From positions 62,083,597 through 62,147,596 of the forward strand of contig CM074512.1 in the NCBI GenBank assembly GCA_037379345.1: a stretch of 64,000 bases of DNA, written 5' to 3'. Source of the stretch: Perna viridis (Eukaryota). Position 1 is the stretch's first letter; every line of letters begins with the position of its first letter. The position numbers and the translations under genes were made by a program. Under the pieces are notes generated by a model. It ran no database searches. It saw only the letters and a list, made by a program, of their open reading frames with translations, and was not told the DNA's origin. Below are positions 1-64,000 of this stretch, piece by piece.

Positions 1-147
1 AAATACGTACTGATAAGAACAACGCAATATCTAATTCTAAAATCTAAACTTGAAAAAAAAAAACTATTTCAATATTGATTGTTATTTTTTTTACAGATTA
101 TCAGAATAAAATGGTAAAAGGCTGACAGTGCAATAACCTCAGTCGAA

Positions 148-2556
148 ATGAGTGCAAGACGAAAAAAGAAGGATGAAAAACCCCCTCCTGCAATTGGGCC
201 GGGGAGTAAGATTATTTCTCTACCAGACCCATTAAAAAAGCACATAAAACGTGTTGGCGACACAAAGAAAGTTCATCTAAAGTTTGGGAATTGTAATTAT
301 AAAACGTTACCGATTGAAATTTACAACAATGAGGAGCTTAGTCAATTAACAGTAAGATTTACAGCTGAAAATAACCGTCTGAAACGGTTACCAAAGGCAG
401 TATCTGCCTTGGAAAACATAGAGTTCTTGGACATTGAAAATAACAATCTATCTGCATTTCCGGGTTCGGTGGCAAAAATGAAAAAGTTACAAATTCTCAA
501 AATTGAAAATAATTCCATTAAGAAATTGCCTCCATCGATTCATAAAGCCACTGGATTAACTAAAATATTGGCAAAGAACAACCGAATACGTGGATTGCCG
601 AAAAATATTGGAAAATCCGCAGTTGCCTACGTCGATGTTTCTGGAAATTTGATCAAAGCATTTAAAAAGGGAGTCTACGAAATGACTGCTGAAATTGATC
701 TCTCGAACAACCGACTTACCGAAATGCCACCGGCTACCGTGAAGAAACCAAACATTCAGAAAATGGTATTGGCTAACAACGGCATTTCGTATGTCCCGGA
801 CAATATCGATAAACTTCAAAGATTGACCTGGCTTGACCTCTCAAACAATTCCCTACAAGAACTTCCGGCTCAACTTGGTGGCGTAAAATTTCTCCATTTC
901 TTAGACCTGAGTAACAACAACATCAAGAACCTACCGGAAGAGATATGCAATTTAGGATATGCGTTAGATACCCTTAATATTGCAAACAATGAAATTCCTG
1001 TTCTCCCGCACGAGATCGCCAAGCTGAAAAAGCTTCGAGTGTTCTACGTTCAGAACAACCAAGTGGAATATCTTCCTGAAGGAATTCGTGATCTGCCGAG
1101 TCTAAGTGTGCTCGATGTTTCTCAAAACAATTTGAACTCGATGAAATTTGCTGTGTATTTGAAGCAGCTGGAGACATTACATCTTTCAAAGAACCAAATT
1201 GAAGTTATCCCGGTGGAAATCGATCACATGAAATCTTTAGTGGCTTTAGATCTATCATGGAACAAGATTCGAGAGTTGCCGGATTCTGTTGGCAATGTTA
1301 AAACTATGAAATCATTAAATGTCGCAGGAAACAAGTTATTGATGCTACCGGAAACTCTTGGACAGGAGCAAGTGCTGACATTTCTGGATATTTCACATAA
1401 TAAACTAACTGCTGTACCACAGGATCTGCGCAAACTCAGAAACCTCGAAACGTTCAACCTTAGTCACAACGAGGTTGCCGCCATGCCGAAGTCCATAGAT
1501 TTCTTGTACCAACTTCGCTTACTAAACGTTGCCAGCAATGGTTTAACCGAACTTAACTTACCTAAAACACTTACCTCACTAAATTTGTCGGATAATCCAT
1601 TAACGATCAACCCGTCGGATTTACGCTCAGCATTAGTAGTTATCGGCGACAAGGACCATTTAAGGAATATCACCGAACTGACGCTATGCAAACTTAGTAT
1701 GGATGAAATTCCACCTGCCGTATTTAACATGCGTTGCTTGAAACACTTTGACGTGTCGGAAAATGCGCTTAAGAATCTTTCCGATATATGCAAGCTGAAA
1801 GCGTTAGAATCAATTAATGCTAGTAACAATGAATTGACTGAACTACCTGCAAAAATAGGTACATTAAACAAACTTCAGCGGTTAACTGTCAACAACAATG
1901 GAATTACCGAATTTCCCCCGACAATAGTTAAACTTGTGTCTTTGAATCATTTAGATATGTCTTTCAACAAAATGGGTATACTACCTGATAATTTCGGAGA
2001 TCTGAATAAGTTGACTTTATTGGATATATCAAACAATGAGTTGGTGAACTTTCCGAGGGACCAAATTGATGTCTTGGCGTCGCTTTTGAGTTTAAACGTG
2101 TCTAAAAATCACATCGATATAATGCCAATCGAGTTTCCCTATCTGTATCGTTTACAAGCTCTCCAGGTAGCAAGCAATGACATTAAATCACTACCAAATG
2201 ACCTAGATAGAATGAAGAACTTGGAAGTCTTAGACATTTCGGACAATATAATTGAAGTTTTACCAGAAAGAATTTGTAAAATGCCAGCTTTGAAGAAGCT
2301 AGATTGCTCTGATAATAAAATAACCAAGGGATTCCCTAAAGCATGGGAAAATCTTCGGCAAAAATGTTCGATTTCTTATGGAGATCAGTCATCCTTCAAA
2401 GATCGTGAGCCACGTGAGAGACCCCACGATAAAGAAGCAGAGGCACAAAGTAGTCCAAAAGCTGGAAAAAAGGGATTAGGAAAGAAACGAGTCGGTCCCA
2501 CAGGCACACCTCCAGCTAAAATAAAATCACAGAGCATGAAATCTGCACCGCCATAA
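148..2556 (+). CDS. Intronless leucine-rich-repeat-only protein (802 aa, roughly 25-30 tandem LRRs, basic N- and C-terminal tails)
   Basis: Uninterrupted ORF with repeated LxxLxLxxNxLxxLPxx(I/L)xxL units from about aa 65 to 735. Splice acceptor (T-tract)ACAG ends at 96. An in-frame TAA at 115-117 fixes ATG148 as the start. Candidate polyA signal not firmly identified. Confidence 0.9.
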   Translation: MSARRKKKDEKPPPAIGPGSKIISLPDPLKKHIKRVGDTKKVHLKFGNCNYKTLPIEIYNNEELSQLTVRFTAENNRLKRLPKAVSALENIEFLDIENNNLSAFPGSVAKMKKLQILKIENNSIKKLPPSIHKATGLTKILAKNNRIRGLPKNIGKSAVAYVDVSGNLIKAFKKGVYEMTAEIDLSNNRLTEMPPATVKKPNIQKMVLANNGISYVPDNIDKLQRLTWLDLSNNSLQELPAQLGGVKFLHFLDLSNNNIKNLPEEICNLGYALDTLNIANNEIPVLPHEIAKLKKLRVFYVQNNQVEYLPEGIRDLPSLSVLDVSQNNLNSMKFAVYLKQLETLHLSKNQIEVIPVEIDHMKSLVALDLSWNKIRELPDSVGNVKTMKSLNVAGNKLLMLPETLGQEQVLTFLDISHNKLTAVPQDLRKLRNLETFNLSHNEVAAMPKSIDFLYQLRLLNVASNGLTELNLPKTLTSLNLSDNPLTINPSDLRSALVVIGDKDHLRNITELTLCKLSMDEIPPAVFNMRCLKHFDVSENALKNLSDICKLKALESINASNNELTELPAKIGTLNKLQRLTVNNNGITEFPPTIVKLVSLNHLDMSFNKMGILPDNFGDLNKLTLLDISNNELVNFPRDQIDVLASLLSLNVSKNHIDIMPIEFPYLYRLQALQVASNDIKSLPNDLDRMKNLEVLDISDNIIEVLPERICKMPALKKLDCSDNKITKGFPKAWENLRQKCSISYGDQSSFKDREPRERPHDKEAEAQSSPKAGKKGLGKKRVGPTGTPPAKIKSQSMKSAPP

Positions 2557-3234
2557 TCTTGTAGGTTGATGCTAAAGGTTGTGAGCGGAACTCGTGCAGT
2601 CATAAGTCGGTATCATCGGCCATGTAGAAGGAAGAAGATACAGTAACTATCAAGTTCGTCGTCTGTAGTCATGACATCGATGGAGGACTAGAATTCCTCT
2701 TCAATCTACAAGGAACGACAACTCTGGATTATAGATATCGGCCAGATTAGTGTGGTCAAGTGCTAGCATGATAGAGACGTACGATAGGTCAATGTATACT
2801 CAAATCATCTTAGTTTGCAATATATGTGACATGCAATAGAATTCTCATTTAAAATACCATTTGTAAATATTGCTACCATTTTTCTTACCGAATCATGTTG
2901 TTATGCTATAGTTTCTGAATCGTTGTATGGTGCTCTGTTGATTTCAATGTAACTGCTTTTTTTTTAATCTAGATGCGTTTTATATTTGTATAACCATGGC
3001 CACTTTATTGAGAATTTTTCTACTTTTGGTCTTTAATCTGAATTCTTCTGAATACTAGTTTTACCGTCTATGGAAATAGTATTTTTATTTAAACTGAAAT
3101 CCTTTATCATATTTGTAAAAATTACTATAAAAACTTGTTTTACATTCACTGGTTTCTGTAGTAATTTGTGAACAGTGCCATTAATTGAAAGCCGTGCATT
3201 TCGGTTTCAATGTTGGCCTTTAACTGACGAGTTT

Positions 3235-3336
3235 CAGGGGCGGATCCATGTCGGAAACCCCTATGTTGGGAAATTTGATGAGCAAATATTAGCCCGGAAC
3301 CCCTTGCCCCCTTTCAATTTTCTTGAATCCGCCCTG
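3235..3336. mobile_element. Short MITE-like element with CAGGGGCGGATCC / GAATCCGCCCTG terminal inverted repeats
   Basis: Terminal inverted repeats seen directly. Same TIR type as the three copies at 8750-9544. Confidence 0.55.
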
Positions 3337-3884
3337 TGTTAATATAAAGAATTTGTATCGAATGACAGCGAGTTGTGTATATCTTGCCGTTTAATACCTC
3401 CGGTAGTTTATTGAAGAAAAAAAAACATAATTCATTAGACTTTTGAATTGACGTGTTGTCTTATGTCGTGAGTTAGTACGAATTTAAGTGTCTGGCCGCA
3501 ACTTCGTCTCGATTCATGTTTGGAGCATATTGATATATTTATCATGTATACTGGTAGAAATCAAAACCGAATCCTAGACGGTCACTCTCTGTGTGAAATC
3601 GTGTTAATTTTAGGTCCGTATCCATGTGTTTACAAATCATCCATTTTTATAGAATATTCATATTTTTTTGTTGTAAATGTTATAGAAGTAAGAAAATAGA
3701 ACCGTCCAAAGACTTAAACTGTGATACCTAATTGATATCTTATTTAATTTGTTATCTTTACTTATTAAAATTACACTATTTTCTATACGGCTTTATATTG
3801 TTGTTCCTTTTCAGTGCGAGAGAAGTGAATTGTAGGCGAATGACGAAGGAATATCTATCTTCAATGAAACTTAGCATAAAACGA

Positions 3885-4020
3885 GAATAGGTATGGTGAA
3901 TATGTCAAAGAGATAACGACCCCACCTGGATGAAAATGTCAGCCCAAGGCCAACCATTGGTATTCAATGAACGACGAGGAAACCCTCACACTACAGTGCA
4001 GGCTGCAGCTGGTCCCAAAA
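3885..4020 (-). mobile_element. SINE-like dispersed repeat, copy 1 of 4 (others at about 13398-13503, 33976-34053, 39404-39525)
   Basis: Shared sequence GAATGGATATGGTGAATATGTCAAAGAGACAAC...GGATGAAAATGTCAGC, found in both orientations at four loci. The SINE class and strand are inferred from resemblance to mollusc central-domain SINEs. Confidence 0.5.
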
Positions 4021-5365
4021 CATCATTACACAAAAGTACAGCGAAAGAGTTGCCCCTATATGCTCAAGTAACATACAAATAAACTAAAGGTGAAAAACAA
4101 AACAACCAATATCTTATGTCTTGATGTTACTGGTACAGGAATCGAGAAAATAGAGACCATTGTGCAATTTGCATGAACACACATAAAAACAACGACTTGA
4201 GGAAATCAAAAGCTCAAATACCCTTTTTAAATGTTAGACTTGTATGCTTCGTTGAAGATCAGTTCACATTTAAGAACGTCTTGGAAAGACCGGGAAAAGA
4301 TGATGCCACACAGATAAATACGATCTACAATAACGGAAATATAGACCGCAAACTCAGTACCTAAAAACGCAAAAATAGTTCCGCCGCCATCGACAGAGCA
4401 TCCAACATTTGAGTGTGTTTTTTTCCCAAACTGTAAAGGTCTTGTGATAATCGAAAACAGGAATAAATAATGGAAGTCTTGGTGATAAAGCTACATAACA
4501 GTAGACCGAGTTGTATGTTTAGAAGTGACAGTGTACTAAAAAGTCTACGTACAAAAATTATCTCTTCATTGGCATGCAGTGCCGATCACTAAACACGTGG
4601 AATTTTTACCTTCATGCATATCTATTTTTAAGAACCCCATGTCTCAACAGAAGTTAATTTAATGACCACTATCTGTTCAGAACGGGACAGGAATCACAAA
4701 CCAAAGACAAAACAACCCCTACCAAAATAACAAAACAAAAAAAAAACCAAACAAACACCTAATATAAAACCAAAAAACTCAATATGACAACAACAAAAAA
4801 TGTCCAGGGGTCATTAGGACAAGTATATAGCTTTCTGTCATTCCTGTTGGTTGTTTGGCACAAGTAGTAAACAAAATTGCTTTTTTATCATAGCATTCCG
4901 TTGAGCGAACCTTGTGGAAAACCCAACAGAACCACGAATTATCCTATTTCATCTTAATAGTATTTTCTTCTTTTAGTGAAGTGGTTTCATTGATCAAAGC
5001 GCAACAACTCGGATCTGGTGAAAAGCTTCGAAATCAGTAAAATTTCGTTTATTTTTCGCATTTTTTTATATTTCATTTCATTTTATTTTGTTTTTGTTTT
5101 TTTTTTCTTCATTATCTAAAACTACTTTATTTCAAGCTCAGTAAGTTTTAAGTAGTAATTAGCAACTTGCCAAAACTTAACGAGAAATCGAAAGACCCAA
5201 GCTCTGTGCTTCGGTAATTAATTAATCATGTACTAACCCAAGCGACACTAAAAACTGCTCACCACAAATCTTCAGTTCAGGGCGTGGATCTGTCGTTCGG
5301 ATACGAAGTGTCATTGTCAACATAATAATATCTGACAGATTAAAGCTCAAAGTGACAGCAGTGTG

Positions 5366-5401
5366 TATAAATATTAATACAAACTTATTTTAGCATCACT
5401 T
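5366..5401 (+). promoter_or_regulatory. TATA box plus Inr-like core promoter of the BTB gene
   Basis: TATAAATA at 5366-5373, with TCACTT about 30 nt downstream and the ATG at 5444. Confidence 0.5.
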
Positions 5402-5443
5402 TAAACATTTTCATCAGACCCTGTACCCTACCGCTGACTTGCT

Positions 5444-6298
5444 ATGGCTTGTTTTACCAGTACTCCGAAATCCAAAAGCGGAGAAAAGGTTGCACTTCTG
5501 AACTTTGATGAAATAGAGGACGACGTTTCGTCAGGATACGATTCTCCTGCATTTGTTCATGACATTGATAACGAACGCAAAGAAGACAAGACAATAGAAA
5601 CTGAGTACATCGTATGTGAAGAATCTGAACTTTCATCTGACGAGGGTTGCTTCGAGTCAGACGATGATAGCGATGATCTTGATTATCTCGAAGAACAAGA
5701 ATTTGCACCGGACGACACCATGAAAGTTACGAACATGCAACCGTTGATAGACAATATACGCTACATTCTATCGATGCCAGATATGTGTGACGTGGTGTTC
5801 CTTGTAGGGCCACAGAGAATTCCAACTTTCGGACTGAAATCGATTCTCGGAACTCGAAGTAACGTTTTCTTTAGTATGTTCTTGAAAAAATCAAGAGATG
5901 AAATGAACTCAAAGAAAAAATCCAAGAAGAACAAGACCGTCTGTTTTGATAACAAGACAACGATTATAATTGACAGCTATGATGTTGATGTTTTCCAATC
6001 ATTTTTACTTTTTATTCACTGTGGATCTGTTGTCATGGATGCTACAACTGTTGTTGGTCTATTGTGTTGTGCTGCGGAGTTCGATATACCGGAACTACGT
6101 ACTGCATGCTGGGAATTCATAGATAGATGTCTGACTCCGTGTACTGTTACCGTTGTTCTTAAAGAAACACTTAGATACGAAGACCATGTCGTTGCACGGA
6201 AAGTTAGAGATGCAGTTTCAGACAGAAAGACTCAGATAACATCGAAAAAGAAAGCGTGTGTACGTGTTGGGCCTGTTGGTCAGGAAACAGTGGTGTAA
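5444..6298 (+). CDS. Intronless BTB/POZ-domain protein (284 aa; acidic N-terminus, BTB plus 3-box; serine-enriched/gprs-like type)
   Basis: BTB hallmarks: MCDVVFLVGPQR..FGLKSILGTRSNVFFSMF...IIIDSYDVDVFQSFLLFIHCGSV...LLCCAAEFDIPELRTACWEFI. AATAAA at 6400-6405. Confidence 0.88.
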   Translation: MACFTSTPKSKSGEKVALLNFDEIEDDVSSGYDSPAFVHDIDNERKEDKTIETEYIVCEESELSSDEGCFESDDDSDDLDYLEEQEFAPDDTMKVTNMQPLIDNIRYILSMPDMCDVVFLVGPQRIPTFGLKSILGTRSNVFFSMFLKKSRDEMNSKKKSKKNKTVCFDNKTTIIIDSYDVDVFQSFLLFIHCGSVVMDATTVVGLLCCAAEFDIPELRTACWEFIDRCLTPCTVTVVLKETLRYEDHVVARKVRDAVSDRKTQITSKKKACVRVGPVGQETVV

Positions 6299-6469
6299 AA
6301 CTTGGTATTGTCGAACTCAGATAATTTTTAATAGTGCTAAATATTAGGCAATTGAAATTGTACAGACATTTTATATTTGTTATGGTTTTAAGGTGCTTTA
6401 ATAAAACTTTTATACATTGTAATTAGAATTATTGAATTTGGTTGTATTGATATTAACATCATTACCCAA

Positions 6470-7545
6470 AACAAGGACACAAAACCAAGGATAAAAGTGA
6501 CACAGACATCCGTGGAAAAAAGGCAAAAAACGTTCATGAAAAGTCGAAGGTAAAAGAAAACCTTGGGGTAAAAACAACAGCACAAAGCCTCTGCCAAAAG
6601 GTAGAATACAAAGAATAAGCATCCATGGAAAAACAATGGATACTCATTCATGAAAAAATTACAGTGACAAAACGTACATGGAAACGATTACACAAAGCAA
6701 GGGATAAAACGGCATTAACATTCATGGAAAAATGGTGAAAAAATAGCCATAGAAAAAAATCATTGAAAAACCATCACATTCATACATGAAAAACTGCAGC
6801 ACGAAACATCTGTTAGAAAAAAATTTAAAAAAAAACAATGATAAACAATGCAAAAAAACGTTCAAGGGAAAATAATAGCAAACGCATTCATGATTTAAAA
6901 AAATGGGTAAGCATTAGTTAAAATATGGAAATCACATTCCTAAGAAACAATGCAAAAACATTCTAAAGAAACATGAAAAAAAAAACAGGAAGAAAAAAAG
7001 GCGAATCATCCATTAAATCCAATGGCACAAATAATAAACCGTCAAAATTATCATCATGAACAACACATTCATTGGTGAACAAAATTATCTGTCATCATGA
7101 ACAACACATTCATTGGTGAAGAAAAATAAGAGGAAGAATGGATGAAGCTTCCACGAAAAACCACCCGAAAAACATTCATGATTTTTGTCTCACTACGACA
7201 AAAAAAAACGTACATGGAAAACAATGGCGCAAGATGTGCACATAATACATCAATGGAAAACAAAAATCCTTTCCATACAAACAAATAAATAAAACATTAA
7301 CAAAAACAAGTACAAAAAAAAAAGTCATAAAAAATTGCAAAAGCATTAATGGGGAAAAAACAATGTAAAAGCATTTCTGAAAAAGTCAATAAAAAAAAAA
7401 AAACATTGGCAAAAACAGTCATAAAAATGCAAGAAGATGCAATCGCAACGGTGAAAGAATTCATATACAAACAATAGACAACAACATTAAAACAATGTGC
7501 GAAAATTCGACCATAGATAAGAAAATAAAACAAATAAACCACAAC
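6470..7545. repeat. Degenerate, strongly A-skewed low-complexity repeat (recurrent TTCATG(G/A)AAAAA motif)
   Basis: Many CATGGAAAAA/CATGAAAA variants spaced tens of bp apart, plus a local duplication near 7043-7120. Confidence 0.6.
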
Positions 7546-8749
7546 GGCGTAGTCAGATAATCACCAATCATTCTTCCTTTTTCACCATAGTTTATGTTCT
7601 AACAGACAAGTGGACAACGGTTTTACAAAAAAATCATTTTTAAAGAAAACCTATAAATGGGAAATCAACCATAAGAAAAGGAAAATAACTTAAAAATAAT
7701 GTTATATCTTCAACTGTCATCTGGAGTCAGAAAATTAAACTATGTCGTTTTGTGTTGGTACTGTGGTTTTTAATAAGCTGAAATACTTATTCATAAAGGG
7801 AAAGATTTGATATTTTTAATCAACCTCATCCGCAGACCTACAAGCCGCTTTCTGTTTCACTATATATCACTCTGCTAGTTTATAGGCACTGCCAAACAGA
7901 ATATGAAAAATTCATAAGGCACAATAGCTAATCATTACAAATCTGCAAAGCTATTCCCGTTGTGCTGTACTAATTTGCACAAAGAAGCGGACCCTTTACC
8001 CCGGTCTGAACCATTGAAGCGTTTCTCTCTCTGTTAATCGTTTGTTTTGTTGCTGGCATTATCAATACACTCAGCAAAAAAAAACTCAAAATATAAACGT
8101 GTCAACTTGTTACCTTCTATATTCAACTTCTATGGAGAGAAATTGATCCGTAATTCTTAATGTTCCGAAAATACCAAAAAACATTTATTATAATGAAAAA
8201 TAAACATGAACTTGGTGAACATAAGAGTAACCAGTGAAGTTGTTAATTACATATATTAAACAGAAAATATCATAGATAAAGTACCATCTTTGCAGTCTCC
8301 ATTGAAATGACGGAGGAAAATCGAAAACACAATTTTAATGTAACCTTTTGAAATTCAAATAATCATTTCATATTGTTTATGTTCGTAATCAATACAGGAA
8401 TTAAAAGAAAGCGTCATATTTTACGTATCTAAGGTAGACATTGATCCGAGTTATAGATATGTCAGCAATTGCCTATAGAGATGTCAGTTGAGAGGCACGG
8501 TGTAGGTACCAGAAACAGGCAAATAACTACGTTTAGTGGTGAGGTGTAGTGTAGGTATCTAAAACCGGCAAAAACTACAATCGAGAGAAAGGTGCAGTGC
8601 AGGTATCTATAACAGGCAAAAACTACAATCGAGAGAAAGGTGCAGTGTAGGTATTTACAACAGGTAAAAACTACAATCGAGAGAAAGGTGCAGTGTAGGT
8701 ATCTACAACAGACAAAAACTACAATTGAGTGAGGTGTAGTGAAGGTATA

Positions 8750-9544
8750 CTGGAGAAGATCCAGTAACTTTGAAAAGAAGGGGTGCCAGCCGGGGTTCCT
8801 CAGAAAATGGGAGTGCTAGGCCATTATTTGTCAATTTTACATATGTCCAATAAAAAGGGAATGCCACCCCTGCATCCCCTGGGTCCGCCACTGGTATATA
8901 AAACGCAAAATCTACAATTAGGAGAGGTGCAGTAAAGGTATCTAAAATAAGCAAATATATAACCAGGGGAGGGGTGTATAGTGTAGGTATATAAAACAGG
9001 CAAAAACTACAACCAAGGGAGAGATGCAGTGTAGGTATCTACAACAGGCAAACACTACAAATTTTTGAGGTGTAGTGAAGGTATACTGGGGCAGATCCAG
9101 ATAGTTTGAAAAGGAGGAATACCAGACGGGATTCCTCAGAAAATGGGGGTGCTAGGACATTATTTGCCATTATTTGTCAATTTTACATGTGTCCAATAAA
9201 AAGGGAATGCCACCCCTGCATCCCCCTGGATCCGCCACTGGTATAAAAACGCAAAATCTACAATTAGGAGAGGCGCAGTGAAGGTATCTAAAATCAGCAA
9301 AACCTATAACCAGGGGAGAGGTGTATAGTGTAGGTATATAAAACAGGCAAAAACTACAACTGGGTGAGGTGTAGTGAAGGTATACTGGGGCAGATCCAGC
9401 AACTTTGAAAAGGACGGATACCAGACGGGGTTCCTCAGAAAAATTGGGGTGCTAGAACATTATTTGCCATTATTTTTCAATTTTATACATGTCTAATAAA
9501 AAGGGGAGGCAAACCCCCTACACCTCCCACTGGATCCGCCATTG
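8750..9544. mobile_element. Three copies of a ~145-160 bp MITE (8750-8893, 9086-9240, 9385-9544) inside the minisatellite
   Basis: Imperfect TIRs CTGGGGCAGATCCAG / TGGATCCGCCACTG. Each copy is flanked by GTATA...GTAT(A/G), an apparent 5-bp TSD. Confidence 0.75.
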
Positions 9545-9880
9545 GTATGTAAACAGGCAAAAGTACAATGCTGAGAGATGCAGTGAAGGTATCTTAAATA
9601 GGCAAAACCTACAACCAGGAGAGGGGTGTATAGTGAAGGTATCTAATTAAGCAAAAACTACAACCTGTGGAGGGGTGTATAGTGAAGGTATCTAAACAGG
9701 CAAAAACTTCAATCAGGGGAAGGTGTATAGTGAAGATATCTGAAACAGGCAAAGACTACAATAGTGGAGAGGTGTAGTGAAGGTATCTAAAACAGGTAAA
9801 ACTACAACCAGGGGTGTATAGCGTAGGTACCTAAGCACCCATAAACTGCAACCAGGTGAGGGGTGCAGCGAAGGTATCTA

Positions 9881-10268
9881 AGAGTAATCAAGGGAACCAA
9901 GGTTAAGCGGTAATCAAAAGAAAGTAATCAGGGACAAAGACCAAACAAGGAAACAGACATACACAACAAAGAACATAAAGTAACTGAAATGATACATACA
10001 AAGTAACAAAAGCAAATGAGCAACTCGGACTCCACTAAAAACTGGGAGCATGGACCAGGTGCACCGGTAGGGTAAGCGTCCTCTGCTTTTCTAGAAGCAC
10101 CCACCGAATTGCTCATAAAAAGTCAAGTGCGGGGTAGACAAACGAGGAAAGGAAAACTATGATCCGTTCAATAAATCAGTTTTCATACTGCAGATGTATA
10201 CACCATAACGATCCAAAAGTTCATGATGGCAACCATAAAATTTCTGTAGTGATGACTTCAATCTTGAC
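9881..10268 (-). mobile_element. Penelope-like element 3' fragment (copy A)
   Basis: Near-identical to 10608-10990. Ends in the family terminus CCCTTGATTACTCT and includes the end of the RT ORF. Confidence 0.8.
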
Positions 10269-10607
10269 TTCTTCAACTTTCAATATAATAGGCAAAAACA
10301 TAAATCGGGGGAGTGACGAAGTGAAAGTATTCAAAGCAGGCAAAATGCTGTATTGGGGAGGTGTAGTGACGGTGTCTGAAACATGCAAAATTACAATCAA
10401 TGCAGAGGTGCATCTAAAACAGGCACGGGTAAGTGTAGTGAAAATATATGAAACAGGCAATAGCTACAGTCAGTGGAAAAGTGAAATAAAGGTATCTGAA
10501 ACAGGCAAAAACCGTAATCAGGGGAGAGATGAGATGAAAGTATCCAATACAGAAAACCCTGACAGTCAAAACAAAGCATAGAATAGACACCCAAAACATG
10601 TAATGAA

Positions 10608-11560
10608 AGAGTAATCAAGGGAACCAAGGTTACAGCGGTAATCAAAAGAAAGTAATCAGGGACAAAGACCAAACAAGGAAACAGACATACACAACAAAGA
10701 ACATAAAGTAACTGAAATGATACATACAAAGTAACAAAAGCAAATGAGCAACTCGGACTCCACTAAAAACTCGGAGCATGGACCAGGTGCACCGGTAGGG
10801 TAAGCGTCCTCTGCTTTTCTAGAAGCACCCACCGAATTGCTCATAAAAAGTCAAGTGCGGGGTAGACAAACGAGGAAAGGAAAACTATGACCCGTTGAAT
10901 AAATCAGTTTTCATGGTGCAGATGTATACACCATAACGATCCACGAGTTCATGGTGACGACCATAAAACTTCTGTAGTGATGACTTCATTCTTGTAACAA
11001 CATAACCCAGTTCCAGAAGCCTATTTGTTAGACTTCTAGCGCGATACAAAAAGTCTGCGTAGTTTCGGCGAGCTCTGGCATAACGTATGAGCTGTGATAT
11101 GAAAACTCCATACGCAGGTGCTGAAGGAATGTTGCCACAGATGAAAGGAAAGTTGAATGAAAAGTCATCATGTTTGTCGTAAACTTTGGTCAATAGTATT
11201 CCTTTACCATCGATTTCCAAGTGTAGGTCAAGATATGAGTCTGACTTCACAGTGTCTGTAGTATCCTTTATCTCAAGTTCTTTGGGGTAGATGCAATGTA
11301 TCAAATCCCCGAAATTAGGATTGTTTAAAGATAATACGTCATGTATACAGCGGAAATTGAGATTAAAGGATCTAACCAAACAACATTCTTTCTTTCGGAT
11401 CAGATCAGTTATAAATTCAGCCTAATAAGAGTGAAGGAACAGGTCAGCATTTTTCCCATTGGAATGCCGACCGTTTGTTGAAAAACACGTGCACCACACT
11501 GGACAAATATGTTGTCGATTAAAAATTCCAGCATTTTGTAAACATCTTATTCTGTATATT
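10608..11560 (-). mobile_element. Penelope-like retroelement, 5'-truncated and degenerate (copy B; RT C-terminal half plus 3' UTR)
   Basis: Translates to MLEFLIDNIFVQCGARVFQQTVGIPMG..ADLFLHSY..FRCIHDVLSLNN..IYPKELEIKDTT..SYLDLHLEID..TKVYDKHDDF..NIPSAPAYGVFISQLIRYAR. These are PLE-type RT and thumb motifs. The ORF ends with no C-terminal GIY-YIG, consistent with the N-terminal-endonuclease Naiad/Chlamys group. Confidence 0.85.
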
Positions 11561-12149
11561 TGGAAGATGATTTGGAATTATTTCTTACAAAGTATGAGGA
11601 ATCTACAACCTACCAAGAACTATATATTTGTATCTAGGTGTACCATCTTTTTTTTGGAAACACAACAATGTATAATGTTTTTAAGTCGGGATTTTAATTC
11701 AATATGGGGAATAGAAGTATATAGTGGGATTTGGAAGTTGTCTGGCATTTAAAACAGGCAATACAAGTGTAGGTATCCAAAACATAAAACCTACAATAAG
11801 CAGAAAGGTGGACTGTAAGTATTAAAGGCAACAACAGTGATAAAGCATAGTCAAGAAAGAGTCATGGTATTTGGTTCAAAACTGCAATGGGTACATGGAC
11901 AATTTTCGCTTTTTAATTTTATCAATAAACATAACATTCTTCTTTCCTTTAAAGGCCATTGCGTTGCAGAAGATAGTCTACTTTGTAAGACTACCATATT
12001 TATGAACACCTTTGCCATGTGATACTTGGTGGATTTGTACAATTTACTGTAGTTTACACAAGGAAAGCTCAGGTCTTACTGGTGGTTTAAGATCAGTAAT
12101 TACCATTTATCTTCTTTATTCAGCACGTAAAAACACCGAACTTTTCAAA

Positions 12150-12451
12150 ATTAATTAATATCGCTCTGACACATAATATGTGTAACGTGGGGTAAAACGT
12201 ATATACAATTCAAACATGGCAGAAAGAACTGACAAACAATGCATATCATATAATATTTGACTATTTTTTTTTACAAAAAGAGCTAGATTATTTTTCTTGT
12301 AAACATCAAAATGACAGTAGGTAAGTATTTTTTTAATACTGAATGTAATAGATAGGAATAACTTTGTTCTAAGTTCTGTTACTATACTATTATTACATAT
12401 TAATAAAGTATGATATTCATCCCCTGTTCCATTCTTACACAAAGTACACAA
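12150..12451 (-). mobile_element. 3' relic of a non-LTR retrotransposon ORF2 (C-terminal zinc knuckle)
   Basis: CTLCKNGTGDEYHTLLICNN matches the CxxC...GDExH...C motif typical of LINE ORF2 C-termini. Confidence 0.6.
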
Positions 12452-13323
12452 ATTGTGCTCCTCTACCAGCTGACCTTTTCCTACACTCTTATGAGGTTGA
12501 CTTTATGGCTGATCTGATCCGAAAGAAAGAACATCGCTTGGTTAGATTCTTTAATCTCAGTTTCCGATGTATAGATGACGTACTATCGCTAAACAATCTT
12601 AGTTTCGGGGAGTTGATATATTGCATCTACCCCAAAGAACTTTAGATAAAGTATACTACAGACACTGTGATGTCAGCCTCACATCTTAACCTTCACTTAG
12701 AAATCGATGGTAAAGGAAAACTATTGACCAAACTTTACGACAAACGTGATGACTTTCCATTCAGAATTGTCAACTTTCCCTTCATTTGTGGCAACATCCC
12801 TTCAGCACCTGCGTATGTTGTTTTCATATCACAACTCATACGTTAAGCCAGAGCTTGCCGTAACTACGCAGACTTTTTGTATCGCGCTATGACTCTTACA
12901 GTTAGGCTTCTGGAATAAGGTTATATTGCTACAAGATAGAAGTCAGCACTACAGAAGTTTTATGGTCGCCATCATGAACTCGTGAATCGTTATGGTGTAT
13001 CCATCTGCACCATGAAAACTGATTTTTTTCATCGTGTCATAGTTTTCCTTTTCTCTTTCGTCTACCCCTGACTTGACTTTTTATGAGTGACTCGGTGGGT
13101 GTTCCTCAAAAAGCAGAGGACGCTTACCCTACCGGTGCACCTGGTCCATGCCCCCAGTTTTTTTTTTAGTGGAGTCCGAGTTGCTTTACTTTTGTTACTT
13201 TGTATGTATTATTTTAGTTACTTTATGTTCTTTGTTGTGTATGCCTGTTTTCCGTGTCTGGTCTTTGTCCCTGGATTACTTTCCTTTGATTTCCGTTAGA
13301 ACCTTCGTTCCATTGATTACCCT
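12449..13323 (+). mobile_element. Penelope-like retroelement, 5'-truncated with stops (copy C), inverted relative to copy B
   Basis: TNCAPLPADLFLHSYEVDFMADLIRKKEHRLVRFFNLSFRCIDDVLSLNN...KLYDKRDDFPFRIVNFPFICGNIPSAPAY. Same 3' UTR and terminus as the other copies. Confidence 0.85.
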
Positions 13324-14304
13324 ATAATCACAGACTTAGAGTTGGAGAAAAAGTTATAATTAGACAATTACATGTACACCAGCCAAGACATATTTTGTTT
13401 TGGAGCCAGCTGCAGCGAGAATTTCCTCGTTGTTCACTGATAACCCATGGGAGGCCTTCAGCTGATATTTGTCAACCTGACATATTTACCATATCCATTC
13501 TCTTTGTAATTTAATACTTAATGTATATTCTAAGAAAATGCCTGAATGAAGAAGATGTCTCCGGGTTTTCTTGTTTCACCTTTTTTATCATTAATCCTTA
13601 TACATTCCATCGGATTTTCCAATATACCCAGCAGTAGACTATATCCCATAGCGTACCCGCAGGATAAAATATCGACGAAAGTTTTGAAATTGTACGGTTG
13701 AATGAAGATCGATTTTGTCATCAGCTTCAGAGCTTATCAATATATTTCTTAATGGTGGAATATCACGCAAAACTCGATTAATACAAAACATGTAGATTAT
13801 AAGAATTTTATCAGAAAAGGTTAGTAATTTACTACAGTTTTTGAAAATTTGAGATTTACACGATTCTGTTAATTCTAAATAACGGCAGCTGCGGTTTACT
13901 CTCATTCACCTGTTAATTGTCAGGTGTAAAGTTCTTTCCGTCAGCCATGTTTTTCTTTCTCTGAAATTCTTTAGTTAATGCGACATTGGGTATTGAAATT
14001 TCTTTTATGGTTTTCAAAGTAAGAGTTAACAATAAAAATGATTTTTATTATTGAAGTTATATTATATTCCTGAATATTAATACAATCATTTCAGAATTAT
14101 CACATAGATATAATATTTCGTAACCTGACCAACTTCTAAGGAATTAAATGTTATACCAACTAACTTTCCTTAACAAAAAAAGACTTGTTCCTAGATAGTA
14201 AAGCAATTCAAAACCTAAGCCAGGATTTGTTGTTTGTGGCAAAAAAAAAATCAAGCTACAATGAAATTCAATTTTATTGATTGCTACAGTCGGACAAAAA
14301 TGAT

Positions 14305-14650
14305 TATTTTATATCCTTCCACTTGCAAAGTGGGGGTACATAGTAATAGCAGTGTCCGCCCTTCCCTGCCTCCGTAAAGCAAAAGGGTCCTCCTCTTATC
14401 CAATACTCCTCCTACACCACTGAATGGAATTTATTGAAACTTTCAAAAAATCTTTGCTACATATTGTGCAGCTTTGATCCAAGTTAATTTGCACAATAGC
14501 AAGTCATTGTATTTGTCATTTATAGGGATGTTACCCGTCTCTTATCCATTACCCCTCCTTACACCACTGAACGGAATTTAATGATACTTTTACAGAATTT
14601 TTATTGCATATTACCGTTGTGCATCTCCCTTTTAAAAATTTTGATCCCAA
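14305..14650 (+). mobile_element. Probable non-autonomous Helentron/HINE-like relic
   Basis: TTTTTATA start, short hairpin (TTCCACTT GC AAAGTGGGG), GTCC-type microsatellite remnant, then two internal repeats (CTCCT..ACACCACTGAA.GGAATTTA.TGA.ACTTT). Confidence 0.45.
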
Positions 14651-15686
14651 TGCTCGGTAGTGTAGTTTTCTTCTGTTATACATAAGACACTGTACCTTTT
14701 ATGCGTGAGAAAACCAGTTGTGCATGAGAAACGGTGATGATTAAAACATTTGTAGGAGTTGGTCTGTTAGACGTGTAGTTTTTTTTTAAAAAATGCATAT
14801 GGGACAAAATTATACCAGAAAACATTATTCGTAGGGAAAACCCTTAACGACATAATTGTAAGGCGAGGATATGTACGATTCTTTATGTTTCAAGTAGATT
14901 TGATTCGACTCGATTTCTCGGGATGAAAAGGCCTGACAGAAAATATACATTCGACTTACACAAATGTAATACGCCGTCAAAAACAATGCAAGAGTATTTC
15001 CCGGTATACACCAGTATCTGAAAATTAGCGTGATGTAAGTGGCATGATAGTTAAACTTTAAAAAAAGATTTATAAGTCTAAATAATGTTATTGTTCCAAT
15101 AACTGCCCTAATGAGGGGAATATGACATAAATTTTGTGCAACAGAATATACATGTAAGCATATATTTTTGTTCTCAACTCTAGTCATGCTGTACCCTATT
15201 TGATGGACAGGATCAGATACTCATTACAAGTAAAATTCATGTGCATATGTATGCCCAATAGTTTTGATTTGTTGTTTTTTTTTGTTTTTTTTTGCCAAAA
15301 ACAAATGCACACAAGAAGGACAATTTATAAGTTTTTGTCGGTACTCCGTAAGTCATAAATACAAATAGGATCAAGTTAATTTTGTCATGAGCACTTTAAA
15401 AGCTCATTTGTCATCATTATCAAAGTTTTTTCGCTCAAAGTTTGCGAATGATTTTTGATGGTGACAAGACTCAAAGGAAAAAAATGATCAAAAACATTTG
15501 AAAAGGATTTTGTTGGAATAGAATCATTTCATATATTTCTCTTTAAAAATACTTAGATGGACTGTAATGGGAATTAACAAACCGGAGTTGAGTTTTATGA
15601 ATGATGTAGTTATGTTAACAAAACAAAAAAACGAGAAGCTATATAAACAAACTAACACAATGTGTCAAATGATACAATTAAGAATA

Positions 15687-15855
15687 CTGTAAACCAATTT
15701 AATTTCGCGATTCAGTTAATTATAATGGGTATAAATGTGTTATATAATATAGGGACTTTTTTACAGCTATTTATTTTCGCAGTTTTTTTTCCTTCTTCGC
15801 AAAATAAGCAAAATAAGCGGAAATTAATCGCTCGCGAAAATAAGTTGGTTTACAT
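15687..15855. mobile_element. Tc1/mariner-type MITE
   Basis: TA|CTGTAAACCAATTTAATTTCGCGA ... TCGCGAAAATAAGTTGGTTTACA|TA inverted ends. Confidence 0.6.
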
Positions 15856-17214
15856 AAGGTGGACATTGTGGAATATGATCAGTATTTTATTATCCTTTCC
15901 CTTGCTTTTTCCGTGATCTCTGATTTTCCTCTAAAAGGCACTTTTGTAGCAATTTTACTATGAGTGAATATTCAATTTCTGCGAAGTTTGACAAGTCATT
16001 AGAACAAAAATTTGACCAATGACGCAGACATTTTGATTGAATGCAAATGAGAGTGCCAACAGGACTTTACATAATATGATAACTGACTTATGACGACATT
16101 GTAGTTCCATTAACCCCTGGTCAAGTTCGCCATCAAGAGTGTTTATTTAGCGTCAAGTCCTAAATAAACTTGAAATACCTGAATCTTGTTAAATGTTAAA
16201 GCTTAAATGACTGCCAATCCAATAGAAACATTATGTCTGGAATAGAAAACTCGTCAATAATTCATTGATTTCCCCCGGAATTCTTCGTTTACAATTTAAA
16301 TGTTTAAAGTGCAGTGACATTTTGTAAAAACGATTTCAGTCATGGCTCTTCCGATTTTCTTATTGGGTTGATGAAGTGATTTCCGGTTTGAACATTACTC
16401 GAAGCAATGAGCCACGGCCGATACCGATTCTATAATCGGTGTTACTAGTTTTGTGGTAAATTGTAATTAAGTACTAAACCATATAAAATTTCGACACTGC
16501 AGATGCAGGTGGAGGTGATTCATGGTGAAAAACTAGAGTTCTTTCAGTATACGAATTTGTATTTTAAGGGGAAAAAAATCAATCAAACAAGAACGGTAAC
16601 TCTTCCAAAGTGCAATTTTCATGGACAACCTACTGTATATTTTTATCTCAAACGTGTTACGACCAAAGGATTAACTAAAACTAGTTATGCGGTCTGTTAC
16701 TGTTTCCAAATAAGACACAAATGTGAATTTGATGGGTTTTTTTTACATGCATGAATCACCTGCCTAAGATTTATAAAGACTTCTAGTTAAACTAGTTAAA
16801 CATATTTTACATTTGAATTGATTATTCTACGAGGTAGTGATATTATTTTAAGTACTTTATAACTATTTGTATATATATCTACTTGGAAAAATAAATACAT
16901 TGATCAGACTATGGTGCCTCACTCTCCGTCAACAGTTAGCATACAGTGTATAGAAGCTAAATCACTGCACTACTTTATTGTTTAAGTTCCAGGGTGGAAA
17001 TCAGAACACAGAGAGTCTTTCTATTAAAGTGTATTCAATGCAAAAACGTTTGAGTCGAGCAGCCTGTTGCGTAGACCTCTCCAATTTAAAAAAATGTAAA
17101 AATACTATTTAAAATTCATCATTACATAAAATTTACTTTCACTGCGACACGCAATTTTGTACATATAGCTAACTGATTGCAGAATTCACATACGCTACGA
17201 TGAATAAATTCAAG

Positions 17215-19835
17215 GGCCAGGGAATTTATACCAACAAAAACAATTCCCATACGTGATAAAGATAAACCTTGGTTTAATTGCACTGTCAAAAAAGAAATTA
17301 GAATTCGTGATCGATTGAGGAAAAAAGTCTTGAAGCATAAACTGGATCAAGACATAAAAATATAAACATCAACGTAATAAGGTTAATAATATGAAGAAGA
17401 ATACAAAGGAAAAGTTTGAAAGTAATTTAGATAATATGCTTCTAGAAAACTCTCCTAACTCTAAAACCTACTGGAAAATCATGAAAAGTCTACTGAGGTC
17501 CAGTAAAGCAAACAGCTGTATTCCACCTCTTCGTAACATAATAAACGATTCTGGTATTAATGAAGTAGCATATGATGATAATGATAAGTGCGAACTATTG
17601 AATAATTATTTCAGTTCAATTTCAAACTTATATGAACAGGATGTTCATCTTCCAGACCTCCGGTTGAAAACCGAAATTTCGATCAGTGATATCGTAATAT
17701 AGCGAACAGGAGATCATTGATGTCATACAAATTTTAGATGCTAATAAAGCATCTAGACCTGACAAAATTAGTCATAAAATGTTAAAGATCTCACCCCAAA
17801 AATTGGCTGTTCCTCTTCAAATTATCTTCAACAATTCTTTAAAACAAAGTATGTATCCTTCTAATTGGAAAGTTGCCTTTGTTACTGCCATTTTCAAAAA
17901 GGGAGACAAATTTATCCCCTCAAACTATCGCCCAATATCGCTTATAAGTTGTGTGGGTAAAATTATGGAAAGAATAGTTAATAAACATGATTACAACCAC
18001 CTCGTCAGTAATAGTTCAATCTATGAATATCAATCAGGGTTTCTACCGCAACACTCAACTGTGCATCAGCTATTAGAATTGTACAACACAGTACTGAACT
18101 CAATGGAGAAAAAAGAATACAGCTGTTTCGTCTTCTGTGACTTTTCTAAAGCTTTCGACAAGGTCTGGCATCGTGGTCTTTTGTGTAAATTAAAATCGTA
18201 TGGTATTAAAAGAAAGTTGTTAAACTGGTTGGAAAATTATCTTTCATGTAGAAAGCAAAAAGTAGTGAACATAAAAATGATATCGTGGACAAATTATCTA
18301 TTCTAACTAGAATGTTTGCAGATGATACGTCTTTGGGTTACTCTAATTCCAGTCTTGGAGACATAAAAAAATGTAATTAATTACGATTTAAGAGAATTGA
18401 ATGATTGGTCCTCTAAATGGCTGATGTCATTTAACCCAGATAAAACTGAGATCATGTTGTTTTCTAATAATGAATTACAGGAGCCTTTTACTGTCTCATT
18501 CGATGGGGTGCAAATACAAAATACAGCTAATCATAAGCATCTTGGAGTAACATTCTCTGATAATGATAAATGGAATACTCACATCGATAACCTTATTCTA
18601 AGTGTATCCAAACACTTGTGTGTACTGCGAAAATTAAAATTTAGATTAGGTAGAAAAAATTTCGATAAGTTATATCTTGTCTTTATAAGCCCCATCTTAG
18701 AATATGCCAGTGAGGTCTGGGATAATTGTGGTATCGCGTACTCTAACAAGCTGGAAAAATTGCAATTAGAAGCAGCGAGGATAGTAACAGGTCTTCAAGT
18801 ATTTACGAAATGTAGCTATTTATACGAAGTAACAGGTTGGGAAAAATTGTCTGAAAGGCGAAAAAAAAGAAAATTACAAATGTTTTACCATATACAAAAT
18901 GGCAATGCTCCAGGCTATCTCCGCGAACTTGTCTCTCCTCCTGTTCAGAGTACAACAGTCTATCCGCTACGAAATGGATCGGATATTATATTACCCTTCT
19001 GTAGATTATTATTAACTAGTAAATCATTCATACCATCTGTTATAAGAGAATGGAACAATTTAAGTGAAGACGTGCGAAATGTGAATTCAATATCAAGATT
19101 CAAACGTGCAATCCGAAGCAAAAACACCTTGCATAAACTAGACATTCCCCAATATTTTAATTATGGTCCTCGTAAATTAAATATCTGTTTGACCCAGCTA
19201 CGATGTCCTGCGTCTTTCCTTAACTACGATTTACACAGAGTCCATATTGTAGCTGATCCTGCGTGTAGTTGCGGTGCTCCAATTGAAAGTGTTTACCATT
19301 TTTTTTGGCCAAAAATATACAGGAAACCGTATTACACTATTCGAGAGTTTACGCTTAATCCCTTTAAGAATGGATGTTTCACTGGTTACCAGGGGCAGTA
19401 CTGACTTAACGAACGAAGAAAATATACTTATTTTTGATAGTGTCTTCATATTTATTAAAAGGTCAAAAAGATTTTTGACCTAATATTATTATGGATGTAA
19501 AACCAGTGTCACACAAGAACAGCGCATCCACCCTTCCACTTTATGTTTCTCTTAAGTTTTGTACATATATTTCTAATACTTTGGTGGGTTTTTTTTTAAA
19601 TTATTTTTTCATTGTACTGTTGTTTTTCCTTTTCCTTTTCTTTGTTCTTCATTGTCTTGTAAAATCTAATCAAGAATTGTCTTTATTAATATTCATAATT
19701 ATTTTATGTGTGCCCTCAATGTAATAACGTTCTTATATATGCATTGTATATTATTGATGGGAGAAGACTTCATAAGTTGGTAAAACTTGTGTCCTATCCC
19801 TTTTGTAGACTTAACAAATAAAATTGTTGTAAACT
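17215..19835 (+). mobile_element. 5'-truncated, frameshifted CR1/L2-group LINE (ORF2 RT remnant plus 3' UTR) with a 12-bp TSD
   Basis: ORF pieces 17391-17702, 17779-18306 and 18397-19404 carry NYRPISLISCVGKIMER, YQSGF, FCDFSKAFDKVWH, RMFADDT, KHLGVTF and a CSCG..ESVYHFF knuckle. The GVPQGS motif is deleted. AATAAATTCAAG is duplicated at 17203-17214 and 19836-19847. Confidence 0.9.
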
Positions 19836-20137
19836 AATAAATTCAAGCATACCAAGTGCCCTGTTTTCACTTCGTCGTGGACTCTTATAACAGAAACTAT
19901 AGTAATACAACGCATGGGATTAGTTGCAGAATGATATGTAGGCTTGTGGACTATACCACTCGTATTGATTTTGAACAAAAAATCGTGATGAATTTATTTT
20001 GATGAACTTCATATTTAATTGGATAATACATACTGAAAAGAACAGTCTTGTACTTATACTTATGCCCTTCCAATTTACCGATTTTACGCAGCTTTGGTCT
20101 ATATTATAGTTTTTGTTCAACCGACTCGGGTGTGAAA

Positions 20138-20535
20138 AGGGTAATCAAGGGAACCGAGATTCGAGCGGTGATCAAAACAATAGATTCCAAGGATAAATTA
20201 AGACGAGAGAGTGAAAATAAAATAGACGTACACAACAAAGAACAAAAACTAATCAAAATAACACGTACAAAGAAACAAAAATAAATGAGCAACAAGGACT
20301 CCACTAAAAAAAATAGGAAAATGGACCAGGTACACCGGTAGGGTAGACGTCCTCTGCTTTACTACAAACACCCACTGAGTTGCTCATAAAAGTCTCGTCT
20401 GGGGTAGACGAAAAAGAAAAGAAAAACTAAGACACGGTGAACAAATCGGTTATCATGGTTCAGATAGATATACCGTAACGATCCACGAGTTCATGGCGAC
20501 GACTATGAAACTTTTGTAATGATGACTTTAATATT
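20138..20535 (-). mobile_element. Penelope-like element 3' fragment (copy D, diverged)
   Basis: GGGTAATCAAGGGAACC terminus, GGACCAGGTACACCGGTAGGGTAGACGTCCTCTGC core, and the RT tail encoding RRHELVDRYGISI. Confidence 0.75.
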
Positions 20536-21331
20536 GAAAAGTTAGGTGCTGCATCAAGTCGCATTGGTAGAGCATTTGGTTCTATGTAGTCAATGTTTAT
20601 TTATACAATGGTTGCTTATGTAAACTACATTATCATATTAAATTTACTACACAAGGGACGGTGATGTTATCCGAGAAGACAATGTCTCGAGCTTACAGGC
20701 GAGGGCAGTAGTCAATATTGAAGGTTATATAATTTCCGAGGCCTGGGGTAGTAAATTTATCGATAATGCCTTGTGCATAAAGTAATGCGTTTATGGAAGC
20801 GGTGTAGTAATGCCCCGGGCATTATTGTGTGGTAATGCCTTCTTGACAAATGAATATCACATGAACATCTAACCAATAAGAGTATCTTCTATATTAACGC
20901 CAGTTCTTTCAGTTCATGTGCCATGTGATCACATGTATACCAAATCAAATATTGGATAATTTTAAAATTAAAACTTTTTACTTTTTAATATTTAATGACT
21001 TGTATGTTTCATCAATGTTAGTATACGCGTATTAATAGAATTTTAGTATTACACGAATGTAAGACTGCACAGAATCGGTTATTTGACAAACAAACGCCTT
21101 TTTTACATGTTATACGTTGTATCACACCCGATTGAAAAATAATGTATAATTTTGGGTATGTTTTTGTAAACCATTTGCTGTTGCCTAGGAATTATGAATA
21201 ATGAATCTTTATTGTTATTACTTGTTATGAATCGTGATATAAACTCATCAATAATGCAATGTCGTTTATTTACTAAATGAAAGTGTGAGATTTCACTAAT
21301 CTAAATTTTCAATTTCAGCACATAAAGAACA

Positions 21332-22921
21332 ATGCTGCCTTTCGTGTCGTGGTCGATGATTATTAATTTTTTCCTCTCCCCAGCAACCGGTAAGATTGAT
21401 TTACTATAAGTTACTATCGTGAATTGATGTATGCATCAATCACAATGTATATACTAGTATATATAAAAACACCGAAGCGTAAAAAATGAGATAATTCAGA
21501 AACTTAAAAATCAAAGTACACGGCTTAAGCGTGAAAACAGGAAACAGACAATCTATATACACAATGTAGAATTAAATACAAGTCATATAAACAGTGAAGA
21601 CAATGAAACAGCTAAGAAACAACAACAAAAACAAAACAAAACAAAACGAAAATAGAGTCTTGAATGCTCAGAATTAAATTAAAAAAACACACACAACCCC
21701 CCCCCCCCCAAAAAAAAAAAAACAAAAACGAAAAAAAAACAGTGCACTGTAAAAAGAGTTAAGAATATGATAATAATTAAGAAAATAAATCCTATTCACA
21801 AAGAACTAGCCAAAAACTAGGATAGAATTCAATACGGAGGAATCATACATCATGTCTTAAAACTGGCTTTAATAAAGTGGTCAGACAGCGAAAAAAAACC
21901 CACTGTCCTCGATAAGTAAAACGAAGTTTAAAAAATCGCCTCTGTGGCATGTACTAATAATGTACATACTTTTCCGTCTCTCGCGTTTCTTGTAAACAGT
22001 AAGGACTATGACGACTTACCTTGTTAAACACTCATATTTATTATTTCAGCGGATCCCCTGTTATATCGGGACGGTTGGTCCATGAGACGACTTTTGAATT
22101 CAACAGACATTGAACCAGAGAAATCTGTATTTGAAAAGATCAAGGAGTTTTATGATGATCCGAATAATTTGGCCATGTACGGGGTTCTCCCCCTTATTGT
22201 CCTCGTGTACGGAGGGTTCTGTGTTATCTATTGCGTGTGTAAGGGATATGATGATTGTAAGAAAAAAAAGAACAAGAAGTCAAAGAAAAGACTTCTGAGA
22301 GATGATGATAACGATGAACTGCTTTCCTCAAGCTCAAACGAAAACAATAACAATATGAAAAACGACAGCGTTGACACTCGGAACAATCCGGACCGCAGCG
22401 TGACACGTGCAGCAATGGCGGGTGCTGTTGCTAAAAACAGTACACAACCAAGGAAACAAGCGACTTCTACATCAGATGTTAAACTTGCAGTTGAACGGGA
22501 GAACTCGACCCCGTTGCCGTGGGCTATCCCGGACGACGATGCTTTGTACCCGACAAAAGAAAAAGCGCCACCTCCTGCACCTGTGCAAGAACCCAAACTA
22601 AATCTAAAACCTTTACCAGTAAAACAGCCAGACAATCGTTACAAACCACCGAACCGGAAACCGCACCCTGATATGCACATGCCGCCTAGTCCGCCTCCCC
22701 CGTATGATTTCGGACGACGGGATTCCGTTGAAGAAATATCAATGAATCCGCGACGAGTGAATGCCGTCTCGAACAGGTCTAACGATCCTAGAAAGGCAAT
22801 GAACGCCATGGAACAATACGCTTTGGCAAGACAAGCTGCTCAACTGTTACGTGTGGAGAACGGGCAATCAGGACAACCGGGCATGAAAAAACCAAAGCGC
22901 CTCGTTTTCGTCGCAGAATGA
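21332..22921 (+). CDS. Two-coding-exon type-I single-pass membrane protein (21332-21389 + 22050-22921; ~309 aa) with a PPPPY motif
   Basis: Exon 1 encodes signal-peptide-like MLPFVSWSMIINFFLSPAT, ending at a phase-1 G|GTAAGA donor. Acceptor TTTCAG|C at 22050 joins in frame to the 279-aa ORF. TM segment LAMYGVLPLIVLVYGGFCVIYCVC is followed by KKKKNKK. Confidence 0.75.
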
Positions 22922-37400: not shown

Positions 37401-40400
37401 TACTTAGACAATTTTCATGTAAAATTTATTAGGACGATGCAAAACTTTTTTCCTGATTTTGGTGAAAATCAAATGATTTTTAGTTTGTTTGTCTTACTGT
37501 ACAAGAAAAAAGCATGAAATTCTCAGAAGACAGCTAACGATTTAAAAGATAATACAGCATACACTACATGACATGATAGAGTTGTGGTGAAGATGTTAAA
37601 CAATCCTTTTTGTTTAACTGTCATCCTTCATCTAAGGAAGTCAACTATGTATGGGTATTTTTTTGCAGATGACAGAACAGGAGATTGAAACAGTGTTAGA
37701 CAAGAGCATGGTATTGTTTAGGTTCTTACAAGAAAAAGATGTATTTGAACGGTATTATAAACAGCACTTAGCTCGTCGATTACTGCTCAATAAAAGTGGC
37801 TCAGATGATTCGGAGAAGAATATGATTTCTAAATTAAAGGTTAGTAAGTGTCAATGATAGGTAATGCAAAATAACAGACATCTTCCCTAAAAAATGACAA
37901 AAACAGCTGCTGTAATGATGGTTCACTTCTTAAATTGTAATCAGATGGAAATGGTTCACTTCTTAAATTGTAATCTGATGGAAATAACAGTTTGTTAGAT
38001 GGTTGGAAAAAACCTAATTTTAATCTAAATTACTTCTACTTGTGGCATCTGTAATATATAGATTAATGCTATCATATGTTGTATCATTTTACATTTGGAC
38101 AAGACATCAATAAATACATTGCACCCTACGTCACAAGGTAACATCCATTCAGTTAATTGGACAATTCCACTAAGTGATCCACTGTTCCGTGTTTACAGAT
38201 CATGCTTAAGATAGCCAATGCTCAGTCTTATCAATAGGACTTGTAAGGCTAAAAAAATATGCTAGGTTCTCAGGCACTGCAGCATCCCTAAAAACTCTCC
38301 TGCATCTGCATTTTTTCTTAGGTAAAATCCGTAAATTTTATATCTGTTCCAGAAGTTTTCATATCCAGTCCGGAATCGACTTTTAATTAGTTACGGAATC
38401 ATCTGCTCACTTGACACGAATGTAAAAAGTATGGTGTGAATGAGGCTGTTATTTAATATTCTTCATTAAAAACGAAAGTTTGTCTCGTGTCGGAGAGATG
38501 GCTTTTATTTCTTGCCACATCTCATATTCCAGTAAAGTTTTAATGCCATAGAGTATTTTATTTAACGTCTCAACATCCTCTACATTTACAGAATTGTTCA
38601 ATTTGATGAAATATCAACAAAAAAAAAAAGAGAACCTCCCTCCTGCATCAATGTTTTTTAAAAAGTGGCCTGAGAACCTAGGCATTTTATTTGTATGGCC
38701 TTTCTCTCATCCTTGGACTTCATGAATTCATGAGAATTGGACCCTAACCCCAACCCAAAAGCATAGGACGTTATTGTTCATAGAATGAAGAATGAAATTT
38801 CATCAACAAAAAAACAGTAATGCATAAAAATGAAAATAAAAATGTGATGCTTAACTATTTCTGAACTATAAAATGTTTGATAATAATACAAAAAATTATG
38901 ACAATAAATTTGTCTTCAGTTTTGAATGCTTTCAATTCAACAGTAGATATTGTGTACCAAAAATAAATTGAAAATGAGACTATGGGAGTACAAGATACAC
39001 CAATAGAATGATGAATTATTTGTCTACATGTATACCAATAGGAATGGGAACATATTTAGTATGTATTATTAGATATTGTGGTGGAATTCCTTCAGCAATA
39101 TGTTAAGTTTTGAATTATGTCCGCTTTAGATACAGTTGTATAAGTTATGACTGTTCAATGTCAAAGGATTGTACATTTATTTTTAATTTTGTAGACTGAA
39201 TGTGGTTGTCAGTTTACTTCCAAACTGGAGGGAATGTTTAAAGATATGACTGTATCCAACACAATAATGGAAGAATTCAAAGGCTTCCTCAGTACTGCAC
39301 AGGTAATAATATGACAATACCTAGGTTTCTTAAAACATTGCTTAGTTCGAAATCTATTTTAACTCAAAATAATAAGATATTCCATATTCAAACTTCGATA
39401 CAACAGCCTGCCCTGTGGTGTGAGGCTTTCCTTGTCATTCATTGAAGACCAGTGGGTGGCCCATGAGCTGACATTTTTCATCCTGATGGGGATGTTGTCA
39501 CTTCAACATATTTACCATATCTCGTTATATTGCAGTGCATCATAATATTTATATACTGAAAATCAAGCAAAACTGCATTGTCTGTATGTAGTTATTGTAT
39601 CTGTAGGATTAAAGTTGATGCAACATATCTAAATACAATACTTATTAGAAAAATTGGAATAAAGACTGATTTAGATAAAATGCTCACAATTACACTCAAA
39701 AACTAAGGCAAAGGAAATCTGTCATGTAGGTTTGCTAATAAGAAAGTCAAGTGAAAAATGATAATGAGATTGAGAAAAAAAAGTCTAATAAAGATTAATT
39801 TGTAATTAGTGTACTATAATTGTGAGACTAAAAACATTGAAAAAAAAAACAAGTGTTACATTTTTTTGTTAATGAATCCATGTATTGTTGACTACAAAAC
39901 TAAATTGATATGGAGTTATCTCTCTTTGGCTTGTTGGATAAAACTTGCTTTTTTAACATTCTTAAACTTTTGCATTGAAGGTAAATCTGAGTGGTGTAGA
40001 TTTAACTGTTAGAGTATTAACTACTGGTTTTTGGCCAACACAATCAGCAACACCCAGATGTAATATACCAAGTGCAGCAAGGACAGCATTTGAAAACTTC
40101 AGAAGGTATGAATTTTAATGGAGAGATGACATGTTTTAGGTTATTTCTATTGAAGCAGGGGATGAGTGGGTTTAATATTGTCACTTTCAGTGAGATGTGC
40201 ATGCCCTTCAAAAATGGATTGAAATTGTTGATGCAAAAAGTCTGCCTACTTGCTTAGGAAACAGTTTATAGACTAAGATCCATACATTTGTTCTTGTTTT
40301 AGATTGATTCAACTAAAATTACCTTTGGATTTTTAAAATTATATTGCAGTTGGTCTATCAGGTGAATTATGTTCACTTAGACTAAATGTTCAGTGTACAA

Positions 40401-43400
40401 AAATAAAATTGCATTAGAAATGTTTTTTTCTCTTAATTCCAGGTTTTATTTAGCCAAACACAGTGGTAGACAATTAACATTACAGCCACAGCTAGGTAAT
40501 GCTGATTTGAATGCCACATTTTATGGTTCTAAAAAGGAAGATGATTCAAGTGGTGCCAGTAGTTCTAAAGGTCCCAGGAAACACATCATACAAGTTTCAA
40601 CGTACCAGATGTGTGTGCTGATGCTCTTCAACAATAGAGATAAATGGACGTATGAGGTTAGTTGACTGGCCTAATTCTGCTTGAGTTTTGTTGTATGAAA
40701 AGTTCTAGATAATGATATGACTCCATCTGGATAGGTTTTCAAACGGTTGAATAATTTACTAAAAGAATGAGGTATATAGTATTTTGGAAAGTATAAAGTA
40801 AATCGCCGTTTCAGAGTAACATTTCTTGTCACAGCACTTATTTGGAGTGATTTTTTTGTGCTGACACAAACAAATTGACAGCAGCAACCTTGAATTCTAG
40901 CAAGTTAATTGATTTAATTCAATTCATACCTAAAGAAAAGTTCACATAAACCAAAATTTGTTGTATTCAGTTATTAGTTAATAGCTTTATGGTGGTAAAA
41001 GTCAAAAGTGAAACTTGTCTTCATTTTAAATTAGTACTTGTAGGAATACTTTTAGTTCAGAAGTGGACTTTTTCTCATGAAAATGTCTGAAACACTCAAT
41101 GTCATGGTATTTCTATTTTATAATTCCCAGAGCATTGCTTTGACATCAACTGAGTATTGAAACCTGATGAATTTTTTTCAAGTGGTCCATATAAGTTTCA
41201 AGTTACTAATTTCCATTGTTTAAAAGCTCACTTTACTCATATGATAACTTTGAAAACACTTCACTCACAAATAGTAACTTTCAACAAAACATAGAAACAG
41301 CATGTGATAGTAGAAAAAATTTAAATAAAGGGTGCCAAAATATCAAGTTTATCTTTGATCAAAAGCTTTTATGCTGCAGACATGATTTTCTTCTACTTTA
41401 AAATGGAATTTATTTTTTTCAAATCCATATTTTTACTATTACATTGCACTTTTTTTCTTTATGGTAACTTCAGACTTTTTTGTTGGATTCATAAAATCAT
41501 GCCTGATGCTAGGGTTAAGTCAGATTATTAAACCTTACATAATAATAATTGATTCTATTGGATGAAATATAATCACGTGACAGATAAATTTTGATATTTT
41601 TTGTCTTAATCGTAGGAAAGGTTGAAAAATTCATGCCATCATTGAATAACCCTATTATTCACTGGTGAAAAACCCATCAAAAATGCAAGAGCAGGTGAAT
41701 AACCCATCAAAAATACAAGAGCAGGTCCATGACCCATCAAAAATACAAGAGCAGGTGAATAACCCTAACACATTTGAAACCATGCATTTTTTGTCAGTCC
41801 TTTGTTTGTTCGGTATAATAAAACAATTACAGCACTCTAATTTGGTGAATATCCAAAATTGTCAACCTCACTAAGGTTATTTCCCTCAGGCTAAAGTCCT
41901 CAGGGTAATAACCCTAGTTCAGGTTGACAATTTTGGATATTCACCTCCTCAGGGGGCCGTAATTGTGTAATGTTAACAAATTTCTTAATCATGGTAGAAA
42001 ATTGAAAAGAAAATATGATTACTAATCTAAGTATGTATTGGTCTAGGAAATAAAAAATGAAACAGATATACCTGAAAAAAAAAATTTGTTTGAGATGTTC
42101 AGTCAGGAATTTGATATTTTTGGTTTATGAATTTAAAAATTGTTTTTTCAGGAAATAAAAAATGAAACAGATATACCAGAAAAAGATTTGATAAGAGCTG
42201 TACAGTCACTAGCAATTGGTAAAATAACGCAAAGAGTTCTACAAAAAGAACCTAAAACTAAAGACATAGGTAAATATTAATTAGATGAAAGGTATAGATA
42301 TAGGACATCTAATAGGGATGGAGCATCAATAACGTTCTATATAGATGCTCTGAAACATGTATGACAAAGTCATTCTGTTGGAAGTGACACATTTCAGAAA
42401 TAATGTATGCAGTTAGGAAGTGATTGAACTTTTAATGCAGACATACTACATGTAGTAAGTCCCGTTGGTTGAGACTTAAGCCATATAACAACAAAGTCAA
42501 ATGTTGAGTACAAATAGCTCTGTCCCTTATATGCAAAGCCAAAAATCATATTACATACATTAGCTGTATGACATTGGTTGTTTGTGCATCACACATTGTC
42601 ATATCTAGTAAAACTATCAATAAATCAGTAAGTTGTGATTATAAGGGAATATGATTTTTAGTTTGATATATTTATTTTGTATGATGAGAGACCCCAAGTG
42701 ATAACCAGGGGCATTCCCCTCCGTCTGTCATGTATTACAAATACCACATATGAGTGCAAACCAGTTCTAACATTATTGAGTATATATGTTAGCATGAAAA
42801 CGACAATCAAATCAGGTATAGGAACAGTCAGCTGATGGTCAGTGTCACTCAAATCGTGCAATTGATTGGCTAACACTGTGTAAAGAAAGATTTTTGGGGG
42901 TTTTAGTGGTTTATATCCACAAAGTCAAAGTATCTGTTAGAAGCTACAATGTCTTTTCTTTGTATTGCACGAAATAAAGGGTATAACGGATATACGGAAA
43001 GTACTATCTTTTTCATTTTTATTGTTATTCTTTAATTAACATATTTTCTTACATGATTTTCTATGGATTACAGTTCAAAATTTTTTGTATTTTTTTCAGA
43101 ACCTAGTCATGTGTTAAGTGTTAATGATCAGTTTACTTCCAAACTGTTTAGAGTAAAGATTCAGACAGGTATTTATTTGTAATGCCAGACACAAACATCA
43201 CCTTTAAATTACAAAATGTAGATTGAATGTATTTTAGATCACTAGAGTATACTTCTACTGGCCAAAAATAGTATTGGTATGTTCACAAATAGAATACCAT
43301 GTCAGACAGTATACTTACATGTATCTAATGATTTTTAAAAATGTTCATACATTGAATGTAGTCGTATGGAAGACGTATCAAATGTTCATTGTCAACTGCA

Positions 43401-46400
43401 AGTCTTAATAATGAAAATACCACCTTTTTTTACTATCAGTGATATTTCAACGATCTGGATATTTTCATTTCATAATTAGGTAAGGACTAAGAATTTATTT
43501 TAACAATAACAATGAACAATATTTGCTTTTATGTTTCAGTTGCTGCAAACAAAGGTGAAGCAGAACCTGAAAGAAAAGAAACAAGAACTAAAGTTGATGA
43601 AGATAGAAAACATGAATATCCTTTGTTCACAACTCTCTATATACTTAATTGATAAACTATTGGTTATTTATTATAATCAATTACTGAAATTTTCACCTTG
43701 CAAATCAGTTAGGACTCCTGAAATTTCAGGGACATTTAGTTGAGTGGAGTTCTACCTTTTGTTGGATTTTGGTGTTTTATTTTGGCTAGAAACATAACCG
43801 TAATCAGAAAAATGTTAAAACATAGTATTCAGTTTTATTTTTGGACTGCAATACAAGAGCAAGATATTCATTTAAATCCTTCCAACCTTATAAAATGTAT
43901 GATGCAATTTGAAAAAAAAATTAAGGAATTTTAAATAGCGATATTTATATACAACGCAAGAAAATTGTAGTTGTACATTGGTATGGCACTGTTGTCGTCA
44001 TCCTCATCCATAGGTACTTGGTTTCTGTGCAATAACTTGTGTTTAAGATGGTTGATCTTTATAAAATTTTATAATAAAGTTCCAAACCAGAAAAGAAAGT
44101 TTGGAATTGATTTTGGAGTTATGGCCCCAACTGTTTTAGAATTGGGGGCCGAAAAGCGGCCCAAAACAAGCATTTCATGGAATTAACTGAATAACTCTAA
44201 TTAAAGCATAGGAATGTCTATGATATTGTTCCACAATATTCTATACCTCAATGGTCAGACTTTGTTTGAAAATAAAGGTCCAGAAAGAGGGCCAAAAACA
44301 TTCATTTTCCTGATGACCAGACAATAACTTGACCATTAGTGAATTAATCATTTTGAAATTGTTTTACAAGCAAGGTGCCATACCACAAAAGGGATTGATT
44401 TTTGGGGTTTTCACATAAGTCAAATAAGAGGCAAGAAACAAGTATTTTTTTCTGATTTCTTGATACCTTGCTTATTTCAGGTCTGATTTTGAATTTTTTT
44501 TATTAAATCCCTCATGAAAGTCCTTGCCTGTGTTTTTCAGAGTCTTTTGCAGTTTTCAAATTATAAGGGACCAAAAATTGTATTTTTATTTTTGATGCAA
44601 TTTTGAAGATTTTTTTTCATTAGATTCTTCATGAAAATCCCCACCTGTATATTTCAATCAGATTTCAGATATTTCTTACAGTGTTGAGTCATAAGGGGCC
44701 AAATGGGACCATGCCCCAAAAATTGGATTTTTAAAATTTTTTGTGTGATTTTGAATTTGTTTTTATTGGATTCCATATAAATCCCAGCCTCAATACAAGA
44801 GCTTTAAGAATTATGCTTACCAAATTAACATTATCACTTACTATTTCTGATATAATGAGGTACAAAAGTGATCGATAAATACACCCTGAAGCAGACCTTT
44901 ATACTTAAATTGAATTTCAAAATATTGTGCAAAATTGTGTCCAAAAGGAACTGTAAGTCACTATGTTTAGCGAGTCAAAAACTAATATTGTGTCCACACT
45001 TGCCTCAAGTGAACAGAGTTTAACTGGCTGTGGTTGTGTCATGCTGCACTTGGCAAAGCTGTTATTACAAGATAGGGATGAGGTGATACAATTTTTTTGG
45101 CATTTTGTGTCATGCCTTCGGTTATAGTTTTCCTTGAATCTTTTATCTATAAAGATGGAGTTAGAATATACATCTTGGTCTGATCTTACTATTAATGTAT
45201 GATTTCATGGTTTTGAGGAATTTCCAGAGTTAGAATAATTCACAGTAATGCATTGACTTGGAATCACGTTAGTAGCTTTAGATAGAAAATTATCAGATAG
45301 TAAGAACATTGTAAAAATGATGAAGTTGACTATAAAATAGTTTGTCTCCTTAACTCCTGTGTAAGATTGAAGCTGCAATAGTAAGAATAATGAAAGCCAG
45401 AAAGAAATTACAGCATAATGTCTTAGTAACTGAGGTAATAACTTGAAACATTGTATCACAGAAGACACTTATTTTACTGGAGAATTTAAAACATGAACAT
45501 TTTTACTGGTTTTAATCAAATCTCACATCTGTCACTCAAATCCTTTCTGAACTGTAGAAATCTGTAAACCATATGATTGTTAGACAGTCCATGTATCTGT
45601 AAAATTATGACACATTAAAGAAGAGCGGTACTGCTTTCAATACATTTCTGTGGATTTAAATAACTGTTCAGGTACAATTATTCCTTTCATAATAATGTAA
45701 TAAGGAACACCTATTTGATCAATGTAATTGAAGTATTAGGCAACCTTGTTATTTATTTAATACAGGCCAATTAGAATAATAGATAGATTTTCAACTCGGC
45801 ATGTCCCTAGAAAATACTCTGAGTTTTTAATTTTTTTTTCAAATTTACGATTTTATGGATTGTTATCTGACTGCTTCTGGTGAATAGGTTTTAGATTGTT
45901 TACTACACTTCCTTGTAACAAAAATGGCGTTTACTATTCTTCGTGTTGTTGCCAGTCAAAATACGTAGGAAAGAGGCTGATATGCAACCATAAAACATAT
46001 GGTCACATAGTAATATCTCTCTGTGTATGCTTTAAGAGTTTAATGTTTTAAAATGACAATTCCATCTGCATCTTGTAATTCTAGACAAGTCATATGACAA
46101 AAAAGAAAATAAAAAATAAAATCCTCCCACCAGCCCCACTTTTTTGTGGATACCTGGATGAAAATCTAGCTATTAAGGAGGTAGACCTAGGATAAGGGAC
46201 GTTACTCTTGAGATCAGTTATATGCTTATTTATTCAATATCACCAAAGCCTATCAAGCTTTCATTTGAAACAAGATGAAATTAGTCCAAGTTTCTTTGAT
46301 ACTTACATGAGATTGATGTAAAATGCTGAATACAAATGTTCCAATGATTTGTAAGAGTTGTGTCCCTTACCCAAGGTCTACCTCCTTAAATTAGTTAGCC

Positions 46401-46931
46401 ATACTAAGCAACAAATTGAGAGTGTATATTTTGATGATTTTCAGTGTACTGAACAGTTAAAAGCCAGATTCCTGCCTAGTCCTGTGGTAATTAAGAAGAG
46501 AATTGAGGGTTTGATAGAAAGGGAATATTTAGCTAGAACACCAGAAGATAGGTTAGTTGAATAAATAGGATTATAATTTAGAGGGTGAATATTGAAAATG
46601 TTACTAATGAGTGCTGATATTAGTTAAATCATGTGCTTTCTCCATCAGCACACATGATCATATTATTTTTTATTTCCATTCATGACATAAATATTTATAA
46701 GTGTAGTACTTATATCTTGTAATTGATTATTTCCAATAATGAATTATCAATTTCAAAATTAAAAAAGAAATCACCACTATTGCATATTTATTTCCATCAT
46801 AGGTATTGGAAAATTTTGAACCTCTCATAAGGTAAAAAAAACCTGATTCATGGATCACATGGGGTAGAAAAATGTTTAATAGTTTTCTGTTTCTGTCTAT
46901 TTCCAGGAAAGTGTATACATATGTAGCATGA
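28398..46931 (+). CDS. CUL3: Cullin-3, complete CDS in 20 exons (2280 nt, 759 aa)
   Basis: Exons join in frame from [30 protein letters not shown]... to ...[19 protein letters not shown]. Contains [33 protein letters not shown] and [13 protein letters not shown] (neddylation site). Confidence 0.97.
28569..28587 (+). promoter_or_regulatory. Adjacent YY1-like (AAAATGGCGG) and ETS/GABP-like (CGGAAGTG) motifs at the start of CUL3 intron 1
   Basis: Motif match only. Typical of housekeeping promoter-proximal regions. Confidence 0.4.
29626..29823 (+). CDS. CUL3: CUL3 coding exon 2 (GC donor)
   Basis: TTTTAG|MTMDEKY...DHLVEK|GCAAGA; 198 nt. Confidence 0.92.
30109..30222 (+). CDS. CUL3: CUL3 coding exon 3
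   Basis: [15 protein letters not shown]...RDILMYM; AG/GT boundaries. Confidence 0.95.
30568..31787. mobile_element. Non-autonomous Tc1/mariner-type DNA element with TA TSD, carrying a nested Penelope-like fragment
   Basis: TA|CCGTATTTTCTAGACTACAAGTCGA ... TCAACTTATTGTCCGGAAAATACGG|TA, with sub-terminal CGACTTAT repeats. Confidence 0.8.
31118..31423 (-). mobile_element. Penelope-like element 3' fragment (copy F)
   Basis: AGAGTAATCAAGGGAA terminus and CCAGGTGCACCGGTAG core. Confidence 0.8.
32721..32881 (+). CDS. CUL3: CUL3 coding exon 4
   Basis: [18 protein letters not shown]...ERRGEVVD; AG/GT boundaries. Confidence 0.95.
33177..33291 (+). CDS. CUL3: CUL3 coding exon 5
   Basis: [14 protein letters not shown]...[18 protein letters not shown]. 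Confidence 0.95.
33684..33815 (+). CDS. CUL3: CUL3 coding exon 6
   Basis: [26 protein letters not shown]...PIVR. Confidence 0.95.
34272..34806. mobile_element. MITE-like element with inverted sub-terminal GGACAAAAGCCCC repeats
   Basis: Four (G/A)A(C/T)A(A/T)AAGCCCC units at the left end and the reverse-complement GGGCTTTT(G/A)TC units at the right end. Confidence 0.6.
34878..35055. mobile_element. Tc1/mariner-type MITE
   Basis: TA|CTGTAAACATA ... TACGTTTACAG|TA. Confidence 0.6.
35149..35196 (+). CDS. CUL3: CUL3 coding exon 7 (48 nt)
   Basis: [16 protein letters not shown]. Confidence 0.93.
35244..35432. mobile_element. MITE with AG(A/G)GCTATTCC(A/T)GAA TIRs
   Basis: About 20-bp imperfect inverted ends, plus an internal inverted pair GGTTGGGAGGCAC / GTGCCTCCCAACC. 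Confidence 0.6.
35829..35877 (+). CDS. CUL3: CUL3 coding exon 8 (49 nt)
   Basis: [16 protein letters not shown]. Confidence 0.93.
36297..36445 (+). CDS. CUL3: CUL3 coding exon 9
   Basis: [12 protein letters not shown]...[10 protein letters not shown]...TYIQ. Confidence 0.95.
37129..37305 (+). CDS. CUL3: CUL3 coding exon 10
   Basis: [13 protein letters not shown]...[19 protein letters not shown]. Confidence 0.95.
37669..37839 (+). CDS. CUL3: CUL3 coding exon 11
   Basis: [12 protein letters not shown]...[10 protein letters not shown]; 171 nt. Confidence 0.95.
38263..38680. mobile_element. Non-autonomous DNA element with TAGGTTCTCAGGC TIRs (TAG termini, possibly Academ-like)
   Basis: TAGGTTCTCAGGC ... 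GCCTGAGAACCTA are perfect 13-bp inverted ends. Confidence 0.6.
39195..39302 (+). CDS. CUL3: CUL3 coding exon 12
   Basis: [18 protein letters not shown]... Confidence 0.95.
39981..40105 (+). CDS. CUL3: CUL3 coding exon 13
   Basis: [21 protein letters not shown]...AFENFR. Confidence 0.92.
40443..40656 (+). CDS. CUL3: CUL3 coding exon 14
   Basis: [18 protein letters not shown]...[19 protein letters not shown]. Confidence 0.95.
41664..41765. repeat. 30-bp tandem repeat x3.4
   Basis: GGTGAATAACCCATCAAAAATACAAGAGCA units. Confidence 0.85.
42152..42269 (+). CDS. CUL3: CUL3 coding exon 15
   Basis: [24 protein letters not shown]...KEPKTKDI. Confidence 0.95.
43100..43168 (+). CDS. CUL3: CUL3 coding exon 16
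   Basis: [23 protein letters not shown]. Confidence 0.95.
43540..43615 (+). CDS. CUL3: CUL3 coding exon 17 (ends at the U12 donor)
   Basis: [25 protein letters not shown]+GA|ATATCCTTT. Confidence 0.93.
43616..45364 (+). other. CUL3: U12-type (minor spliceosome) intron with AT-AA termini
   Basis: 5'ss ATATCCTTT; branch site TCCTTAAC at 45347-45354; no polypyrimidine tract; the reading frame requires the 3'ss at ...GTGTAA|G. Confidence 0.85.
43942..45068 (+). mobile_element. Degenerate Helentron/HINE-like element with internal tandem units, inside the U12 intron
   Basis: TTTATATACAACGCA..TGTAGTTGTAC hairpin, GTC/ATC microsatellite remnant, and repeated CAATAACTT...TTGATTTTGG...GG(G/A)CCAAAA units. 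Related relics lie at about 50690-51265, 53800-54005 and 55040-55520. Confidence 0.5.
45365..45434 (+). CDS. CUL3: CUL3 coding exon 18 (contains the neddylated lysine)
   Basis: G+[23 protein letters not shown]|GTAATA. Confidence 0.92.
46445..46551 (+). CDS. CUL3: CUL3 coding exon 19
   Basis: [35 protein letters not shown]. Confidence 0.95.
46907..46931 (+). CDS. CUL3: CUL3 coding exon 20 (terminal)
   Basis: TTCCAG|G AAA GTG TAT ACA TAT GTA GCA TGA. Confidence 0.93.
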
Positions 46932-47510
46932 ATGGAAACTTTTGAAGCCGACTGTTTTAGTATGGTAGTCTACTCATTTGTATATGGACCAGTCACGGTG
47001 TTTGGCTGTGTCCCTGCAATACAAATGATCTGCATTCAAACATTGAAGAACAGCTAGCAGCATTTAAGCTTGAAAGATGAGATCTATAGAAACTTATTTG
47101 AAGCCTTGACTCCAAATCGCATCAATATTTTTACAGTAAACTTGCAGAACTTCTTATTTATTTTAGTCGAAAAAAGACTGTCCACTTCAATGTATATCTA
47201 TGCAGTTACTGCAGAATTTATTTGTTATATTTTATTTGTTGAATGAATGATTTTAGGTCTGCTTGAGGAAATGTGAATCGTAGTATTTTCTGATGTTTGT
47301 TGATGTGTATGTGAATGATAGAGTTATCAAGTATTTTTAAGTTCAAATTGAACTGCTCATTTCAGCTTTGTAGAGTAAACTTCAGCTCATAATGACAGGG
47401 AATTGATTAGTTAATTTAGGGGATAAAGTTGGTGTTCTTATGATTGAATGCCTATTACATTATTAACTTCCTTAGGTAGTTAATTGGACATTTGGGAGAT
47501 ATATATATAG

Positions 47511-47626
47511 ATTCTCCTTCAATCTCGTGGGGATTACAGGATTTCTCCACTCAAGATAGTTAAAATCTAAAATTTAACTATCGAGAGTGGAGAAATCTTT
47601 TAATCCCTGAGAGAAAGAGGGAGAAT
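47511..47626. repeat. 54-bp-arm inverted repeat (foldback) downstream of the CUL3 stop
   Basis: Arms 47511-47564 and 47573-47626 with an 8-nt loop. Confidence 0.85.
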
Positions 47627-50600
47627 ATGTTTCTCCCATGAATAAAACTATAAAAAATTATTAAACAACACCCTAAATTCTCTCAACATCAACTACGTCA
47701 TCAAGGACCTCCCCTCCAGTCATCATGTCATTGTGTCATCGATATCACTACCATTATGATTATTTGATACACTACAAATTAATCTTTTAAAATGTTAATA
47801 ACATTCGTAAATCATCAAGTATTTAATTGATTAACCATATGAATAACAACTGTAAACATGGTAAACATGGTAAGGGTGGTAAGCGTGGCAGGAAATTAAA
47901 AATTTTTAATCACTTGCTCATGTGGTGTGAATGAAGCCTATGACTGGGAGAAAAACTTTCCATTATTTCATAGGAATTTGAAGCAATGCTTGGTAGAAAG
48001 TTTAAATCTTTTTACTTGTCCAGTTAGTTATCTACCTAAGGTATCAGATAATGTTCATTCAACAAATGGAATACTAGCTCCATCCCCTTATGTTAAACTT
48101 TTAACTTTACATAAAATATCCAGGAAACAATTTATAGTATGACATCTTAATATCTATTTTTCTCCATAAAATATTGTCTCTTTTTGATTCTTTTAAGCAG
48201 AAAACTCTGATATAATCCAAGTTTTAGAAGTTTTAACTTTTGTTTTGTATTCTCAACATACCAGCAGGTTTCATGTTTTATTCATAATTATGACTCTAAA
48301 ATTGGAATATATTAATATCTTAGAAATATATTTTACAATTTACATATTGAGGAACAAGACTAACAAAAGCTTACTTTCTGAATATATGAGTTAAAAATCC
48401 ACTTTTGAAGTGGAATTTATTTGTATTTGTCTTTACTTATGTTAAAGAAATTTGTATGTTTGATGTGAGTGAAGTCATGTGTTACGAAAAAAGTTCTGTA
48501 AAGATGAAAGACACTAGGATGAAGAAATATTTTAGGAGGTTTAGTTGATGAAGATAAATAATTTCCTGCCTACTGTCCACAAAATGTCCTCATGCCTTCT
48601 AATTTCTAATTAAGTTTTTCTGTTTCCTTAAACCAAAATAGTTTTCTAAGAGAAGGAATATTAGTCAAATATAGTCTTCATAAACTCATTGATTTCATAC
48701 AGTAAACTAAAAAAAAACAATGTGCTTCGACTACAGCAGATTAATTTTAGATATTTTGTTACTCTTTGTTCAGCTTAGTAAAAAGCACCTCATAGAAAAA
48801 AAAGATAAATTAACTTAGTATTTTCAGTTGTTCAATGGTGTAAGGTGTGTTATTTTAGCAATTCTTCATATATGAAAATTGACCATCTGTCTTTTAAGAA
48901 CAATTCAATATTGTCATTTAAGTGAAAGCTAAAACTACGTATTAGATATACAATACTATTTCCAAATGGCAGTTCTGTGTGGTGGAAGTGTTTTTATCAT
49001 CAATAAGAAATGGCACCCCAGATGAATAAAACTTACTAATTCGTTCATTTACTTTATCAAATGTGATATTGAAAGTATCCTACTTGACAGACAGTATCAT
49101 GTTTTTTTTTTGTTTTTTTTTCAGTGATAATCTTTGACAGTTTTAGCAATTATTAAATCTGATTTAATTTTAATTGTTGTTGAATGCTATCAATTACCAT
49201 ATAAGGTTTTAGTTTTGAATGCTTTCTTTGGATAGGACTTGTCAACAGCCCTAATCTCCTTAAGGGGAAAAGTCAAGTAATTCAAGGTTTGACTTCTCAA
49301 GTAGGAATATTTTCACTTTTGATTTTATTACTGACAATATCATGTGAAATATATTACAAGCACATCAATGCTAGTTGAGATATTCCACATGATATTGTCA
49401 TTAACAAAATCATAAGTAACTATTATTCTGTTTATCAGTAATCCAACTTTGGCAGTTTTTATTCATTTTACTGTACACTTATTTTTGAAAATATTAAGTT
49501 TCCAAAATAGTCTAGTACAGTGACTACACATTGGTGGTATGTGACATTATTTTTATTCAAAACTTTAAAAGAAAATGATTGAGATATATCCCAATCACTA
49601 CCAATGTTTTGACAGATGTTTTTGATTATCTTGTCCTGTATATTAAAGAGAGAGAAAAATGTCAACCAGATAAAAGAAAAAAAGTTCAAATAATTAGTTA
49701 ATGTCTCTCAATAAAAGAAGTGCTTACACAATAATATAAATTGTATTAACTTCAGCTGTAAAGTTTTTTCTTCCTTATTTTATGTATTCCAGCAAAGGCT
49801 TGTCTTACTTACAAAAGTCCCTCGTACATTTCATTTCTGTTGTTCCCAGTATGAGAAATCTTTACAAAGTACAATATTTGTTTTCACTTTTCCAACACTG
49901 TCTGGATGCAGTGTAAATGTGAATTATAAAGGTAGAGGAATTCTCTTTACCATAAACTTGTCAATAAATGTGATAAACTTGTATGACTTCTCTCTTATGT
50001 CCTTTGAACCATAGATCATATTGTTGTAGTTTCAATAGCACTATTTTCTATCCTTTACTTTAATGCTATTGTGTAGATCATGTTTTTTGTTTGTCTTAAT
50101 TTATCTACTGCTTCAAGGATGTGGTTAACTCCATTTGTTTGATCTTACTTGGTAGTACTAAGACATTAGGACACCTTTTGATTTTCATCTTATTTTTATA
50201 TATGACCAACAAAAAAAAGAGGGTTCCTCCAAACAACCAGTTAATACTTGTGAATCAAACATACATAGTATGAAAGTTTTACTTGTAGAATACCCAGTAA
50301 ATCAGTTAGCTCAAGGAAAAAATGAGATGGCATTCACTATAAGTATAGTCTGAATGCTTCTCCATCAGTCTTTGTTTATAATTTGCAAAATTTGGACTTA
50401 AGAAGTCAGATAGGACCCGGTGGCATTCCATTTACAATGTGCATACATGTATTACACTTAAATTCTTGACAGTGAATTTACCAAGTCAAAGTGTTTTCAT
50501 CTTGGTCATCAAGGTGAGTATGATGTAACACATCTGTAGTTCAAAATAGGTTTGTAAAGATAAGGAATTATTGATTGCAAATTATTTCAAAGACCATGAA

Positions 50601-51735
50601 TAGGACATAAATAGACCACATTTTTGTTCAACCACAAAAAAAAAGTTGTCATATAATGGTATGCTGTTGTAATCTGTAGACATTTAATGTCTAGACAATA
50701 AGTTGAGTTAAGGGGATGTGACTTGATGTGTAACCATTTTGAAATTAGGGACCAGAAAAAAAGCATTTTCTTGATGTCTGGACAATATTGTACCTAAAGA
50801 TGTCATACCACCAAAAGAAGACTGGAATTTATTTTTGTGTTTGGATTTTAATAGTTCAGGAATGACAGGCCAAAAAAAAACAAACATGCATTTTCCTGAT
50901 TTCAGGACTATACTCTTTGAAATTGTACCAAAATTTGCCATACCACAAAGGAAATGCTGGGATTATGACAGAATCATTTAGGAATATAAAGGTGCCAGGT
51001 ATGTCTGAATAATAACTTGAGTTAAAGGCTTTTGATCCCTTAGAAATTGTGCCACAAAGTGTCGTATCTCAAATTGAGTTTGGAGGTTGTGCCTTGGACT
51101 GTTTAGGAATTGTGGTCCTAAAAGGGACCACTTTGGTTTGGTCTAACTCTTATTCTGTATCAAACATATCTAAGAGCTGTATTGAGCTTGAATGGTTGCC
51201 CCAACTGTTCAGGGTACTACATCTGTGATTATATCAGGCTGTGCTCAGTGAAGCATTTTATTGTTGGGCAACGACTATTTTTTATACTGAGGGAGAGGCC
51301 TGGGATTATCTTGAAAAAAATCCAAATTTGAGCAAAGTTTTTTTTTGGATCAGCCACAGACAGAAAAAAAATTGTTTCCTCCATTACTTAATAATGTATA
51401 TTTTCAACAAAAAAAGAAAAATAATACTTTGGCTGCTGATGAAAAAAAAAAAAATAAATATTCAAGCATATACAATGGATATAACCTTCAAATATTAAAT
51501 TCACCCTCTTGTTGAAAGTCAAATTCAATATATTGATGAAACATACACATGTGGAAAGATCTTTATGCTATAATTAGTTAAATGTAAATTACAGACAAAG
51601 AATAAATGAAATATTTACTATAGAAAAACTGCTGATATCAACATTTAAAAAATATGGAACATGCCATCGTTGATACAGTGCTTCGGTACTTTGATTATTC
51701 TGACAGGGAACCAGTACAAAATTATGCTAGAAATT

Positions 51736-51747
51736 TGCGCTTGCGCA
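51736..51747. promoter_or_regulatory. NRF1-like site (TGCGCTTGCGCA) just upstream of LRCH
   Basis: Motif match about 30 nt before the ATG. A YY1-like CAAAATGGCG overlaps the start codon. Confidence 0.5.
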
Positions 51748-51778
51748 ATGTAATCTGAATCCAACATGAAAGTGCAAA

Positions 51779-51947
51779 ATGGCGACTACTTTCAGCACCG
51801 GAACACAGAGCCCAACATCACATAAAACACTGGAAAAGATATACGAAGAAGCACAGTCAACAGGAGCGATATGTCTGTGCGGTAGAAAACTAAGAGAATA
51901 TCCTAAGATAGCCACTAGATATGACTTAATCGATACAATATCAGCTG
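51779..51947 (+). CDS. LRCH: LRCH (leucine-rich repeat and calponin homology domain protein) coding exon 1
   Basis: KTLEKIYEEAQSTGAICLCGRKLREYPK...YDLIDTISA|GTGAGT resembles the LRCH1-4 N-terminus (ALEEA..G.L.LSGRKLREFP...DL.DT..AD). Confidence 0.88.
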
Positions 51948-54900
51948 GTGAGTGTCCCCTCCATCCGTTTTGTTTACATTTTTCTTGTCAGCTTCTTCAT
52001 CTCTCTTGTTTTAGTGTCTAGATATAGCCGATTTAGATCACGTTATATTAACAAGTATCACGTATGTGTTAAGTTTTCCTCGAAACCGGTGTGTCATCAA
52101 TTTGTAAACACTTGTTGGAATGTCATTTGTCACACTCGATAATACACTACTGGCGGTACTGCATTCTGAGTATGACTACACTTGTAATTGTAGTTGAACT
52201 CTCTTCACTCAGACTGGCCAGAGACATAATATACAAGAGACATGCCACTTACTGAAATCTCATAATATGAGTAAGTGCGAGCGAAGTCCTAGGTTTTTTT
52301 TTGGGACTTTATCATCAGGATAAATGGGAGACAGCAAAGGGCATTCCAAATATTTGTAAATAAATCAGAAGAACTGTACCAGGTTTTACGTTAATTGCAG
52401 GGTTTTAACAAGATTGTTCCAGTTGGAAGTTGAAAAATATCATTCTACCAACAAAAAAGAAGTATTGAAAACAAGTTACCCCCCCCCTTTACTTCCCCTA
52501 TGGTGTTAACTTCCTTAACTCATACATTGATTTTTTCCAGATCTATAAATTAGGGTTTCCAATGCATGTTCTTGCAATGATGACCCTGGTATAATTTATT
52601 TAACTACATACAGTTTGGTACATGTATACTGGCCTTGGGCTGACATTTTCATCCAGGTGGGATTGTATTCTTTTTCAGTTTAGACAGTTTCAGTTGAATA
52701 CAGAGATCACCCACTATGTGTAGACCTTTATAATGACTACTAAATATTTACTTGCATTGTTCAATCTATGTAAGATGTAGAAATTTTTCACAGGGGGTCA
52801 TAGTGGCAGAGGAGGCCACTGATTTTAATTTGTGATCTCTAAGAAAAAAAAACAAACCTGGCCACACACATAATCAAAATTACATATTAGAAGTGACTAC
52901 AAAAACTGATTGGTAGCAATCATAGATGTTTTGGGATTTCATTCGAATCGACAGTACTTCCTATAGGGTTCTTATCATGGCATTCACACATTTCTTCTTG
53001 ATGGGTCCCACTGAAACCTGAAGAAAATTCCCTTTATTCTTTCCAACTACAAATTGTATTCTCAAAGAGTCCTACTGGCTTGAAAGTACATATGTACATC
53101 AAAGAGAAGTCTTTGAGCCTTGTAGTTATACTTTCTTTGACATAGGGTTTCTCTAAATTATTGTGTATCAACTCCAGAAATAAACAAAAAACAAGGATCT
53201 CAAAGTATTAATAAAAACAGTGAGATTGATTTGGTCCAGGTGTCAATTTCCATTGCGCTAGAATGAAAAAAATTTGAATGATGCTGCAAAAAGCATTTTC
53301 TACAACGGTATGTGATTTGATGATGTTGGTCTAAGGTTTTAGATCCAAAACCGCAAATTTTTCAGGTACAACATACATTTTTATGTTTTTTTTTGGGTAA
53401 TTTGCATCATGTGCTTTTTTTTGTTCGTTGGTCCCAAATTGATGGATGGACATGGTTATTTTATGTGCTTGTCTGTCTGCTACACTTGGTGGATACATTT
53501 TATCTGAAATCTTATGGCTAATTTCTCCCATGATACATGAATATAGAATGTATTTTAAAGAATTGTAGAAATTACATGTATTTATAAATACATGTACAAA
53601 TGTAATACATTGCTAGTTTGATTTGAGATATTTTGTAGGAAAAATGACTTTTTAAACAGCATTAGAAGACATCTTTTACATTTACATAGTTCTAGTCATG
53701 TCACAGAATTTTTGAAAATGTTTTATTGCATTTTGATAATTAGTAGCTTTTCCACAGCTCTTTCCTATAGATGCAAAGGTTACTAATACATTCATTTTAT
53801 TTTTATATCCCACACAATGAAGTTTTAGAAGGTATAACAATTGGCAGTCCATCCATCAGTTCTGTTTTGTCATCACAACTCCTCTTAAAATACTAAACAG
53901 AAACATGAAAATTGTTTTATAGTAAAAGCACAATATGTAGTTTTGCATATTACCAGGAAACATTGTATCCCTTAAATTTTGTGGGAGTTATGTCCCTTTG
54001 AACTTTTTTGTAATGTATCACTGAGACATCTTTTCAGTGAATCTGCTCCAATCTTAGTTACATGCATGATTAATTGCATGGACTGGAATTCCTTATACAC
54101 CCTGTTATTTAGGATCCCTAGGCTGTGCTCTAGTATGTGATATCTAATCCAACAGATTAAATTTTATGCAGCTTGCCAGTACTGTCAAAAATGTGTGAAC
54201 ATAACCACTATTTCCTTTAGTACCTTTGCATAAATGCTAGCAAGTGAAGTAGAAAAAAATGTTTGATAGTAATCTCTGATTGACAAATGATTTATTTGAT
54301 TTTAAAATCTCTTTATCAATGTCACCCTACTGAATATATTATAAAGATCTATCCTTTTGTGTACACACTTGTTCAGGTCTTAGATAAAGGTCATGTCTTT
54401 TTTGTATCAATGGCATTGGACCACCACTTGCATCAGATTTAGGCAAAAAATTTACTTGCATGTTTGCTATAGAAGTTTACGTTTAGATACATGTACATGT
54501 CTATACATTTCACTGGTATGATTTTGTTTTACTCTTACAGTTCTGTATATGATCCAGTTTTGTAATTTTCTTCTCCGACCAGACACAGTCAACCAAATTA
54601 TTCAATTGTCTCCCTAGGGCCATATACATGTAGCATCACATTGCCCTGATACTATATTTTTTACCAGGATGCTTTCCAAAAAGAACTTTCTGTAGGGCCC
54701 AATACAGATGTGATGCTATAATTTTTAGATGCAAGATGCTGTATTGAAATTCAGGGGATACCAGGATGCTATCTCTAAATCTTAGGGAGAACACTAAATT
54801 AAGTTAGAACTTTTCAAGTTGAAATTTTTGATTATTAAAAAAATTGGGTGGCATGATTTTCAAGTGGAAAAATTTTGGATGTGATTGGTCTTTTTATATT

Positions 54901-57900
54901 GTCCTTCAAGTTTTCCAGATAAATTTTCTACTCTCTGTCTTTAACTTCTTACACCACTTCAAAAAATTTGTGGTTGTTTAAATGTTTTGGAACTGCATTG
55001 GTTTTGCCATTATTAATGTCATTGTCTGAAGTCATTGGTTTTGGCAGAATAACTTAGGTATGATTGTATTTGTCTCAATGAAATTGCACCATAAGGTTCC
55101 ATACCACAAAATTTACTTGGATTGAATATTGCAGTTTTGACACCTACTGTTTAGGAAAACATGTAAGGGCAAAAAAACGAGCATTTTTCTTCTTTCTGCA
55201 CAACAAATTGAAAAATGTGTATGGATTTCTATCTCAAGGAAAAAAGTTAGAATACAGTATCACAAAAATATACCTAAGTACCCGTAGTGGGATAATTCAA
55301 GTACTTGTACATCAAATTACAAAAACATGGTCTGAAAGTGAACACAGGAAACAAAGATAATCTACATACACAGTGTATCAAACTGAATTATTAATGATTG
55401 ACCTAAAGGTTTTGGAATAATTTGGGTAAAAAACCAACATTTTCTCATATTTCTGCACATTTACCTAAATAAAAATGTACTGATCTCTTGGAAAGAGCAC
55501 TATATTGCTCTATATCACGAAAGTTCTAAATTTTAACACAATTGGAACTGGTTGATATAGTTTTTGTTTGGTTGTGTAAAATGTTAATTGATAATACCCA
55601 CAACTTATTAATGGTTAAGGTCAAATCTTGCAATGACTGCTTGGTTTTAACCTAAAATTTTGGCTTGGTAGCTGACAACATAAATTTTGGTAGTCAATAT
55701 GTATAGCTCTTTACAACCACAATACAATTTTTAGGAGCCAGTGGTAAGTGGACCCCTGCTAACTATGAACCTGGGTCACTATAGCCTGTTAGACAACTCT
55801 TTAGATTAGAGCCAATAATGATATTTCAGAGTTCGTGAAAACAATTCATTACACTGTCAGTCCAAGATCCTACAAAATGTAATGTTCTGTCTATATTTTT
55901 GACAGATATTTTTTTAAAGTTCTGTGTAGAATAGCTGTGTAACCTTAAGCCAGTCAAACATAGGTCTGCACAGATATTTTAGACTGATATTTTTAGGGCT
56001 GGACTAGCCCTAATTATGCCTGTTAGCTTGGACAGATCAGACAAATTTCGCAAACTCTGCTAACTAAATAATAACCTTCTTGTACTTGGTTTTTAGTGTT
56101 ATGTACATAGAGTCTTAATCCAATGTCTGTATACTTGTACATTGGCGATGTCTGGTTGTCTATGCTTGTAAATTGTAAGAAATGATTTAATCTTGACTAA
56201 GATCTGATGAAGGTCATGATGAATGTCCCAGTTTAATTCTCTGATACATCTGATATCAATGATTGATCCAATCCAATCTGATCTAGCAGTTGTTCAGGCT
56301 CACTTCAACAGTGATAACTAAAACTACAGCGTACTGCCTTAAATATTTTGGCACACTGATTTGAATGTTTAGAAAACTTTATTATATCTATTGAATTAAT
56401 GCCAGCTGATATGGGTAATAATATTGCAACATTAATTTAGAAGAAGAGATAAATGCAAGTATCTGCTCTTGTATGTTTTGGCTTTTTAAGTGCAAGATAG
56501 AAATTACTAAAACTCAACAGACTGGATAATGTGACAGTACCTTTGTATTGCATACTGTACATCTCTGATGCAGTTATCACTTTCCAATGGACTAAACCTG
56601 TATCTCCAAGGTCTAGAATTATGAAAATTTTAGTTTTTATGGCAAGACCTTAATGAAAGTAAACTGTTCAGAATCAAAGCAGCCAGAACATTCAAAGTAA
56701 TCAATTGTATTTTACAGAATTCTACATGTACAATAAATTCAAATTTTTATCATGCCATGGAAAAGTAGTTGATAATATTTCCTGACCAAAATTCTGTTGT
56801 AATTTAAGAGCCTTTCCTGTAAACTGTGTAAGATGTTGGGTTTAGGTTTGGACTCCTGTCACTCAGTACAAAAAAAATAATTTAAGAATTATTCTATTTA
56901 AGAAATTGAAAAATAAAAAAAAGTTAATTTTATATCACAGTTGCATACAGCATAATCCAGAAATTAATTCCAGAACTGACATTTAGAATAAAACCAATAC
57001 ATCAGCAATACATCATTCATTGATTAGAAAAACTTCAAATGCATTGATTTCTAGTATTGCCACTGAAGACAGAAATTCTTGAAATTTTATTGGATAATTT
57101 ACAAAAAAGCTGATTTGGCTAAATCGGAAAACTTACACAGGTTTTATTGATCCCAAGTAAATATCACATTAATTAACATTCCAGGGTAATAATGATTAGA
57201 AAATAGAAGGTCCTGATAACATCATGGGCCATGAAATCATTTGTAATTTTTGTCTAGGGAAATCTCACTAATTATTGAAAACATTTCATGGCTGTTATTA
57301 GGTTTTATTGTATACAATCAATGTTTTCTGTTTTCTATGTTTTCAGTAGGGACAATGGAATAAGGCAAAGAAAAAAATACCTGTCTTTCAACTAACATGT
57401 CTAAAATAGTAGCCAAGTAGAGTCGACATGTAGGCAAAACTTCTTTTTTCCTGAAGTTTTTTACTTGTTTTGTACTTGTCAAAAAATGCAAAAAAAAATC
57501 TTAGGGTAGTCACAAAAAATGTAAGTTGATCAGGGTAACGGAAACACATGTAATTTTTTTTAAAGGTCTAATATATTATACGAATAATAGTCCAATTTGT
57601 ACTCTACAGGGAACAGGAATGGATTAACAAGTGGTGGATCAAGGTCCAGATCCCTTGATTTTTTACTAAGGGCTTTTGAAATTGATATAGGTCCAGGACC
57701 TTCACCTGTTTTTGAAGGGATTTGATTTCCTCAGGTTGACCATTGATTTGAAACTTGTAAGGTTGAAGACGTAATATGTTCTGGGATTTCTTTCACAAGT
57801 GAAAATTTCTGTCTTTTGACAAGTGGAGTGCAGTGGAACGAGTGAAAAGTCAAAGAATATCTCTCATGAGTGGAAGAAAACCCAGACCTTCAACAGATGA

Positions 57901-59239
57901 ACTTTAATGGACTACTTTTACTTTTCATACTGCCATTGGCTATTTTACACATGACAGATACTGTTGCATGCACCTGTCTGTCATAGAAAAACATCAGAAA
58001 CAGAAAAACTCTTACTCTTTAATGTAAATGTGGACTCTTGTGTACCAAATTATTGTTGCAGTTGCCACCTAGTTAAGTTTCATTTACATCTAAATGTAAA
58101 TTACGTGAAGTTAGCATGCTAATTATAGGAAAATACCTTAGATGCCATTTTCGTGAAAAAAAAAATGTGTTATTCTTTTCTTCTAAGGCCTACTAAGTAA
58201 AGACAAAATTATTCTGGATGTTTTTATTAGAACAGTCTAATACAAAATGACACATGAAAATAATTTGTTTGTACTAGTCAGAGATATGTAAGGTCTCTTG
58301 CTTATATTGTTATAATTTGTTTTTGTCCCATCTTATAATAGATAAAACACATTAGTTTAATAATTAAGTGAGGGTGGTACTAATTATTTTCACAGCTGGC
58401 TATTCAGGAAAGGCTTACCTTGTGAAATTATTTTTGCTACCTCTCCCAGGTGCAGAAAATGAATTATTTGGAACAGGGAGAGGTTCTAGGCCAGTATTGG
58501 ACATTTTTAATAGTATTTGAAATAAACAAAGTCAACAAAATATAAGTTTCAACACTTTTAGACCTGCTACTGTTTTCCTTACCAGCATATAAAGCTGTTC
58601 AAATGCTTTATATTGTATAAGTTTTGTTGTGAAGGTAGTTAATTCATTTGAAGTTCTCTTATCCCTTGAAACCCATACTTTTGTGAATTCTTTAAGGAAA
58701 AGCTAGTCACATTTGTCCTCTTTTTTCCCCACACTGTTAGCTAATTTCCCATAACAGTTTAATGAATCTGTGTGGAGCTTGTGTTATGTTTACCTGTACC
58801 TTTGTGCTAAACTCTGTATAGGGTATAATCACAATCTAATTAAAATTAGACCTATCAGTTGTTCCATTCAGTCACTGCATGTGATTGGATGGGATAATTG
58901 ATAGGTCCAGTTTTAATTAGATTGGCTATAATGACAGAGTCTAAACACATCTAAAATTTCATGAAAATTGGGGATAACTTGTCTGTAATTTTGGACTTGC
59001 AAGCAGAAATAGAAATATATTATGTGTCACTCTTAAAGAAACTTTATACTGGACATTTGGGCCGACCCTTTTTTCCTAAATGTCAGTTTGAACAGTTTTT
59101 TGGAAGCAAAATAGTTGTTTAACTTGAATTTTCTTTCTATCTTTATGTTCAAATGAAAATATCAATACATGTATAATTTGTTTTTGTCTGGATGGCTTAA
59201 AGTTGAAGATGTGAGACTTATAATCTTTTTTTTTTTCAG

Positions 59240-59384
59240 ACCTGTCTAAGAACAGATTTGCTGAGATACCTAAAGAAGTGTGTGATCATGCCATGTTAGA
59301 GGAATTAAACTGTTATCATAATGTCATTAAATTTATACCAGAGGCCATAGTTCAACTACACAATCTTACTTTCCTTAATTTAAG
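59240..59384 (+). CDS. LRCH: LRCH coding exon 2 (gene continues beyond the window)
   Basis: (T)nCAG| phase-1 join gives DLSKNRFAEIPKEVCDHAMLEELNCYHNVIKFIPEAIVQLHNLTFLNL, then |GTAAGA. Confidence 0.9.
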
Positions 59385-59586
59385 GTAAGAGTTTCCTAGT
59401 ATTTTTCACTGATTTTAATTCTATTATAAATACATTGTATTTTTAACACATCTCTCGGAACCAAATTCCTACTTTTGACAGGCATTTCTTTCTAAAATGA
59501 AAGAACCAAGTGACCTGTTGTGTCAGGCTTTCTTGGCTGTATTGTCTAATATATTATATGTATTTATTTGTGTATTCTAATTTGTA

Positions 59587-59767
59587 TAGTGAAACCTGCC
59601 TTAACCGAATCCCTTCTGGACTTTGTTAGGTTTAGGCAGGTGTTTGGTTTATGCAGGTTCAAAACACATTTAAGTTGAAATACATGTATAGAGACTTTAT
59701 AGGTGTTAGGGTTTTGACAGGTTTTCAGGGTTTTTTTTTCAGGGTTCAGGTTAGACAGATTTCAATG
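59587..59767. mobile_element. Tc1/mariner (Tigger-like) MITE
   Basis: TA|TAGTGAAACCTGCCTTAACC ... GGTTAGACAGATTTCAATG|TA are imperfect inverted ends with TA flanks. Confidence 0.5.
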
Positions 59768-61394
59768 TACATAAATCAGTTGTTTAAAACAATCAGCCTG
59801 ATTCAGCCAGTTAGATCAGATAGGCCTGATCATTTAAAAAATGACAGCTTAACTTTATACTGCTTGACTGCTGTATAATTTGGAAGACTGATGTATTTAC
59901 GTTTTTATCTCTTTTCAAAGTTTAATGGCTTAAGCAGTCTCATCTCTGAATGATACCAAAAAGATATCATTCCAATTTGTATAGAACAGTGATCAATTGC
60001 AGTTTCATTGTAAGCTTACATGTATGTGGTTAGGCTTTGTATACAAATATCTAAGTTGTGAACGTGCCAATTCAGTATTGTCCAATGGAAGTTAGACTAT
60101 AATTTTGACATTTTTATGAAATGTATTAGTATGGGGTAAACACAAAAAGGTACAAGTTCAGGAAGTGTTTTAATTACTTGGTGGTTAGAACTACTTATTT
60201 TCTATTAATGACTGACATAATGTCAACAAAAAATTTGTTCAAGGACATTTAACATAAAATCTTTCTTGTGACCCACCAAAATATGTGACTGATGTGACGA
60301 TTGGTCAGTCTGTCTGTATGTTCATTCTGTCTGTTCCCTGCAAAAATTTAATTCTGTAGCAGTTTTGTACAACTTCTCCTTGATGATTAAACTCTGGAAA
60401 GATAATTTTCTTAAGTACATGTAATTAAATTTCTTCATCTTGATGAAATATTATCACCAGTTACAACTCCCCTGCTAAGATCTGTATTGTTGCCACTGTT
60501 ACTACATATTATAATCAGATTTACATGTATGTCTCGTGTTGCTATGAATTATCACAATTACCATTTTTTGTTTCAAATAAAACTGTTCCATTATGATGTT
60601 AGATGAATATGTAGTGAAAAATTTCAAGTTAATGATTCCTTCTTAGTACAGTGCGAAGGATATTTAAAGTGCAGTTTTAGGTTGAGAATAGATGTTTTAT
60701 GGGATTTAAGAACATGTATCAAACATTGTATCTAGAGGTTTAGCACACACATTTTTATAGGTACAGCGATTCAGATGGCTTGTGAAAAGGGGGATCAGTA
60801 CAATGTATGCATGCTTTGTAAAACTCCTTGTTAAAATATAAAACTTGTAGTGTAAATTTCTCATGCTGTACATACAAAAACTGTTAGTTTTGAGGCTGTT
60901 GCACCTGCTGCTATACCCCAGCATTTGTAGTTGAGGAAACTAAATTCTACGAAGGATGAAGATTGAATGTGGTATTGTACCACAGGCCAAGTGGCATTAA
61001 TCCAGCTATTGCCAAAAATTTCGTCCTCTTCAGCTCTGCAGTAATTACAGAATAATATATTAAGATTGTTCAAGTGAATTATATTGACACAAGGAAGGGT
61101 GGGATTCTAGAAATAGATGAGTCAGACAAGATAGTAATCAATAGAAGATATGAAGGAGATTTTTTACTGAGATTCAGGCTAACTGTTTTTATTGTTTATA
61201 TTTACGATTGGTGAGAAGTTTAATCAGGCAAATTTAATCAGGAGGCTGATATAAGTGGTTGTTGGAGGGTAAAGTTGTTGTTATGGGGACTTGTTTACAT
61301 TAAAATACATGTACATGATTAAAAACTTGATATTCCTACTCCTTTTCTTGAATTATTTTGTAAGAATGAAGAGTATTATATTTGCTTAACCTAA

Positions 61395-61706
61395 AGAGTA
61401 ATCAAGGGAACCAAGTTTATAGCGGTAATCAAAAGAATGTAATCCAGGGACAAAGATCAGACATGGAAACATACACAACAAAGAACATAAAGTAACTAAA
61501 ATCAAACATACAAAGTAACAAAAGTAAATGAGCAACTTGGACTCCACTAAAAACTGGGAGCTTGGACCAGGTGCACCGGTAGGGTAAGTGTCCTCTGCTT
61601 TTCTAGAAACACCCGCCGAGTTGCTCATAAAAAGTCAAGTCAGGGGTAGACAAGGAAAGGAAAACTATGACCCGTTGAATAAATCAGTTTCCATAGTGCT
61701 GATGGA
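61395..61706 (-). mobile_element. Penelope-like element 3' fragment (copy G)
   Basis: Highly similar to copies A and B, with the same terminus. Confidence 0.82.
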
Positions 61707-64000
61707 GTCAACATGTGTCAGAGAATAATTTCATTGTGCCACACAGTTTATATTATAAGCAGATTTCTTAGTCAAGTTAAGTATTTCTTAAAAAGCCAAT
61801 TATTATTTTACTACCTGATAAAAAAAAAGGTTATGAATGATTTATTTTCTTGAAAAAAGATGTTTTATTTTTAGTGATCAGATAATACTTCGGAAGCTCC
61901 AAACTTACATTTAAACATTCTATGTTTCAAAGTAAATTTTTTTTTGGTTAGATGTACATGCTATAGAAAGTTCTTAAAATGACCAGACCAGTTGAAATTG
62001 TTTATCAGTTTTATATAATGACTTTACATATATATGTGTTCTAAGATCATTTGAAAGGGGAAGTAAACATGGTTGATTATTTCCTGATTCTGAGAGGAAA
62101 TTTAAGCTACCTGGTGTAGACTTACAATTATATAAATGTACTTAATGATCTATTACTGCTTAAAACTATGATATAAATTGATATTGTATTCTAAGTAAGC
62201 TGGCTCTCAAAGCATCATCAGCAAGAGATTCAAGACACCAATTACAGAAACCTGATCAGGGTTTCGAATTGATTTTCAAGAGTGGAAGGTCATCAACTTT
62301 CCAAGTATCAAATCAGTTGTTCTCTTTAGGAAAACCAAAAATTCTCAACCGTGTTCTCCCCATAAATTTGAAAAAAAGCAGTGTTTATTGGACAAAGCAC
62401 AGCTCTTTAATATTTTCTTCAATATTACTGGAAGTGCCCGAAGTGCATTTAAACTGAAGCTAATTTCAGATAGAACACTGCATAAAATAGCAATGCGGAG
62501 CACAGAGCTACATTGGTCTGGGGGAGAACTCTGTTCAATGAAGTGTCAATGGTTTAAGGACTAGGACCAGGATAAATAAAACTTGAAAAGTCTCGAGTCA
62601 GAAATTAAGTGTCTTGGACCTCAGACCACCATTAATTCCAACCCCTACCCAATGTTCTATAGAATAGCTGCTACCCCCTGATTTGAAAGTCTTTGTAATG
62701 GTAATCCCATGCTTAAGTCCACAACCTATTTGTTAAAGCACATAGGGAGTTGTTATATACATTATAATACAAGCTTGCCTCTCTCATTTGGTTCATTGAT
62801 GTCTTGTTTTGTCCTTTCTCATTCTTCAGTATGAACTGTTGTGTAAAGAGTAATTTCCCCTCCGAGGCTTCCTGCATATTTAGTGTTCCTTCATTCTTCA
62901 GGGATCATGTTATAAACTTAAATCTAGAAGCATATTATGTCAGTGCCTTAACAATGTTAATGTGCTAATGTGCCTCTGAGTCATTGAAGTTCATATACTG
63001 TATATAATTTCCCTATCAAGTAAACTATACACATAGGACATGGGAACCAGTCAGGAACCAGCTGGGAATATGAATGAATCAGTGAAAACTCCTAGAATCT
63101 ATTTATTTCAGTGGTGTGATATGTGGATTGCTATATCAATATCGAAGAACTAATTTGACTGTCTAGTAATTATAGTTAGGGTGAAAAAGGCAAATGTTTA
63201 CAGTAAATTGATCTAAATCATGGTCGGCAAGGATGATCAATTAAAATACTAGTGTCAGTCGATATTTCCCTTATATAGAAATTAGTGCTGAATTACTAAG
63301 GCTTTATATTTTCTCTGATGTCTTTCCTGGGTTATTGGGTTCATTTAGAGAAACAATAGAGAACTAAGGTTTTTCTACTGGGTTCAAAGCTTAGAATCAA
63401 CTCTTGTTCCTAAAGAGGTTCAGATACAATACATGTACTTTTTGGATCAACATTAACTTATTTTTTGATAGTGTAAAAACAACTTCTTTTTTGATTGTAA
63501 AATGTGTCAATGTTCAATTATCTCAAAGGTATTTACCTTTACAGAATCTCACAAATTCTGGATTTTTAGGTCATTTTCATAAAATATGGCAAAAAATTCG
63601 AATTGTCATAATGTGCATTTATTGTAGCATAAACAGGTCTTTTATCTGTAGAATATGCTGTATATACATGTACATGTAAGAAAGGCAATTGATCTGTAAA
63701 TGAATAGCTGAAAGTGTTTCTCTGAATTGCTTCTATAAAACATTATTATTTCAATCTACTGATCTGTTTCATGATTACAATCCAAGGATATACAGATCAT
63801 AAAATATGAACTGAAGACAGGTGAGACTAAGTACAATTGATATAAAGAAATCAACAAGAACACATTTCTTCTCTCCTATCCCTTGTCCTTGTACAAATAT
63901 TTGATCTGATCTGTGGTGTAAAATATGTGAAGTATTTTTTTCTGCCAATAATGATAGGAGGTGAACAGTATAGCCATTGTATGTTTTAGACAGATGCTTG

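What the first reader, a model, noticed from the sequence alone, without database searches (positions are those of the whole stretch)
43616..45364. Rare AT-AA minor-spliceosome intron gating the CUL3 neddylation exon, with a competing out-of-frame AG one base away
Seen: exon 17 ends CAT GA, followed by ATATCCTTT, a perfect U12 donor. A U12 branch site TCCTTAAC (45347-45354) lies 10 nt before ...GTGTAA|G ATT GAA GCT. Only a junction after AA (45363-45364) restores the conserved [14 protein letters not shown]. There is no AC at the junction, and using the AG at 45364-45365 shifts the frame. Known: U12 introns are mostly GT-AG or AT-AC, AT-AA is a rare tolerated variant, and U12 3'ss choice is set largely by distance from the branch point. 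From memory, human CUL3 has one uninterrupted 146-nt exon here; the two flanking exons sum to 76+70=146. Inference: slow or imprecise splicing of this intron could tune the amount of neddylatable CUL3, because retention or +1 slippage removes the IMK neddylation site. Standard annotation would probably mis-model this junction.
Basis: partly seen in the sequence, partly recalled or inferred. Interest (0 to 1): 0.75.

Follow-up and report, generated by a model that had tools for sequence, protein, structure and literature searches.

The report
Minor-spliceosome AT-AA intron in bivalve CUL3
A bivalve cullin-3 gene carries an ancient intron of the rare minor-spliceosome class whose last base has changed from the usual C to A; it looks efficiently spliced, so it is a real but fairly ordinary member of a known rare intron subtype.

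Summary
Exon C (43540-43615) ends CATGA and is followed by ATATCCTTT. TCCTTAAC lies at 45347-45354, 10 nt before the intron end GTGTAA (45364). Only a 43615^45365 junction keeps the frame.

An independent DNA run matches the window across 45008-45927 except at four listed places, none near the acceptor, so AA is not an assembly error. Stranded RNA covers both exons and almost none of the unique intron flanks.

Read laying did not list the splice joint itself. The ends of three transcript contigs fit a k=31 graph that branches exactly after 43615 and carries a 70-nt exon D. This supports AA use, not the AG one base on.

Thirty-one metagenome contigs hold an intron at the same acceptor position: 18 end AC and 13 end AG, none AA. 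The donor was seen in 29: 16 ATATCCT (all with AC), 13 GTATCCT (all with AG). The closest ones have the window's spacing, so a single terminal C-to-A change explains it. The genome encodes U11, U12 and U6atac.

AT-AA is reported as the commonest non-canonical minor-intron type (PMC10639083). The "gating of neddylation" idea has no support in the data seen. The scan had already noted other U12 introns in this genome (SERCA, XPG).

The parts
43540..43615 (+). CUL3 exon C (76 nt); ends with the first two bases (GA) of the Glu codon split by the intron
   Evidence: AG at 43538-39 and the translation [27 protein letters not shown] depth lies on the first_mate_on- strand only.
43616..43624 (+). U12-type 5' splice site ATATCCTTT (A-type)
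   Evidence: The same codon position carries ATATCCT (16 loci) or GTATCCT (13 loci) in 29 of 31 orthologous loci. 30 of 35 ORF hits read DRKH|EYP. It is complementary to the genome's own U6atac (GAAAGGA) and U11 (AAAGG).
43616..45364 (+). Minor-spliceosome intron, 1749 nt, phase 2, termini AT-AA
   Evidence: Frame argument. Contig arithmetic in X16 (with exon boundaries). Orthology.
44041..45139 (.). High-copy repeat (transposon-like) filling of the intron interior
   Evidence: k-mer depth of thousands to tens of thousands in DNA run X5, and many repeat-type joints.
45347..45354 (+). U12 branch-site motif TCCTTAAC; presumed branch A at 45353 (or 45352)
   Evidence: The distance from the branch A to the last intron base is 11 nt; orthologues span 9-14. 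With one A bulged it pairs with AGTAAGGA of the genome's U12 snRNA.
45363..45364 (+). Non-canonical 3' terminal dinucleotide AA (orthologues: AC or AG)
   Evidence: The independent DNA contig X5 record 14 (45008-45927) has all 4 of its differences elsewhere. 0 of 31 orthologous loci have AA.
45364..45365 (+). Overlapping AG made by the same terminal A plus the first exon base G; using it shifts the frame
   Evidence: E-LKLQ-stop. No evidence of use; contig ends in X16 argue against it as the main form.
45365..45434 (+). CUL3 exon D (70 nt), start of the cullin neddylation domain; Lys codon of the IMK motif at 45393-45395
   Evidence: The PF10557 match in the own genome at C2:62128959-62129042 equals window 45363-45446. 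That this Lys is the NEDD8 acceptor is recalled knowledge, not tested here.
46445..46551 (+). CUL3 exon E (next exon, ordinary GT-AG introns on both sides)
   Evidence: X16 transcript contig record 8 covers 46443-46552. PF10557 match.

Best explanation
This is a genuine intron of the CUL3 gene of a bivalve (mytilid-like), removed by the minor spliceosome and spliced constitutively. U11 and U6atac recognise the donor /ATATCCTTT. U12 pairs with TCCTTA(A)CT and bulges the branch adenosine. The second step joins 43615 to 45365, cutting after the A that lies 11 nt downstream of the branch point, so the intron is AT-AA.

The intron is old. The same phase-2 site in the Glu codon before [10 protein letters not shown] carries an AT-AC or GT-AG U12 intron in many other invertebrates. 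The AA end arose by one C-to-A substitution of the last intron base. Because the first exon base is G, that substitution also created the neighbouring AG.

The AA end is tolerated, as in other AT-AA minor introns. It is not a special regulatory device.

Shown: the sequence anatomy, the DNA correctness, expression of both exons, orthology, and the presence of the snRNA genes. Inferred: the exact junction in RNA (indirect), dependence on the minor spliceosome, and the direction of the C-to-A change.
For: Anatomy and frame.

DNA: X5 contig record 14 (920 nt, a study other than that of the best holder) covers 45008-45927. Its 2 other letters and 2 indels are all listed elsewhere (45466, 45818, 45092, 45823).

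RNA, X21/X22:
- Strand-specific depth in exon-containing bins: 43413-43569 3.2/4.4, 43570-43726 4.5/5.7, 45297-45453 9.5/5.8, 46396-46552 15/11.
- Depth in unique intron bins: 43727-43883 0/0.85 and 45140-45296 0/1.38.

X16 contigs (with exon boundaries):
- Record 1 (2252 nt) ends by arithmetic at 43615.
- The unspliced record 2 starts at 43586, which is 43616 minus 30.
- Record 8 (884 nt, depth 39.4) has 98 nt upstream of 46443. That equals 68 nt of exon D plus 30 nt (43586-43615).
- All three numbers fit a k=31 graph that branches right after 43615 and carries a 70-nt exon D.

Orthologues:
- 31 of 31 metagenome loci found with a pattern that left the terminal bases free end in AC (18) or AG (13).
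- 29 of 31 show the donor at the same codon: 16 ATATCCT, all paired with AC, and 13 GTATCCT, all paired with AG.
- L002 and L031 are closest in peptide and have the same 10-nt spacing, ending AC.
- 30 of 35 ORF hits read DRKH|EYP.
- Read-through models show T (AC) in Dreissena, Mactra and an unnamed JGI contig, and R (most likely AG) in Acropora before IEAAIV.

Machinery: U12, U6atac and U11 genes, 2 each and all above the Rfam cut-offs, with the complementary boxes.

Literature: AT-AA is reported as the commonest non-canonical minor terminus in animals and plants (PMC10639083, passages). MSH3 is AT-AA in human and AT-AC in mouse (PMC1557818, Table 3).
Against: - The splice joint 43615^45365 was not displayed by read laying. 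Only 15 of 292 joints were listed, all repeat-related, so there is no direct read count for AA versus AG+1 versus retention.
- The contig arithmetic rests on pieces of records 1 and 8 that were not shown, and on Logan contigs overlapping by k-1 = 30.
- Contigs drop rare variants, so a minor +1 isoform, especially one removed by NMD, cannot be excluded.
- The metagenome pattern required a CCTTRAY box 4-16 nt upstream. It therefore cannot show how many species lack the intron, and it would miss orthologues with a degenerate branch site.
- The organisms behind L001-L031 are unnamed, and many loci are near-duplicates (16 distinct types at 95% identity).
- No other mytilid was seen, so it is unknown whether AA is fixed or when it arose.
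Confidence: 0.85

Rival explanations
1. Regulatory gate. The weak AA end and the overlapping AG make splicing slow or imprecise. Retention or +1 use, followed by a premature stop and NMD, would then tune how much neddylatable CUL3 is made.
For: - The AG at 45364-65 lies 12 nt from the branch A, within the 9-14 nt range used by orthologues.
- Its use gives a stop after 4 codons.
- A-type (AT-AN) minor introns have higher basal retention in human cells (PMC8280824, passages).
- X16 holds a 350-nt unspliced contig across the donor at depth 4.4, against 27-39 for the spliced contigs.
Against: - In raw stranded RNA (X21, X22) the unique intron bins have depth 0/0.85 and 0/1.38, about 0-2 reads, against roughly 15-23 estimated on exon C.
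- X16 also has a low-depth unspliced contig (3.2) in the neighbouring U2 intron, so this is ordinary pre-mRNA background.
- Record 2 runs unbroken from 43586. No second branch at 43617/43618 is visible, as a +1 product would create (weak, because contigs drop rare forms).
- The AG is an automatic by-product of C-to-A in front of a G, not evidence of design.
- 0 of 31 orthologues have such an arrangement.
Confidence: 0.08
2. Other boundaries. The intron is really 43617-45365 (TA-AG). This also encodes Glu (GAA instead of GAG) and would use the AG.
For: Both readings give the same protein, so conservation alone cannot separate them (my reading).
Against: - The cut would lie one base inside the U12 donor, which all 29 orthologous donors place at /RTATCC.
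- The X16 contig ends (record 1 ending at 43615, record 2 starting at 43586) put the divergence of spliced and unspliced RNA after 43615, not after 43616.
- Record 8 would need a 31-nt overlap instead of 30.
Confidence: 0.04
3. Assembly or sequencing error: the true last base is C and the intron is ordinary AT-AC.
For: All close orthologues end AC with the same spacing.
Against: An independent DNA run from another study (X5, record 14, depth 70) is identical over 45008-45927 except at four listed places away from the acceptor.
Confidence: 0.02

Closest known systems
AT-AA subtype of U12-type (minor) introns, e.g. human/mouse RASGRP4, and human MSH3 (AT-AA) versus mouse Msh3 (AT-AC)
   Same: Strong ATATCCTT donor, TCCTTAAC-like branch site close to the 3' end, and a last base A instead of C. 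The same intron is AC in related species, as with MSH3 (PMC1557818, Tables 2-3). AT-AA is reported as the commonest non-canonical minor terminus (PMC10639083).
   Different: It sits in CUL3 of a bivalve. My searches of the held library found no description of a CUL3 minor intron. Here the terminal A is followed by G, so an out-of-frame AG overlaps the site.
A-type (AT-AN) minor introns that depend on CENATAC
   Same: It has AT-AN termini, the class defined in PMC8280824 (passages).
   Different: Neither elevated retention nor dependence on a CENATAC orthologue was shown here. I did not look for a CENATAC gene.
Minor introns of other cullin genes (mammalian CUL4B AT-AG/AT-AT; mouse Cul4a)
   Same: A cullin gene with a minor intron and, for CUL4B, a non-canonical 3' end (PMC1557818 Table 3; PMC12956336 passages).
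   Different: No evidence that the positions are homologous. In this genome the CUL4-like and CUL2-like genes have no intron at this site. The CUL1-like and CUL5-like genes have a U2-type phase-0 intron 7 nt further on.
AT-AC intron of SERCA in the same genome (earlier finding s1-755828)
   Same: An ancient minor intron, conserved in other invertebrates and mis-annotated in public records, according to that note.
   Different: That one has canonical AC. I did not re-test it.

Membership tests
U12-type (minor-spliceosome) intron | 5' splice site matching /RTATCCTT | tested here: met
   ATATCCTTT at 43616-43624, directly after the homology-defined exon end.
U12-type (minor-spliceosome) intron | Branch-site box TCCTTRAY close to the 3' end (about 10-15 nt; the range is recalled), with no polypyrimidine tract | tested here: met
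   TCCTTAAC at 45347-45354, with the branch A 11 nt from the intron end. Orthologues span 9-14 nt. By eye, the 30 nt upstream show no pyrimidine run.
U12-type (minor-spliceosome) intron | The orthologous intron is U12-type in other species | tested here: met
   29 of 31 metagenome loci show both a U12 donor and a branch box at the same codon. The other 2 lack upstream sequence. 30 of 35 ORFs read DRKH|EYP.
U12-type (minor-spliceosome) intron | The host genome has minor-spliceosome snRNAs | tested here: met
   U12 at 124.5 and 121.7 bits, U6atac at 96.5 and 96.1 bits, U11 at 90.6 and 76.2 bits, all over the cut-offs. The complementary boxes were read. U4atac was not searched.
U12-type (minor-spliceosome) intron | Removal depends on U11/U12/U4atac/U6atac | not testable with these tools
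   Needs snRNA knock-down or a minigene assay.
AT-AA subtype | First two bases AT and last two bases AA in genomic DNA | tested here: met
   An independent DNA contig agrees at the acceptor.
AT-AA subtype | RNA junction exactly at these bases | tested here: inconclusive
   The joint was not listed by read laying (15 of 292 shown). Three contig coordinates in X16 agree with 43615^45365, but this is indirect.
Regulated unproductive splicing or detained intron | Substantial intron retention or an out-of-frame alternative junction in RNA | tested here: not met
   Unique intron bins have depth 0-1.4, against about 15-23 on exon C, in two runs. There is a comparable low-depth unspliced contig in the neighbouring U2 intron. 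Rare or NMD-cleared forms are not excluded.

The most novel reading that the evidence does not exclude
A single C-to-A change put two candidate 3' cuts one base apart: AA|G in frame and AG|A out of frame. Both lie at a permitted distance from the U12 branch point. The minor spliceosome's choice between them, or slow second-step chemistry at the A-A pair, would then set the ratio of functional CUL3 mRNA to an NMD substrate. That would make cullin-3 output in this bivalve sensitive to minor-spliceosome activity.
Probability: 0.08. Interest if true: 0.55.

Novelty: new member of a known kind. Interest (0 to 1): 0.3.

Why it matters
It adds a well-supported invertebrate example of the AT-AA minor-intron subtype, with its AT-AC and GT-AG orthologues alongside. 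It shows that CUL3 carries an ancient U12 intron at the start of the neddylation domain in molluscs and coral-like hosts.

The practical value is for annotation. Six public protein entries from five species are truncated at this intron. Gene models of CUL3 in these groups lose the last ~58-80 residues or are split in two.

The natural AA|G versus AG|A arrangement is a small but clean test case for how the minor spliceosome picks its 3' site. There is no evidence for a regulatory role.

Tried and rejected
- Joints: read laying was meant to count junctions. Its joint table listed only the 15 best-supported of 292 joints, all from repeats inside the introns, so the decisive counts were not obtained. 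The tool has one call.
Their 3' termini are inferred only from the residue before IEAAIV in read-through models (T = AC, K = AA, R = most likely AG).
- Representative search: the search with the exon-2 peptide gave 963 hits, mostly short fragments. The three full-length proteins I fetched were too divergent to be useful and were not pursued.
- Acceptor ORF census: one search returned 1 candidate only.
- Pseudogene or retrocopy: rejected. The PF10557 search of the own genome gave 8 matches. Only the window's two are CUL3-like, and no uninterrupted CUL3 copy exists.
- Hosted RNA: no Rfam family reaches its gathering score in 42000-47000.
- Alternative GT-AG pair: none restores the conserved RKHE-IEAAIV, by inspection.
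- Joined model: the joined (spliced) CUL3 model was never built or searched. Searches were made exon by exon or with stored database proteins.
- Human exon: the remembered human exon structure was not checked, and no contig was taken for human.
- Supplements: supplementary tables were closed (for example Table S1 of PMC10639083 and the datasets of PMC8280824). They may list CUL3 minor introns or AT-AA cases in molluscs, so 'not described' rests only on full-text searches.
- PMC1370826 (Dietrich 2005) is not held. What I say about tolerance of 3' bases comes from papers that cite it and from recall.
Full report
**Observation.** The window carries a cullin-3 gene on the + strand, from about 28.4 kb to beyond 46.5 kb (ORF list). 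Exon C is 43540-43615 (76 nt). It translates [24 protein letters not shown] and ends with GA. The next nine bases are ATATCCTTT (43616-43624). Exon D is 45365-45434 (70 nt): G followed by [23 protein letters not shown], then a GTAATA donor. TCCTTAAC lies at 45347-45354, and ten bases (tcctgtgtaa) separate it from the exon. There is no AC at the acceptor. Starting the exon one base later, after the AG at 45364-65, gives E-LKLQ-stop. RTATCCTTT (2 matches, 1.99 expected) and TCCTTAAC (4 matches, 2.49 expected) are not rare in the window. Their exact placement is what matters.

**DNA.** The look-up of sequencing runs listed 24 runs. I laid window 42000-46700 on two raw stranded RNA runs (X21, X22), one set of probable RNA contigs (X16) and one set of DNA contigs from a different study (X5). 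X5 record 14 is 920 nt at depth 70 and covers 45008-45927 with 2 other letters and 2 indels. All four are listed elsewhere (45466, 45818, 45092, 45823). The branch box, the AA and the following G are therefore confirmed in independent DNA. The 'assembly error' refutation does not apply.

**RNA depth.** Depth lies on first_mate_on- only, so the RNA is from the + strand, and it follows the exons. For X21/X22 the bins read:

| Bin | Content | X21 | X22 |
|---|---|---|---|
| 42157-42313 | exon | 9.2 | 11.6 |
| 43099-43255 | exon | 4.7 | 8.2 |
| 43413-43569 | exon C, part | 3.2 | 4.4 |
| 43570-43726 | exon C, part | 4.5 | 5.7 |
| 45297-45453 | exon D | 9.5 | 5.8 |
| 46396-46552 | exon E | 15 | 11 |
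| 43727-43883 | unique flank of this intron | 0 | 0.85 |
| 45140-45296 | unique flank of this intron | 0 | 1.38 |
| 43256-43412 | neighbouring intron | 0 | 0 |
| 45454-45610 | neighbouring intron | 0 | 0 |

Scaled to the exonic share of the bins, exon C is at about 15-23 (my rough scaling). Retention is therefore at most a few per cent and rests on one or two reads.

**The junction, indirectly.** The joint table showed only the 15 best-supported of 292 joints, all from repeats, so the junction itself was not displayed. The X16 contigs still speak indirectly. The exon boundaries are A 42152-42269, B 43100-43168, C 43540-43615, D 45365-45434 and E from 46445.
- Record 1 (2252 nt) has 42150-42267 at its positions 148-265. 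Counting on, its position 1 falls on 43615.
- Record 2, an unspliced 350-nt contig of depth 4.4, starts at 43586. That is 30 bases before 43616.
- Record 8 (884 nt, depth 39.4) has 46443-46552 at positions 786-677. That leaves 98 bases: 68 more of exon D plus 30, which is 43586-43615.

Three numbers thus fit a 31-mer graph that forks exactly after 43615 into an unspliced branch and a spliced branch with a 70-nt exon D. The +1 AG product would begin AT like the intron and would fork after 43617. The TA-AG reading would fork after 43616. This is inference from coordinates, not a displayed read. X16 also has a low-depth unspliced contig (record 3, depth 3.2) in the next, ordinary intron, so the 4.4-deep contig is not a special sign of retention.

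**Orthologues, DNA.** I therefore scanned the metagenome collection with a pattern made of a CCTTRAY box, 4-16 free bases, and the degenerate start of exon D. It found 31 loci, all encoding [10 protein letters not shown]-type exons.
- The last two intron bases were free in the pattern. They are AC in 18 loci, AG in 13 and AA in none.
- A donor at the same split codon was found in 29 of 31 loci. L013 and L028 have only 278 and 255 nt upstream.
- There are 16 ATATCCT donors, all paired with AC, and 13 GTATCCT donors, all paired with AG.
- Intron lengths run from 59 to 887 nt.
- At 95% identity the loci fall into 16 types, 10 ending AC and 6 ending AG.
- L002 and L031 have exon C peptides one residue away from the window's. 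They show ccttaac plus 10 bases ending AC, the same spacing as the window.

A single C-to-A change of the last base therefore explains the AA. Because exon D starts with G, the same change creates the overlapping AG.

**Orthologues, protein.**
- With the window ORF over exon C as the query, 30 of 35 hits (one is the window's own ORF) read DRKH|EYP, the read-through of GA|RTATCC. Four have DRKHE-IEAAIV or DRKHE-VEAAVV uninterrupted, and one lacks the motif.
- With the ORF over exon E, 201 proteins passed E <= 0.001 and the best 120 were listed. Of those 120, 14 contain the exon D motif. Eleven are preceded by DRKHE. Three are read-through models: Dreissena (..ALTVAT), an unnamed JGI contig (..SLTFIT) and Acropora (..SLTKYR).
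- The codon before Ile holds the last two intron bases, so T means AC and R most likely means AG.
- A Mactra entry reads ..SLTLCT, again AC.
- Six NCBI entries from five species are truncated models that start in or just after this intron: VDI39934.1 and VDI39935.1 (Mytilus galloprovincialis), KAH3808320.1, KAH9488997.1, KAK2573585.1 and KAL4220044.1. The Mytilus entries are identical to the window's exons D-E, so the window is from a mytilid-like bivalve.

**Machinery and paralogues.** The own genome (723 Mb, 46 contigs) has two copies each of U12, U6atac and U11, all over the Rfam cut-offs. U12 contains AGTAAGGAA, which pairs with TCCTTA(A)CT with one A bulged. U6atac contains GAAAGGAGA and U11 contains AAAAGGG, which pair with the CCTTT of the donor. 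A PF10557 search found 8 matches. The CUL4-like and CUL2-like genes have no intron at this site. The CUL1-like and CUL5-like genes have a U2-type phase-0 intron 7 nt further on. There is no second CUL3 copy and no retrocopy.

**Literature.**
- Sheth et al. 2006 (PMC1557818, tables seen in passages) count AT-AA introns: 3 in human, 4 in mouse and 1 in Arabidopsis. They list MSH3 as AT-AA in human and AT-AC in mouse, and CUL4B as AT-AG/AT-AT.
- Larue and Roy 2023 (PMC10639083, passages) state that AT-AA is the commonest non-canonical minor terminus in animals and plants. Non-canonical termini make up about 3.8% of conserved animal minor introns.
- de Wolf et al. 2021 (PMC8280824, passages) define A-type (AT-AN) minor introns, which have higher basal retention and depend on CENATAC.
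- Searches for a CUL3 minor intron (passages) returned only LZTR1 as a CUL3 adaptor, plus Cul4a and CUL4B.
- Supplements were closed and may hold relevant lists.

**Verdict.** This is a real, ancient U12 intron whose terminal C became A. It is a new example of a known subtype, probably spliced constitutively. The proposed tuning of neddylatable CUL3 has no support in the data seen. It remains possible only for rare or NMD-cleared products.

**Limits.**
- There are no direct junction counts.
- No DNA from named relatives was available.
- The hosts of the 31 loci are unnamed.
- The joined CUL3 model was not searched, by rule.
- The human exon structure was not checked.
- Earlier notes of this scan (s1-755828, s1-783082) report other U12 introns in the same genome. 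I did not re-test them.

Noticed in passing
window 46082-46395: A very high-copy repeat inside the intron between exons D and E. RNA depth is about 1100-1430 per strand in X21/X22, DNA k-mer depth is up to 2.2 million, and there are 'opposite strands' joints near 46231/46361 that suggest an inverted-repeat (MITE-like) element. No Rfam family matches.
   Followed up: partly
window 44041-45139: The interior of the U12 intron is filled with high-copy repeats. DNA k-mer depth is in the thousands to tens of thousands, with many internal deletion-type joints between copies.
   Followed up: no
L033 (G000:C7:1848179-1848301) and L032 (G000:C6:42883558-42883731): The CUL1-like and CUL5-like paralogues share a U2-type phase-0 intron directly before (A/E)AIV. 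That is 7 nt downstream of the CUL3 U12 site. The CUL4-like (L034) and CUL2-like (L037) genes have no intron there.
   Followed up: partly
public proteins P0005, P0006, P0019, P0084, P0086, P0307: Six NCBI entries from five species (Mytilus galloprovincialis x2, Dreissena polymorpha, Bulinus truncatus, Acropora cervicornis, Mactra antiquata) are 58-113 aa 'cullin 3' fragments. They begin inside or just after this intron, so the gene models are broken at the U12 intron.
   Followed up: partly
L008, L009, L010, L014, L016, L021, L029: Very short U12 introns (59-78 nt) at the same site in unnamed hosts. In L008, L009, L010, L016, L021 and L029 the split codon is CA|G (Gln) instead of GA|G.
   Followed up: no
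G000:C6:5910436-5910586, C6:31340078-31340228, C9:34024561-34024681, C3:36096035-36096157, C2:33981092-33981218, C9:9002921-9003046: Two gene copies each of the U12, U6atac and U11 snRNAs.
   Followed up: partly
window 22082-22921: An uninterrupted 279-aa ORF on the + strand upstream of CUL3. It is Pro/Ser/Asn-rich and has a hydrophobic segment near the N-terminus. It was not examined.
   Followed up: no
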